From the NCBI GenBank assembly GCA_036158635.1, contig JAYYFR010000008.1, forward strand, positions 684-64,683: a DNA stretch of 64,000 nt. The letters run 5' to 3'. Source of the stretch: Bacteroidota bacterium (GTDB taxonomy: Bacteria > Bacteroidota > Bacteroidia > Flavobacteriales > TMED113). The position numbers were made by a program, and so were the translations under genes. Under the pieces are notes generated by a model that worked only from the letters and a program-made list of their open reading frames with translations, made no database searches and was not told the origin of the DNA. Every line of letters begins with the position of its first letter. Position 1 is the stretch's first letter. Positions 1-64,000 of this stretch are shown in pieces.

Positions 1-1662
1 TCCATCAGTTAAGTCAGCTGCATTTAATGAGGCGCCAGCGTGAACATGATGAGATAAAATATCTAATAAAGGCGTATCTGCATTTTCTACTATTTCAGCT
101 AATGCTGAATCGTCTAATGCTGAACTTGGAGCGAACATGGTAAATCCTTCAGAACATTCATCTAAAGCGGCTAAATCAGATGCTGATAACGTTATTGCCA
201 TTTGAAGATACTGATTTATATCTTGGTTAGAAGCAGCTTCATTAAAAACAGTAGTGATATCTGAAGAAACTGATTCTAATTCTAAAGCAGCATATACTCT
301 TGGAGCAATAAATTGTTGGATTAAATCCGCATATGCCATACCTTTTTCCTCAGACATATCTGGACTATCTAAAAGAGCTAAACATCCCATTGTTCCAGGG
401 TCAGTTCCTTGATACTGGTCTGCTATAGCACCGTATAAGTCATTATCCCACCAATCCCATGGAGAACCTTGGATTTCATAAGGTCCACAAGGAGTCATCT
501 CAGAGGAAGGTTCTGGTGTGACGATAGGGAATAGACCTGGTAAACCTTCATGGCCGGCAGTAGCTGAATTTTCATCTGCATTTCCAAAACCATACCATGA
601 ATCGTTTAAATCCCATGGTAAGCCTGCAAATACATCGTTATTTCCAAATTCAGAAGCCATTTGTTGAACAATTAATGATCCCATTCCTTCAACCACAATA
701 GCACCTGTAGTTGGTACCATTATATTTCCAACTCCATAAGGAGCAAAAACTTCATTCCAACATTGCATACTAGCAATTGGTACCTCTCCTTGGTCTACCC
801 AACTACTATCTGGAATGGCACCTCCTACATTGAATGCCATATCAATTTCTGAACTGTAACCTGGGTGATTTGGAAGACAAAATGGTACGTCGGTAACATC
901 ATAAACCCCATCTCCGTCTGAATCTAAACCAGGTAGAATTCCTGTGTCAGATCCTTCAAGATTTCCGAAATACTCAGGAATGATGTAAGGAACAGCATCA
1001 TTTACTCCATCACCGTCAATATCTTGACTTGTATCTAAAAACTTTGGTAGTAATAACTCTTCTTCATAATCCCAAAGAGATGCTGCACATAAAGATAAGT
1101 AACCTCCAGTTCCAAGTCCTCCAATTGCAAATTTATCAGTTATACCGTAAGGATTACCATCTTCAGCAATAGATTTTCTTAAAAAACGAACACCTGTTCT
1201 TACGTCTTGAAGCCCTCTATATGCAGCTTGAATAAGAGTACTTCTTCTTATATCTTCATTTTCAGAAATTGGATTCCATCCTAATCTATAATTCATTGCA
1301 ATTGCAACATAACCTTTTTTTGCAAATGCTTCGCATTGAGCTACAGTAGCGTTATCAGTTTTGTCTCCTGTTGCTTGTCCATTAGCAACAGCAGGTAAAA
1401 AACTACCAGTATGTAATATGATAACAACTGGTCTATCTGTTGCAGTATCTCCAGAGGGCATGTAAATATCCATTTCTAAATCCTCCGCTGCAGGAGCTCC
1501 ACCTTGAAGTAAAGGTAAAACACTTATGTTATTTCCGTAAATAACATCAGATTCAATTTCAACATTACAAAATAATTCATCTAAATATCTCACTTGAGAA
1601 AATGAATTAAAGAATGTAAAAAAGAAAAATAATAATAATATTGATTGTAATTTTAATTTCAT
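1..1662 (-). CDS. Secreted alpha/beta-hydrolase-fold (carboxylesterase-like) protein with a fasciclin (FAS1)-like domain; partial, runs off the left edge
   Basis: Not in the ORF track; translated by hand. ATG at 1662, frame open to base 1. Signal peptide MKLKLQSILLLFLFFTFFNSFSQ, then DLEMDIYMP...RPVVIILHTGSF, GYVAIAMNYRLG, FAIGGLGTGG. Near the edge FTMFAPS...ILSHHV resembles FAS1. Confidence 0.8.
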   Translation of the reverse strand, partial: MKLKLQSILLLFFFFTFFNSFSQVRYLDELFCNVEIESDVIYGNNISVLPLLQGGAPAAEDLEMDIYMPSGDTATDRPVVIILHTGSFLPAVANGQATGDKTDNATVAQCEAFAKKGYVAIAMNYRLGWNPISENEDIRRSTLIQAAYRGLQDVRTGVRFLRKSIAEDGNPYGITDKFAIGGLGTGGYLSLCAASLWDYEEELLLPKFLDTSQDIDGDGVNDAVPYIIPEYFGNLEGSDTGILPGLDSDGDGVYDVTDVPFCLPNHPGYSSEIDMAFNVGGAIPDSSWVDQGEVPIASMQCWNEVFAPYGVGNIMVPTTGAIVVEGMGSLIVQQMASEFGNNDVFAGLPWDLNDSWYGFGNADENSATAGHEGLPGLFPIVTPEPSSEMTPCGPYEIQGSPWDWWDNDLYGAIADQYQGTDPGTMGCLALLDSPDMSEEKGMAYADLIQQFIAPRVYAALELESVSSDITTVFNEAASNQDINQYLQMAITLSASDLAALDECSEGFTMFAPSSALDDSALAEIVENADTPLLDILSHHVHAGASLNAADLTDG

Positions 1663-1677
1663 AATTATTGTTTTTAA

Positions 1678-4600
1678 TTAATTTAATTCAAATAAAAACG
1701 CAAGATAAGATAATCTTCCGACTTTTGGACCTCCATATGCTTGATAAACTTGATTATTTAAAATATTTGAAGATCCACATTTAATAGTAAGGGGGATATT
1801 TTTAATAATATCAAATGATTTATTTATTTGCATATCTAATAATCCATATGAGTTAATAAATCCGGTGAACTGAGGTGATCCTTCAAATAAGAAGCCATCT
1901 ATCCACTTATAATTGACTTGAAAATTAAATAAATCAGAGATAGTTCCACTTAAGCCAAGGTTAAATTTATGTTCAGGAGTATTATATGCCGGAATAATTG
2001 GATCTCTATCGTCTTCATTAATTAATTTATTCCATGAATAATTAAAATTTAATGTTAGGGATTTTGGTAAAAAATAATTCATACCTATTGTAAAACCTTG
2101 AGTTTTTACTCTTCCGTTAGCATTAACTGCTAATCTGTAACCTTGAATTGATGGATTGGAAATAGCCATATAATTTGGTATTTCTTGACCTACTTCTTGG
2201 GCCCAACCATATTGAACATCATCTTCTGTAGCAATTCTAGTTTGTTGAGGGGCGGTAGGGTCAACAGTGTATGATGCTCCAATTTGATAGCCAATAAAAT
2301 CTCTATAAATGGAATAATAATAACTTGCATCAATATATAACTTTTCCCATAAAGTAGTTCTTAATCCAAATTCAATTGTATTTACTTTTTCTGGTTTAAT
2401 TGGGTCAACAGTTAGTCTACCTTTAGTTAATGCATTTCTTGCCATTCCTGTTTGAGTTAAAGACCCATTATATGTTATATATTTTCTTAGAGAATCAACG
2501 TCAACAAAATACTCTTCAAAACCAAATCCATTTAAGTTACCAAGAAGAATACCTGTACCAAAGTCATAATCTAGATATTGATCTGTTAACGTTGGATTTC
2601 GTAGGGCAGAAGAAAATGAAAGTCTCAATAAATCTTTTTCGCTTGCTTTCCAAACAATAGAAGCAGCAGGGGAGAATAAAAAATCAAAATTTTGATTTTT
2701 ATCTAATCTAACTGTAGTATTAATTAAAAGTGTTTCATTTAGTAATTTTTTGTCTATTCCACTGTAAATACCATATTCAAAATTTTTAATTCTATTTCTC
2801 GTTACAATTGTATCAATATAATCAATTACCTGGGTCACTGTTGTGTCCCATCCAATTGGAGTCCATCCATCTAAAATTGGAGAAATAACTGTATCTAATA
2901 GAGCGTTTCCGTTTTCATCGTATTTATATATATTTTTAAAATTTTGAATAAATCCATCATCAAATATTGAGCCTTCAGAGTTAGGAGTGTAAAGTCTAGC
3001 ATTAGCACCAATCGTAAGTTTAGTTTTATCATTAATATCAAATTTATATTCACCCTGAAGGTGATAGAGAGCTGATTTATCAAAAAATCTTGTTCCATTA
3101 ATTAAATTACCAGTTTCGGGGTCGTATCTTGAGGACGTAGTAATTTCATTGAAAACGGTTTCAAATTCCTGAGTTCCAGGAATTAAATATGGGTTTCCAT
3201 CACCTAAAGTTGAATTTAAAGAATTTGCATAGTCCTCAGCCATTTGATGATATGAATTAAGTAAGTCTGGATTTTGGTTTAATATATTTTGCATATCCAT
3301 GATCCATTGTCCTAATGTTTCGGTATTTCCATCCCATTCTTCCCATCCAATAATCTCTTCTTCAAGTAAAGGAATAATATCGTTAGCCCAATAGTTACTG
3401 TATTCAGTAGCCCATTCAGTATTTACTAATCCTCTGTCCTGTAGAGAAACAGCAGTTGCGACAGCATCATAAGAATCACCAGCATCTTCATGAGTAGTAT
3501 AAAATCTGATAAAAAATTTATCTTTTTTTCTGTATTCTAATCTATTTTGTAAAAATTTTATGTTTTTTAGGCTGTATCTGTTATCTCCTTGATAAACAGT
3601 TGTTCCTTCTCCATAATTCATTGAATATATTAATTCATTTTTATTTTTTGTTTTGTAATGAAAAGCGCTATTAAATTTTAAGTTTTTTGTATCATAATCT
3701 ACTAAATCTTTTTCTTTATAGCCAGTTCTGTAAATTGTTCCTAGACCAGGATTTTCGTGAAAATCACCGTATGAAGTTGACCATTCATCTCCGTATATAT
3801 TCACAGCATCATATCCACCAGGATTATTTCTATTAGAGTCACTGTCATCAGAAGCTGATTGGTTGTTTGCTACCCAATCGTTAGCTTTGAAATGTTGAAT
3901 ATTAAATTTAAATCCAAATCTCTCGTTACCTTCTTTGTCTTTCCAATTTCTTGCAAATCTAAATGAGTTTTCTAATAAAGCTCTTTCTCCAATTTTTATT
4001 TGGTATTGAGTTCCGGGAAACATAAATGGATCTTTAGATTCCATATATATAACTCCATTAAATGCATTTGGTCCATAGAGAGCAGAATTTGCTCCAACAA
4101 CGATTTCAACTCCTTTTGTATCTAATTCAGGACTACCCATAAAATTACCTAAACTAAAATTAAGTCCTGGAGATTGGTTATCAACTCCATCAATTAACTG
4201 TAGAGACCTAACAGGAGAAGTACTATTAAAACCTCTTGTGTTAATAATTTTAAATCCCAGGCTAGCGGATGTTAAATCAACTCCCTTCAGATTAGATAAA
4301 CCCTCGTAAAATGTAGATGAAGGTGTTTCTTTTATTGCATTTATATCTAAAGATTCAATTGTTACTGGAGATTGTTTTAATCTTTCCGTAAGCCTGTTGT
4401 CTCTGATTTCAATTTCTTGAAGTTCCTCTTGATTAATTTCTAGTTTTATATTTACAAAATCATAATTAGATATCTCAATATCTTTAGTATTATATCCTAT
4501 GTATGAACACCTTATAGTGATGGGGAGTTTTGTGATGTTATTAAATGAAAATTCTCCGTTGATATTTGTTGTCATCCCTTTTCCATTGAGGATTTGAACA

Positions 4601-4719
4601 TTTGCACCAATTAAAGTTTCTTTAGTTTTTTTATCGCTAACTACTCCATTAATATTTTGCGATATCAAAATTGAAGAAAATAAAAAAAATAGATATGAAA
4701 AAATATATTTTTTTTTCAT
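1678..4719 (-). CDS. TonB-dependent outer-membrane receptor with N-terminal CarboxypepD_reg-like domain
   Basis: NGVVSDKKTKETLIGANV...CSYIGY N-domain; plug motifs NTRGFN, LIDGVD, GANSALYGPNAFNGVI; barrel-like C-terminus. Start moved from 4767 to 4719 (MKKKYIF, signal peptide), which removes the overlap with the LOG gene. Confidence 0.9.
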   Translation of the reverse strand: MKKKYIFSYLFFLFSSILISQNINGVVSDKKTKETLIGANVQILNGKGMTTNINGEFSFNNITKLPITIRCSYIGYNTKDIEISNYDFVNIKLEINQEELQEIEIRDNRLTERLKQSPVTIESLDINAIKETPSSTFYEGLSNLKGVDLTSASLGFKIINTRGFNSTSPVRSLQLIDGVDNQSPGLNFSLGNFMGSPELDTKGVEIVVGANSALYGPNAFNGVIYMESKDPFMFPGTQYQIKIGERALLENSFRFARNWKDKEGNERFGFKFNIQHFKANDWVANNQSASDDSDSNRNNPGGYDAVNIYGDEWSTSYGDFHENPGLGTIYRTGYKEKDLVDYDTKNLKFNSAFHYKTKNKNELIYSMNYGEGTTVYQGDNRYSLKNIKFLQNRLEYRKKDKFFIRFYTTHEDAGDSYDAVATAVSLQDRGLVNTEWATEYSNYWANDIIPLLEEEIIGWEEWDGNTETLGQWIMDMQNILNQNPDLLNSYHQMAEDYANSLNSTLGDGNPYLIPGTQEFETVFNEITTSSRYDPETGNLINGTRFFDKSALYHLQGEYKFDINDKTKLTIGANARLYTPNSEGSIFDDGFIQNFKNIYKYDENGNALLDTVISPILDGWTPIGWDTTVTQVIDYIDTIVTRNRIKNFEYGIYSGIDKKLLNETLLINTTVRLDKNQNFDFLFSPAASIVWKASEKDLLRLSFSSALRNPTLTDQYLDYDFGTGILLGNLNGFGFEEYFVDVDSLRKYITYNGSLTQTGMARNALTKGRLTVDPIKPEKVNTIEFGLRTTLWEKLYIDASYYYSIYRDFIGYQIGASYTVDPTAPQQTRIATEDDVQYGWAQEVGQEIPNYMAISNPSIQGYRLAVNANGRVKTQGFTIGMNYFLPKSLTLNFNYSWNKLINEDDRDPIIPAYNTPEHKFNLGLSGTISDLFNFQVNYKWIDGFLFEGSPQFTGFINSYGLLDMQINKSFDIIKNIPLTIKCGSSNILNNQVYQAYGGPKVGRLSYLAFLFELN

Positions 4720-4723
4720 GGGG

Positions 4724-5398
4724 TTAAAAATTTGGAGATAACTGATAATTTTTATAAAAGTCGTCAATTATTTCAATTACTTCATCAACACTATCTACTA
4801 ATTTAAAGTTTTTTAAGTCTTTTTCTGAAATATTTTTTTCTTTTTCCAAAACTGTTTCTTTTATCCAATCTAATAGACCATTCCAAAAATCACTTCCAAA
4901 TAAAATAATAGGTATTTTTTGGATTTTTTCAGTTTGTATTAATGTAATTGCTTCAAACAATTCATCTAGTGTTCCAACTCCACCGGGCATAACAACAAAA
5001 CCCTGTGCGTATTTTACAAACATTACCTTTCTAACAAAAAAATAATTAAAATCAATATTTTTATCATCATCAATATATTTGTTAGGTGTTTGTTCAAATG
5101 GCAAATCGATGTTTAATCCAACAGATGCTCCCCCTTTATTTTTTGCGCCTTTATTAGCTGCTTCCATAATACCAGGACCTCCGCCAGAAATTATTCCGTA
5201 TCCCTTTTCTGTTAACTTTTCAGATATTTCCACAGCATATTTATAATATTTATTTTCAGGTTTTGTTCTAGCTGATCCAAAAATAGAAATGCAAGGACCA
5301 ATGTTTGAAAGTTTTTCAAAACCTTCAACAAATTCAGACATAATTTTAAATATACTCCAAGTTTTATCACTTTTTATTTCTTTCCACTTTTTTCTCAT
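4724..5398 (-). CDS. LOG family (TIGR00730-like) nucleotide phosphoribohydrolase
   Basis: SIFGSART, GGGPGIMEAAN, RKVMFVKY and PGGVGTLDELFE motifs. Confidence 0.92.
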   Translation of the reverse strand: MRKKWKEIKSDKTWSIFKIMSEFVEGFEKLSNIGPCISIFGSARTKPENKYYKYAVEISEKLTEKGYGIISGGGPGIMEAANKGAKNKGGASVGLNIDLPFEQTPNKYIDDDKNIDFNYFFVRKVMFVKYAQGFVVMPGGVGTLDELFEAITLIQTEKIQKIPIILFGSDFWNGLLDWIKETVLEKEKNISEKDLKNFKLVDSVDEVIEIIDDFYKNYQLSPNF

Positions 5399-5415
5399 TT
5401 TTTCAAAATATTGTT

Positions 5416-8235
5416 TTAATATATCTCTTTTTTTAAATACTTCGCTGTATAACTATTTTTATTTTTAACAATTTCTTCAGGTTTCCCCTCACATAAAATA
5501 TATCCTCCATCTTTTCCACCATTTAAACCTAAATCAATTATATGGTCCGCTTGTTTAATTACATCCATATTATGTTCAATTATAACACAAGAGTTTCCTT
5601 TATCAATTAGTTTATGAATAGATTTCATTAAAATATTAATATCGTGAAAATGTAATCCTGTAGTTGGTTCATCAAAAATATAAAGGGTTTTACCAGTGTC
5701 ATTTTTAGATAACTCTAGAGCCAATTTTATTCTTTGAGCTTCCCCACCAGACAATTCTGTTGAAGGTTGCCCAAGTTTGATGTAATCCATTCCAACATTT
5801 TTCAATGTTCTTAATTTTTTTTTAATTTTTGGAAATTTTTCAAAAAATAAAATTGCTTCTTCTACAGTCATTTCAAGAACTTCATATATATTTTTTCCTT
5901 TAAATTTAATGTTTAATGTTTCTCTGTTAAACCTCTTTCCAGAACAACTTTTACAGTCAATGTAAAAGTCGGGTAAAAATTTCATTTGAATTAGTTCTTT
6001 TCCTGAACCCTTACATTGTTCGCACCTTCCACCAGAAGTATTGAATGAAAATCTTCCTGGTTTATAACCCATTACTTTAGCAGAAGGAACATTTGAAAAT
6101 AATTCTCTGATTAATGAAAAAAGACCGATATATGTTGCGGGATTTGATCTGGGTGTTCTACCAATAGGAGTTTGATTAATGGAAATCACTTTATCAATAT
6201 TTTTAGTTCCTTCAATTTTTTCAAATAAACCATAATCAATATTTGATTTGTTAATTTGATTATTTAAAATTGGATATAAAGTTTTATTTATTAGTGTAGA
6301 TTTGCCACTTCCGGAGACTCCAGTTACTACAGTTAATGTGCCTAAGGGAATTCTCAAATTTACATTTTTTAAATTATTTTGAGATGCTCCAAATAAGTTT
6401 ATGTTTTTTCCATTTCCTTGTCTTCTTTTTTCAGGAATTTTAATAAGATTTCTGTTTACAAGATATTGAGAAGTAAGGTGTTTTGATTTTTTTATCTGAT
6501 TATTTGTTCCTTTAAATATTATTTTTCCTCCGTTTTTTCCAGCAAATGGGCCAATGTCAATTATATAGTCAGCAGATTCGATTAATTCTCTGTCGTGTTC
6601 GACAACGATAACAGTGTTTCCTATGTCTTTTAATCTTTTGAGTGATTGTATTAACAAGTCATTGTCTTTTTGATGTAAACCAATACTTGGTTCATCTAAA
6701 ATATAGATTACCCCGACTAGTTCTGACCCAATTTGTGTAGCTAGTCTAATTCTTTGACTCTCTCCTCCAGATAAAGTTTTAGATTGCCTATTTAACGTTA
6801 GGTAATTAAGTCCAAGATTTTTTAAAATTTTAATTCTCTTGATCAATTCTTTTACAATTTCGTTAGTAATTTTATTTTTTTTACTTAATGATTTTACCCA
6901 ATCATATAGTTTATCAATTTCTAAGTTTGATACATCAGAAATGTTTTTTTGATTTATAAAAAAATTAATACTTTCTTTTCTAAGTCTTTTTCCACTGCAA
7001 CTTTTACAATCTTCTTCGTCTATATATTTTTTTGCCCATCTTTTTATTTTATTTGAATCAGAATTTTTGAATTCATTTAAAATAAAGTTTGAGATTCCTG
7101 GAAAATCTAATTCATGAAATTTAGTAATTCCAATTTCCTTATTTTTTATTTTAAAATTTTCTTTAATACCATATAAAATTGAATTAATACATTCTTTAGA
7201 TAAATCTTTTATAGGAGTGTCAAGATTAAATTTATACTTATTCAATATTATTTTGAGTTCATCAAATAACCAGTTATCACTTGAATTATCTAATGCTGCA
7301 ATACCCCCTTGTTTTATACTTAAATTTTTATTAGGAATTATTTTTTTTTCGCTAACTAAAAAAACTTTACCTAGTCCTTTACATTCTGGGCAGTAACCCT
7401 TAGGTGAATTAAAAGAAAATGAATTTGGTTCTGGGTCTGGATATGAAATTCCGGACTCAGGGCACATTAATTTCGTACTGTAAAAATATAATTTATTATT
7501 GTTTTTTTCTGCTATGATTATAGTTCCGTTACCTTCCTTTAATGCTAGTTCAAATGAATTATTTATTCTTTCATTATTTTTATTATTAATTATTAAATCA
7601 TCAATGAGTAAATCTATATCATGGTGTTTATTTCTATCAAGTTCTAAGCTATTAACAGATAAATATGATTTATCTAGAATATTTTTTAATTCTCCATTTA
7701 CTCTAACTTTCATAAATCCTTTCTTCATCAAATCAATAAAGAATTGTTTATAATTTCCTTTTCTTCCTCTAATTAGAGGAGCAAGTATTAAAACTTGCTT
7801 TTTTTTATGTTCTTTTTTTATCTTTTCAACTAATTTTTTTGGTGGGAAAGTTTTCATTTCTTTTCCAGTTACATATGAAAATGCTGTTGATGATTTTGAG
7901 TAAAGTAATCTTAAGTAATCATAAATTTCAGTTATTGTTCCAACAGTTGAGCGAGGATTTTTTGAAACAGATTTTTGACTAATTGATATAACAGGGCTTA
8001 GTCCGGAAATTTTATCTACTTCAGGTTTTTCATAATTATCTATAAATTGTCTTGCAAACACAGAAAAAGTATCCATATATCTTCTTTGTCCTTCTCTGTA
8101 AATTGTTTTATGTGCAAGTGAACTTTTCCCGCTTCCACTTACCCCTGTTATAACTACAAGTTTATTCTTAGGTATATTAATTGAAATATTTTGTAAATTA
8201 TTTTCTTTAGCACCAGAAATTTCAATTTTACTCAT
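5416..8235 (-). CDS. uvrA: Excinuclease ABC subunit A
   Basis: Two Walker A motifs (GVSGSGKS), LSGGE signatures, DEPSIGLH and DEPTTGLH, zinc-finger CxxC pairs, GAKENNL start. Confidence 0.97.
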   Translation of the reverse strand: MSKIEISGAKENNLQNISINIPKNKLVVITGVSGSGKSSLAHKTIYREGQRRYMDTFSVFARQFIDNYEKPEVDKISGLSPVISISQKSVSKNPRSTVGTITEIYDYLRLLYSKSSTAFSYVTGKEMKTFPPKKLVEKIKKEHKKKQVLILAPLIRGRKGNYKQFFIDLMKKGFMKVRVNGELKNILDKSYLSVNSLELDRNKHHDIDLLIDDLIINNKNNERINNSFELALKEGNGTIIIAEKNNNKLYFYSTKLMCPESGISYPDPEPNSFSFNSPKGYCPECKGLGKVFLVSEKKIIPNKNLSIKQGGIAALDNSSDNWLFDELKIILNKYKFNLDTPIKDLSKECINSILYGIKENFKIKNKEIGITKFHELDFPGISNFILNEFKNSDSNKIKRWAKKYIDEEDCKSCSGKRLRKESINFFINQKNISDVSNLEIDKLYDWVKSLSKKNKITNEIVKELIKRIKILKNLGLNYLTLNRQSKTLSGGESQRIRLATQIGSELVGVIYILDEPSIGLHQKDNDLLIQSLKRLKDIGNTVIVVEHDRELIESADYIIDIGPFAGKNGGKIIFKGTNNQIKKSKHLTSQYLVNRNLIKIPEKRRQGNGKNINLFGASQNNLKNVNLRIPLGTLTVVTGVSGSGKSTLINKTLYPILNNQINKSNIDYGLFEKIEGTKNIDKVISINQTPIGRTPRSNPATYIGLFSLIRELFSNVPSAKVMGYKPGRFSFNTSGGRCEQCKGSGKELIQMKFLPDFYIDCKSCSGKRFNRETLNIKFKGKNIYEVLEMTVEEAILFFEKFPKIKKKLRTLKNVGMDYIKLGQPSTELSGGEAQRIKLALELSKNDTGKTLYIFDEPTTGLHFHDINILMKSIHKLIDKGNSCVIIEHNMDVIKQADHIIDLGLNGGKDGGYILCEGKPEEIVKNKNSYTAKYLKKEIY

Positions 8236-8249
8236 TTTAGATGTTAATT

Positions 8250-9140
8250 TTATTTTATTTCTAATGACTTTTCTAAAGGAAGTTTTATTGTATAATTTTT
8301 TTCATTTACTTCTAATTTATTCTTTAAAATCCATGGATTTAAATACTTAATTATTTTGTAGTTAAAACCAATTTCATTTGCAAAATTAGCAATATTTTCA
8401 ATTGTTTTATTAATTTCCATTTCATAAGTTTTGACTGGTTTGTACAGGCTACTATCATCCAAGTCAAATCCATATGTAAGTGGGTTTTTGTCGATTATTT
8501 TATATGCAATAATTCTGAATATATATCTTGATGTTTCATTATTTAGTTTTAAATCATAATAATTATTCACATTTTGTCTTTTAATTTGTTTTTCAAGTGC
8601 GCTTGGACCCATATTATAGGCAGCTGCAGCTAAAGTCCAGTTTCCAAATTGTTCATAAAGTTTATTTAAATACTTACAAGCAGATTCTGTGGATTTTTCT
8701 AAGTGGTACCTTTCATCTACCAAATCATTAATTTCTAAATCATATGCTAGACCTGTTTTTTTCATAAACTGCCAAAACCCTTTTGCTCCTGCTGGAGATG
8801 TTACATTTTCAAAAGCACTTTCTGCAATAGCTAAGTATTTAAAGTCATCAGGAATATTATATTTTTTTAAATACTTTTCAATTATTGGAAAGTATTTATT
8901 TGATCTTTTTAAAATTAATATTGCTTTTGAGTGATAATAAGTATTCACTAGTATCTCCTTGTCAAATCTTTCTAAAATGTCCTGATTTTCAATAGGAACT
9001 TTTTCATCACAAAAAAATAATTTTTCAGGAATAAAAGGTGCTACAACATGGTAGTTTTGATTATATTTTTTAAAATTATTACTGTTTTCTTGAGAAAAAA
9101 CGAAAAAACAGGAAAAAAGAACAAGTAAAATTATTTTCAT
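8250..9140 (-). CDS. Lytic murein transglycosylase (SLT domain, MltD-like)
   Basis: LAIAES (catalytic Glu), SPAGAKGFWQFM, AAAAYNMG, ETSRY; signal peptide. Confidence 0.92.
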   Translation of the reverse strand: MKIILLVLFSCFFVFSQENSNNFKKYNQNYHVVAPFIPEKLFFCDEKVPIENQDILERFDKEILVNTYYHSKAILILKRSNKYFPIIEKYLKKYNIPDDFKYLAIAESAFENVTSPAGAKGFWQFMKKTGLAYDLEINDLVDERYHLEKSTESACKYLNKLYEQFGNWTLAAAAYNMGPSALEKQIKRQNVNNYYDLKLNNETSRYIFRIIAYKIIDKNPLTYGFDLDDSSLYKPVKTYEMEINKTIENIANFANEIGFNYKIIKYLNPWILKNKLEVNEKNYTIKLPLEKSLEIK

Positions 9141-9691
9141 TGAATCTTTATTAAGTTTAAATAATCTTTTAAACTTATACCTTTTTTATCTTTTTTTGAA
9201 ATTATAGGATTTTTAATTTCCCAATTAATGTTTAAATCTGGGTCAGACCATTTTAATGTTATGTCATGTTTCGGATTATAATATTTATTACACTTGTATG
9301 TAAAAATAGTATTGTTTTCTAGAGATAAAAAACCATGAGCTAGACCCTCAGGAATATATATCATTTTTCTCTCTTTACTATTTAAAATAAATTTAATATG
9401 CTTTCCAAAAGTAGGGGAGTTATATCTCAAATCAACAATTACATCTAAAACACTTCCTTTAATAACTTGAACTAACTTTAATTGACTTTCTGGCGAAGTT
9501 TGTATATGTAAACCTCTTAATACATTTTTTTTTGAAATTGATATATTATCTTGTTTAAAATTAGATGATAGATTAATTTTCTCAAAATATTTTTTGTTCC
9601 AGGACTCTAAAAAAACTCCTCTTTCATCTTGAAAAATAAAATCGTTTTCAATTATATATAATCCAGGAATTTTTGTGATTATTTTTTTCAT
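9137..9691 (-). CDS. rfbC: dTDP-4-dehydrorhamnose 3,5-epimerase
   Basis: DERGVFLE, QDNISIS, VLRGLH, DVIVDLR, IPEGLAHGF, YKC, WSDPDLNINW. Confidence 0.95.
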   Translation of the reverse strand: MKKIITKIPGLYIIENDFIFQDERGVFLESWNKKYFEKINLSSNFKQDNISISKKNVLRGLHIQTSPESQLKLVQVIKGSVLDVIVDLRYNSPTFGKHIKFILNSKERKMIYIPEGLAHGFLSLENNTIFTYKCNKYYNPKHDITLKWSDPDLNINWEIKNPIISKKDKKGISLKDYLNLIKIQ

Positions 9692-10138
9692 TTATAGGTA
9701 AAGATACATTAATTTATGAGGACCAATTTTAGGAATATTATAAAATTCACCTTGAGATTTAAATCCTAAATTCTCATAAAATGGGATTGCAATTTTTCTA
9801 GCATCACACCACAATAATTTCACTTTTCTTTTAATTAATTCATTTTTTGCAAACATTATTAATTTTCTTCCCATTGATATTCCTTGATATTTCTTTTCGG
9901 TAGCCATTGCTCTGAGTCTATATTGTTTGTCATTTTCATCAAAAATTATGTTATTTTGGTAAATAAATGTTCCAATACTCACAAGTTCATTTTTCAAAAA
10001 TGTTCCAACATGAAAAGTGTCTTTTAGGTCATCTTCAGCTAAAAAACAATTAGATATATTTTTATGAGGCCATAAAACACTAAGTCTTATTTTATGAGTT
10101 AGGTTAGATTGTATTAGTTTTGATTCAATTTCAATCAT
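9692..10138 (-). CDS. GNAT family N-acetyltransferase
   Basis: YRLRAMAT..YQGISMG acetyl-CoA motif; LWCDAR..A..FYENLGF. Confidence 0.9.
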   Translation of the reverse strand: MIEIESKLIQSNLTHKIRLSVLWPHKNISNCFLAEDDLKDTFHVGTFLKNELVSIGTFIYQNNIIFDENDKQYRLRAMATEKKYQGISMGRKLIMFAKNELIKRKVKLLWCDARKIAIPFYENLGFKSQGEFYNIPKIGPHKLMYLYL

Positions 10139-11211
10139 TTATTTAAATAAACAGTTGTTGATGGAAATGCAAAATCACTTTTATGTTTTTTTACAATATC
10201 CATTATTTTAAAATTGATTTCTTCAGTTGTATTTAAATATTTATCCCAATCTGTACCTTTAACATAAAATACAACTAAGATATCTAATGAGCTTGATCCA
10301 AATTTTATGAATTTAACTCTTCCAAAATTTTTGTCAGTATTTTCATGCAAGTCTATTATTGCCTTTATGTCTTTTGTTATTTTTTTTATTTGGGATTTTG
10401 TGGTTTCATAAGTTAGTCCAACATAAAATTTTGCCCTCCTTGATGTTCTCATTCCTAAATTATCAACTTCAGCATCTACCATTTTTTTATTAGGAACTGT
10501 CACTAAGCTTTTGTCAAATGTTCTTATTCTTGTACTTCTAAAACCAACACTTTCAATAACGCCTGTCACAGCGCCAACTGTTACAATATCTCCAACAATA
10601 AAAGGTCTGTCTAGGAAAATGACAAAAGAACCAAATAAATTTTCCAAACTTTCTTTAGCAGCCATTGCAATAGCAATACCCCCGACTCCTAAACCAGCTG
10701 CAAGTGCTGTTATATTAATATTGAAAATATTACTTGAAATTACGAATATTCCAAATATCATTATTAAAATCTTAATAATTGAAGTTAGGAATGGGATTAG
10801 TTGATCATCAAGTTTAGATTTAGTTTTTTCTGCCTTTTTTATTAATATTAAATTAAAAAAATCAGTAATTTTTAAAAGTAACCATACAATTAATATTGCA
10901 AATAGAAAATATAATAATTTTGAAAAAAATGAAAAGCTTATTATTGATAATTCATTTATAATTACTTTGCTGTCAATAATTTTGGTGCCCAAGAAAAAAA
11001 ACAAAAAAATAATAATTAATTCAAGAGGTTTTTTAACAGTTTTATAGAAATCATTACCATTTAATGTGTTTACTTTAAACATAAAATCAAAAAGTAATTT
11101 GCTAATATTTTTTGAAATAATTTTTTTTAAAATTAATCCTAAACAAAATATTAATGCAAATAAAAAATAGTCTTCAATTGTATTTCCAAGTATTTTATAA
11201 TTTAAATTCAT
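10135..11211 (-). CDS. Small-conductance mechanosensitive channel (MscS family)
   Basis: Several transmembrane segments; AGLGVGGIAIAMAAKESLENLFG, DRPFIVGD, VGFRSTRIRTFD, FAFPS. Confidence 0.93.
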   Translation of the reverse strand: MNLNYKILGNTIEDYFLFALIFCLGLILKKIISKNISKLLFDFMFKVNTLNGNDFYKTVKKPLELIIIFLFFFLGTKIIDSKVIINELSIISFSFFSKLLYFLFAILIVWLLLKITDFFNLILIKKAEKTKSKLDDQLIPFLTSIIKILIMIFGIFVISSNIFNINITALAAGLGVGGIAIAMAAKESLENLFGSFVIFLDRPFIVGDIVTVGAVTGVIESVGFRSTRIRTFDKSLVTVPNKKMVDAEVDNLGMRTSRRAKFYVGLTYETTKSQIKKITKDIKAIIDLHENTDKNFGRVKFIKFGSSSLDILVVFYVKGTDWDKYLNTTEEINFKIMDIVKKHKSDFAFPSTTVYLNK

Positions 11212-11221
11212 ATGTCCAATC

Positions 11222-11935
11222 TTAGTTTTTTCTAAATATAAGAATTAATCTTTCAGACTTTTCATCAAATTTATTTAATTGATAATCACCAAAAGTGTTA
11301 ATTAATTTTAAATTTTGATTTTTACACATATTAATTATTTCTTCTTTTTTTAAGATTTGAATTCTTTCAAAGTATTTTTTGTCAAGAAATTCAATTTTTT
11401 TGTATAAGTATTTTTTGTCGTACCATTTATTAATTGTGAATGAATGGTTTTTAATTTTTTTAATTTCTTTTTTTACCATAGAGTCTAAACACTTTGACAT
11501 ATTAATAAAATCCATCACAAAAACACCATTTTTCTTAAGTGCGGTTGAAACTCCATTTATTACAATTTCATTATCTTCTTTACTTTCAAAATAACCAAAA
11601 CTTGTAAATAAATTTATAACAAAATTATATTTTTTTATTTCATTAATATTCCTCATGTCTCTGTTAAAAAAATTAAGTTTTTGATTTTCTTCTTTTTTAG
11701 CAATACTTAAGCTGTATGAAGATAAATCAATTCCGTCGACATGAAATCCTTTTTTATTTAAATAGATGGAATGCCTGCCAGTTCCGCAACATAAGTCCAA
11801 AAAATATGAGTTTTTTTTTGGTTTCAGAAATATCAATAATTTATCTATAAATAGCTCAGCTTCCTTTTGATTACGATTTTTATATAGAATATGGTAATAT
11901 TCTGAGTCAAACCAATTTTCGTACCATTCTGACAT
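11222..11935 (-). CDS. Class I SAM-dependent methyltransferase
   Basis: LDLCCGTGRH motif I, GIDLS, DMR, NLFTSFGYF. Confidence 0.9.
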   Translation of the reverse strand: MSEWYENWFDSEYYHILYKNRNQKEAELFIDKLLIFLKPKKNSYFLDLCCGTGRHSIYLNKKGFHVDGIDLSSYSLSIAKKEENQKLNFFNRDMRNINEIKKYNFVINLFTSFGYFESKEDNEIVINGVSTALKKNGVFVMDFINMSKCLDSMVKKEIKKIKNHSFTINKWYDKKYLYKKIEFLDKKYFERIQILKKEEIINMCKNQNLKLINTFGDYQLNKFDEKSERLILIFRKN

Positions 11936-11943
11936 ATTAATGT

Positions 11944-12660
11944 TTATTTATTAAGCTTCCAAGTAGTTCCAGCAGTGGGTGAGTATGATGGTTTAAATCC
12001 TAAATTTTTTAAATGTTTATGATATTCAAATAATTTCTCTTTATTATTGATTATTTCTCTTTCAAAATTTTTATCATAGTAGTTTGGAAGTTTTATATTT
12101 TCTTTTTTGGCTCTTCTTACCCAATTTCTGGAAGCACTTTTCCAACATTTCATTGAGTTTTTTCCAACTTTCCATCCTTTGGACTCATAAAAATCATACA
12201 TAATTTCGCTACCATCAATTTCTCCTAATTTTAAAAAGTAATCTTTTAAGTCTTTAATGCTTGGTTTTTTAAATTTTTTAGTTTTAAATAATTCATTTTT
12301 TCTCTTATTCTTTTTATGATTAGGTTTATCTTCAGTAACTAAAAAAAAATTGTTTACGTTATTATACAAAATCTTTACAAACATTTTTTCAGGCTTTCTA
12401 ATAATAACATCAATAAATTTAAGTTTATATAGTTTGTTAATTCCTTCTTTGATTTTAGTTTTTGAAAGTTTTGTGTTTTTTGATATTATATCTAGATCAT
12501 TAAAAATATAATGTCCTTCAATGTAATTTTTTTCATTTTTACCTTCTTGTTCTATAAGCTCAGAAAATAATAATGAAATTTCAATGCCAAGAAAAATAAG
12601 TAGCTTTTTATTTACGAAATAATAATTATTACTTGAAAGAAAAATATTTGAAGATTTCAT
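11944..12660 (-). CDS. Phage replication-initiator / replisome-organiser-like protein (N-terminal wHTH, C-terminal YESKGWKVG..MK.WK domain)
   Basis: N-terminal VNKKL..LG..LL.EL...T.LS...I...I.KL...FI wHTH-like segment; C-terminal FKKPSIKDLKDYF...YDFYESKGWKVGKNSMKCWKSASRNW, recalled from phage replication proteins. Confidence 0.6.
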   Translation of the reverse strand: MKSSNIFLSSNNYYFVNKKLLIFLGIEISLLFSELIEQEGKNEKNYIEGHYIFNDLDIISKNTKLSKTKIKEGINKLYKLKFIDVIIRKPEKMFVKILYNNVNNFFLVTEDKPNHKKNKRKNELFKTKKFKKPSIKDLKDYFLKLGEIDGSEIMYDFYESKGWKVGKNSMKCWKSASRNWVRRAKKENIKLPNYYDKNFEREIINNKEKLFEYHKHLKNLGFKPSYSPTAGTTWKLNK

Positions 12661-12717
12661 TATGATTAGTTCTATTAAATCCTAAAGTATTTCAATTTTT
12701 TTTTAAAAAAAAATATT

Positions 12718-13407
12718 TTAACAATATTTCCACAAATCATCATCTGGTGTGGGAGCAATAATTTGTATTTTATTTTTTTTAACTGGGTGAATGAAATTTA
12801 TTTCTCTTGAGTGTAGACTAATGCTACCATCTTTATTAGTTCTTTTAAAACCATATTTAATATCTCCTTTAATTGGAGAGCCAATATAGGATAATTGGGC
12901 TCTGATTTGATGGTGTCTTCCTGTTATTAATTTTATTTCATACAAGAAGTAATTTTCCATTTTTTTAATTAATTTATATTCTAGTTCAGCTTTGAGGTGG
13001 TCATCTTTTTTTTCTTTTTGCACAAAAGACTTATTTTTCTTTTGATTTTTTTTTAGAAAATGAATTAATTTTCCTTCTCTATTTTCAATTTTATTCTTTA
13101 CAATTGCCCAGTACTTTTTTTCTATTTTTTTTTCTTTAAATAATTTTGATATTCTTGATAAAGATTTACTGGTTTTAGACAATATCACAATCCCACTTGT
13201 TGGTCTGTCAATTCTGTGTGGTAAGCCAATAAATACATTTCCAGGTTTATTATATTTTTTTTTTATATAATATTTTGCTAAATCTATAAGCGATTTGTCT
13301 CCAGTTTTGTCACCTTGAGTAAGTATTCCTGGTTTTTTGTTTATTAATAATAAATGATTGTCCTCAAAAAGTATATCATTACTTTTTAAATTATCAGTAT
13401 GACTCAT
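12718..13407 (-). CDS. RluA family RNA pseudouridine synthase
   Basis: [23 protein letters not shown] (catalytic Asp), [20 protein letters not shown]. Confidence 0.95.
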
Positions 13408-14200
13408 TTTTATTAGGAAAGTTACTAGATTTCACATCACTTATATAATTCTTACATGCAATAGAAATTTCTTCGTTTAAATTTGCGTACCTTCTGATAA
13501 ATCTTGGGTTAAAATCTTGTGTCATTCCAAGCATATCATGAATAACTAGAACTTGACCATCAACATGTTTTCCAGCTCCTATGCCTATGGTTGGAATATC
13601 AATTTTTTTTGTCACTTTTTTAGCAAGTTGACTTGGTACTTTTTCTAAAACTAAAGAAAAACATCCTTTTTTTTGTAATATTTCAGAGTCTCTAATAAGT
13701 TTATTTGCTTCTTTTTCCTCTTTGGCTCTGACAGAATAGGTACCAAAATTATAAATAGATTGAGGAGTTAATCCTAAATGTCCCATGACTGGTATTCCAG
13801 ATTTTATGATTCTTTCAACAGATTCTGATATTTCTTCCCCTCCTTCCATTTTTACAGCATGAGCTTCAGATTCTTTCATTATCTTAATAGCTGAATCTAA
13901 TGCTTTTTTTGAATTTCCTTGATAAGAACCAAATGGTAAATCTACAACAACAAGTGCTCTTTTTGTTGCTCTTATTACACATTTTGCATGATATATCATT
14001 TCATCCAAAGTGATAGGTAGGGTGGTTTCATGGCCAGCTATAACGTTAGATGCAGAATCTCCTACCAATATGACATCAATTTGAGATTGGTCAATAATTT
14101 TTGCTGTTGTGTAATCATATGCTGTTAACATAGAGATTTTATCTCCACTAGTTTTCATTTCTTTGAGACTTTGAGTCGTGATTCTACTATATTTTTTCAT
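13394..14200 (-). CDS. panB: 3-methyl-2-oxobutanoate hydroxymethyltransferase
   Basis: [47 protein letters not shown]. Confidence 0.97.
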
Positions 14201-14222
14201 TTCATTTAAATAAAAATTAAAT

Positions 14223-14247
14223 CAAATCTACGAAAATTATATATTTG
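14223..14247. promoter_or_regulatory. Back-to-back Bacteroidota -7 promoter elements (TAnnTTTG) for panB and the divergent lipoprotein gene
   Basis: TATATTTG on + at 14240-14247 and TAGATTTG on - at 14223-14230, within a 51-bp divergent gap. Confidence 0.65.
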
Positions 14248-14251
14248 CATT

Positions 14252-15391
14252 GTGAGCCGTATAATTTACTTTTTATTAGTATTAATATTTTTTTTAAGTT
14301 GTAGTAATGACTTGGATATTAACGCCGAATGGGATGATATTCCTGTTATTTACTCGGTTTTAAATTCTGGATCCGTAAATCAATCTAATACAGAGCATTT
14401 TATTAGAGTTCAAAAGTCTTTTTTAGGTGATTTTTCTGCTTCTCAAATGGCTCAATTTGAAGATTCAATTTACTACAATGACAACGATATTAAAATTTGG
14501 GTTGAAAAAATATTTAATAATCAGGTCATTGATTCAATTAATATGGATTTAGTATCAAATTTAGAAAAAGACTATGGTTATTTTAACAATGACAATCACA
14601 GAGTTTATAAATTTAATTCACTTCTAACAAATGATAATGGTTTCCCAGCATACAAGTTTAAAATAAATTTACTTAATGAAATTTCTAATGAATTATCTTC
14701 TGCAGAAGTTGATATTGTTGAGCCTATTCGTATTAGAAAATGGCCAACAAATAATAGTCAATCAACTGGTTTAATGAAATTAGGTGAATCTAATAATCCA
14801 ATTTTAAACTTAGAAGTTAACCCATCAATAAATGGAAAAATGTATAGATTCTTTGTTAGGTTTAAATACATTGAAGTTGATATTTTATCTGGTCTAAAAG
14901 ATTCTTTGTTTGTTGATTGGAAATTTAGTCCTAAAGTAGCTACTGAATACCAGTTAAATGGAAATTCAAATTTGTCAATTGATTTTAATATTAACTCCAT
15001 AGAGTTTTTCCAATATCTAGCCTCTGTTATTCCTTTAAAAGAAAATGTTTACAGATACACCGATGGTGTATATTTTCAAGGTAGTGATGAAGGAGATTTT
15101 GGTATAGTTCACCCCTGTATTGAATTACATTTTGAGATTTTAGATGCAGACATGTATAATTATTTTATTTCTCAAAACTCATCAGGATTAGTTCAAAATA
15201 GACCAATATATAGTAATATTAAAAATGGTATAGGTTTAGTTTCCTCTATAAGTCAATTTTCTTTTCAAAATTTAAAATTTGACAATAAATCAAATGATTC
15301 TTTAGCTTTTGGTCAATTTACTAAGAATTTAAATTTTGCCTGTTTTAAAGAAATAGGTTTTGGTTTAGATACAGTTTTAGATTGTCAATAA
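14252..15391 (+). CDS. Lipoprotein, DUF4249-like
   Basis: GTG start; lipobox FLSC; D.PVIYSVL..., IRVQKSF, and C-terminal YSNIKNGIGLVSS. Confidence 0.7.
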   Translation: MSRIIYFLLVLIFFLSCSNDLDINAEWDDIPVIYSVLNSGSVNQSNTEHFIRVQKSFLGDFSASQMAQFEDSIYYNDNDIKIWVEKIFNNQVIDSINMDLVSNLEKDYGYFNNDNHRVYKFNSLLTNDNGFPAYKFKINLLNEISNELSSAEVDIVEPIRIRKWPTNNSQSTGLMKLGESNNPILNLEVNPSINGKMYRFFVRFKYIEVDILSGLKDSLFVDWKFSPKVATEYQLNGNSNLSIDFNINSIEFFQYLASVIPLKENVYRYTDGVYFQGSDEGDFGIVHPCIELHFEILDADMYNYFISQNSSGLVQNRPIYSNIKNGIGLVSSISQFSFQNLKFDNKSNDSLAFGQFTKNLNFACFKEIGFGLDTVLDCQ

Positions 15392-15393
15392 AC

Positions 15394-15466
15394 TGACTTT
15401 TTGTCATCTATTTATTATAAAATTATGTCAAAAATGTCCAATATTGTATTTTGGCATAGAAGTTGT
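15394..15466 (+). promoter_or_regulatory. Putative sigma54 (-24/-12) promoter with upstream TGAC-N5-GTCA palindrome, upstream of dnaK
   Basis: TGACTTTTTGTCA at 15394-15406; TGGCATAGAAGTTGT at 15452-15466 (GG-N10-GT). The same layout recurs upstream of hsp20. Confidence 0.65.
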
Positions 15467-15500
15467 TTTGTTTAAATTATAATAATTAAATTTTAAAATA

Positions 15501-17399
15501 ATGAGTAAAGTAATCGGAATAGATTTAGGTACAACTAATTCGTGTGTGTCTGTAATGGAGGGTAATGAACCTATTGTAATTCAAAATAGTGAAGGAACTA
15601 GAACAACCCCCTCGGTAGTTGCCTTTTTAGAAAATGGTGAAAGATTAATAGGCCAACCTGCAAAAAGACAAGCAATTACAAACCCAGAAAAAACTATATC
15701 TTCTGTAAAAAGATTTATGGGAGAAAGTTTTAAAAATATAAAATCTGAACTTAAAAAAATATCATATAAAGTTATAGAAGGTGATAATAACACCCCCAGA
15801 ATTGATACTGGTGATAGAAAATATACACCTCAAGAAATTTCAGCAATGGTATTACAAAAAATGAAAAAAACAGCTGAAGATCATTTAGGAACAGAAGTTA
15901 AAGAAGCTGTTATTACTGTTCCTGCTTATTTTAATGATTCACAAAGACAGGCAACAAAAGAAGCAGGCGAGATAGCTGGTTTAAATGTTAGAAGAATTAT
16001 TAATGAACCAACTGCAGCTGCTTTAGCTTATGGTTTAGATAAAAAAGATCAGGACATAAAAATTGCTGTTTTTGATCTTGGAGGTGGGACTTTTGATATT
16101 TCTGTACTAGAACTTGGTGATGGAGTTTTTGAAGTAAAATCAACAAACGGTGATACTCATTTAGGTGGGGATGATTTCGATCAAGTTATTATTGATTGGA
16201 TGGCAGAAGGATTTAAAGAAAAAGAAGGTATAGATTTAAGAGAAGATTCAGCTGCTTTAGCAAGATTAAAAGAAGCTGCTGAAAAAGCAAAAATAGAATT
16301 ATCTTCAAGCACTGAAACAGAAATAAATTTACCATATGTTACTGCTACATCATCTGGACCTAAACATCTTGTTGAAAAGTTATCTAGATCTCAATTTGAA
16401 AAAATAGCTGACTCACTAATTCAAAGGTGTCTTGAACCATGTAAAAAGGCTGTTTCTGATGCAGGTCTCTCTGTTAATGATATTGACGAAGTTATATTAG
16501 TTGGTGGTTCAACTAGAATTCCTGCTGTTCAAAATATTGTAGAAACATATTTTGAAAAGAAACCATCCAAGGGAGTTAACCCAGACGAAGTTGTTGCTGT
16601 TGGAGCAGCTATTCAAGGTGGTGTGTTTAGTGGGGATGTTAAAGATGTTTTATTATTAGATGTTACTCCTCTTTCTCTAGGTATTGAAACAATGGGAAAT
16701 GTTTGTACAAAATTAATTGAAGCAAATACTACAATTCCAACTAAAAAATCTGAAGTTTTTTCTACAGCTTCTGATAATCAACCTGCTGTCGATATTCACG
16801 TTTTACAGGGAGAAAGACCAATGGCAAAAGATAATAAAACAATTGGAAGATTTCAATTAACTGATATTCCACCTGCACCGAGAGGTGTTCCACAAATTGA
16901 AGTTACTTTTGATATAGATGCTAATGGTATTATTAACGTAAAAGCTAAAGACAAGGGAACTGGAAAAGAACAAAATATCAAAATAGAATCTGGCAATAAA
17001 TTATCAGATGAGGAGATTGAAAAAATGAAAAAAGAAGCAGAAGCAAATGCTGAAACTGATAAGAAGGCAAAGGAATTCGCTGATAAGATAAATACTGCTG
17101 ATACTTTGATTTTTACTACAGAAAAACAGTTAAAGGAAAATGGAGATAAAATACCAAAAGATAAAAAACAAGAAATAGAAAGTCTTTTAAGTGCACTAAA
17201 AAAAGCTCACTCAGATAAAGACTTAGAAGGTATTGATAAGTCTATTGAAGCTTTAAACAATATGTGGCAGTCAGTTTCTCAAGATATGTATAAAAACCAG
17301 AGTCAAGAAAAACCTACTGAAAATAAAAAGAGTAAATCTAATAATGAAGATGTTACAGATGTAGATTTTGAGGAAGTTGATGATGACAAAAAATCATAA
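15501..17399 (+). CDS. dnaK: Chaperone DnaK (Hsp70)
   Basis: [50 protein letters not shown]. Confidence 0.99.
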
Positions 17400-17409
17400 A
17401 ATGAATAAA

Positions 17410-17440
17410 AAAAAAAGGAGGTAATAACCCTCCTTTTTTT
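17410..17440. terminator. Bidirectional intrinsic terminator between convergent dnaK and dnaA
   Basis: A-tract, GGAGG, loop TAATAAC, CCTCC, T-tract. The hairpin has a U-run on both strands. Confidence 0.85.
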
Positions 17441-18869
17441 AAGTCATATTAAATTTTTTTTCAATTTCTTCAATATAAGTTCTAAATGTTTTGTCTGTTT
17501 CAGCTAAATTGTTAACAGTTTTACAAGCATGTAACACTGTTGCATGATCTTTTCCTCCACATTGAGCTCCAATGTTTGCTAATGAAGATTTAGTTAATTG
17601 TTTTGAAAAATACATTGCAAGTTGTCTAGCTTGAACAATATTTCTTTTTCTAGTTTTTGATTTAAAAGAATCAATACTTAAATCAAAATAATCACAAACT
17701 ATTTTTTGAATATAATCAATTGAAACTTCTTTAGTTGTTGTTTTAACAAATCTATCAATCATATCTCTAGCTAAATTTATACTAATATCTTTTTTATTAA
17801 GAGATGATTGAGCTAATAAAGAAATGAGAGCTCCTTCTAATTCTCTAATATTAGAAGAAATACTGTAAGCTAGGTATTCAATTACATCATTAGGAATTTC
17901 GATCCCATCTTTATATAATTTATTTCTCAAAATTGCAATTCTAGTTTCCAGTTCAGGTTGTTGTAAATCAGCGGACAAACCCCACTTAAATCTAGATAGT
18001 AATCTTTGTTCAACACCACTCATGTCAACTGGTGCTCTATCAGAAGTTAAAATAATTTGTTTATTATGTTGATGAAGATGATTAAAAATATGAAAAAATA
18101 TGTCTTGAGTTTTTTCTTTAGCTGCAAAAAATTGTATGTCATCAATAATTAAAACATCTATAAGTTGATAAAAATGAACAAAATCATTTCTTGTATTGTT
18201 TCTTATAGATTCAATAAATTGTTGAGTAAATTTTTCAGCTGAAACATAAAGTACTGTTTTTTCAGGAAATCTCTCTTTAATTTCAACGCCTATTGCATTT
18301 GCTAAATGAGTTTTTCCTAATCCGACACCACCATAAATAAGTAATGGATTGAATGAAGTTCCTGCAGGTTTTTTTGAAACAGCGTATCCTGCAGACCTTG
18401 CTAGTCTATTACAGTCTCCTTCAATAAAATTATTAAAGGTATAATTTGGACTCAATTGTGAATCAATTTTTAATTTTTGTAAACCTGGTACAATAAATGG
18501 ATTTTTTATTTCATTGTTAATTACTTCAGAAGGTAAATTAATATTTTGATTATTAATTGATTTTCTTTTAATACTTGGTACTTTAATAGTGTATGGTCTG
18601 TCGTTACCATAAATATTTTCCATCATGATACTGTACACCAATTTTGATTCATCACCAAGCTGCTTTTTAATTGCACTTGTTAATAAGTCAATGTAATTTT
18701 CTTCGATCCATTCGTAAAAAAATTTACTTGGCACTTCTATGGTTAATGTTTTTTCTTTTAATTTAATTGGTTTAATAGGAGTGAACCACGTCTTGAAACT
18801 CTCATTATTTATATTGTCTTTTATATATGTAAGACAATTATTCCATACCTCAGAGGCAGTATTTTTCAT
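17439..18869 (-). CDS. dnaA: Chromosomal replication initiator DnaA
   Basis: FKTWF, NPLLIYGGVGLGKTHL (Walker A), LIIDDIQF, RLLSRFKWGL, NIRELEGAL, GGKDHATVLHA (domain IV). Confidence 0.99.
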   Translation of the reverse strand: MKNTASEVWNNCLTYIKDNINNESFKTWFTPIKPIKLKEKTLTIEVPSKFFYEWIEENYIDLLTSAIKKQLGDESKLVYSIMMENIYGNDRPYTIKVPSIKRKSINNQNINLPSEVINNEIKNPFIVPGLQKLKIDSQLSPNYTFNNFIEGDCNRLARSAGYAVSKKPAGTSFNPLLIYGGVGLGKTHLANAIGVEIKERFPEKTVLYVSAEKFTQQFIESIRNNTRNDFVHFYQLIDVLIIDDIQFFAAKEKTQDIFFHIFNHLHQHNKQIILTSDRAPVDMSGVEQRLLSRFKWGLSADLQQPELETRIAILRNKLYKDGIEIPNDVIEYLAYSISSNIRELEGALISLLAQSSLNKKDISINLARDMIDRFVKTTTKEVSIDYIQKIVCDYFDLSIDSFKSKTRKRNIVQARQLAMYFSKQLTKSSLANIGAQCGGKDHATVLHACKTVNNLAETDKTFRTYIEEIEKKFNMT

Positions 18870-19037
18870 TAAAAAAAATCAATTTATTGGGGTTAAACCA
18901 TAGCTAAAAATTAAATTGGGTTTCATTAATTTTTAGATTTTCAAATATGTAAATAAAAAAGTTTAAAAAAAAATTCTCAAGCTATTGTTTTTTATTTTTT
19001 TTAGTGTTAAGTTATAGAAATTAAGAAAAAAGATTTT

Positions 19038-19952
19038 TTAAAGTTCTTTCATTAAAATTTCATAAGCTTTTAAAGTTTCATTTATATCTTTTTTGTTAAC
19101 TTTTTCTTTTGGAGAATGAACATTTTTTTCAGCAGGCCCAATAAAGCACCAGTCAAATGGATATGGGCTTTTCTGCAACTGATTTCCATCACTTCCTCCA
19201 GCACTTTCAACTTCAATTTGAAATTTAACTTTGTTTTTAGTTAATATATTTAATATTTTATTTATAAATGTTTTTCTAGGAATTCCTGAGTCTCTAGCTG
19301 ATATAACAACACCTTTTTCAAACTTTATACCATTTGTAACCCAGGTTACATCAGAAATTAAAGCTTGCTTAACATTATAATTTTCATATATATACTTCCC
19401 AAGGTATCCTACAGACCCTCCACCAGTTTCTTCCCAACAAGAAAAAACTAAAATTCCGTCATATAAATTTTCGGCTATTTTAAGTGAATTCCAGACACCT
19501 AATCTGTTATCCATATAACAATTTTGTACATAATTTTTTGTTTCCTTCCAATTGGATTTATAGACTAAATTAGTTCCTCTATCAATTGATCTTTTAAAAT
19601 CACAAAAAATTTTTTTGTTTTTTTTGTTGTAAAGTATTTTCGTGTTTATCTTACCCCTAGAGTCGCATCCAGTTAGCATTATTCCATCTTTAACTATTGG
19701 TCCACCTAACTTTATAAGTTCATTATCATACCCAACAGTAAATCCAATAGAATCTATGTGAGAAAAAATTGCACACCTTGGCTTGCCAAAAACTAAAATT
19801 AAACAATTTTGAAAATCATCACCAAAAATAATTTTTGGTTTTCTTTTCCAATTATGTTGATTTTTTTTTACGTAATTTATTAAAAACTCTTTCATTAAAT
19901 CCTCCTCTCCAGAAGGACTAAAAATATTTTGCATTTCTTCAAGTAACTTCAT
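19038..19952 (-). CDS. M42/M20/M28-clan metallopeptidase
   Basis: SPSGEE, SHIDSIG, MDNRLG, WEETG, SDVT, GGSDG and NVHSPKE metal-ligand pattern. Confidence 0.85.
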   Translation of the reverse strand: MKLLEEMQNIFSPSGEEDLMKEFLINYVKKNQHNWKRKPKIIFGDDFQNCLILVFGKPRCAIFSHIDSIGFTVGYDNELIKLGGPIVKDGIMLTGCDSRGKINTKILYNKKNKKIFCDFKRSIDRGTNLVYKSNWKETKNYVQNCYMDNRLGVWNSLKIAENLYDGILVFSCWEETGGGSVGYLGKYIYENYNVKQALISDVTWVTNGIKFEKGVVISARDSGIPRKTFINKILNILTKNKVKFQIEVESAGGSDGNQLQKSPYPFDWCFIGPAEKNVHSPKEKVNKKDINETLKAYEILMKEL

Positions 19953-20997
19953 TTTTATTTATTTTATTCTTGATGATGAAAAGATTGTCTTTTCCAACTT
20001 TGATCTTATTTTCGTTTTTGTCTATTTTATAATCAGGTGCTTTAACTCCATTTATATTTTTTTTATTTGAAATAAATATTCTTATTTCATCCCATAAATT
20101 TTGTTTTATAAAATTATTTAATAAAATTCTTCCTCCTTCAACTAAAATTGAATTTATATTAAGTTCTCTAATTTTTTTTACTGTGTCAATTAAACTTTCA
20201 TTTTTACCTATTTTAATATATTCAACATTAGATTTATTTTTGACAATAAGATGATTTGTTAAAATGATTGTCTTACTTTCTGAATTGAAAATATTATGAG
20301 TTTTAGGTATTTCTAGATTTCTATCAAAAATTAATCTTTTAGGGTTTTTTCCTTTAATTTTTCTAACGGTTAATTTAGGATTATCATAAATAGCAGTATT
20401 TTTTCCAATCATTATTGAGTCATTTTCACTCCTCCATTTATGTGTTAGTGTTTTACTTTCACTACAACTAATTTTTTGAATACCATTTTTAAAGTTTGTA
20501 TTATTAATAAATCCGTCATTAGTTTGACTCCATTTTAGTATTATATATGGTCGGTTATAAATTTGATTTATAAAAAATTTTCTATTTAGTTCAACACATT
20601 TTTCTTTTAAAACCCCAACTTTTACTTTGCATTTTCTTTTTAACTTTTTAATACTTTTTCCATTTACCTTCTTATTGGGATCTTTTGTTCCAATTACTAT
20701 TGCTTTTATTTTGTATTTAAGAATTAAATCTACACATGGGGGTGTTTTTCCGTGGTGATAACATGGTTCTAAATTAACATAAAGTGTTGCGTTCTTCAAT
20801 GAATCTTTATCTTTAATACTATCAATTGCATTTACTTCTGCGTGACTTGAGCCAAATGATTTATGATAACCTTTTCCAATTATTTTTGAGTTTTCTGAAA
20901 CAATCACACATCCAACCATGGGGTTTGGAAAAGTTTTGTTTGCACCTTTTTTTGCAAGCTCCAAACATAAACTCATTATTTTTTCGTCAAATGTCAT
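19939..20997 (-). CDS. ribD: Riboflavin biosynthesis deaminase/reductase RibD
   Basis: PNPMVGCVIV, HAEVNA, NLEPC.H.GKTPPC, DNPKLTVR, ILVEGG. Confidence 0.97.
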   Translation of the reverse strand: MTFDEKIMSLCLELAKKGANKTFPNPMVGCVIVSENSKIIGKGYHKSFGSSHAEVNAIDSIKDKDSLKNATLYVNLEPCYHHGKTPPCVDLILKYKIKAIVIGTKDPNKKVNGKSIKKLKRKCKVKVGVLKEKCVELNRKFFINQIYNRPYIILKWSQTNDGFINNTNFKNGIQKISCSESKTLTHKWRSENDSIMIGKNTAIYDNPKLTVRKIKGKNPKRLIFDRNLEIPKTHNIFNSESKTIILTNHLIVKNKSNVEYIKIGKNESLIDTVKKIRELNINSILVEGGRILLNNFIKQNLWDEIRIFISNKKNINGVKAPDYKIDKNENKIKVGKDNLFIIKNKINKNEVT

Positions 20998-21001
20998 ATT
21001 T

Positions 21002-21009
21002 CAAAAGTA
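21002..21009 (-). promoter_or_regulatory. Bacteroidota -7 promoter element for ribD
   Basis: CAAAAGTA on + reads TACTTTTG on -, ending 4 nt before the ribD ATG. Confidence 0.6.
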
Positions 21010-21032
21010 CATTTTTTATGTAAATTCATATT

Positions 21033-21872
21033 ATGAATAGTTATTTTGAATTGAAAAACATTTTCAATAAGGAATTAAGTTTTTTATACTCTGAAAATGA
21101 AATTAGCAGTATTTTAAACATTTTAATTGAGTTTGAATTTAAAAAAAAACCAATAATTATTAAATTAAATGACTCAATCAACAAAAGAAAGTTTGATAAA
21201 GTAGTTTCTCATCTCAAAAAATTAAAATTAGGTTGTCCAATTAATTATATAATTGGTTATAAATTTTTTTTTGATTGTAAAATTAATGTTGATAAAAGTG
21301 TATTAATTCCGAGACCCGAAACTGAAGAATTGGTTCTTTGGTTACTAAAACATGTTAAAAAAAATCAAAATATTTTAGATTTATGTTCAGGAAGTGGTTG
21401 TGTATCTATTGCTATAGCTAAAAATATACAGGCTAAAATAACCGCAGTTGATATTTCAAGTGAAGCAATTAATTTAGCAAGGAAAAACTCTAAACTTAAC
21501 AATACCGCAGTTAAATTTATTTGCTCAGATATTTTTAAGGATAGCTTTATAAAACTTGAAAAACAAAATATTATTGTAAGTAATCCACCTTATATTTTAA
21601 ATTCACAAAAAAAAAATATTCAAAAAAATGTTTTAAATTTTGAACCTCATATTGCTATTTTTGTTGATGACAATGAGCCATTTGTTTTCTACAAAAGAAT
21701 AATTGAAATATCAAAAGAAAAATTGTTTAGTAATGGTTTACTTTTTTTAGAAATTAATGATTTATTTTCTAAAGAGTTGAAAGAATTGTTAATTAAAGAA
21801 GGGTTCAAAAATGTAATAATTAAAAAAGATATAAATGACAAACCAAGGTTAATTAAAGCACAATTAATATGA
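21033..21872 (+). CDS. prmC: Release factor glutamine N5-methyltransferase
   Basis: PINYIIG, VLIPRPETEELV, LDLCSGSGC, VSNPPY, EPHIA. Confidence 0.96.
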   Translation: MNSYFELKNIFNKELSFLYSENEISSILNILIEFEFKKKPIIIKLNDSINKRKFDKVVSHLKKLKLGCPINYIIGYKFFFDCKINVDKSVLIPRPETEELVLWLLKHVKKNQNILDLCSGSGCVSIAIAKNIQAKITAVDISSEAINLARKNSKLNNTAVKFICSDIFKDSFIKLEKQNIIVSNPPYILNSQKKNIQKNVLNFEPHIAIFVDDNEPFVFYKRIIEISKEKLFSNGLLFLEINDLFSKELKELLIKEGFKNVIIKKDINDKPRLIKAQLI

Positions 21873-21891
21873 TTATATTTACGTTTAATAA

Positions 21892-23886
<1,995 letters not shown>

Positions 23887-23908
23887 ATTGTAACAAAATC
23901 CTATTTGA

Positions 23909-24451
23909 ATGAAAAAAATTATTCAATCTTTTTTTTTAAAACAAGCTATTAGAAATTTTGTTACTAATAAAAAAAATATAAATCACAAGTTTTTTTTTAA
24001 TTATGATAGAACTAAAAAAATAGGAATAATATTTAACGGCATAGAAAGAAAAAATATTGATATAACTCGTCAATTAATTGATTACTTTAAAGAAAAGAAT
24101 ATTTCGTGTGAAGCTTTAGGTTTTGTTAATGATACAAGAATGAGAGAATTTAATTTAGCAAGTTTAAACATGGATTATTTTAATTTAAAAGATTGTAATT
24201 TTTTTGGTTTTCCAAAAGTTGATAATGTAATTAACTTTAACTCAAAAAAATTTGATATCCTTATAAATATCTCTGACGAAAAAAATTTAATATATGATTA
24301 TATTGTCTCAAAATCTCTTGCAAAGTTTAGAGTGGGTAAAGACGATTGTGAATTATATGACTTACTAATTAATACCAAGAGTGGTGACAGTAAAGATTTT
24401 GTTTCAGAGGTTATTTTTTATTTAGATTTAATAAGTAAAAACAATCATTAA
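23909..24451 (+). CDS. Conserved Bacteroidota hypothetical protein (DUF6913-like)
   Basis: KD.NFFG.P, FDILIN, S.AKFRVG, YDLLI pattern; lies directly after ligA. Confidence 0.6.
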   Translation: MKKIIQSFFLKQAIRNFVTNKKNINHKFFFNYDRTKKIGIIFNGIERKNIDITRQLIDYFKEKNISCEALGFVNDTRMREFNLASLNMDYFNLKDCNFFGFPKVDNVINFNSKKFDILINISDEKNLIYDYIVSKSLAKFRVGKDDCELYDLLINTKSGDSKDFVSEVIFYLDLISKNNH

Positions 24452-24585
24452 AACTAATTAGTTTATCTATTAACACATTTGTTAACTACAACTGTTAAAT
24501 TCTTTTGAATAGATTGTTGATAATTTGCTTTATTTTGTATCTTGCAAAATTAGATTTAGATGACAAAATTTAACAGATAGTCCTT

Positions 24586-27500
24586 ATGATTTTAAAATCA
24601 AGAATATATCATATATTTTTTACAGTATTTTTTTTATTTTCTTTTTTGGGGACTTTACTCTCACAAAATACTATTGATTTTAACTTAAATTATATTGATT
24701 ACTCAGGAGCTGTAACTGGTAATGTTGGTGAAAATATTAGTATCCCTGTACAAGCTGTTTTTTACCAAGAAGAAGGAAGATGCGAAGGTGCTTTTGGTCC
24801 ATGTTCTGCTTTTTTGATAAATTCTTTGGACCCTACAATAGATGTTGATTTTACAATCAGAGAACTTCAAGATGTACAATTTGAAGCTTTTGGAGGTGGA
24901 AATCTAAACAATGATTTCTCAGGAAATGGTTCTATTGGTTTTGAAGATTTATTAACTGAATTTGAAATTTGGCCTCCTGACTCTAGTATAACTAATTGTG
25001 AATACACTCCTGTTCCAGGTTCTAATTCTTTTATTGCGTCAAATATTTGTGCTGATGATGTTGATAACATAAATAATAGTATTGGTCAATTTGTTGTTGA
25101 AATGGTTGCCACCTTTCCAACTGAATGTGATGACGCCCCCTCTGATGGAATAAACGATAATCAAGCTTTCTGGTTTCTACAGTTTAATTTATTTTTTCCT
25201 GAAGAAATATCAATTTCAAGTACTTCTTCCAATTCTTGTGGTTTTAATACTACATGTAATGGTTCTAATGATGGTGAAATTACTGCAATTGTTTCGGGTG
25301 GTGTTCCCCCTTACAATTATGAATGGACTGATGAGAGTGGTAATATTATTTCTAATACTCAAACTGCATCCAATTTAAGCGTTGGTTTTTACACAGTTAC
25401 CGTTACTGATGACAGTGATAATTTTATTTTTGATTCCAACGGAGACGGAGAAGGAATTACTTGTTCAGAAACTTTTGAAGTTACTGAACCTGACCAAATA
25501 CTAATTAGTTTGTCTTCATTTGAAGAAGATGTTTCTAATTTAGAACTTGATTGTTTTGGTGATACTGATGGTTCTATATTTGTTGATGTTTCAGGGGGAT
25601 GTGAACCATATAACTATTCTTGGTCTAATGGATCAAACTCTGAAGACATTGAAGGTCTTTCGGTTGGATTATACACTTTAATTGTTACTGATTCAAACAA
25701 TTGTTCAGTTGAATTTACTCAAGAAATTACTGAGCCATCTGCTATTATTATTTCAAAAAACATTGAAAATTCTATAGATAGTGATGGTTGTAATAATTTA
25801 GGTTCTATAGACATTGATGTTTCTGGTGGAACTCCATTCAATGGTTCTAGTCCTTATTTATATGAATGGAGTGTTGATTCAGACGGAAATGGTTTACCTG
25901 ATATAGTAATTAGTAATGATGAAGATATTAATGGTTTATCAGCAGATACTTACTTTATCACAGTCACTGATGCATTAGGTTGTCAAGATACAAATGTCTT
26001 TACAATTACATGGCCTGGACCATTTGCAGTTGTAATTGAAGAGACATCAAATTTAGAATTAAGTTGTTTTGGTGACTGTGATGGAATAATAAATATTTCA
26101 GCATCAGGTGGAAGTGGAGATTATTTATATTCTTGGTCTTCATTGAGCGGTGGAGAAGTGCCATTGGACCAAATCAATAACCAAAATTTAACAAATTTAT
26201 GTTCTGGTGAGTATTCAATAACAATAACTGATAATTTTTTTCCTGATTGTACGTGGAATGAGCAAATAGTTATTACTGAACCAGATCAGGAGCTAATTAT
26301 TAGCGATATTGATGGTGTAATAGATCTAGATTGTTTTGAGGATTGCGATGGCGAATTGGATATAACAGTTCAAGGGGGTACAGAGCCATATTCATTTTCA
26401 TGGAGCAATGGTGAAACAACTGAGGATATAAATAATTTATGTTCTGGCACATATACCATTACTGTAACTGATTTTAATGGTTGTGAAACCTCAAGCTCTG
26501 TTGATATTAATCAACCAGACAATCCTTTATCTTTAACCTCTAATTCAATTGATAATACTTGTTTTAATGATTGTTTAGCATTTATTGATATAGAATTAAA
26601 TGGTGGAACTCCTCCATATATTTATTCATGGCAAGGTCCTGATGGTTTTTCTTCTACTGATGAAAATATAAGTAATTTGTGTTCTGGTGTTTACTCCTTA
26701 ACTGTTTTAGATCAAAATAATTGTTTAATTGAAGATTCATTTGAAATTCTTGAACCAGAAGAACTACAAGTTACAATTGAAATTTCAGAAAATAATGGTT
26801 TTAATATTTCTTGTTTTGGAGGTTCTGACGGTACTGTAAACTTGACTCCTTCAGGTGGTAGTGGTTCTTATGATATTTTATGGTCAACTGGTCAAACAAC
26901 AGAAGATTTAGTGGGTCTAACTGCTGGTTCGTATGATGTTACAATAACAGATCAAAATAATGAGAACTGTTTTATAGTTGAAACTATAATATTAAATGAG
27001 CCATCAGAGATTCAATTGTCATTAAGTTCTAGTGATTTAACATGTTTTGAAATTTGTGATGGTTCAATATCTTCCTCAGTTCTTGGTGGTGTCTCAGAAT
27101 TTACTTATGAATGGACAGGTCCTAACGGTTTTGTTAGTAATGAACAAAACTTATCTAACTTATGCGCAGGAATTTATAATTTAAATGTTTTAGATGACAA
27201 CAATTGTATTCAATCTAGTTCAATTGAAATCTTTCAACCTGAGATTTTAACATCAAATATTAATATTATCCCACCTGCATGTTCAGGTTACCCTGCTTGT
27301 GTAACTATAGATTCTTTTGGTGGAACAGGAGATAATTACTCATATACTTTTTATCAGGACGCAGGAAATCAAGGTCCATTAGATAATTGTACACCTGAAC
27401 CTGAAGATCTTTTATTAGAACCCTCCATTACTGATGGTTGTTTTAATTTAGTTTCAGGTGATTATTTTGTAATCACCACAGATGAAAATGATTGTTGTAC

Positions 27501-30500
27501 TGTTAATTCTTTCTCTATTTCTCCTGCCGCTGATGTAAGTGTCGATATTAATGAAGTTCCAGATTGTTATCCAAATGATAGCTACTTGATATTATCAGGT
27601 TGGACTCCACCACTTGAAACTTATACAGTTGTTATTTTTGATAATGATACAGATAATGATGGATTATCAAATATAAACTCGAATAATAATCCTTTAGATG
27701 AAGACATAGATAATATTGACGGTTTAAATATAAATGATGATGATATAGATGGTGATGGTATTCCAAATATTGATGATTATATTGATTTAGATGGAAATGG
27801 AGTATTTAATTTAGGGGACGTGAATACACAGTATTTATTTAGTAATCCTCCAATGTATGATTTTGTATACGATCAACAAGCAGATATAAATTGTGGTGAT
27901 TTTTTAGGTGGTGTTTGGGATGGTAATGGAAATGGACCAGGTACATGTAATGAATTTCCACTTGTTTATGATGGTGGTTCAACTGTTGTACTTATTATTG
28001 CAGAAAATGGTTGTTTCAATTTTCAAGTTGTTTCTAATGATAATGATATTTATTTGCCAATTGGAACATCTAATGAGATTAATTCCCCAAGTTGTTTTGG
28101 AGAAACAAATGATATTACGTTTATAAATAATGACATAGACGAAGATGGTATACTCAATGATAATGATGATGATATAGATGGTGATGGTATATTAAATATT
28201 GACGATAACGATATAAATGGAGATGGATGTTTAGATGATGGAACTTATACAAATGAACAATGTGAAACTTGTGGTTGTAGTGGTTCAATTGTAATTAATA
28301 TTCTTGAAGATGAAGATTATGTAGCACCATATACTGTTTATGTTTCCTCCCAGGTTTATGACCAAGAAAATAATTTAATTTTTGAGAGTCAAAATAGCGA
28401 TTCAGATTTATTTGATTTAGATGATAGTTATACTTGGTTTAATCTTGGTGATCCAGATGATGATAATGATGGATTATTTGACTATGAAGATCTTTTTCCT
28501 TTTGACTTTGATAACGATGGGGTAGATGACTGCACTGGCCCTATTTTTGATTGTGATAACGACGGCATACTTAATAATGATGATCCTGATATGGATAATG
28601 ATGGTTTGTTAAATGAGGACGATGATTTATTTAGTATTTCTAATTTAATTAATAATAATTTTATTGGTGTATATGACTTAGATAATGGAATTTCAACAAA
28701 TGATTCAGATGGTAATGGTATTATAGATCAATTAATAATTAATAATCTATGTGTAGGTGAATATATTTATGTTGTTAAAGACAGTAATGGTTGTGAATCA
28801 AATCCTGTGATATTTCAAATTGAAGAAGTTGAAGATTTGGTTGTTGATGTGAATACTGGACAAGAACCACCTATATTATGTTTTGGTGAATGTAATGGAT
28901 TTATTGATATTTCCGTTTCTGGAGGAACTGCACCATATTCATTTTTGTGGTCTAACGGAGAAACTACTGAGGATTTATCTGGTTTATGCCCTGGTTTTTA
29001 TAGTGTTACTATTACGGATTCCAACGGTTGTTGTGAAATAATAGAGAGAACTATTGAAGAAGTTCCAGAAATTGAAATTTTAATTGACTCATTTACTGAA
29101 AACTTAGATTGTTTTGGAGATTGTAATGGACAAATAAACATAGATGTTTCTGGAGGTAATCAACCATATTCCTTTTTTTGGTTTGGTCCTGATGGATTTT
29201 TTAGTAATGATGAAGATTTAACTGACTTATGCGCGGGTACTTACACTCTTGAAGTCATTGACTCAACAATTGGTCTTGATGGAAATGGATGTGTTTCATC
29301 TATTGAAGTAGAAATTAATGAACCTGAAGAACTAACTGCTTTATTTGATATAACTGGTTCTTGTTTTAACGAGCCTGATGGTTCAATAAATATGACGATT
29401 TCAGGTGGGAGTCCTGGATATGATGTGCTTTGGTCAAATGGTGAGACCAATGAAGATTTAAACAATTTAAGTACTGGTAGTTATACCGTTACTATTACTG
29501 ATCAAAACTTATGTACATATACAAATACAATAGATATTAATCAATCTGAACAAATAGTTATAACTGAATTTCACTCTGATTTTGATGGTTTTGGTGTCTC
29601 ATGTAATGGTTCATCTGATGGTTTTATTGACGTTTCTGTTTCAGGGGGGGGAGGTATATTTAGTTATGATTGGTCTAATGGTGCTATAACTGAGGACTTA
29701 AATAATATTTCCGCAGGAATTTATTCTTTGATAGTTACAGATCAAAATGGGTGTACAGAAACCATTGAGGTTGAATTAACAGAACCTGAGGGAATTGATA
29801 TTACTTTTATAAGTTCAGATTATAATGGTTTTGGTATTTCATGTAACGGTTCATCTGATGGTTTTATTGATGTTACAGTAAACGGAGGGACAGGATTTTA
29901 CAACTATACTTGGACTTCCACAAATGGTTTTTCCAGTAATGATGAAGATATATCAAATTTAATAGCAGGTACTTATTTTCTTACAGTTTCTGATGAAAAT
30001 GACTGCCCAATTGAAATTGAAGTTGAAATAACTGAACCAGATGAATTAAGTGTTTCTGTCTCTCTTATTCAAAATATTCAATGTAATTATTGTGAAGAAT
30101 CTGGAAGTATACTTTCAGGAAACGATGAAGGTAGAATATCAATATCTATTTCTGGAGAGGTGGGTGATTACTCTTATGATGTTTTTGATAATAATGGTTT
30201 AGTTTTTTCTGGCACTACAGAGGGAAATACTATTTTTGAAACATCAGAACCTGGCGAGTATTACTTTGTTGTTACTGATTTTAATAATTGTAATACTATA
30301 ACAACTGAAACTATAAATATTACTCAACCTGAACAACTTTGTATTGATGATGTTTTAATCAACAACTCTAGTTGTTTTAGTTTTTTATTTAATGATGCAA
30401 GTATTGAATTAAATGTTTCTGGTGGAACCCCACCTTATAATTATAATTGGTCTTCAAATGTTCCAGGTCCTGGTATCCCAAATTCTTCACTAATTGATAA

Positions 30501-33500
30501 TTTATCAGCTGGTACTTATAGTGTGATAGTTACAGATTCAAACAATTGTGAGATAATTTCAGAGTCCTATGATATTACTGAACCTGACCCATTGAGTCTC
30601 TCCATATGCTCTGATGCTTTTGTTTGTTGTGATGGAAATAATGGAACAATCGTTGCTACAGCTTCAGGCGGAGACCCAAATTATACTTATACTTTATTTA
30701 ATTCTTCTGTAAATCCACCAATTATAATAGGATCAAATCAAATTGGTTTATTTAATGGTCTACAGTCCGGTGAATATTTAGTAGTTGTAACAGATAGTAG
30801 TTGGTCAGAAGAATTATTAGAAATTGATCCAAATGCTTGTTCTATTTCAGAAACAATTATAATTAATGAATCGTGTCCTACTATTGAAGTGGTTAACCAA
30901 GAAGAAGCTGGATGTAGCGAAGAAGCCAATTTATTCTTTGATATTTCAGGTGGGGTTTTACCTTACTTTATTTATGTTGATGGTATAGAAACAGATACTC
31001 TTTACGAAAACTCTTCAAATTATTTAATTCCTCTAACATCAGGAAGTCATGATATATATATTAGCGATTCAAATATTGATATTTTAAATGCGTGTGATAC
31101 TATAAATAATTCGTGTTTATCAGAAATAATCAATGTTAATGTTGATATAATTGATGCTGTATATGAAATTGATGAAATTATTATTAACCAACCACTATGC
31201 CCTGGTGATGATGGTACCATGACTATTTTAGCATCAGGGTCACAACCACCAATTGGTGAACAGGCTAATTTTGAATTTGGTGTTGATACTAACAATGATG
31301 GTATTCTTTCTTTGTTTGAAGTACAAGCTGCTTATTTTAGTGATTATGTAGAGGAAAATGAATTTGGTTCAAATTATTTGTTTACTGTTCCATATGTTTC
31401 TTCAGGGGAATATTTATTTAATTCTTTTGAATATTTTGATTGTTCTGAGTCAGGTTCCTTTACAATTACTGAGGTTAATGATATTGATTTTGAAAATTTC
31501 TTTGTCTCAGTTGACGCTGAATGTTATAACGCTTCAGGGAGTGCATATGTTAGTGTACAAGATATTGAAGGAGGAACACCTCCATTTGACGTAAATTGGT
31601 TTCTAATTGATCCTGATTTTGGAACTTTGATTGAGGATCCTAACGGTAATGGAAATGGAAATTCTCTTTATGCTGGAAATTATATCGTTCAGATTACTGA
31701 TGGAAATGACTGTTTATATGAACATAACTTTAATATAAATCAGCCAGAGGAGGAACTATTAGCCAATTTGGAAGTATATGATCCAATTTGCTACAATAAC
31801 AATTCTTGTTCAGGTTCCGTAACATCTTATTCCACAGGTGGACAAGGAAATAACTATACTTACACTTGGTTTGATTCAAATAATAACATAATTATTAGTG
31901 GTGGTATAAATAGTTTAAATAATTTATGTTCAGGGGATTATTCCGTTGAAATTTCGGATGGAATTTGTAATCCAATTGTTCAAAATTTTTCAATAACAGA
32001 GCCAAATGAAATAAATGTAAATATTACAACTGAATTATTATGTAATGGAGATATGGTAGTTTTACCTGATAATCCAAATATTCCAAACTTAACAGTAAAT
32101 ACATCAATAAATTCTTCGGTAGAGCCTATTTCAATATATTGGTTTAACAATACTGTACCAAATACAAATACTCAAATTTTAATTGAAGATTCTTTTGGAA
32201 ACATTAATTTAAATACTAATGCGCTAGATATTGACGGTGATGGTGTTTTAAATGTATTAGACCCGGATCTAGACGGAGATGGTTTAAATAATAATAATTT
32301 TATACAAAATCCAAACGCTAATGAAGATATAGACCCATTAGGATACGGAAACGGTAATTGGTGGCCTTACTTATCTTCAAATAATTTAGATTCTAATATC
32401 TCTGATAATGGATATTCAATTTCCCCTGTAGATGCTTTATATGCTGGTAGTTACTATTTATATATAATTGATTCTAACGGTTGTTTTTCAGAAATGATAT
32501 ATAATATTGAAGAACCCGATCCATTAACTGTTTCTTGGAATGAATCTGACATTGACACATTGATCGAATGTTATGGAGCAAACAACGGTTCTATTGGTAT
32601 AATAATTGAGGGAGGAACACCTATTGATGATGATTCATGGCCATTTCCTTACTACTATACAACGTGGATAAATACTGAAACTACTTCTTCTTTTTCAACA
32701 CAAGAAATTTCAATTAACACTTTAGGTCCAGGTACTTATATAATTGAAATAGAGGATGCTAATGGGTGTACAACTCAAACTGAAGAAATTATTATAACTG
32801 AATCTGATCCTTTAGTTATTTCAGAAGTCAATGTCTCTGATTATAATAATTTTGGAATTTCTTGCTTCGGTGCTAATGATGGCGCAATTCAGGTTTTTGT
32901 TCAAGGAGGAATAGGTCCCTACGTCTATAGTTGGACTGGGCCAAATGGGTATACTTCTAATTCATCATTTTTATCAAATTTAGGACCGGGTACATATAAT
33001 TTAACAGTAACATCTAACTTACCTCAAGCTTCATTAGGAGATGGTTGTGTACAAAATTTAGAAATTGAAATAACTGAACCACAAGAAATTTTAATTTCTG
33101 AAACTCATTCTGATTATAATGGCTTTGGTGTTTCTTGTAATGAGGGGACAATTGGTTTAGAAAACCCATGCGATGGATTTATTAACATTGATATCGTTGG
33201 GGGAGTTCCTCCATATTCTTATCAATGGTCTGGAGATTCATTTAGTACCAATCAAGATTTATCCTCTATATGTTCTGGTTCTTACACATTAACAGTAATT
33301 GATTCTAATAATTGTGAAGAAAATATTACTATTGAGTTAACAGAACCTGATAATATTACATTTAATCAAAGTATAGGTCTTGATATAACACCAGCAAGTT
33401 GTAAAAATGGAAATAACTCAGATGGTATAATTTCATTAAATATTGATTATATACAAGGTGGAGTTCCTCCTTATAGTATAACTTTATTAGAAACAGGTTC

Positions 33501-35481
33501 TCAAGTAAATAATGTATCATCTGGAGATTCTGTAAATTTTGAAAATTTAACATGGGATTTAAATAATGATGGTTTTATTGATCCATACACTGTTTTAATT
33601 ACTGATTCAAATGGCTGTCAACTACTAATAGAGTCAATTTTTGTTTCTTACAGTACAGGTATATTTGAAGTGCTACCATCTCCTTTATACAATATTCCTC
33701 CCACATGCTCTTCTAATAGTGATGGTAGTTTATTAATTGGTTCAATTGAAGGTGGTGAGTTACCATACCAAGTAATTTGGTCCAGTGATAATGGATTTTC
33801 ATATTCGTATACATGGTCTGAAGATGGTATTTCTGTTGCAAATTTAAGTCAAGGTGGAACCCCTGGAGATATCGATGGTGATGGTATTTACAATTATTTA
33901 GACAATAATATTGATGGAGATGCATTAGATAATGACGATCCTTTAGAAGATGATATTGATGGAGATGGTATATCAAACGACAATGACCCAAATCCTTATG
34001 GAAATGGTACTGAACTTGGAGGTGTTTTATCTGAAGATATTTATTATTTAACAGTTATTGATGCAAATGGATGTGAATCACAATATGAATATATTTTAGA
34101 ATCTGAGCAACCTGAGTATAATGCATATATATCAGATTTTAATGGATTTAATGTTTCATGTGGATACAATGATGATAATTGTGAAAGTCTAGAAGAAAAT
34201 GCAATTTTAACAATAAGTGAAATTGAATTTGACTTTAATGCAGGTCCACCAAGTTTACCATTTTGGCCCACATATGAAGCATATCCTGTTTCAATTTTAT
34301 TGAATGGTGAAGAAATAGGTACAATTGAAAGTGATCAAGATTTACCTTATCAAATTTCTGACCTAGCACCAAATATCGTTGGAGGTGATTATATTTTGGA
34401 TCCTTATGAAATTAATTTAATAGATAATAATAATTGTTTAATGCAATCAATGAATTTAGATTTAATAAATAATGAAGGATTTTTTGATGTAACAGCACCT
34501 GAGCCTCTCGATGTTTCATTATCTACGGGTGAATGCCCTGAGTGTCAAGATGCAGAAAACGGTTCAGTCGAAATATTTTTTAGTGGAGGAGTTGGTACCG
34601 GTGGTGGATATAACTTTTATTTTGATCAAGATGGTAACAATGATATAATCTATGCCAATGACTTAGATGGAGATTGTATTCTAAATTACATTCCTGGCAC
34701 AAATTATCCACTTGACATTGATATTGATGGTGATGGAATTCTTAACATCTCATCAGATATTGATGGTGATGGAATACAAAACTTTAATTCAGATATTGAT
34801 AATGATGGAATTGATAATGGTAAAGATGAAGATATTGATGGAGATGGTATTCTTAACATAAATGATAATTCTCCGATTGGTAGTAATGCTCAAGAGATTG
34901 ATATTAATAATGATGGTATAGTTGATTACACAATTGTTTTTCTTGATAATGATGTTGATGGTGATGGTTTGCCAAATTTAGTTGACTCTGATCCTTTTAA
35001 TATTGAAAATCTAGGTGACATTAGTGTGGATCTTTCTCCAACAGGAAATATTAATATTGAAGGAACTGATGGATCATGGATAATTGATAACTTACCTTAT
35101 GGTGAATATTTAGTTGGAGTCTCTGATTCGAATGGCTGTATTTCAGAAGTCTCAATTAATATTTCTGATGAATATTGTCAATACGAAGTTTTTGATTGGA
35201 TAAATTGTTTATTTATTCCTTCAGTATTTACACCTAACATGGATGGAGTAAACGACTATTGGGAGATATATAATATAGAATTGTACGAGCCTCAAATATT
35301 ATTAAAGGTATATAATAGATGGGGACAAACTGTATTTGAGAGAGAAGGGGAGTACAGTTCAACGTTGTGGGACGGAAATAGTATGAATGGAGAACAATTA
35401 GAAGTTGGTACATACTATTATGTACTTGAATTAAAAGATTATGATAAAAATTATAATGGTCACATCGTAATAAAGAGATAA
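24586..35481 (+). CDS. Giant SprB-repeat adhesin (3631 aa) with DxDxDG arrays and a type-B T9SS C-terminal domain
   Basis: Signal peptide; many C.G..DG.I...V.GG..PY.Y.W...L..G.Y...VTD.NGC repeats; C-terminal IPSVFTPNMDGVNDYW...VYNRWG...WDG...GTYYYV. Confidence 0.92.
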   Translation: MILKSRIYHIFFTVFFLFSFLGTLLSQNTIDFNLNYIDYSGAVTGNVGENISIPVQAVFYQEEGRCEGAFGPCSAFLINSLDPTIDVDFTIRELQDVQFEAFGGGNLNNDFSGNGSIGFEDLLTEFEIWPPDSSITNCEYTPVPGSNSFIASNICADDVDNINNSIGQFVVEMVATFPTECDDAPSDGINDNQAFWFLQFNLFFPEEISISSTSSNSCGFNTTCNGSNDGEITAIVSGGVPPYNYEWTDESGNIISNTQTASNLSVGFYTVTVTDDSDNFIFDSNGDGEGITCSETFEVTEPDQILISLSSFEEDVSNLELDCFGDTDGSIFVDVSGGCEPYNYSWSNGSNSEDIEGLSVGLYTLIVTDSNNCSVEFTQEITEPSAIIISKNIENSIDSDGCNNLGSIDIDVSGGTPFNGSSPYLYEWSVDSDGNGLPDIVISNDEDINGLSADTYFITVTDALGCQDTNVFTITWPGPFAVVIEETSNLELSCFGDCDGIINISASGGSGDYLYSWSSLSGGEVPLDQINNQNLTNLCSGEYSITITDNFFPDCTWNEQIVITEPDQELIISDIDGVIDLDCFEDCDGELDITVQGGTEPYSFSWSNGETTEDINNLCSGTYTITVTDFNGCETSSSVDINQPDNPLSLTSNSIDNTCFNDCLAFIDIELNGGTPPYIYSWQGPDGFSSTDENISNLCSGVYSLTVLDQNNCLIEDSFEILEPEELQVTIEISENNGFNISCFGGSDGTVNLTPSGGSGSYDILWSTGQTTEDLVGLTAGSYDVTITDQNNENCFIVETIILNEPSEIQLSLSSSDLTCFEICDGSISSSVLGGVSEFTYEWTGPNGFVSNEQNLSNLCAGIYNLNVLDDNNCIQSSSIEIFQPEILTSNINIIPPACSGYPACVTIDSFGGTGDNYSYTFYQDAGNQGPLDNCTPEPEDLLLEPSITDGCFNLVSGDYFVITTDENDCCTVNSFSISPAADVSVDINEVPDCYPNDSYLILSGWTPPLETYTVVIFDNDTDNDGLSNINSNNNPLDEDIDNIDGLNINDDDIDGDGIPNIDDYIDLDGNGVFNLGDVNTQYLFSNPPMYDFVYDQQADINCGDFLGGVWDGNGNGPGTCNEFPLVYDGGSTVVLIIAENGCFNFQVVSNDNDIYLPIGTSNEINSPSCFGETNDITFINNDIDEDGILNDNDDDIDGDGILNIDDNDINGDGCLDDGTYTNEQCETCGCSGSIVINILEDEDYVAPYTVYVSSQVYDQENNLIFESQNSDSDLFDLDDSYTWFNLGDPDDDNDGLFDYEDLFPFDFDNDGVDDCTGPIFDCDNDGILNNDDPDMDNDGLLNEDDDLFSISNLINNNFIGVYDLDNGISTNDSDGNGIIDQLIINNLCVGEYIYVVKDSNGCESNPVIFQIEEVEDLVVDVNTGQEPPILCFGECNGFIDISVSGGTAPYSFLWSNGETTEDLSGLCPGFYSVTITDSNGCCEIIERTIEEVPEIEILIDSFTENLDCFGDCNGQINIDVSGGNQPYSFFWFGPDGFFSNDEDLTDLCAGTYTLEVIDSTIGLDGNGCVSSIEVEINEPEELTALFDITGSCFNEPDGSINMTISGGSPGYDVLWSNGETNEDLNNLSTGSYTVTITDQNLCTYTNTIDINQSEQIVITEFHSDFDGFGVSCNGSSDGFIDVSVSGGGGIFSYDWSNGAITEDLNNISAGIYSLIVTDQNGCTETIEVELTEPEGIDITFISSDYNGFGISCNGSSDGFIDVTVNGGTGFYNYTWTSTNGFSSNDEDISNLIAGTYFLTVSDENDCPIEIEVEITEPDELSVSVSLIQNIQCNYCEESGSILSGNDEGRISISISGEVGDYSYDVFDNNGLVFSGTTEGNTIFETSEPGEYYFVVTDFNNCNTITTETINITQPEQLCIDDVLINNSSCFSFLFNDASIELNVSGGTPPYNYNWSSNVPGPGIPNSSLIDNLSAGTYSVIVTDSNNCEIISESYDITEPDPLSLSICSDAFVCCDGNNGTIVATASGGDPNYTYTLFNSSVNPPIIIGSNQIGLFNGLQSGEYLVVVTDSSWSEELLEIDPNACSISETIIINESCPTIEVVNQEEAGCSEEANLFFDISGGVLPYFIYVDGIETDTLYENSSNYLIPLTSGSHDIYISDSNIDILNACDTINNSCLSEIINVNVDIIDAVYEIDEIIINQPLCPGDDGTMTILASGSQPPIGEQANFEFGVDTNNDGILSLFEVQAAYFSDYVEENEFGSNYLFTVPYVSSGEYLFNSFEYFDCSESGSFTITEVNDIDFENFFVSVDAECYNASGSAYVSVQDIEGGTPPFDVNWFLIDPDFGTLIEDPNGNGNGNSLYAGNYIVQITDGNDCLYEHNFNINQPEEELLANLEVYDPICYNNNSCSGSVTSYSTGGQGNNYTYTWFDSNNNIIISGGINSLNNLCSGDYSVEISDGICNPIVQNFSITEPNEINVNITTELLCNGDMVVLPDNPNIPNLTVNTSINSSVEPISIYWFNNTVPNTNTQILIEDSFGNINLNTNALDIDGDGVLNVLDPDLDGDGLNNNNFIQNPNANEDIDPLGYGNGNWWPYLSSNNLDSNISDNGYSISPVDALYAGSYYLYIIDSNGCFSEMIYNIEEPDPLTVSWNESDIDTLIECYGANNGSIGIIIEGGTPIDDDSWPFPYYYTTWINTETTSSFSTQEISINTLGPGTYIIEIEDANGCTTQTEEIIITESDPLVISEVNVSDYNNFGISCFGANDGAIQVFVQGGIGPYVYSWTGPNGYTSNSSFLSNLGPGTYNLTVTSNLPQASLGDGCVQNLEIEITEPQEILISETHSDYNGFGVSCNEGTIGLENPCDGFINIDIVGGVPPYSYQWSGDSFSTNQDLSSICSGSYTLTVIDSNNCEENITIELTEPDNITFNQSIGLDITPASCKNGNNSDGIISLNIDYIQGGVPPYSITLLETGSQVNNVSSGDSVNFENLTWDLNNDGFIDPYTVLITDSNGCQLLIESIFVSYSTGIFEVLPSPLYNIPPTCSSNSDGSLLIGSIEGGELPYQVIWSSDNGFSYSYTWSEDGISVANLSQGGTPGDIDGDGIYNYLDNNIDGDALDNDDPLEDDIDGDGISNDNDPNPYGNGTELGGVLSEDIYYLTVIDANGCESQYEYILESEQPEYNAYISDFNGFNVSCGYNDDNCESLEENAILTISEIEFDFNAGPPSLPFWPTYEAYPVSILLNGEEIGTIESDQDLPYQISDLAPNIVGGDYILDPYEINLIDNNNCLMQSMNLDLINNEGFFDVTAPEPLDVSLSTGECPECQDAENGSVEIFFSGGVGTGGGYNFYFDQDGNNDIIYANDLDGDCILNYIPGTNYPLDIDIDGDGILNISSDIDGDGIQNFNSDIDNDGIDNGKDEDIDGDGILNINDNSPIGSNAQEIDINNDGIVDYTIVFLDNDVDGDGLPNLVDSDPFNIENLGDISVDLSPTGNINIEGTDGSWIIDNLPYGEYLVGVSDSNGCISEVSINISDEYCQYEVFDWINCLFIPSVFTPNMDGVNDYWEIYNIELYEPQILLKVYNRWGQTVFEREGEYSSTLWDGNSMNGEQLEVGTYYYVLELKDYDKNYNGHIVIKR

Positions 35482-35484
35482 TAA

Positions 35485-38400
35485 ATGACTAAAAGATTAT
35501 ATATATTATTACTTATTTTAACTCCGTTAATAAATTATGCACAAGTTATTGATTGTGATGAAACAATTATTCCATTTACAACTGTTAATAACGTAAGTTG
35601 CTTTAATGAAAGTGATGGTTCTATAGAAGTTATTTTTAATTCAATTTTTGGGGGAACCCCACCTTATTCAGTTATTTGGGAACAATTAATTGATACTGAT
35701 GGAAATGGAATTGACGATTCGCAAATAACAATTATTGACCCTAATGATGATGGATTATTAGAAAATTTAGACGCTTCGAATTATCAAGTGACTGTGATTG
35801 ATGATTTGGGTTGTACTGGTTCAACTATTGTTTCTCTATCACAGCCTGCAGAAATTAATATAAATTTTGATACTACTGAGATTTTTTGCAACTCTGATGA
35901 AAGTAATATAAGTATTGGTATTGAAGGAAATATTATGAATTACGATGTTTTAATAAATGGAAATTATATTGAAACTGTAAACGCTGGTAGTCCAACTATA
36001 ACAACTGTAAATGATTTTGAGTTTACCGAAACAGGTTCAAATAATACAATAATCATTTTTGGTTGTGATGATTCAGATTGCTCTGATGCAAATGGAGTTA
36101 TTACACCTGGTGATGTAATTGGTGTTTTTTATGAAAATGTTAATGGTAATTTAGAATGTGGTGGTTCAGCTACTTTTAATGGAACTATTCCTTTTGCAGC
36201 TCTTTCGGCTTGGCAAACTGAATTTGCTGCTGATAATGGTTTTGAAGATGGCGATCCATATATTTGGTATTTATTTGACACATCTGGTGATATTTATCAG
36301 TTAAACCCAAATTATGACCTCAATCAAGGTGTTGATTTTTTTACCCCTGGAGGATTTACAGTTATAACAAATTTTGAAGTTGGTACTATTCTCGGTTCTA
36401 ATGACGATTTTTATTATACAACTCAGTCTGGTGAATACGTCATTGAGGTTTTAGCAGAAAATGGTTGTGTTGCTTCTACTACGCTTTTAATTGACCAACC
36501 TAGTCCAATAGAGTTAATAAGTTCTGAAGTTTCTAACCCAACCTGTGGTGGCTCAATCAATGGATTTATTGACATTGAAATTTCTGGTGGAACTGGATTA
36601 TATACTTATGAATGGATTGGTCCGTTAGGAGATGTTATAAGTAGTAATGAAGATTTAACTGGTTTACCTCCAGGAACTTATTCTGTCACTGTAACTGACG
36701 AAAATAATTGTGTTTTTTCAAATTCTTTTGAAATAAATAATCCAGAAACTATTGAAGTTTCCTACACCTATGAACCTATATCTTGTAATGGAGAAAACAC
36801 ATCACTTACAATTGAAGTTACTGGTGGTGTTCCTCCGTATATTATTGACTATAATGGACTAGATCCAAACAATATATCAAGTGGTTTTTATTCTTTTTCT
36901 GTAACTGATGATTTAGGTTGTTTAGAGACATTTAATGTTTCTATTTCAGATCCTGATGGAATTGCTATTAATTACCCAGCTGTAGAAACTGTTTGTTATG
37001 GGGAAACAAATATTCCTGTTGACTTTTCTATGTCAATTTCTGGGGGAAGCCCCCCATATTCGTATGAATGGTTTGATAATAATGGATTATCACTAGGAAT
37101 ATTTTCTCCATCTGCCACAATTTCACCTGGTGATTATTCAATAGTAATAACTGATTCAGATAATTGTGTATCAATTCCATCATTTTTTACAATATCAGAA
37201 CCAGAACAAATTTCTGTAGATTTTGATTTAGATGCAATAAATTGTTTTGGTGAGACAGCAACAGCAAACTTTACAATTGACGGTTCACCTGGAAGTTATA
37301 CAATATTTTTTAATGGTGAGTCTGAAACTACAACAATAGGTTTATCAGATATTTCTTTTGATTGGACTAATACTGGAGTTAATTCATCAATTGTGATTAG
37401 TGAGATAACTGGATTGAATTTAAATGAAGGTGATTTAATTGGCGTATTTTATACATCTGCGAATGGTGTACAATGTGGTGGTACCACTTCTTATAGTCAA
37501 TCAATAGGTTTTCCAATTTCTTTAGCAGCATGGGGAGAAGAAACTGGGCAAGATAATGGCTTTGTTAGTGGTGAAGAGTTTTTATTTTTAATTAGTTCTG
37601 GCGGATTAGTATATGAAGTAGAGGTAGAATTTAATTTAGATTTACCAGGATTTACTGATGTTTTTGAAATTAATGGTTTATCTCAAATAGAAAATATGAA
37701 TGTTACTGGAGTATTCTCAGATGGTCCAGACTTTAGTTTTGATTCGTTAGAAGAAAATAATTATTTTGTTGAGATTCTTGACGGTAATGGATGTTCTTGG
37801 GATTCAACAATTGTTGTTGATGGTGCAAGTCAGTTAATTATCTCCAATGAAATTATTAGTAATGCATCTTGTTTTGGAGAATTAGCTGAAATAAATTCTT
37901 CAGTTCTTGGTGGAGAACCTCCATACTCTTACCAATGGCAAAATATTATTAATGGTCAAATAATTTCATCACAACCACAACCTCAGCTTGAAGCAGGTTC
38001 TTACTTTTTTATAGTTACTGATAGTAATGGTTGTTCAGAAATTAATTTAGTTGAAATTCCTCAAGAATCAGGTGATATAAATATAAATTTTCAAAGTGAA
38101 ACATGTGCTAATGAAAATAATGGTTTTATTAATAGTTGTGTAGATTGGGACGGTTCTATTACTTTTTCACTTTCAGACTCTTCAGGATTAATTGATGAAA
38201 TTAATATTAATGGAAATGGTTTAGAAACATGCCATATATTTGAAAATCTTTTGCCTTCAAATTATATATTATCTGTGGTTAGCTCTGGAGGATGTATTGT
38301 TTCTGAAGAAATTGAAATTGAGTCTGCTGATCCTATTTTAGTAGCATTTGATACAAATCCTGCCCAATGTTTTGATCAACCAACTGGAACAATTTTTATT

Positions 38401-40536
38401 GATGAAATCATTGGGGGAAATCCACCATTTGAAATCGATTGGAATGGAGTTGATACTGAAGCAGTTTTGCCAGGTTTTCATTCATTTATAATAACAGATC
38501 AAAATGGTTGTTCAAAGACTTTTAACTACTTTATTGGTAATTCTCCCAATATAAATACTAATCCAACAGTTGTACAAAATAATTGTTTTAATGGTGAGGA
38601 AGGTTCAATTAGTTTGTCTGTTTCAGGTGGGAACCCTCTTTATGATTATGTGTGGACTAATTCTTCTGGTGATGTTATTGGATATAATTCTAGTATTTCA
38701 AATCTTCCTTCAGATTCATACTTCGTAGAAATAACTGATTCAAATGGATGCACTTACAATGAATCATACTCTGTTACAGATCAAAATGAAAATTTTGTTG
38801 TTTTAGTAAATACAGTTCCATCAAATTGTTATGCTGGTGAAGGTACAGTTTCTGCAAGTATTTTAAATCAAAATAGTTTAAATTATAATTTTATATGGCC
38901 AAACGGAGTAACAAATAATGGTCAGGATGTTTCATTACCAGCTGGTAATTACAATCTTTTAGTAGTCAATAACACATCTGGATGTACTGTTACTCAACCC
39001 TTTACTGTAAATCAGCCTGAAGAATTTATAATTGAAGTTTTCTTTGATGAAATACTTTGCTTTGAAGATAATAATAATGATGGATTTAATGACTTAACTA
39101 CTGCAGTGAATGCTTTTGTAACTGGTGGAGCAGATTTTGATATTGACGGTGATGGTATTAATAATGATATTGACAATGATATTGATAATGATGGTGTTGT
39201 GAATGATTTAGATGATGATATTGATGGTGATGGAATATTAAATGATTTTGATGATAATGGTCTAATATGGATAGATGGTGATATAGATAATGATGGTATA
39301 GTTAATGATGAAGATACTGATTGGGATGGTCAGAATGTTTTTGTAGATAATAATTCTTTATCACCTGGAATATACTTTGTCTACTCTTTCGATAGTAATG
39401 GATGTTATTCTATAACAGAATTCGAAATTACCTCACCTGAAGATTTTATAATTGATGTTTTCCCAAATCAAATTCAATGTTATGGAGAATATGGAACAGC
39501 TGACTTGTCTATTTCAGGGGGAACTCCTCCTTATGAAATATCTTGGACCAATCAATTAACAGGGGAAGCAGTCAGTCCATCTATGCTTTTGGGAGGTGAG
39601 AATGGAATTATTTACAATCTTACAGTAACTGACCAAAATCAATGTGTCCAATCTAATATATTTACTATTAACCCAGAACCTAATGAAATTGTTATTGAAA
39701 ATTTAGATGAGATGACATCAGATTACAATGGTTTTGAAATTTCATGTAACGGATATAATGATGGTTACATAGATTTAGATGTTAGTGGGGGAAATCCTCC
39801 TTATTCATACAGTTGGTTTGGGCCTAATGGTTTTGAGGAAAATATTGAAGACGTGTCTGACCTATTTTCAGGATCATATTCAGTTTTGATTTCTGATTCA
39901 AATGGTTGTCAACTATTTTCTTCAGTTGATCCATTTGAGATTGAAATGAATGAACCTGAAGAATTTGAGATTTTATTTACTTGGGCCGAAAATGCTCGTT
40001 GTGAAGATTCTGACGATGGGAGTATAATAATTACAACAAATGGTGCTGTTCCATCTTTTAGTTATATAATAAATAATGTATTGGATACTTTAGAAGGTGG
40101 TTCATTCAATACTGATTTAGATATTGATGATTATGAATTTGTTGATGAAAGTTCTATAGTCATCCAAGGTTTAGAAATTGGTTTATACTCAATTAATATT
40201 ATTTCTGATCAAAATAATTGTATAGAGCCTCAATTTGTTAATATGAATGTTAGTTATGATGATGAAAATTGTTTATGGATTCCGAGTATTTTTACCCCTA
40301 ATTCCGATGGTGTAAATGATACATTTGAAATTTATGGAATGGAGTATTATCCCGATGCATCAGTTTTTATTTATGATCGATGGGGTGTGAAAAAATACGA
40401 ATCAAAAAATCAACTTTATGTCCCATGGAATGGTATGTTGAATGGAAACTTAAATGAAATTGGAACATATTATTATGTAATTGAATTAAATACAGGCCAA
40501 AAAACTTATAGTGGCAGTATTACTTTAAAACGGTAA
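35485..40536 (+). CDS. Second SprB-repeat protein (1683 aa) with a type-B T9SS C-terminal domain
   Basis: Signal peptide, SprB repeats, C-terminal IPSIFTPNSDGVNDTF...IYDRWG...WNG...GTYYYVI...GSITLKR. Confidence 0.92.
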   Translation: MTKRLYILLLILTPLINYAQVIDCDETIIPFTTVNNVSCFNESDGSIEVIFNSIFGGTPPYSVIWEQLIDTDGNGIDDSQITIIDPNDDGLLENLDASNYQVTVIDDLGCTGSTIVSLSQPAEININFDTTEIFCNSDESNISIGIEGNIMNYDVLINGNYIETVNAGSPTITTVNDFEFTETGSNNTIIIFGCDDSDCSDANGVITPGDVIGVFYENVNGNLECGGSATFNGTIPFAALSAWQTEFAADNGFEDGDPYIWYLFDTSGDIYQLNPNYDLNQGVDFFTPGGFTVITNFEVGTILGSNDDFYYTTQSGEYVIEVLAENGCVASTTLLIDQPSPIELISSEVSNPTCGGSINGFIDIEISGGTGLYTYEWIGPLGDVISSNEDLTGLPPGTYSVTVTDENNCVFSNSFEINNPETIEVSYTYEPISCNGENTSLTIEVTGGVPPYIIDYNGLDPNNISSGFYSFSVTDDLGCLETFNVSISDPDGIAINYPAVETVCYGETNIPVDFSMSISGGSPPYSYEWFDNNGLSLGIFSPSATISPGDYSIVITDSDNCVSIPSFFTISEPEQISVDFDLDAINCFGETATANFTIDGSPGSYTIFFNGESETTTIGLSDISFDWTNTGVNSSIVISEITGLNLNEGDLIGVFYTSANGVQCGGTTSYSQSIGFPISLAAWGEETGQDNGFVSGEEFLFLISSGGLVYEVEVEFNLDLPGFTDVFEINGLSQIENMNVTGVFSDGPDFSFDSLEENNYFVEILDGNGCSWDSTIVVDGASQLIISNEIISNASCFGELAEINSSVLGGEPPYSYQWQNIINGQIISSQPQPQLEAGSYFFIVTDSNGCSEINLVEIPQESGDININFQSETCANENNGFINSCVDWDGSITFSLSDSSGLIDEININGNGLETCHIFENLLPSNYILSVVSSGGCIVSEEIEIESADPILVAFDTNPAQCFDQPTGTIFIDEIIGGNPPFEIDWNGVDTEAVLPGFHSFIITDQNGCSKTFNYFIGNSPNINTNPTVVQNNCFNGEEGSISLSVSGGNPLYDYVWTNSSGDVIGYNSSISNLPSDSYFVEITDSNGCTYNESYSVTDQNENFVVLVNTVPSNCYAGEGTVSASILNQNSLNYNFIWPNGVTNNGQDVSLPAGNYNLLVVNNTSGCTVTQPFTVNQPEEFIIEVFFDEILCFEDNNNDGFNDLTTAVNAFVTGGADFDIDGDGINNDIDNDIDNDGVVNDLDDDIDGDGILNDFDDNGLIWIDGDIDNDGIVNDEDTDWDGQNVFVDNNSLSPGIYFVYSFDSNGCYSITEFEITSPEDFIIDVFPNQIQCYGEYGTADLSISGGTPPYEISWTNQLTGEAVSPSMLLGGENGIIYNLTVTDQNQCVQSNIFTINPEPNEIVIENLDEMTSDYNGFEISCNGYNDGYIDLDVSGGNPPYSYSWFGPNGFEENIEDVSDLFSGSYSVLISDSNGCQLFSSVDPFEIEMNEPEEFEILFTWAENARCEDSDDGSIIITTNGAVPSFSYIINNVLDTLEGGSFNTDLDIDDYEFVDESSIVIQGLEIGLYSINIISDQNNCIEPQFVNMNVSYDDENCLWIPSIFTPNSDGVNDTFEIYGMEYYPDASVFIYDRWGVKKYESKNQLYVPWNGMLNGNLNEIGTYYYVIELNTGQKTYSGSITLKR

Positions 40537-40539
40537 ATT

Positions 40540-41577
40540 ATGAAAGAATTTAAAAAAATAATTTTAGTATTTGTTTTATTTCTGTTTTCTCAGGAATCTA
40601 AATCTCAACAGTTACCAATATTTAGTCAGTATATGTTTAATGATTATGTAATTAATCCTGGTGTAGCAGGTACATTAGATTACATACCATTAAGAATGAC
40701 ATATAGAAATCAATGGACAGGATTTACTGGGGCTCCTAAAACCTTTACTCTATCGGCTCATTCAGCCGTTACAGACCATGTTGGATTAGGTTCCCTTCTG
40801 TATAATGATGTTAGTGGTCCAATAAGTATTTCTGGTGCAATGTTTTCATATAATTTTAGATTTCCAGTTTCTGGTAAATATTGCGCTTGGGATAAAAGAA
40901 AATTTTTGTCTCTCTCATTAAGTACTAGACTAAATCAATTTTCATTTGATCCAACGAACGAAACATGGTATTCAATTCACGCTCCTGACGGCAGTGGCGC
41001 AGTTGATCAGGTTATACCAAATGGAATAGAAACATCTTTCAATGTTTATCATTCATTGGCTTTATATTTTTATTCTGAACGTTTTTATGCAGGAATTTCT
41101 GCATTAGATATTTTTTCAACCCCAAATGATCTTGATATCCTCTCATATTATGAAGGAGGATACTCTAATAATATTATAGGTCAATATAATTTTTTAGCTG
41201 GTTATTATTACCCAATTGATCAACAAATGAATTGGGCTATAGAGCCATCATTATTACTTAAAAAAACAAAAATGTCTGATATGCAATATCATTTTAATAC
41301 TAGAGTTATTTATCAAGATTTAATGTGGTTTGGATTATCTTACAGACAATTCGACGCACTCGTTATTTTATTTGGTGTTGATTATGGTCAATATTTCTTT
41401 GGTTACAGTTATGACTCTTCCATTTCTGAAATAAGTGGTTATAATTCTGGGTCTCATGAATTGATTGTTGGATATAATTTTTCAATTAGAAATAAAAAAG
41501 ACAACTTAAGATTTAGAAAAAGGTTTGAAGATAGGAGAAGATTGATTAATCCTTTTAAGGAATTTAGAAGAAATTAA
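40540..41577 (+). CDS. PorP/SprF family T9SS outer-membrane protein
   Basis: QQLPIFSQYMFN...INPGVAG, YRNQWTGFTGAPKT, GYSYD, GSHEL; lies immediately after the type-B CTD genes. Confidence 0.93.
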   Translation: MKEFKKIILVFVLFLFSQESKSQQLPIFSQYMFNDYVINPGVAGTLDYIPLRMTYRNQWTGFTGAPKTFTLSAHSAVTDHVGLGSLLYNDVSGPISISGAMFSYNFRFPVSGKYCAWDKRKFLSLSLSTRLNQFSFDPTNETWYSIHAPDGSGAVDQVIPNGIETSFNVYHSLALYFYSERFYAGISALDIFSTPNDLDILSYYEGGYSNNIIGQYNFLAGYYYPIDQQMNWAIEPSLLLKKTKMSDMQYHFNTRVIYQDLMWFGLSYRQFDALVILFGVDYGQYFFGYSYDSSISEISGYNSGSHELIVGYNFSIRNKKDNLRFRKRFEDRRRLINPFKEFRRN

Positions 41578-41578
41578 T

Positions 41579-42013
41579 TTGTATATAATTGTTTTATTTT
41601 TTTCATTTTTAATTTGTTTTTCACAAGAGATGGATAAAAAATACTTAAAGAAATTAACACCTGAAGAAATTGAGGTAATTGTAAAGAAAGGAACCGAAAG
41701 ACCCTACTCAGGTAAATACAATGATTTTTACAAGGAAGGTTTATACGTTTGTAAAGCTTGTGACAATCCATTATTTTACTCCGATGATAAGTTTAATTCA
41801 AATTGTGGATGGCCTTCTTTTGATGACGAAATAAAAGGATCGATAAAAAGAATACCCGATTATTCTTTAGGAAGAGTAAGGACCGAAATTATTTGTTCAA
41901 ATTGTAATGGTCATTTAGGCCATGTATTTGAAGGTGAAAATTTCACAGAAAAAAATATTAGACATTGCGTAAATAGTATTAGTATAAAATTTATCGAAAA
42001 TGAAAAAAAATAA
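41579..42013 (+). CDS. msrB: Peptide methionine-R-sulfoxide reductase with a signal-peptide-like N-terminus
   Basis: KGTERPYSG, CKAC, CGWPSFD, RTEIIC..C.GHLGHVF, RHCVNS; TTG start. Confidence 0.95.
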   Translation: MYIIVLFFSFLICFSQEMDKKYLKKLTPEEIEVIVKKGTERPYSGKYNDFYKEGLYVCKACDNPLFYSDDKFNSNCGWPSFDDEIKGSIKRIPDYSLGRVRTEIICSNCNGHLGHVFEGENFTEKNIRHCVNSISIKFIENEKK

Positions 42014-42788
42014 GTTATTTATAATTTTATTGTTTCTAAATATTTTCTTTCTTTTTTCACAAGAAAACAACAAAACATCTAAGGAGCAGTTAAAAAATAT
42101 GTTTTTTTCTGATAATGACATGAATTCAATTTTCTTTACTAAAAAAAATATTAATCATTATAAAATAAAATCTTTTGACGCGTTTGGAAATAAAATTCCC
42201 TTATGTATTAATGAAAAATTAGAAATATTTTTAGATTGTGAAAATAGAACTAAGTATGCTCAAATAATTGATTCAAAAATTTATAATAATGAAATGAATT
42301 TAATTGGGCATTGTTATTTTGGTAAAATAACAGAGAAAGATTTAGATAACTTTTGGAAAACTTTAAAACATTGGAAAGGTAATATTACAATATACGACGA
42401 AACAGAATCATTTAGAATAGCAACATTTATGTATTTTAAAAAAGAAAAAGATTATTTTTCAATTATGAATTTGGATACAACTGCAACAGTTAAGATGTTA
42501 AATAAATCTTATAAGAAATTACTAAAAACTTATAATATTGATAAGTTTCCTGATGACGATGAGGTAATTGCGAAAAATAAAGAAATTGAAGAGGCATTCA
42601 TTGCAATATCAAAAAAAATAGATCCAGACTATGAAGACAATAATAATTGGTTAGAGGAATTTTTTTCAAAAAACAGAAGAAGTATGTGGAGTCAAGATGA
42701 AGGGTATGTTCCATATATAAAAAGAGAGATAAAAGAAACAAATCCTGTCTCGAGAGAAAATAAAGAAAGATATCCTTTTCTAGATTAG
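42000..42788 (+). CDS. Hypothetical exported protein with a degenerate J-domain-like region
   Basis: Signal peptide ending LFSQ; aa 151-205 DYFSIMNL...A....LNKSYKKL..TYNIDK.P.....K.KEIEEAF align by eye to the J-domain consensus. Confidence 0.6.
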   Translation: MKKNKLFIILLFLNIFFLFSQENNKTSKEQLKNMFFSDNDMNSIFFTKKNINHYKIKSFDAFGNKIPLCINEKLEIFLDCENRTKYAQIIDSKIYNNEMNLIGHCYFGKITEKDLDNFWKTLKHWKGNITIYDETESFRIATFMYFKKEKDYFSIMNLDTTATVKMLNKSYKKLLKTYNIDKFPDDDEVIAKNKEIEEAFIAISKKIDPDYEDNNNWLEEFFSKNRRSMWSQDEGYVPYIKREIKETNPVSRENKERYPFLD

Positions 42789-42871
42789 ATATTAATTGGT
42801 TATTAAATATATTAAATTTAATCTTTTAGTATTCTAAGGAAAATCAAATTCAATGCTGAGTCTTTTTTTAC

Positions 42872-42953
42872 ATGACTTTTTGTCATAAAATAATAAAATT
42901 TTATTAAAAAAAAATGACACTTTGTCTTATTTTTTATTTGGCACAATATATGC
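42872..42953 (+). promoter_or_regulatory. Putative sigma54 (-24/-12) promoter with two TGAC-N5-GTC(A/T) sites, upstream of hsp20
   Basis: ATGACTTTTTGTCAT at 42872-42886; TGACACTTTGTCT at 42915-42927; TGGCACAATATATGC at 42939-42953 (GG-N10-GC). Confidence 0.7.
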
Positions 42954-42986
42954 TCTATTAAAATTGTTAATCAAAATAAAAAAATT

Positions 42987-43373
42987 ATGCTTACAATAAG
43001 AAATAGACCTTTTAACTACCTTGATGATTTTAATTCATTAATTGATAATATTTTTGATGATACTCAAATTTTATCCTCAAATAATAATTATCATTTTAGT
43101 CAAAATGAAAAAGAAATAATAATTGAATTGCCTTTACCAGGAATTGAAAAAAAAGATTTAGAATTAAGCTACTCTAATGGTTATTTGAAAATAAAATATG
43201 AATCAAAAAATAACAATAATTTAAATTGGGTAAATAGCTTTCAGGAAAATATTGAAATCACAGAACAAATTGATGAAAATAAAATTAATGCTAAGTTTAA
43301 AAATGGGTTGATGGTTATAAATATTCCAAAAAAAATTAAAGTAATTAAAGAAAAAATTATTGAAATAAAATAA
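42987..43373 (+). CDS. Small heat-shock protein (Hsp20/alpha-crystallin)
   Basis: IELPLPGIEKKDLEL, IDENKINAKFKNGLMVINIPK, C-terminal IEIK (IxI motif). Confidence 0.9.
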   Translation: MLTIRNRPFNYLDDFNSLIDNIFDDTQILSSNNNYHFSQNEKEIIIELPLPGIEKKDLELSYSNGYLKIKYESKNNNNLNWVNSFQENIEITEQIDENKINAKFKNGLMVINIPKKIKVIKEKIIEIK

Positions 43374-43374
43374 T

Positions 43375-43704
43375 ATGAATCCCTCTATAATAGATTTAAA
43401 TAAACTAACTCATGAGGAGTTAATCAATTTTATACTCAAATTCTTAGCACTAATAAAAGATGGAGTATTCAATGAAAAAGAAGAGCTTTATGAAATTTTA
43501 GGTAAAAAAATTAACGAAATAAATAATTCTCAACAAAGTATACTTAAATTGAATGAGTCTTTTAAAAAAATTGATAACAAATCCAAAAAACATAATATTA
43601 TAGAGGGATTATTTGAGCTAATTTCATATTTCGAATTTGAAGAAAAATATGAAAGATGCGCTACATTAAAAAAAATAAAAGATAATCTTCTTATGGATTT
43701 ATAA
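43375..43704 (+). CDS. Hypothetical helical protein with a C-terminal UVR (UvrB/UvrC)-like motif
   Basis: C-terminal FEFEEKYERCATLKKIKD; starts 1 nt after the hsp20 stop. Confidence 0.55.
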   Translation: MNPSIIDLNKLTHEELINFILKFLALIKDGVFNEKEELYEILGKKINEINNSQQSILKLNESFKKIDNKSKKHNIIEGLFELISYFEFEEKYERCATLKKIKDNLLMDL

Positions 43705-43722
43705 ACACTTTTAGACTAATTT

Positions 43723-44388
43723 ATGATAAATGTAAATATTGAAAAATCATGGAAAAAATTGCTAAAAGATGAATTTTCAAAAAATTACTTCACTGAACTA
43801 GTCGATTTTATCAAACTAGAATACTCTAAGGAAAAGATATACCCGAATGGATCTTTAATTTTTAACGCGTTTAAGTATTGTCCATTTAATGATTTAAAAG
43901 TCATTATTTTAGGTCAAGATCCTTATCACGGATATAATCAAGCCCATGGATTATCATTCAGTGTGATTAATGGTGTAAAAAAACCACCATCACTTGTTAA
44001 TATATTCAAAGAATTAAAAAGTGATATTGGAAAAGAAATTCCTGAATCCGGAAATTTAGAACACTGGGCCAAACAAGGAGTTTTATTATTAAATTCTATT
44101 TTGACAGTTAGAAAAGGACAACCTGGGTCTCATCGAGATAAGGGTTGGGAATTATTTACTGATTCTGTGATAGACTCTATATCAAACAACTCCAAGAGGA
44201 AGGTTTTTATGTTATGGGGAGCATATGCTCAAAAAAAAGGAAAAAAAATTGATAGAAACAAGCACTTAGTACTAGAAGCTGCACACCCATCTCCATTTTC
44301 TGCGCATACTGGGTTTTTTAATTCAAATCACTTTAGTAAGTGTAATGATTATTTAAATTTGTTTAATATTGAAAAAATCAATTGGTAA
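43723..44388 (+). CDS. ung: Uracil-DNA glycosylase (family 1)
   Basis: ILGQDPYH, AHGLSFSV, PPSL.NI.KEL, QGVLLLN, FMLWG, HPSPFS. Confidence 0.98.
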   Translation: MINVNIEKSWKKLLKDEFSKNYFTELVDFIKLEYSKEKIYPNGSLIFNAFKYCPFNDLKVIILGQDPYHGYNQAHGLSFSVINGVKKPPSLVNIFKELKSDIGKEIPESGNLEHWAKQGVLLLNSILTVRKGQPGSHRDKGWELFTDSVIDSISNNSKRKVFMLWGAYAQKKGKKIDRNKHLVLEAAHPSPFSAHTGFFNSNHFSKCNDYLNLFNIEKINW

Positions 44389-44392
44389 TTTT

Positions 44393-44400
44393 TAAATTTG
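44393..44400 (+). promoter_or_regulatory. Bacteroidota -7 promoter element
   Basis: TAAATTTG in the 34-bp gap, 22 nt before the ATG at 44423. Confidence 0.5.
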
Positions 44401-44422
44401 TTAAACAATCAGTTTTCCTTCA

Positions 44423-47284
44423 ATGAAGAATTTAGTCCTTTTATTTACTTTATTATTAAGTTTTCAAGTTTATTCTCAAATAAATCTTTTTCAGTTAAGT
44501 TCAGGCCAGTACAATAATTTAACAAATAGTCCAGAGAACTCTATCACTTTAAACGTAAATGAGGTTTATTTAAACTTAATCAAAGATACTAAACCTTGTG
44601 AATTTGAAATAATAATTCCTTTTCTAGATGGGACTGATCTAAAATTAAATTTAGAATCTTTTAATGTATTTAAATCTGATTTTAAACTAGTTAGAAATAC
44701 TTCTCAAGGAATCATTGTTGAAGATTATAATCCAAAAATTTTATCATATAGAATAAAGGGAGAAAATATATCAGGAATTTTTAATTTTTTAGAAAATAAT
44801 ATTATTGCAACAATAAAGTATGAAAATAAGGCATATGAATTAAAAGGAGAAAAAAATAACCCATATATATTATTTGATATTTCTGATAGCGTTGTTACTG
44901 ATAATTATGAATGTCACACTGAGGACATTGAATTTGAAAACCTAAATTCTGTTCCTCAAATTATTGAACAAAACAGTACAGAATGTGTTGAAATGGGGAT
45001 TGATACAGATTATTTCACATTTTTAGAGTTTAATAGTAATTGTTATGATGTAGTTGAGTGGGCCTTAGCTGTTCTTGCAGGTGTCAGTGAAATTTACATG
45101 TTTGAATTAGATGAAGAAGTTCTATTACAAGCAAAATATATCAACGTAAGAGAGTTTGAAGATAATTATTTTGGACTTAATGATTGTTCTGACATGTTGA
45201 CTGAACTTGGTGATTACTGGACATCAAATCCTTTAAACACATTACAAAATGAAGTTGATTTAGTTCATTTATTTACAAGAAAACAAGCCAATGGTGGAGT
45301 TGCTTGGGTTGATGGTTTTTGTAACACCCAATATAAATATGGCGTAAGTAGTGGGTTAAATACAAATCTCAATTATGATTATCCTGACAATACACCATTT
45401 AGTTATAACATGGCTTATGTAGGTCATGAACTAGGTCATAACTTTGGAGCTAATCATACTCATTGGTGTGGCTGGGAATCAGATAATACACTTGGTTTTG
45501 GAGGAGGGGCAATTGATTCATGTTACCCAGTGGAGGGTGATTGTTCTGAGCCAGGAAATCCGAATATTGGTACTATCATGAGTTATTGTGATTTAGCAGG
45601 AATATCGTCAGCATTACAATTTCACCCTGTTGTTAAGTCGCAAGCTTTATTTCCTAATATTTTTAGTAATCAAGCTAACTGCTTTGGAATATGTGGTGAA
45701 CTTGAAACATCCTGCGAAGGTACATTTATATATGGATGCACTAGTGAATTAGCTGATAATTACAACCCAAATGCAAATGTTGATGATGGTAGTTGTTATT
45801 GTGAAAGTTATATTGAGTTCTATTTGGAAACTGATTATTGGAGTAGTGAAATAAGTTGGGAAATTATAGATTCCGAACAAGCAATAATTTACTCTGGAAG
45901 TAATTATTCAAATGGTGGAATTACAATTGATGAAAATTATTGTTTAAGTCCAGGTTGTTATCAGTTTATAATTTTAGATTCTTATGGAGATGGTCTCTCA
46001 AGTAATAATACTGCTGGAAACACTCCTAATTACTATATTTTAAATAATAGTAACGAATCTTTAGTTCAAATGACAAATACTAATTTTGGATCTGGAGAAA
46101 CATATAATTTTTGTCTGGAAGAAGCAGAATGTATAAGCGATGTTGATGCTGATGGAGTTTGCGATGAAAATGAAATAATTGGTTGTCAAGATGCAACTGC
46201 TTGTAATTATAATCAAGATGCAACAGATGCGGGTAATTGTACTTATGCAGAACAATATTTTGATTGCTTAGGTAATTGTATTAGTGATAATGACAATGAT
46301 AATATTTGTAACGAATTAGATAATTGTCAAAACACCTTTAACCCTGACCAAATAGATACTGATAATAATGGTATCGGGGACGCTTGTGAAAACGTTGTTG
46401 GTTGTACAGACGAGAATGCATGCAATTATGATGCTGATGCAACTATTGAATGTAATTGTTGCAATTATTCTGAACAATATTATGATTGTGATGGAAATTG
46501 TTTAAATGATTTAAATAATAATGGAGTATGCGATGAATTAGAGGAAATTGTATTTGGTTGTATTGATGATAATGCTTGTAATTATTCTCCTATCGCAAAT
46601 ACAGATGATGGCTCTTGTGAGTACCAAAATGAATGTGAAAGCTGTACTGGAGACACCTCATGTTTAGGTTGTATTGATACTGATGCTTGTAACTTTAACT
46701 CGGTTGCTACTATTGATAATGGTTCGTGTGAATACCCAGAAGAAGATTATTTAGACTGTAACGGTAATTGTTTAAACGATGATGATGATGACGGAATATG
46801 TGATGAACTTGACAATTGTGTAGAAATATTTAATCCAAACCAAATAGATAGTGATAATGATGGTGTTGGGGATGAGTGCGCTTGTGAACAAATGATTATA
46901 GTTGGTGAAAATGTTGTAGAATCTGGTACTGTTGAATCTTATGATTTAGCAAATCAAATTAATAACAATTATGTATGGTCCGTTGTCAACGGTGAAATTG
47001 TGTGGGATTCTGCTACCGACTCAAGTATTTCTATTGCTTGGGGAGACCAGGGTTCTGGAACAGTAATAATTACACAACTTTTTGGTAATGGTTTATTTTG
47101 TGAAACTACATTAGATGTTATCATTTTACCATCTACAACGAGTATAGATGAAATATTTTTACCAAACGATATATATAAAGTAACTGATATTTTAGGTAAA
47201 GAAGTTAAAATTAATCAAACAAACTCAGTTTTGATTGTTTATTTTAAAAATGGAGATGTAAAGAAAATATATAAATCAAAATAA
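44423..47284 (+). CDS. Secreted M12/reprolysin-like zinc metalloprotease with Cys-rich GCTD repeats, TSP3-like repeats and a short C-terminal signal
   Basis: HELGHNFGANH (HExxHxxGxxH), Met-turn GTIMSYC, a pro-region, GC.D..ACNY repeats, DNC....NP.Q.D.D.DG.GD.C repeats. Confidence 0.88.
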   Translation: MKNLVLLFTLLLSFQVYSQINLFQLSSGQYNNLTNSPENSITLNVNEVYLNLIKDTKPCEFEIIIPFLDGTDLKLNLESFNVFKSDFKLVRNTSQGIIVEDYNPKILSYRIKGENISGIFNFLENNIIATIKYENKAYELKGEKNNPYILFDISDSVVTDNYECHTEDIEFENLNSVPQIIEQNSTECVEMGIDTDYFTFLEFNSNCYDVVEWALAVLAGVSEIYMFELDEEVLLQAKYINVREFEDNYFGLNDCSDMLTELGDYWTSNPLNTLQNEVDLVHLFTRKQANGGVAWVDGFCNTQYKYGVSSGLNTNLNYDYPDNTPFSYNMAYVGHELGHNFGANHTHWCGWESDNTLGFGGGAIDSCYPVEGDCSEPGNPNIGTIMSYCDLAGISSALQFHPVVKSQALFPNIFSNQANCFGICGELETSCEGTFIYGCTSELADNYNPNANVDDGSCYCESYIEFYLETDYWSSEISWEIIDSEQAIIYSGSNYSNGGITIDENYCLSPGCYQFIILDSYGDGLSSNNTAGNTPNYYILNNSNESLVQMTNTNFGSGETYNFCLEEAECISDVDADGVCDENEIIGCQDATACNYNQDATDAGNCTYAEQYFDCLGNCISDNDNDNICNELDNCQNTFNPDQIDTDNNGIGDACENVVGCTDENACNYDADATIECNCCNYSEQYYDCDGNCLNDLNNNGVCDELEEIVFGCIDDNACNYSPIANTDDGSCEYQNECESCTGDTSCLGCIDTDACNFNSVATIDNGSCEYPEEDYLDCNGNCLNDDDDDGICDELDNCVEIFNPNQIDSDNDGVGDECACEQMIIVGENVVESGTVESYDLANQINNNYVWSVVNGEIVWDSATDSSISIAWGDQGSGTVIITQLFGNGLFCETTLDVIILPSTTSIDEIFLPNDIYKVTDILGKEVKINQTNSVLIVYFKNGDVKKIYKSK

Positions 47285-47322
47285 AAAATAACAATATATA
47301 ATTAATTAAAAAAAAGGCATTT

Positions 47323-47880
47323 ATGGCTTTAACACCGACAAAAAATATACCTCTTGGCTTTTTGGCACCTTATTTTAATTTATTTAATCCATTGATCAAT
47401 AAAAAAGTTGACTTAAATGAGATTAAAGGAAGCAAAGCAACTGTGATTATATTTATGTGTAATCACTGTCCATACGTTATACATATTTTGGATCAATTAG
47501 TTAAAATAGCAAATGATTACACAGAAAAACAAATAGCATTTATTGGTATTAATTCAAATAATATTATTTCTCACCCTCAAGATTCACCAGAGAATATGGT
47601 TAAGTTAATAAATGAATATAACATACCATTTCATTATCTTTTTGATGAAACTCAAGAAGTCGCTAAAGCATATGATGCTGCCTGTACACCTGATTTTAGT
47701 GTCTTTGATAAAAATATGAAATGTGTGTATAGAGGGCAAATTGATTCATCTAGACCGGGTAATAAATTACCAAATAATGGAAGAGATTTGAGAGATGTTT
47801 TAGAAAATATTTTAAATAAAAAATCTATCTCTAAAGAACAAATTCCCTCTATAGGTTGCAATATTAAGTGGAAGAACTAA
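47323..47880 (+). CDS. Thioredoxin-fold (AhpC/TSA-like) redoxin
   Basis: FMCNHCPYV (CxxC), YLFDETQEVAKAYDAACTPDF, YRGQID, PSIGCNIKWK. Confidence 0.92.
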   Translation: MALTPTKNIPLGFLAPYFNLFNPLINKKVDLNEIKGSKATVIIFMCNHCPYVIHILDQLVKIANDYTEKQIAFIGINSNNIISHPQDSPENMVKLINEYNIPFHYLFDETQEVAKAYDAACTPDFSVFDKNMKCVYRGQIDSSRPGNKLPNNGRDLRDVLENILNKKSISKEQIPSIGCNIKWKN

Positions 47881-47963
47881 AAATATCATTAAAATTTAAA
47901 TTATTGTAAATAATAAATTTTATAATCATTAACTTGATAATGATTTTAAATATTAATATCAAT

Positions 47964-48986
47964 ATGAAAAAAAATATATTTTTTTATTTTTTAATTTCCT
48001 TTTATTCATTTTCTCAAGAAGCAATTCAAGGAATTATTACTCACAATAATCTAGATAGAGAATACATTCTTTATATTCCAAACTCTTATGATGGTGAAGA
48101 ATCTGTTCCATTGGTTTTAAATTTACACGGATACACGAGCAATGCAGGAGAACAAATGGTATATAGTAATTTAATTGAAGTTGCTGATACTGCTAATTTT
48201 TTGATAGTTCATCCAATGGGTACCATTAATGAGTTCAATGAACCTTATTGGAACTCTGCTCAGCTAAGTGATGTTGATGATATTGATTTTTTAAACACCT
48301 TAATTGATTATTTAGGAAACGAATATAATATTGACTTAGAAAGAGTCTACAGTACTGGTTTTTCAAACGGAGGATATATGAGCTATACTTTAGCTTGTGA
48401 ACTTAGTGATAAAATTGCCGCTATTGCATCAGTAACTGGTAGTATGAATAATGGCCAACCCATTTTATGTAGCCCCGAACGTCCTGTTCCTGTAATGCAA
48501 ATTCATGGTACGATGGATTTAACAGTTCCATACTTTGGTTCAATAACATCTGAACCAATAGAAAATGTAATTTCATTTTGGGTTAATTTCAATGATTGTT
48601 CAAGTAATGCATCTTTTTTTTCTCTTCCAAACATTAATACACTTGACAATTCATTTGTTGAACATTACGTTTACTCTGGAGGAAACAACAACTCATCTGT
48701 AGAATTATATAAAATAATAAATGGAGGACACACTTGGCCAGGTGCTTACATTCCTTTTGCTGGAATTAACACAAACCAAGACTTCAGTGCATCTGAAAAA
48801 ATATGGCAATTTTTTTCAAAGTATGATATTAATGGATTGGTAGAAACGGTAAATATTAATGAAATAGAAAAAGAAGAAAAAAAAATAATTAATACTTATG
48901 ATCTTTTAGGTAGAGAAAACTTACATAATGGTCTTATTATTGAGCTATATAATGATGGTTCATATACTAAAAAGTTTAAATTATGA
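47964..48986 (+). CDS. Secreted PHB-depolymerase/LpqC-family esterase
   Basis: PLVLNLHGY, TGFSNGG (GxSxG), IHGTMD, GGHTWPG. Start moved from 47934 to 47964 (MKKNIFF, signal peptide). Confidence 0.88.
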   Translation: MKKNIFFYFLISFYSFSQEAIQGIITHNNLDREYILYIPNSYDGEESVPLVLNLHGYTSNAGEQMVYSNLIEVADTANFLIVHPMGTINEFNEPYWNSAQLSDVDDIDFLNTLIDYLGNEYNIDLERVYSTGFSNGGYMSYTLACELSDKIAAIASVTGSMNNGQPILCSPERPVPVMQIHGTMDLTVPYFGSITSEPIENVISFWVNFNDCSSNASFFSLPNINTLDNSFVEHYVYSGGNNNSSVELYKIINGGHTWPGAYIPFAGINTNQDFSASEKIWQFFSKYDINGLVETVNINEIEKEEKKIINTYDLLGRENLHNGLIIELYNDGSYTKKFKL

Positions 48987-50371
48987 AAAAAATTATATTA
49001 TTACTTTTATTACCAATTTTATCTTACCCTCAATGTAATGAAGGTGAATACCCAATCTATATGACAACATCAACAGCGGAGTGGGCTTATGAAATGTCTT
49101 GGGGGTTGTGGGATTATGATTCATGGATGCAAGGAGACCCATCTCCAGAAAGCTCAATCATATTTTTTCAAGGATCTGAAAACTTTCAAACAGAAAGTTT
49201 TGATGGATGTTTACCTAGTTCTGGTTGTTACATGATTGCTGCTTATGATAGTTACGGAGATGGTTGGAACGGAGGGAATTTAACCGTAAACGTTAACAAT
49301 AGTAAAGAACCAATTAATTATGAAATGTTTAATGGTACATGGGAGTACTGGACTTTTGAGGTAAATAGCAAATCATGTAACTGGGAGATTCCTGGTTGTA
49401 CAAATAATGAAGCTGTTAATTACAACGATCAAGCAACTATTGATGATGGTTCTTGTTTACTTCCAAACTATTTTGAGTGGGAAAACCTTCAAAGGGAGTA
49501 CTTCCTTTATATTCCTGAAAATTTACAAAATAATGCAGCTCTAGTATTTGTATTGCATGGCTACTGGGGAGAAGGATCTGATATGATAGGTTTGTTTGAA
49601 GATCAGGCTGATCAGTATGGATTTATTGTTTGTTACCCCACTGGATTACAAGATAATTATGGAACTAATCACTGGAATGCGAATTTCAATGAAATTATGA
49701 CATCTGTAGATGATGCTGGATTCTTAACCAATTTAGCATTTAAACTTCATCAAGATTTTAATTTAAACCCAGAAAAAACTTTTTCATGTGGCATGTCGAA
49801 TGGTGGATATATGAGTTGGTCATTAGCATGTAATGCACCTGAAATATTTAAAGCAATTGCTTCAGTAACAGGAACCATGAGTGGTCCTGATTGGGAGGAA
49901 TGTAATCCAAATGAACTTGTTCCAGTAATGCAAATAAGTGGCACAAATGATAATGTTGTTCCAATGGATGGTTCAATGGAGTATATTGATGAAGGTTGGG
50001 GAGGAGCTCCAAATATTTATTCGATAATGGATTTTTGGAGTAGCTTGCACGTTTGTAATGAAACTGAGACAACTAATTACAATTTTGATTATCCTACAGA
50101 ATTAACAACTTACTCTGATTGTGACGATGAATCAAATGAATTAAGACTATATGTAGCATCAGGAATGGGACATAACTGGCCATCTTTTGCTGAAGAAGAA
50201 ATATGGGATTTTTTTATGCAGGTTAGTGATAACAAATCAGTTATTGAAGATAACTACTCGGAAAAAGAAATAATAAAAATAATTGATATTCTTGGTAGAG
50301 AAACTCAGAAGAATGGATTTAAAATTGAAATTTATAAAAACGGTATTGCAAAAAAGAAATATAGACTATGA
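48983..50371 (+). CDS. Secreted PHB-depolymerase/LpqC-family esterase with an N-terminal DSYGDG domain and a GCTN repeat
   Basis: LVFVLHGY, CGMSNGG, SGTND, GHNWP; ATGA overlap with the upstream paralog. Confidence 0.85.
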   Translation: MKKIILLLLLPILSYPQCNEGEYPIYMTTSTAEWAYEMSWGLWDYDSWMQGDPSPESSIIFFQGSENFQTESFDGCLPSSGCYMIAAYDSYGDGWNGGNLTVNVNNSKEPINYEMFNGTWEYWTFEVNSKSCNWEIPGCTNNEAVNYNDQATIDDGSCLLPNYFEWENLQREYFLYIPENLQNNAALVFVLHGYWGEGSDMIGLFEDQADQYGFIVCYPTGLQDNYGTNHWNANFNEIMTSVDDAGFLTNLAFKLHQDFNLNPEKTFSCGMSNGGYMSWSLACNAPEIFKAIASVTGTMSGPDWEECNPNELVPVMQISGTNDNVVPMDGSMEYIDEGWGGAPNIYSIMDFWSSLHVCNETETTNYNFDYPTELTTYSDCDDESNELRLYVASGMGHNWPSFAEEEIWDFFMQVSDNKSVIEDNYSEKEIIKIIDILGRETQKNGFKIEIYKNGIAKKKYRL

Positions 50372-52380
50372 AAATAATTTTAAAAATAATGTTGATAATT
50401 CCATTGTTAACTTTTTCTCAAACAATTCAAGAACAAATAAATCTTGCTGAAGAAGGCGCAATAATAAATATTGAAGACGGTACATACAATGAAACAATTT
50501 TTATTAATAAATCAATCACATTAAATTGTAATAATAATTGTGTGATAAACGCATCAAATTTTGTTGGAGGTATTACAATTGAAGCATCTGATGTTACTAT
50601 TAATGGTTTTGAGATTTTTGGGAATAATGAAACTACATATGGAATAGTAATAACTCCAGTGTGTTCAAATATTAACATTACAAATAATGAGATACATGGC
50701 ATGTCTTTACCAAATCAAGGTAATTCTTCTCCCTTGTCGTATGGGATTTTAACATATGGAGAAATGACAAGTCTTCCTCAAAATTTAAATTTTTTAAATA
50801 ATTATATTCATAATATCTCTGGTTCAGGAATTTCTTTGGGCTCATTTACTGGATCTGCTGTCATTTCCGGAAATACTATTGAAAATATTAACCCTGTTCA
50901 ACTTTTAAACGAAAGTTTTAATGTTGGTATACAAGCTCAATTTTGTCAGTCCTTATCATTAAATAATAATAGCTTTTCCAATCTAATAATTGGAGCAAAT
51001 TTAATTTTTACTAATGCTACTATTGAAAACAATAGCTATTCAGACGTTATTTGTTTTCTTTCTCACTCTACTACCGCATCAGTTAATTTTCAAGAAGAAA
51101 TTGAATGGTGGAGTGTTAATGGAAATATTGAGTACGAAGGACAGAATTTTGATGTCATTTCTTATTTTAATTCTTTAGATAATGCGATTTTAGCAGCTTT
51201 AATAAATGGTTCAGATATTATTTCTTATGACGGTACAATATATGATAGTAATGGTAATCAAGGAGGTTGCGAGGATAATGAAACTCTATTAACTTTAAAT
51301 TTTAACACAAACGAAGCTTCATCCTTTAATGTATCAAATTTATCAGGTAGTTTTTTATATAATTCTCCTGTTCTTGAAGGAGAGGGTAGTATTCAGGATT
51401 GTTTCTTGACAAATCTAGAAAGTGAATGTCTATTTATAGAAATTGAGGGAAATTTTAATTCTTGGTCATTGAATTGGATTGGTCTAAATGGTAATACACA
51501 AATCTTAAATCAAGATAATTTAGATAGTAATTACATCGGAGAAGGATGTTCTGAAGGTTGTACTGATTCATTAGCTTGTAATTTTAACCCTGATTCAAAT
51601 ATAGATGATGATTCATGTGTATATGCTGAACTATATTATGATTGTGATGGGAATTGTTTATCTGATTTAGATGGTGATGGAGTATGTGATGAATTAGAAA
51701 TTGAAGGATGTGATGATCAGGATGCATGTAACTATAATCCAAATCTAACTGAGATTAATAATAATTTATGTGAATATCTTTCGTGCATCTGTGAAAGTGG
51801 TTATGTATTTTTTTCACTTTCTTATTCATCCAATGGAACATCTTATCTAGATATTTCTAATTATTCAGGAACTATATTGCATGATTTTGTTTTAGATGAT
51901 GATGAAGAAACTATAGAAGGATGTTTTCAAGCAGACATAGAAAATGACTGTTTTTTTATTTCAACTGAAGAAAATTTAATCTCTTGGGATTTTATGTTTG
52001 TAAATCAGTTTGGAGAACAAATAGAATTAACAAATAACAGTAATAATAATTACTTTGGAGATCAATGTATAAACGGTTGTATTTACGCAATCATTAATCA
52101 AACTATTACATGTAATTATGATTCAAATGCAATTATTGATGATGGTAGCTGTACTGTTCCTGGAGATGATTGTGAACTGAGTGACGGTACTATTAGTACA
52201 TATAATGATTTTTGTGAATGTGAGGCTGAAATTTCAAACATTTTAGAAAATCTTGAAAATAAAAACATTATTAAGACTATTGACTTATTGGGAAGAGACA
52301 TTAATTTAGACGAATCAAATTCAATTCAAATAGTTTACTATAAAAATGGAGATGTAAAAAAATTATTAAAATTTAAATAA
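50368..52380 (+). CDS. Secreted right-handed beta-helix protein with GCTD repeats
   Basis: TIQEQIN.A..G..I.I..GTYNE.I.INKSITL start and Asn/Ile-rich beta-helix turns; Cys-rich repeats; short C-terminal signal. Confidence 0.75.
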   Translation: MKIILKIMLIIPLLTFSQTIQEQINLAEEGAIINIEDGTYNETIFINKSITLNCNNNCVINASNFVGGITIEASDVTINGFEIFGNNETTYGIVITPVCSNINITNNEIHGMSLPNQGNSSPLSYGILTYGEMTSLPQNLNFLNNYIHNISGSGISLGSFTGSAVISGNTIENINPVQLLNESFNVGIQAQFCQSLSLNNNSFSNLIIGANLIFTNATIENNSYSDVICFLSHSTTASVNFQEEIEWWSVNGNIEYEGQNFDVISYFNSLDNAILAALINGSDIISYDGTIYDSNGNQGGCEDNETLLTLNFNTNEASSFNVSNLSGSFLYNSPVLEGEGSIQDCFLTNLESECLFIEIEGNFNSWSLNWIGLNGNTQILNQDNLDSNYIGEGCSEGCTDSLACNFNPDSNIDDDSCVYAELYYDCDGNCLSDLDGDGVCDELEIEGCDDQDACNYNPNLTEINNNLCEYLSCICESGYVFFSLSYSSNGTSYLDISNYSGTILHDFVLDDDEETIEGCFQADIENDCFFISTEENLISWDFMFVNQFGEQIELTNNSNNNYFGDQCINGCIYAIINQTITCNYDSNAIIDDGSCTVPGDDCELSDGTISTYNDFCECEAEISNILENLENKNIIKTIDLLGRDINLDESNSIQIVYYKNGDVKKLLKFK

Positions 52381-52526
52381 TAATGTAAAAACTAAAATTC
52401 ATTTTTTCACTTTATTTGTAACTATTATTTTCAAAGTTTTTAATAGTCAAAATATTCTTATCCTGCATTAAATTAATTTTGTCTAATTTTTTTTTATCTT
52501 TAAAACTTAATCAAACCCTAAATATT

Positions 52527-53369
52527 ATGAATAATTTAAAAAATATTTTAGTAATCATATTTATGATTGCCCCTTTTATAATTTTTGCTCAAGTAGAAGA
52601 AGATAGTTCTGCAGGTAAATTAAAACTTGAAGGATCAGTAGGAGCTGATGCAAACGGAGTATATTTATTGAGTGAAAATTGTCGATATAATGGAAAATTT
52701 TACTTTTCTCCTATTTTACCAACTGATACTGACGATAAAAAAATTAATAAAAAAAATGCAAAGTCCAATAAAAAGACCCAAAAAAAAATTGATAAGTATG
52801 GAAAATTTTTGGGAGGAAATATTTTAAATAATATGACTGTCACTTGTTTAATGGGTACAGGTAATAATAAAGGGAAAATAAGCTTTGGAAACCTTGTTGG
52901 GCCGATTACTGAACCTATCGAAGTAGCATCAACTCCTGCAGCAAATGCCTTAAATCAAGCTGTTTTTAATATTGCTGGAACTATTGCAGGATTAAAAGAA
53001 AGTATGAAAATAATTTCATTTGCTGGAGAAGAAGTCAGGGGAGTTGAGTCCGTCATGACTTATTATTATGGTCCAAGTTGTAAACTCATAAAAGGAATGC
53101 CTGATGCAATTAAAACAGAAGTAAACTTAGTAATTGAACAAGTATTAGCAACTGGTTTGGTAATAACAGCTGAATTACTATCAATAGAGGACAAAGTAAA
53201 AGCAGCAAAAGACGAAGTTAAGTCTTTAAAACCACCTGCAAATATTGCAGCTGGAGCAGCTAATGCACAAGCAGTCCTTAATATAAGCAGATTAACTAAC
53301 GAGCTTGAGGGACTTATTAAAAATGCAACTGATCTTCAAAAATCAATAAATAAAGCAAATCAACTTTAG
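52527..53369 (+). CDS. Hypothetical exported protein with an Ala-rich helical C-terminal half
   Basis: ORF 52479..53369; preferred start 52527 (MNNLKN...IFAQ signal peptide). No family recognised. Confidence 0.7.
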   Translation: MNNLKNILVIIFMIAPFIIFAQVEEDSSAGKLKLEGSVGADANGVYLLSENCRYNGKFYFSPILPTDTDDKKINKKNAKSNKKTQKKIDKYGKFLGGNILNNMTVTCLMGTGNNKGKISFGNLVGPITEPIEVASTPAANALNQAVFNIAGTIAGLKESMKIISFAGEEVRGVESVMTYYYGPSCKLIKGMPDAIKTEVNLVIEQVLATGLVITAELLSIEDKVKAAKDEVKSLKPPANIAAGAANAQAVLNISRLTNELEGLIKNATDLQKSINKANQL

Positions 53370-53375
53370 TCGAAT

Positions 53376-54215
53376 ATGAGAGTTTTATATAGTAACTTTT
53401 TACTTGTACTCTTTTTCTTTTCTCTTATTTGTTTTTCTCAAGAAAACACTGCCAAAGACATAAGATTTAGAGTTCAAGTAAAAGATCTTATTGCTGATAA
53501 TGCTGCTTTTGAAGAGTATTTGGCAAGAATAACAGAGAGTGTAACTACAAATTTAAAACAAACTAACAGAGTTGATGTTTTTGGAACAAAAAATGAAAAA
53601 GCTATTGATGATGTTATTGCAGAATCTATGGAACAAGATGCTTCAAAATGGATTTGGGACACTAATGAAAAGATGGTAAAATACACCGTAACAGGTTCGG
53701 TAAATAGTATAAAACTATATACCCTTAGCGATAATTATTATAAATCTTCAATTAATTTTACTCTCGTTGTAACAGATAACAACACAAAAGATGTTATTGC
53801 ACAACAAGAATTTGTTTCAGAAAAAAAATTAAAAAGTCAAGCATCAAGAACACCTGCATTTAATCAAGCTTTAAAAAGCACAGAAAAAGCTCAAAGAAAA
53901 TTTTTTAAATCCGTTTTTAACTTAAGAACAACAATTTTAAAATTTGATGATTATAACAAAAAAAATGTTTCTAGTCTTACTGTTACATCTGGTAAAACAT
54001 CAGGTTTGAAAAAGAATGATGAATTAATAGTAAAGCACATAGAAATAATTGATGGCTTTCAAGATGAAACTACTGTGGGAATATTAAAAGTAAAAGAAGT
54101 TGGAGCAAGAACATCAAAATGTCAAGTTTCAAAAGGAGGAAAAGAAATTTTAAAATTATTCGATAAGAAAAATAGGGAAACCCTAATTTGTGAACTAAAA
54201 AAAGATAAAAAATGA
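53376..54215 (+). CDS. Exported CsgG/HfaB-like protein with a FlgT-C-like beta domain
   Basis: Signal peptide; L..TNRVDV, KY.VTGSV.S, INFTL.V.D..T..VIA pattern; C-terminal G...GLK..D.L.V......G.LKV.EV....S.C.V. Confidence 0.55.
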   Translation: MRVLYSNFLLVLFFFSLICFSQENTAKDIRFRVQVKDLIADNAAFEEYLARITESVTTNLKQTNRVDVFGTKNEKAIDDVIAESMEQDASKWIWDTNEKMVKYTVTGSVNSIKLYTLSDNYYKSSINFTLVVTDNNTKDVIAQQEFVSEKKLKSQASRTPAFNQALKSTEKAQRKFFKSVFNLRTTILKFDDYNKKNVSSLTVTSGKTSGLKKNDELIVKHIEIIDGFQDETTVGILKVKEVGARTSKCQVSKGGKEILKLFDKKNRETLICELKKDKK

Positions 54216-54658
54216 AAAAATATTTTATAATTATATTATCATCAATTTTTATTTATAGTTGCGGATCTACTTTACCATCAACAGGCGAGGTAAAAAAAAG
54301 TTCTGAAAATATTGATACTTTGACACTAAGCACTAAAGGATATGGAAAAAGTGAAGATGAAGCAAAAAAGCATGCAAAAACTCAAGCTTTTTCTAATTTA
54401 CTATTTAGGGGAATTTCTAATAGTTCATATTCAAAAGCAATGGTTGGAAATGAAGATGAAGCAAGAAAGTTACACAAAGGATTTTTTAAAAACTTTTTTA
54501 ATAAAATGGATTTAAATAAATTCATTACTGACATAAACGTTACTAAAAATTATAATAAAAAAGATAGAAGTATAACTTGTGATATAACGATTAACATAAA
54601 ATCCCTGAGAGCTCATTTAATAGATAGTAAAATATTAAGAGAATGGGGTTTAAATTAA
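54212..54658 (+). CDS. Lipoprotein, LPP20-like
   Basis: Lipobox IYSC; GYGKSEDEAKKHAKTQAF.NLLFRGI; C-terminal LR.HL....I....G. Confidence 0.6.
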   Translation: MKKYFIIILSSIFIYSCGSTLPSTGEVKKSSENIDTLTLSTKGYGKSEDEAKKHAKTQAFSNLLFRGISNSSYSKAMVGNEDEARKLHKGFFKNFFNKMDLNKFITDINVTKNYNKKDRSITCDITINIKSLRAHLIDSKILREWGLN

Positions 54659-54668
54659 ACAAATTAAT

Positions 54669-55610
54669 ATGAAAAATTTAAAATATATTTTATTCACATT
54701 ATTAATATTTATTTCAATTTCTTTTTCTCAAAAAATTGCTGACCCATCAATGATGATATTACCATACACCTCTACATCAGGTGAAAGCGCGATAGAGAAA
54801 TATGAAAATGATGTAGTTTATAGATCATTAATTCAATCCATTCAATCTGCATTCATTGATGAAGGTGCTGAAATTCAAGATTTAGCACAAACTCTAAAAA
54901 ACCTTAGGGATCAAGAAATAAGAGAAGGTTCTAAAATAACCGATATTGATGATGCAATGAATAAAAATGCGTCTTCAGAAGTTATAATTCTTGCTGAAGT
55001 TCAGTTTTTTGATCAAGGTGGATTCAGAACAATAAAAATTCTCATGCAAGCTATTGAAACAGCTACTGGAAATGCTTTGTATGTTTCGCAACCGTTTGAT
55101 AGAATTCCTAAAGCCAAGCAATCAGCTGATTTTGCAAGAATAGCTTCTCAAGCCTTAAGAGCTATTGACCCTCAAAATGGAGCATTTATTAGAAATTTTT
55201 TAAATGGAATGAATAGTGCATTTAATAAAATAGTTGAAGAAGGAAGATCAGTTAATATTATTATTTCTACTGATGATAATAGTGATTTTTTATTATCGGA
55301 TGAAGCAAATGATGATTTTGAATTAATCGGAGATAAAATTGATGAATGGGTGGAAGAGAATACCAAATCATCAAGAAAAGAAAGCAGCTCAGATAACAGA
55401 TATGAATATACAGTAAAAATTCCAGTAAGAGATGCTGATGACAAACCTTATTCAGTTAGTAAATTTGCAAAACAATTAAGAATAGCAATTCTTAAAACTT
55501 GTAAAAAAGCTAGCGAAACAATGGGTGACGGTGAAAAAGTAGATGCTAGAACCTGTAAACAAAATATAGTGGGTGGAGAAATAAGATTAAACATGCCATC
55601 ATATAAATAG
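54669..55610 (+). CDS. Exported DUF6175-like protein
   Basis: Signal peptide; PSMMILPY, I.SAF...G, MQAIETATG..L, F.KIVEEGRSV.I, VKIP. Confidence 0.55.
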   Translation: MKNLKYILFTLLIFISISFSQKIADPSMMILPYTSTSGESAIEKYENDVVYRSLIQSIQSAFIDEGAEIQDLAQTLKNLRDQEIREGSKITDIDDAMNKNASSEVIILAEVQFFDQGGFRTIKILMQAIETATGNALYVSQPFDRIPKAKQSADFARIASQALRAIDPQNGAFIRNFLNGMNSAFNKIVEEGRSVNIIISTDDNSDFLLSDEANDDFELIGDKIDEWVEENTKSSRKESSSDNRYEYTVKIPVRDADDKPYSVSKFAKQLRIAILKTCKKASETMGDGEKVDARTCKQNIVGGEIRLNMPSYK

Positions 55611-55616
55611 AAAGTT

Positions 55617-56894
55617 ATGAATATAGTATTATTATTTACCATTTTTTTTAATTCATTCTTAATTGCACAAAATCCAAGTGATCTTGGTAAAATAACTTTA
55701 CATATTGTTATGCCAACTGACCAATCTACAAATTTTGCAAATTTAAAATCTAAGGAATTAAATAAAGTTCGTTCCAAAATAACGTCAATAACATCAAGAA
55801 ATGGAATAGCTGGTAGTGGAAAAGGAAATTTTGTTATTTATCCTACTATTAATATTTATGATGAAGAAAAAATGTCAACAGGAATGGATAATCTAGTTAT
55901 TGTAAGAGCAGAATTTTCCTTAGTCATAAAAGAAATTAATAATGGTCAAATCTATGGTTCATGTTCTGTTGAATTGGAAGGAACAGGAAGAGATAGAAAT
56001 CGTGCACTGAGTAAATGCATTCAAAGTATAAATACTAGAGATTCGGAATTTAAAAATATGATAGAGGGAGCAAAGGCAAAAATTATTAATTATTACGAAA
56101 GTAGATGTAATGATATTCAAGAAGAAGCTAGAAGTCACAGTAAAAGAAGAGATTATTTAAGTGCTATTTCTACTTTAATGCAAGTCCCTAATGAAGTTAG
56201 TAGTTGTTACAACCAAATAAGCGCAAAATCTATCGAATATTATAATTATTACATTGAAATTGAATGTCAGGAAAATCTATCTAAAGCAAAGGTTGCAAAA
56301 GCAAAAAATAATTGGGACGAAGCTGCTGAATATATAATAGGAATACTCCCTCATTATGATTGTTATTTTGAAGCCATGTCGATGCTTAAAGAAATAGAGG
56401 ATCACAGATGTTCTGTAAATCTTGGTAAAGCTGAAGGAGCTTGGTCTAAGGGAGAAAAAGGTGCTGATGAAGCAGCAATGTATTTAGCCATGATACCATC
56501 TGATTCGGAATGCTCAAAAAGAGCTACAGAAATTTCAAATGAAATAAGAAATAGACTTAGTGATTTAGAAAAAAGAAACTGGGACCTAGAGTATGAAAAA
56601 TATAACAGAGAAACTTTAATAATTGAAAATGCCCTCAAGCACGCTCAAAATATGGAAGAAAAGTCAATAGATTATCAGCACACTGAAAATATGAAAGATA
56701 AGCAATTAAAGGAACAAAAAGAAAACAATATACATTCCGAAAATATGAAGAGTAAAGAAGTTGAGTTAGAAAATATGAAGCAAATTAGAAAACTTGTTTC
56801 CTCTGTGTGGGAAAGTAAGGCAGAAATTGCTAAGTCAAAATCAAAAGAAAAAGACGAGTACAATTATTATACAAATTTTAATTATTCAGAGTAG
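55617..56894 (+). CDS. Hypothetical exported protein with Cys-spaced helical (TPR-like) repeats and a charged coiled-coil tail
   Basis: Signal peptide; FVIYP, KIINYYESRC, A...L..VP....CY pattern repeated; K/E-rich C-terminus. Confidence 0.7.
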   Translation: MNIVLLFTIFFNSFLIAQNPSDLGKITLHIVMPTDQSTNFANLKSKELNKVRSKITSITSRNGIAGSGKGNFVIYPTINIYDEEKMSTGMDNLVIVRAEFSLVIKEINNGQIYGSCSVELEGTGRDRNRALSKCIQSINTRDSEFKNMIEGAKAKIINYYESRCNDIQEEARSHSKRRDYLSAISTLMQVPNEVSSCYNQISAKSIEYYNYYIEIECQENLSKAKVAKAKNNWDEAAEYIIGILPHYDCYFEAMSMLKEIEDHRCSVNLGKAEGAWSKGEKGADEAAMYLAMIPSDSECSKRATEISNEIRNRLSDLEKRNWDLEYEKYNRETLIIENALKHAQNMEEKSIDYQHTENMKDKQLKEQKENNIHSENMKSKEVELENMKQIRKLVSSVWESKAEIAKSKSKEKDEYNYYTNFNYSE

Positions 56895-56916
56895 TTAATA
56901 GATTAATTTAAATAAA

Positions 56917-57876
56917 ATGAATTATTTGTTAATATTATTATCTATTTCTTTTTTTTCATTTTCTCAAAGTTATAATGGACCAGAAAGTATTGAGTACAAT
57001 TCTTTAAAGGGTACTTATTTTATTTCAAACTCCAATAACGGCCAAATCTTAAAGCTAGATAGTAATAATGAGTTATCTATTTTTGCTTCAAACCTTGGAA
57101 ATGGTCCTCATGGTTTAGAAATTGTGGATAATGTTTTATACGCTTGTAGTGGAGGGCGATTAAAAGGATATGACCTAGATAATGGAAATCAAGTATTAAA
57201 TTTTAATGTTGGAGGAACATTTCTCAATGGAATTACTCAATATAGTGATGGTTCAGGTAATTATTTATTTTTAACTGATTTTTCAACAAGAAAATTATAT
57301 AGATATAGAATTGAAGATGAATGGATTTCCTCCATATGTGATTTTCCAAGAAATCCAAATGGTGTAATTTTAGAACCAATGAATAATAGTTTGTATGTGG
57401 TGACATGGGGAAATAATGCTCCAATTTATGAAGTTGACTTTTCAACAGAGGAGTTTAATACTGCAACAACAACTAATTTAAATAACCTAGATGGTATATC
57501 TATTGATGAATGTGGTAATTTTTTAATTTCTGCTTGGAGTACAAATTCAATACATAGGTTTAGTAATGATTTTTCTGAAACTGATGTTGTTGTCGATGGA
57601 TTAAGTTATCCTGCAGATATAATATATGACCAATTAAATAACTTTCTTGTTATTCCAAATTCTGGAAATAATACTGTAGATTTTGTTCCATATTCACCTT
57701 TTTATGAGCCAACAGCACTTTCTTGGTGGTGTGAAAACAACACTAATTTAATAGAAGAAAATAAAAATCTTCAAATCATTAAAACAATTGATCTGTTAGG
57801 AAGAGAAACTAAATCCAAAGGATTTATTATAGAAATTTATTATAACGGGGCAGTAAAAAAGAAGTATAAAATATGA
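56917..57876 (+). CDS. Secreted SMP-30/gluconolactonase-like beta-propeller protein
   Basis: GPES, GPHGL, FLNGI, NPNGV, LDGI and PADI blade motifs; short C-terminal signal. Confidence 0.8.
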   Translation: MNYLLILLSISFFSFSQSYNGPESIEYNSLKGTYFISNSNNGQILKLDSNNELSIFASNLGNGPHGLEIVDNVLYACSGGRLKGYDLDNGNQVLNFNVGGTFLNGITQYSDGSGNYLFLTDFSTRKLYRYRIEDEWISSICDFPRNPNGVILEPMNNSLYVVTWGNNAPIYEVDFSTEEFNTATTTNLNNLDGISIDECGNFLISAWSTNSIHRFSNDFSETDVVVDGLSYPADIIYDQLNNFLVIPNSGNNTVDFVPYSPFYEPTALSWWCENNTNLIEENKNLQIIKTIDLLGRETKSKGFIIEIYYNGAVKKKYKI

Positions 57877-58679
57877 GATTTTTAATTCCCCTCTTTTTTT
57901 TAATGATTATACTGATTAGTTGTGAAAGCGATGAGAATATTGAAGAAAATTTATGCGAAGATTTAACTTGTGATTTAGTTTGCGAAAATGGCTTAATAAC
58001 TGATGAAAATGATTGTGAAGTATGTGAATGTATAATTTTTGGTTGTACAAACCCAGATGCAACAAACTATAACGAAGATGCAAATACAGATTTAGGAGAT
58101 TGTATATATAATTATGTTTATGCAGGTATATTTGATGATAATTTTACAATTACAGAATTTATTCCTCCTTTAGAGATCGACCTTGTCTGGGATGAAGATA
58201 ATCTCTATGCTTTTGGAAATATATCACTTGATACTGATCAAAATGGGGTAGATGATTTATTATTTAATCAAACAAATTATAACCTCGAATACATTGAACA
58301 ATTAATCGATGATGGCATTCCTTTCAGCCCATATTATTTTCCAAGCGCTGGCTTAACTCCTAGTGATGATGTTGAATTTGCTTTTATAGAAGTTGGATTT
58401 TATGCTGGTTTAGGTTCTTATAGTAGTACAGATTTTGTTTATAAAATAAATTATCAAGACCGAATTGATAACCTCTCTCTTTGGAAGGAAAGCTATGCAG
58501 CAATGTTTCAAGAAAATCCTACTACTATTTTCCCTTTTGGTCCATGGCATGCAACTGATGGGACATATTATATTGCAATCAGAAAAAATAATAAATTTGG
58601 TTGGATTGAGATTGAAATGAATGGCTTAAATACTTATCCTAAAATATCAAAAATTGCATTTCAAACATTTGATGAATAA
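57873..58679 (+). CDS. Lipoprotein with an antistasin-like Cys motif and a GCTN repeat
   Basis: Lipobox LISC; CEDLTCDLVCENGLITDENDCEVCEC; GCTNPDATNY; C-terminal FGWIEI. Confidence 0.7.
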   Translation: MRFLIPLFFLMIILISCESDENIEENLCEDLTCDLVCENGLITDENDCEVCECIIFGCTNPDATNYNEDANTDLGDCIYNYVYAGIFDDNFTITEFIPPLEIDLVWDEDNLYAFGNISLDTDQNGVDDLLFNQTNYNLEYIEQLIDDGIPFSPYYFPSAGLTPSDDVEFAFIEVGFYAGLGSYSSTDFVYKINYQDRIDNLSLWKESYAAMFQENPTTIFPFGPWHATDGTYYIAIRKNNKFGWIEIEMNGLNTYPKISKIAFQTFDE

Positions 58680-58728
58680 TTTTTTAAAAATACAAAACTT
58701 AGTATATTTAAGATATAAACTCATTACT

Positions 58729-60414
58729 ATGAAAAAAAACAATTTTATCTATTTATCTAATTTATTAATCATCTTTTTTGTTATTCTTTCTACTGGTTGT
58801 GGATCAAAGTCATCTTACTATGAACAAGTAGCTCTTGTTGCCAAAGACGAATCTAAAGGAGATTATGGTTTTGTTAATTTTAAAGGTGAAGTAGTCCTGG
58901 ACTTTAATTTTAATAAAAGACCATCAATGATGCACGAGGGTTTTTCATTTTTCAAAAATGATAACAGGAAAATAGTTTATATAAAAGAAAATGGTGAAGA
59001 TATTAAAACCCAATTCATTAAAACTTCTCATTTTAACAATGGTTTAGCATTAGTAACAAAAGAAAAAGGCAAATTACAATACATAAACACAGACTTAAAA
59101 GAAGTTGTTACTCTAGACAAAAATATTGAAGAAGCAGGTTATTTTTTTAATGAAAGAGCAAAGTTTAGAGCAAAAAATGGAAAATGGGGGTTTATTGATA
59201 TGTCAGGTAACATTGTTATTAAAGCTCAGTATGATGATGTAGAAAGTTTTTCTGAAGGAGGTGCAATGGTAAAAAAAAGAGATGAAAATGACAGAGATGT
59301 TATATATAGAGGAATTATTGATACTGATGGAAATGAAATTATAAAATTAGATGATGATTATACTTCATTATCTGGCTTTCATGATGGTTTAGCTGCTTTT
59401 TCAAAACCGAACGAAAGGGGATATTTAAATAAAAAAGGGGAAGTTGTAATTAAAAATAAAGATTGGGATTTCATATATCCATTTCACGAAGGATATGCAT
59501 GTGTACAAGAAAATGGAGATTACGGACTTATTGACAAAAAAGGTAATAGAATAATTAAACCCAGAGAAGAAGCACCAATTATGTTATTTAATGATCTAGC
59601 TGTTTATATCTACGTTAATAATTTTGGTTTTATAGATAAAAATAGAACCGAAAAAATAAAAGCTGATTATCAATTTGCATTACCTTATTTTAACAAAGGG
59701 GCTTTTGTAAGAGATGGAAATGATTGGATTTATATTAATAAAAAAAACAAACAAACTAATGATCTAGAAATGAAAAGACTGTATTATAGTGATTTCATAG
59801 ATAATGTCATTAGGTACACTCACGCTATAGACGTTGAAAAAACAATTGGAAATGAATATATTGATATTGATGGTCTACTAGAAAATTTATTTAAAAGATC
59901 TGGTATAGATTATTTTGGAATTACAGATAATGACAACCCTGAGGTTGCATTAGATTATGTTTTAGAATTTTTAGAATCTTATCCTGAATCTGACTTTAAA
60001 TCAAATTTATTTAAAGAAGATATAATGCAAAAAACTTCAAGTAAACGTAATTATTTGAGTTCTAGAGAAATTTTAGGAGATTATTGTGAATATAATGATC
60101 AATTTAAATTTTCAGTCAAATATAATTATGATAATAAAATTGTTAAAATTGAAAACAGTATAAAAGACATCAATGAATTAGCAAAACCAAATAGTATTAA
60201 TCTTTATATTGGTTTTAATAAAAGAGCTTATGGAGAAAAAAAATACATAAGAGAAAAAATGAAAAATTACTTTGAAGATTTAGGTTACTTACTCAATGTT
60301 GAAACTAATAAGTTCGAACATTCTGAAAAACCATCAATAGTAATTAAGAAAGTTAGTAGCTCTTCTGCTGAAATATTGATTTCATTTGAAAAACCAAAAG
60401 AAGCAACTTTATAA
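58729..60414 (+). CDS. WG-repeat (KWG-type) lipoprotein
   Basis: Repeated KWGFID..G..VI...Y.....F.EG.A units; lipobox STGC. Start moved from 58654 to 58729. Confidence 0.85.
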   Translation: MKKNNFIYLSNLLIIFFVILSTGCGSKSSYYEQVALVAKDESKGDYGFVNFKGEVVLDFNFNKRPSMMHEGFSFFKNDNRKIVYIKENGEDIKTQFIKTSHFNNGLALVTKEKGKLQYINTDLKEVVTLDKNIEEAGYFFNERAKFRAKNGKWGFIDMSGNIVIKAQYDDVESFSEGGAMVKKRDENDRDVIYRGIIDTDGNEIIKLDDDYTSLSGFHDGLAAFSKPNERGYLNKKGEVVIKNKDWDFIYPFHEGYACVQENGDYGLIDKKGNRIIKPREEAPIMLFNDLAVYIYVNNFGFIDKNRTEKIKADYQFALPYFNKGAFVRDGNDWIYINKKNKQTNDLEMKRLYYSDFIDNVIRYTHAIDVEKTIGNEYIDIDGLLENLFKRSGIDYFGITDNDNPEVALDYVLEFLESYPESDFKSNLFKEDIMQKTSSKRNYLSSREILGDYCEYNDQFKFSVKYNYDNKIVKIENSIKDINELAKPNSINLYIGFNKRAYGEKKYIREKMKNYFEDLGYLLNVETNKFEHSEKPSIVIKKVSSSSAEILISFEKPKEATL

Positions 60415-60419
60415 AATTC

Positions 60420-61487
60420 TTAATTAACAATTTGTTTATCTAATTTAATTAAATCTAGCTTTCTTTTTTCTAGTATAGATCTGTAAACCTTAGCTTTTTT
60501 GTTTCCTAGATTTAAAGACTTATTAATCCAGGTAATTGCAATATCAATTTTTCCATTTGCTTCTGATGCTAAAGCTAAATTAAAATACGCTCTAGAAGCA
60601 ACTGATGTATTTTTATAATCTGTAAACTGCTTCCAAATTTTTACTGCTTCTCTCCAATTATTATCAGAGGCATAATTAGATGCCTCCGTAAATAAATTAT
60701 TTGAATTATCACTCTTAATTTTAAAACCTTTTATGTTTTTTAAGTTTTTATAATATTCTCTATTTATAGTTATGTAATGAGGAGATACTCTAAAATAAAA
60801 TTGTTCACCTGAAAAAATAGCAGCTTGGGATATGGCGTAACCTAATTTAGGTAATCCCTTTTTAGCTAAAACAATAGTCCTATCAGAATTCTCGAATAAT
60901 TTTCTATCAAAAAATTTTTGTTCATCAATAATTTTCTTGTTTTTTAAATCATATATTCTCCATCCAGATTGAACTTCTATATCTAGGCCGGCGACATGTT
61001 CAATAACCTTTTTCCATTTACCATCAACCTTAACTTTTCTATCTTTTATTCCTAAGTCTAATACTTTAGAGGAAGAATCAAATGATTCTAAAACAATAAG
61101 TGCATCAACATCATAATTTTTAAAATTATTTTCTATTTTTTTCCATTTTAAAGGTTTTGGCATCTCAGAAGTGCCAGTACCTTTAAATTCAATACCCATA
61201 GTTGAAATTAAGTTAAATCGGGGAGAGTTTGTCATCTTAAGTTTTAATGAATTTATACAGTCGTTAGAAGAGAATTTGTCAACTCCTGGAGCTTCACCAG
61301 ACAATAAACCATCTAAGATATTTTCAGCTACATTATTCTTTTTAGGTGTACTTCTATTAACTATAGCAACTGTTTCTATTTCAGTTGGAATATTTATCTC
61401 GGCTGGTTTGATTGCTTCAAACTTTATATTTGAAATAGAACAAGAAGATATGATTAATATATAAAACAGAGGGAATATTTTTTTCAT
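60420..61487 (-). CDS. Lipoprotein, DUF6340-like, with C-terminal TPR
   Basis: Lipobox ISSC; KPAEI.IP, VAIVNR, VDALIVLE, WRIYD, REYY, W.EA..IW, AYFNLALA.EA.G. Confidence 0.7.
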   Translation of the reverse strand: MKKIFPLFYILIISSCSISNIKFEAIKPAEINIPTEIETVAIVNRSTPKKNNVAENILDGLLSGEAPGVDKFSSNDCINSLKLKMTNSPRFNLISTMGIEFKGTGTSEMPKPLKWKKIENNFKNYDVDALIVLESFDSSSKVLDLGIKDRKVKVDGKWKKVIEHVAGLDIEVQSGWRIYDLKNKKIIDEQKFFDRKLFENSDRTIVLAKKGLPKLGYAISQAAIFSGEQFYFRVSPHYITINREYYKNLKNIKGFKIKSDNSNNLFTEASNYASDNNWREAVKIWKQFTDYKNTSVASRAYFNLALASEANGKIDIAITWINKSLNLGNKKAKVYRSILEKRKLDLIKLDKQIVN

Positions 61488-61581
61488 TTGTTATAACAAT
61501 TATGTTTTTAAAGATAATATAATTTAAATATAGAATTAATATTATATTGGGTTGTTTTCATTGTGAACAGAAAGTAATAAA

Positions 61582-62619
61582 GTGAAAAAAAATTTATTAA
61601 TATTATTGATTAGTTCCATGGGGTTTTCTCAAGATTGCTATGATGACAATTATACAATGCAAGTGGGATTAAGTATTTGGACATCTGGTATTGTTGGCTG
61701 TGATGATGGTATTAGTTTTTTAGAAGATGCAGGTTATCCTTGTAATACTCCTTTAAGTACATTAAACAATCCATTTTGGGGATCAAACCCAAATGAAACG
61801 CTTTTTAATATTTGTAGTTGTACCTGCGAAGAACAATCCCCAAATTTTTGTGAAGACTCAGCCGCTTGTAATTATGGTTTAGTTGGAGAATGTGAATATA
61901 TTGAACCAAATGAATGTGATTGTGAAGGAAATACACCAGAATTTGGGTACGATTGTAATGACGACTGTCTGAATGATACTGATGGTGATGGAATTTGTGA
62001 TGAGTTTGAGGTTAGCGGATGTACGGATTCCATAGCTTGTAACTTTGACGAAAACGCAACGGATGATGATAATTCTTGCACCTATCCAGATGAGATCTAT
62101 TTAGATTGTTATGGAAACTGTATAAATGATACGGATGGTGATGGTATTTGTGATGAATTTGAAGTTAACGGATGTACTGACCCCACAGCTTGTAACTTTG
62201 ACGAAAATGCAACGAATGATGATAATTCTTGCACCTATCCAGATGAGATCTATTTAGATTGTTATGGAAACTGTATAAATGATTACGATGAAGATGGTAT
62301 TTGCGATCAATTTGAAGAATTTTCTTGTGATCAATATCCAGATCCTGGACCTTGTTTTGCGGCTATTGAAATATTTTATTTTAATCAAGAAACTGATTTA
62401 TGTGAAAGTTTTATATGGGGAGGGTGTGCTGGTGTCGTACCATTTGAAACGTTGATTGATTGTCAAAATCAATGTCAAAATTATTCTTCAATTAATAAAA
62501 TAAATGATAATAAGAAACTTATAAAATCAATTAATATTTTAGGAAAGATAGATTCGTCTAACAAACTAAAACTTTTAATTTATGATGACGGAAGCGTTGT
62601 AAAAAAATATAAGTATTAA
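61582..62619 (+). CDS. Secreted Cys/Asp-rich repeat protein with a BPTI/Kunitz domain and a short C-terminal signal
   Basis: GTG start; signal peptide ending GFSQ; GCTD repeats; CDQYPDPGPCFAAIEIFYFNQETDLCESFIWGGC...F....CQNQC. Confidence 0.85.
   Translation: MKKNLLILLISSMGFSQDCYDDNYTMQVGLSIWTSGIVGCDDGISFLEDAGYPCNTPLSTLNNPFWGSNPNETLFNICSCTCEEQSPNFCEDSAACNYGLVGECEYIEPNECDCEGNTPEFGYDCNDDCLNDTDGDGICDEFEVSGCTDSIACNFDENATDDDNSCTYPDEIYLDCYGNCINDTDGDGICDEFEVNGCTDPTACNFDENATNDDNSCTYPDEIYLDCYGNCINDYDEDGICDQFEEFSCDQYPDPGPCFAAIEIFYFNQETDLCESFIWGGCAGVVPFETLIDCQNQCQNYSSINKINDNKKLIKSINILGKIDSSNKLKLLIYDDGSVVKKYKY
61966..62319 (+). repeat. Intragenic 153-bp tandem repeat, about 2.3 copies
   Basis: Copies start at 61966, 62119 and 62272. 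Bases 62063-62130 are identical to 62216-62283 (68 nt). Confidence 0.9.
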
Positions 62620-62730
62620 TCGTTGAAAATATTACTTATAGTAATTTCAACTTTTCAAAATTAAAGACTAATTTTAAACTTAGTCCTGTTATTTAATATT
62701 AATTTTCGTTTTTTAACTAATTAAGTTAGG

Positions 62731-64000
62731 GTGTATAAATTTTTTATTAATTTTTTTTTATTACTTTTTCCAATTTGGATTTTTTGTCAAGATTGGATTT
62801 TTTTAGGTAACTATGAAGGTTATTCTAGACACCATCCCATAACTTTTTCCTGGGATAAATATGGTTTTATTATTGCTGGTCAAAACTCTGATGGTGAATA
62901 TTTAGATGATGTTTTTAAGTATGACTCTGAATATAATTCTTGGGAAGAACTTGAGAGCTTCCCTGGTGGACCAAGAGGTTATGCATATGGGGTAGCTAAT
63001 GAAACTCATGGTTATGTTGGTTTTGGAAAAAATGAAGATGGATATCCAAATGATTGGTGGAGATATAGTTTTCTAGAAAACATATGGGAACAATTGCCTA
63101 ATTTCCCTGGCATAGGGAGAAGTCACCCGGCTATGATTATTACTGAAAATAAAATTTATGTTGGTCTAGGGAGTGCAAATGGTCAGAATTTTGGTGATTG
63201 GTGGGAATATGATATTTTAAATGACTTTTGGTCACAAAAAACAAATTTTCCATATGGAAACAGACATCACCCTTATTATTTTTCAATTAACGAAACCCCC
63301 TATGTTGGTTTTGGTCACGGTGATTATATAGATAATAATATAAATATTTATAATGATTTTTATAAATATGACGTCAGTTTAGATAATTGGATACAATTAA
63401 ACGATTTTCCCTCAGAAGGTAGGGTAGCAGGAACACAGTTTTCATTTAATAACAAAGGATATATTCTCAGCGGTGATGGAGACGATCATGGACCACTTGA
63501 TACTGGAGAGTTCTGGGAATATGATCCGTTAAACGATAACTGGACTCAATTAACTTCACATCCTGGAGGGGCAAGGTGGGCTCCTGGTTCATTTGTAATT
63601 GATTGTGATGTGTATTTAACATCAGGTTATGAAGGAGATATTAATGCTTATCTAAATGATTTATTTAAATATAAAATAACTGAATCATGTGGTTGTACAG
63701 ATCAAAATTCATTTAACTTTAATCCCCTTTCCACAATTGATGATAATAGCTGTTGCTATAACTCAGGATGTACAGACATTTCTGCTCTTAATTTCAATCC
63801 GGAAGCATGTTTTGATGATAATAGTTGTATTACAACAAATTCAGGTTGTACTGACAACACTGCAACTAACTATGATGAAAATGCAATAGTTGATGATGGT
63901 TCATGTAATTATATAGTTTCTCAAAATATTAATTTACAGGAGGGTTGGTCAATTATCTCTACTTACTTGAACCCAGTGGAAAATAATATGGATTCTATAT
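62731..64000 (+). CDS. Secreted Kelch-repeat protein with GCTD repeats; partial, runs off the right edge
   Basis: Not in the ORF track. GTG at 62731 gives MYKFFINFFLLLFPIWIFCQ; Kelch blades SRHHP, GPRGYAYG, GRSHPAM, NRHHPYYF, GRVAGTQF, ARWAPGSF; then GCTD repeats. The start codon is uncertain. Confidence 0.82.
   Translation, partial: MYKFFINFFLLLFPIWIFCQDWIFLGNYEGYSRHHPITFSWDKYGFIIAGQNSDGEYLDDVFKYDSEYNSWEELESFPGGPRGYAYGVANETHGYVGFGKNEDGYPNDWWRYSFLENIWEQLPNFPGIGRSHPAMIITENKIYVGLGSANGQNFGDWWEYDILNDFWSQKTNFPYGNRHHPYYFSINETPYVGFGHGDYIDNNINIYNDFYKYDVSLDNWIQLNDFPSEGRVAGTQFSFNNKGYILSGDGDDHGPLDTGEFWEYDPLNDNWTQLTSHPGGARWAPGSFVIDCDVYLTSGYEGDINAYLNDLFKYKITESCGCTDQNSFNFNPLSTIDDNSCCYNSGCTDISALNFNPEACFDDNSCITTNSGCTDNTATNYDENAIVDDGSCNYIVSQNINLQEGWSIISTYLNPVENNMDSI

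Follow-up and report, generated by a model that had tools for sequence, protein, structure and literature searches.

The chaperone operons of this flavobacterial genome, dnaK, hsp20, groES-groEL and grpE-dnaJ, probably lie behind sigma-54 promoters with a TGWCA enhancer that is most likely bound by EBP2, an activator encoded upstream of groES. Published work describes a sigma-54 promoter without an activator at such genes; here we propose a specific DNA element and a specific protein. In this small marine flavobacterium an ATP-driven switch may replace the usual heat-shock regulators. The window, a stretch of 64,000 nt that holds dnaK and hsp20, is part of contig C8 in an assembly of 1.02 Mb (29 contigs, 27.6% G+C, estimated completeness 59.7%).

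The dnaK gene (15501..17399, + strand) encodes a protein of 632 aa, and the elements upstream of it are on the same strand. The distal half-site pair at 15394..15407 (+) is the 14-mer TGACTTTTTGTCAT, which reads TGACT-TTT-TGTCA plus T and is centred at about -78 from the predicted transcription start site (TSS). The proximal pair, TGTCAAAAATGTCC at 15426..15439 (+), is degenerate: it reads TGTCA-AAAA-TGTCC with a 4-nt spacer, has its centre at about -45 and ends 12 nt before TGGCA. The sigma-54-type -24/-12 element TGGCATAGAAGTTGT follows at 15452..15466 (+), reads TGGCAT-N5-TTGT with a GG-N10-GT spacing and is separated from the start codon by 35 nt. By the -12 rule we infer a TSS near 15478, which would give a 5' UTR of about 23 nt. 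Congeners G002 and G003 also have the distal site, as do three reduced genomes (G028, G044 and G057). The 4-nt-spacer form of the proximal site is kept in congeners G001, G002 and G003, and its position agrees with the -26/-17 pile-up of half-sites in relatives described below.

The hsp20 gene (42987..43373, + strand) encodes a small heat-shock protein of the Hsp20/alpha-crystallin family (128 aa; PF00011, E 7.7e-12). Its distal half-site pair at 42873..42886 (+) is again the 14-mer TGACTTTTTGTCAT, identical to the dnaK site and centred at about -86; this site is kept in congeners G002 and G003. The proximal pair TGACACTTTGTCT at 42915..42927 (+) reads TGACA-CTT-TGTCT, has its centre at about -44 and ends 11 nt before TGGCA. 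Congeners G001 and G003 keep it as ATGACAyTTTGTCtt. The sigma-54-type element TGGCACAATATATGC at 42939..42953 (+) reads TGGCAC-N5-ATGC (GG-N10-GC) and lies 34 nt before the start codon, and the TSS is predicted near 42965 with a 5' UTR of about 22 nt. The pattern TGGCAY-N5-WTGY matches the window only at 15452-15466 and 42939-42953. The preliminary description, made from the letters of the window, had reported the shared 14-mer, the degenerate second sites 11-12 nt before TGGCA and the TGGCA(C/T)-N5-(T/A)TG(C/T) elements with GG-N10-G(C/T) spacing, and we found all of these as described. The ORF directly before hsp20, at 42000-42788 (+), resembles a J-domain protein only weakly: PF00226 gives 27.1 bits, slightly below its cut-off of 27.8.

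Marine metatranscriptomes matched the dnaK stretch in 20 runs from 12 studies, all as contigs without 5' ends. Four runs from four studies, compared with window positions 14900-16000, give cover from the bin of the start codon (15492-15528) onwards and none before it; being contigs only, they say nothing on the promoter. A few pieces over dnaK are near-identical (15689-15866, 0 differences). Most are only 90-95% alike, which indicates that they come from other organisms.

Taken alone, the 14-mer or the -24/-12 pattern is weak evidence, and neither is significant in the window. With up to 2 mismatches allowed, 4 matches to the 14-mer were found in the window where 2.66 would be expected, and 27 of 100 shuffles had at least that many. 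The -24/-12 pattern has 2 matches against 0.61 expected, a number that 12 of 100 shuffles reach. A strict composite was defined as a half-site pair, 10-15 nt and TGGYA-N6-NTG, with 40 first-order Markov genomes as background. This composite occurred 3 times in the 1.02-Mb genome, whereas the Markov genomes contained 0.075 on average and never more than 1. All three precede chaperone genes, namely hsp20, groES and grpE; dnaK falls outside the strict composite because its proximal site has a 4-nt spacer. The combination of a half-site pair with a -24/-12 element is not a product of chance. A copy of the 14-mer with one mismatch, TGATTTTTTGTCAT at window positions 17383-17396 (-), falls in the final codons of dnaK and points towards the end of the convergently transcribed gene; it is probably due to chance.

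Across the assembly TGAC-N5-GTCA was found in 10 places, 4 of which are the promoters of dnaK, hsp20, groES and grpE. A perfect palindrome, TGACAACTTGTCA, stands 12-13 nt before TGGCA-N6-TTGC both at groES (contig C21) and at grpE-dnaJ (contig C6). The -24/-12 element itself reads TGGCAT-N5-TTGC at groES and TGGCAG-N5-TTGC at grpE. All four chaperone promoters follow the sigma-54 pattern, with the GG and GC (or GT) doublets exactly 10 nt apart. No such promoter or motif was present within 220 nt upstream of htpG and clpB of the same genome, and the Lon N-terminal domain had no match in the assembly (59.7% complete). The suggestion that the motif pair would recur at other chaperone genes is thus borne out at groES and grpE-dnaJ, where it is also conserved in relatives, and fails at htpG and clpB. 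A loose scan for sigma-54-like words gave 144 matches genome-wide, mostly intragenic, and was uninformative alone. At two other sigma-54-like promoter candidates in front of genes of this genome no TGNCA pairs were found, which suggests that the pair is specific to the chaperone set.

The relatives set comprised 21 genomes, from the same genus to other families of the order, with 68 regions upstream of groES, dnaK, grpE and hsp20. A sigma-54-like element was found 30-100 nt before the start codon in 65 of the 68 regions, although the genomes counted are related to each other, so that this and the following counts overstate independence. By gene, the element was present in 19/20 (groES), 17/17 (dnaK), 19/21 (grpE) and 10/10 (hsp20) of the regions; the three regions without it are groES of G014, grpE of G015 and grpE of G017. 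Half-site pairs with 8-9 bp spacing, at most 100 nt upstream, accompany 54 of the 65 promoters, compared with 0.33% of shuffled upstream regions. The remaining 11 promoters have no recognisable half-site pair.

With TGGCA as the anchor and positions counted from its T, 42 of the 65 regions have a TGNCA that starts between -26 and -24, and 28 of 65 have one that starts between -18 and -16. Other TGNCA peaks appeared near -49, -57, -69 and -77, with almost nothing between. Relative to the predicted TSS, the half-site pairs thus occupy three positions, with centres near -45, -76 and -97, at intervals of 2-3 helical turns. TGNCA is symmetric about its centre, which explains why the pair reads TGACA...TGTCA in some lineages and TGTCA...TGTCA in others. 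The pattern spans 9 families, and the four promoters are not homologous to each other. Flavobacterium-like genomes often have only single TGTCA half-sites at groES. This comparative evidence supports the interpretation of the preliminary description, which took the two genes of the window as members of a candidate heat-shock regulon.

The classical heat-shock regulators gave no convincing matches. The absence of CIRCE claimed earlier held genome-wide, the best match having 5/18 mismatches. The CIRCE consensus used was TTAGCACTC-N9-GAGTGCTAA, and loci from other classes of the phylum do carry this sequence in front of groES. The HrcA domain PF01628 had no match in our genome and was found in 0/5 relatives. 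With the RpoH equivalog model TIGR02392, the best scores in 5 genomes were 154-162 bits against a cut-off of 323.1, and the matching frames are 287-292-aa proteins of the sigma-70 family. No TAnnTTTG box, the promoter type that had been named as the alternative, was found within 130 nt upstream of dnaK, hsp20 or grpE. These results agree with the proposal that neither HrcA nor RpoH is in control.

Beyond the order the picture is mixed. In a phylum sample of 27 further groES loci, CIRCE lies upstream of groES in 14 (families f25, f29 and f34). These loci (L109, L113-L114, L116-L121, L124-L127 and L132) carry textbook CIRCE in other classes. Another 10/27 have a sigma-54-like element at groES, 5/5 of family f24 among them, and 3/27 are unclear. 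Two chaperone control systems thus coexist within the phylum. Judged by promoter sequence, the putative sigma-54 system holds for the order and one clear locus of the same class (G315; two more are unclear), and not for the whole phylum. The earlier designation as a Bacteroidota heat-shock regulon therefore stands order-wide and is too wide for the phylum. Family f24 (L108, L122, L123, L128 and L129) belongs to another class. Its groES has a good sigma-54 element, TGGCAC-N5-TTTG, and a TGACA-N4-TGTCA palindrome about 25-40 nt downstream of that element in 5/5 loci.

A check for rpoN had also been proposed. In our assembly, which is 59.7% complete, PF04552 and PF04963 both had no match. The rpoN DNA-binding domain PF04552 was found in 16/21 genomes of the relatives set, our own genome counted. 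rpoN was present in 2/4 congeners searched (G001 and G003) and in 8/8 high-quality relatives, and because of this distribution we read its absence as a probable assembly gap. The DnaK N-terminus and GroES of G003 are identical to those of our genome. The check is thus positive for two congeners, with no match in the incomplete assembly itself.

The enhancer-binding activators that the preliminary description called for are encoded: our genome has two Sigma54_activat (PF00158) proteins, which we call EBP1 and EBP2. EBP2 (403 aa) has PF00158 at residues 14-179 (E 4.3e-67) with a GAFTGA loop, followed by the AAA lid at 185-263. After a linker of about 100 residues, its C-terminus carries a Fis-type HTH (HTH_8, PF02954, 361-401, E 2e-13). 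The domain profile search gave no domain N-terminal of the AAA+ domain, so that EBP2 is sensor-less. None of the 25 NCBIfam models listed for EBP2 reached its cut-off. Among solved structures, its nearest relatives are the AAA+ domains of FlrA, FleQ, NtrC1, ZraR and PspF. In an alignment of 20 sequences (19 orthologs and our own) the HTH is almost invariant and the linker varies; a conserved helix, RE-I/L-LYK-I/V-LFDM...DLK, follows the lid. Structure prediction from this alignment gave a mean pLDDT of 55.9 and a pTM of 0.40, with only the lid and the HTH confident. The low-confidence parts of the model read as a helix at 277-304 and disorder at 304-359.

EBP2 is also linked to groES by position. 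The gene order is miaB-EBP2-lptE-ORF-secG-groES, which places EBP2 about 1.4 kb upstream of groES. Of 20 genomes with both genes, 19 have EBP2 1.4-2.2 kb upstream of groES on the same strand, the exception being G019. Orthologs were found in 290/301 genomes of the order and in 232/235 of the high-quality ones. A TGTCATTTTGTCA pair lies about 45-60 nt before the miaB start at 15998 (contig C21, locus L137), upstream of the miaB-EBP2-lptE operon. No canonical -24/-12 element follows it. This pair may reflect autoregulation of the activator.

EBP1 (385 aa) has a REC domain (4-115) and Sigma54_activat (141-308), no HTH, and a GSFTSA loop instead of GAFTGA. On contig C6 (51551-55203) grpE, dnaJ, a gene of the Ppx/GppA family (ppx) and EBP1 are arranged head to tail behind the grpE sigma-54 promoter. 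In 13/13 genomes of family f1, our own counted, EBP1 is encoded on the strand of grpE and at most about 3 kb downstream of it. Because it is packed behind the grpE promoter, this second activator may be induced along with the chaperones. No EBP1 was found in G013, G014 and G020, or in the reduced genomes G028, G044, G057 and G207. Since it has no DNA-binding domain and was not found in these seven genomes, EBP1 cannot be the general activator.

Genomes with a single sigma-54 activator point to EBP2. G014 (100% complete) and G020 (99%) have rpoN and a single sigma-54 activator, which is the EBP2 ortholog. Both keep the elements at dnaK and grpE, and G020 also keeps them at groES. The same holds for four reduced genomes of another family: G028 (345 kb), G044 and G057 (about 625 kb) and G207 (1.5 Mb). 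In each of them rpoN is accompanied by exactly one Sigma54_activat protein, again the EBP2 ortholog, whose gene in G028, G044 and G057 is found 0.3-0.9 kb before groES. All four have half-site pairs together with TGGCA-N6-TGG or TTG in front of groES. At dnaK, pair-like sites with a -24/-12-like word are evident in G044 and G057, less so in G028, and ambiguous in G207. In G287 (about 300 kb, 8 contigs) there is a shortened EBP frame of 281 aa, and neither the rpoN DNA-binding domain nor a motif at groES or dnaK was found. It looks like this genome lost all parts of the system together.

From these data we propose the following mechanism. The operons dnaK, hsp20, groES-groEL and grpE-dnaJ would be transcribed from sigma-54 (-24/-12) promoters, on which the sigma-54 holoenzyme would form a closed complex at -24/-12. 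The enhancer would consist of two TGWCA half-sites 8-9 bp apart, ideally aTGACAnyTTGTCAt, in 1-3 copies per promoter. These copies, near -45, about -76 and about -97, would lie on one face of the helix. EBP2 dimers would bind the phased TGWCA pairs and assemble into an active ring, whose ATP hydrolysis would open the closed complex. The activator sites of NtrC and PspF are much farther from the promoter than the proximal site at about -45, and the long EBP2 linker may permit action from a site as close as this. Both the binding of EBP2 to the half-site pairs and the way in which heat would be sensed are inferred. Against this assignment, 8-9 bp between half-sites is a small distance for two HTH domains of a dimer, and the genomes of this family have another activator gene, EBP1, shortly after grpE-dnaJ.

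The activity of EBP2 is probably set in trans, for example by free chaperones. EBP2 is sensor-less and is kept in genomes of a few hundred kb with little room for sensors, which suggests such control. The activities of sigma-32, HrcA and PspF/PspA are set in trans. That free chaperones would be the simplest agent for EBP2 is a tentative suggestion. Equally speculative is a wider view of EBP2 as the master heat-shock activator of the class Bacteroidia. It would be intrinsically active, checked by free chaperones through the post-AAA+ helix or the linker, bound to a promoter-proximal phased enhancer and kept together with rpoN in genomes of 345-625 kb. If true, EBP2 under such a check would be the sigma-54 counterpart of the sigma-32/DnaK feedback loop. 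Since 345-625 kb is the size of insect endosymbiont genomes, an unchecked EBP2 there could account for constitutively high GroEL.

The main competitor, to which we give a minor share of the probability, accepts the sigma-54 promoters and takes the TGWCA pairs as operators for another protein. Such a protein might be a repressor that heat inactivates, or a co-activator seated immediately before the closed complex; the activator would then act from elsewhere or from solution. With only 11-13 nt between the proximal site and TGGCA, a protein bound there could contact or obstruct the holoenzyme, and the position of the f24 palindrome, downstream of the groES sigma-54 element in every locus, would suit an operator. 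However, a genome of 345 kb, in which spare regulators would be unlikely, retains the sites along with rpoN and EBP2, and in G287 the sites vanish together with rpoN. Farther upstream, near -76 and -97, the distal sites share one helical face, an arrangement that resembles an activator array, and HrcA was found neither in our genome nor in the five relatives. The preliminary description had combined RpoN with an unnamed dimeric regulator. The RpoN-type promoters remain from that proposal, and the regulator is most likely the enhancer-binding protein itself rather than an extra factor.

It is improbable that EBP1 is the activator, working from solution after phosphorylation while EBP2 and the palindromes have another role. 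That EBP1 follows grpE within about 3 kb, on one strand with it, in all f1 genomes would fit such a role. Yet the seven genomes in which EBP1 was not found keep sigma-54-like chaperone promoters, and its loop departs from GAFTGA. Least credible of all is the reading of the motifs as chance products of an AT-rich genome, with the genes read from ordinary sigma-A promoters. It draws on the 27.6% G+C of the genome and on the single motifs, neither of which is significant in the window. It is contradicted by the excess of the composite (3 against 0.075), all at chaperone genes, by the fixed offsets conserved across 9 families, and by the lack of a TAnnTTTG box within 130 nt upstream of dnaK, hsp20 and grpE. 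In addition, published TSSs of F. psychrophilum lie at sigma-54 motifs (PMC9723704). We therefore retain EBP2 on the TGWCA pairs as the preferred reading.

Compared with PspF of E. coli, EBP2 has the same layout of AAA+ followed by HTH without an N-terminal sensor, and structures such as 2bjw match it (E 1e-55). PspF is held in check in trans by PspA. EBP2 is not a PspF equivalog: it scored 271.8 bits with TIGR02974 against a cut-off of 443.55. Unlike PspF, it has the linker of about 100 residues with the conserved helix RE-I/L-LYK-I/V-LFDM. Its proposed targets are cytoplasmic chaperones, whereas those of PspF are the phage-shock operon. HrcA-CIRCE and RpoH (sigma-32) control the same target genes as proposed here (groESL, dnaK, grpE, dnaJ and hsp20), but our genome differs from such systems in that no CIRCE, HrcA domain or RpoH equivalog was found. 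Heat-shock genes under sigma-54 and an enhancer-binding protein are known from HsfA/HsfB of Myxococcus xanthus and from the sigma-54 promoter of E. coli ibpB. Those cases are single genes beside a sigma-32 or HrcA system. In contrast, sigma-54 appears here to carry the core chaperone set, and neither classical system was found.

Sigma-54 promoters at flavobacterial chaperone genes have already been published (PMC9723704, PMC12316311). Mapped TSSs of F. psychrophilum placed the sigma-54 motif SM4 at groESL, lon, dnaK, grpE-dnaJ, htpG, skp and clpB (Guerin et al. 2021, ISME Commun, PMC9723704). F. psychrophilum and our genome thus share -24/-12 promoters at groES-groEL, dnaK and grpE-dnaJ. The F. 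psychrophilum list also has htpG, clpB and lon, whereas in our genome htpG and clpB are without the motif and lon was not found. In F. psychrophilum, as in our genome, an operon annotated as 'probable sigma-54-dependent regulator - LptE' lies a few locus tags from groES. The 5' UTRs of 22-23 nt predicted here are in line with the median of 24 bp in that species. According to the same article three candidate activators exist and none is assigned. Its main text contains neither 'palindrom' nor 'inverted repeat', and hsp20 is not among the SM4 genes in the part of the table that we examined (PMC9723704).

A PSSM survey of sigma-54 regulons (PLoS One 2025, PMC12316311) predicted promoters at GroEL, IbpA (Hsp20), GroES, GrpE, DnaJ and DnaK, and the chaperone predictions were most enriched in Flavobacteriia. 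In the available part, unlike in our analysis, that survey deals with promoters only, without an enhancer motif or activator assignment. In the accessible literature we found no assignment of an enhancer or an activator. A named heat-shock regulator for the group was likewise not found in the literature searched.

If the assignment to EBP2 holds, it would explain the control of proteostasis in marine flavobacteria and probably in many other members of the class Bacteroidia. The survival of an alternative sigma factor and a single ATPase activator in genomes of a few hundred kb would then be accounted for as well, and the locus would provide a case of an enhancer directly beside a sigma-54 promoter.

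Two further sites were noted outside the chaperone operons. TGACATTTTGTCA at contig C29:117916-117928 lies about 65 nt before a gene that reads like TrmD and is followed by an rplS-like ORF; no sigma-54 element comes after TGACATTTTGTCA at this gene. The other site, TGGCACGAAATTTGTA on contig C21:3432 (-; locus L135), precedes by 34 nt an ORF of 137 aa whose start resembles a signal peptide. It has no TGNCA pair within 170 nt upstream, which makes it a candidate sigma-54 promoter of a different regulon.
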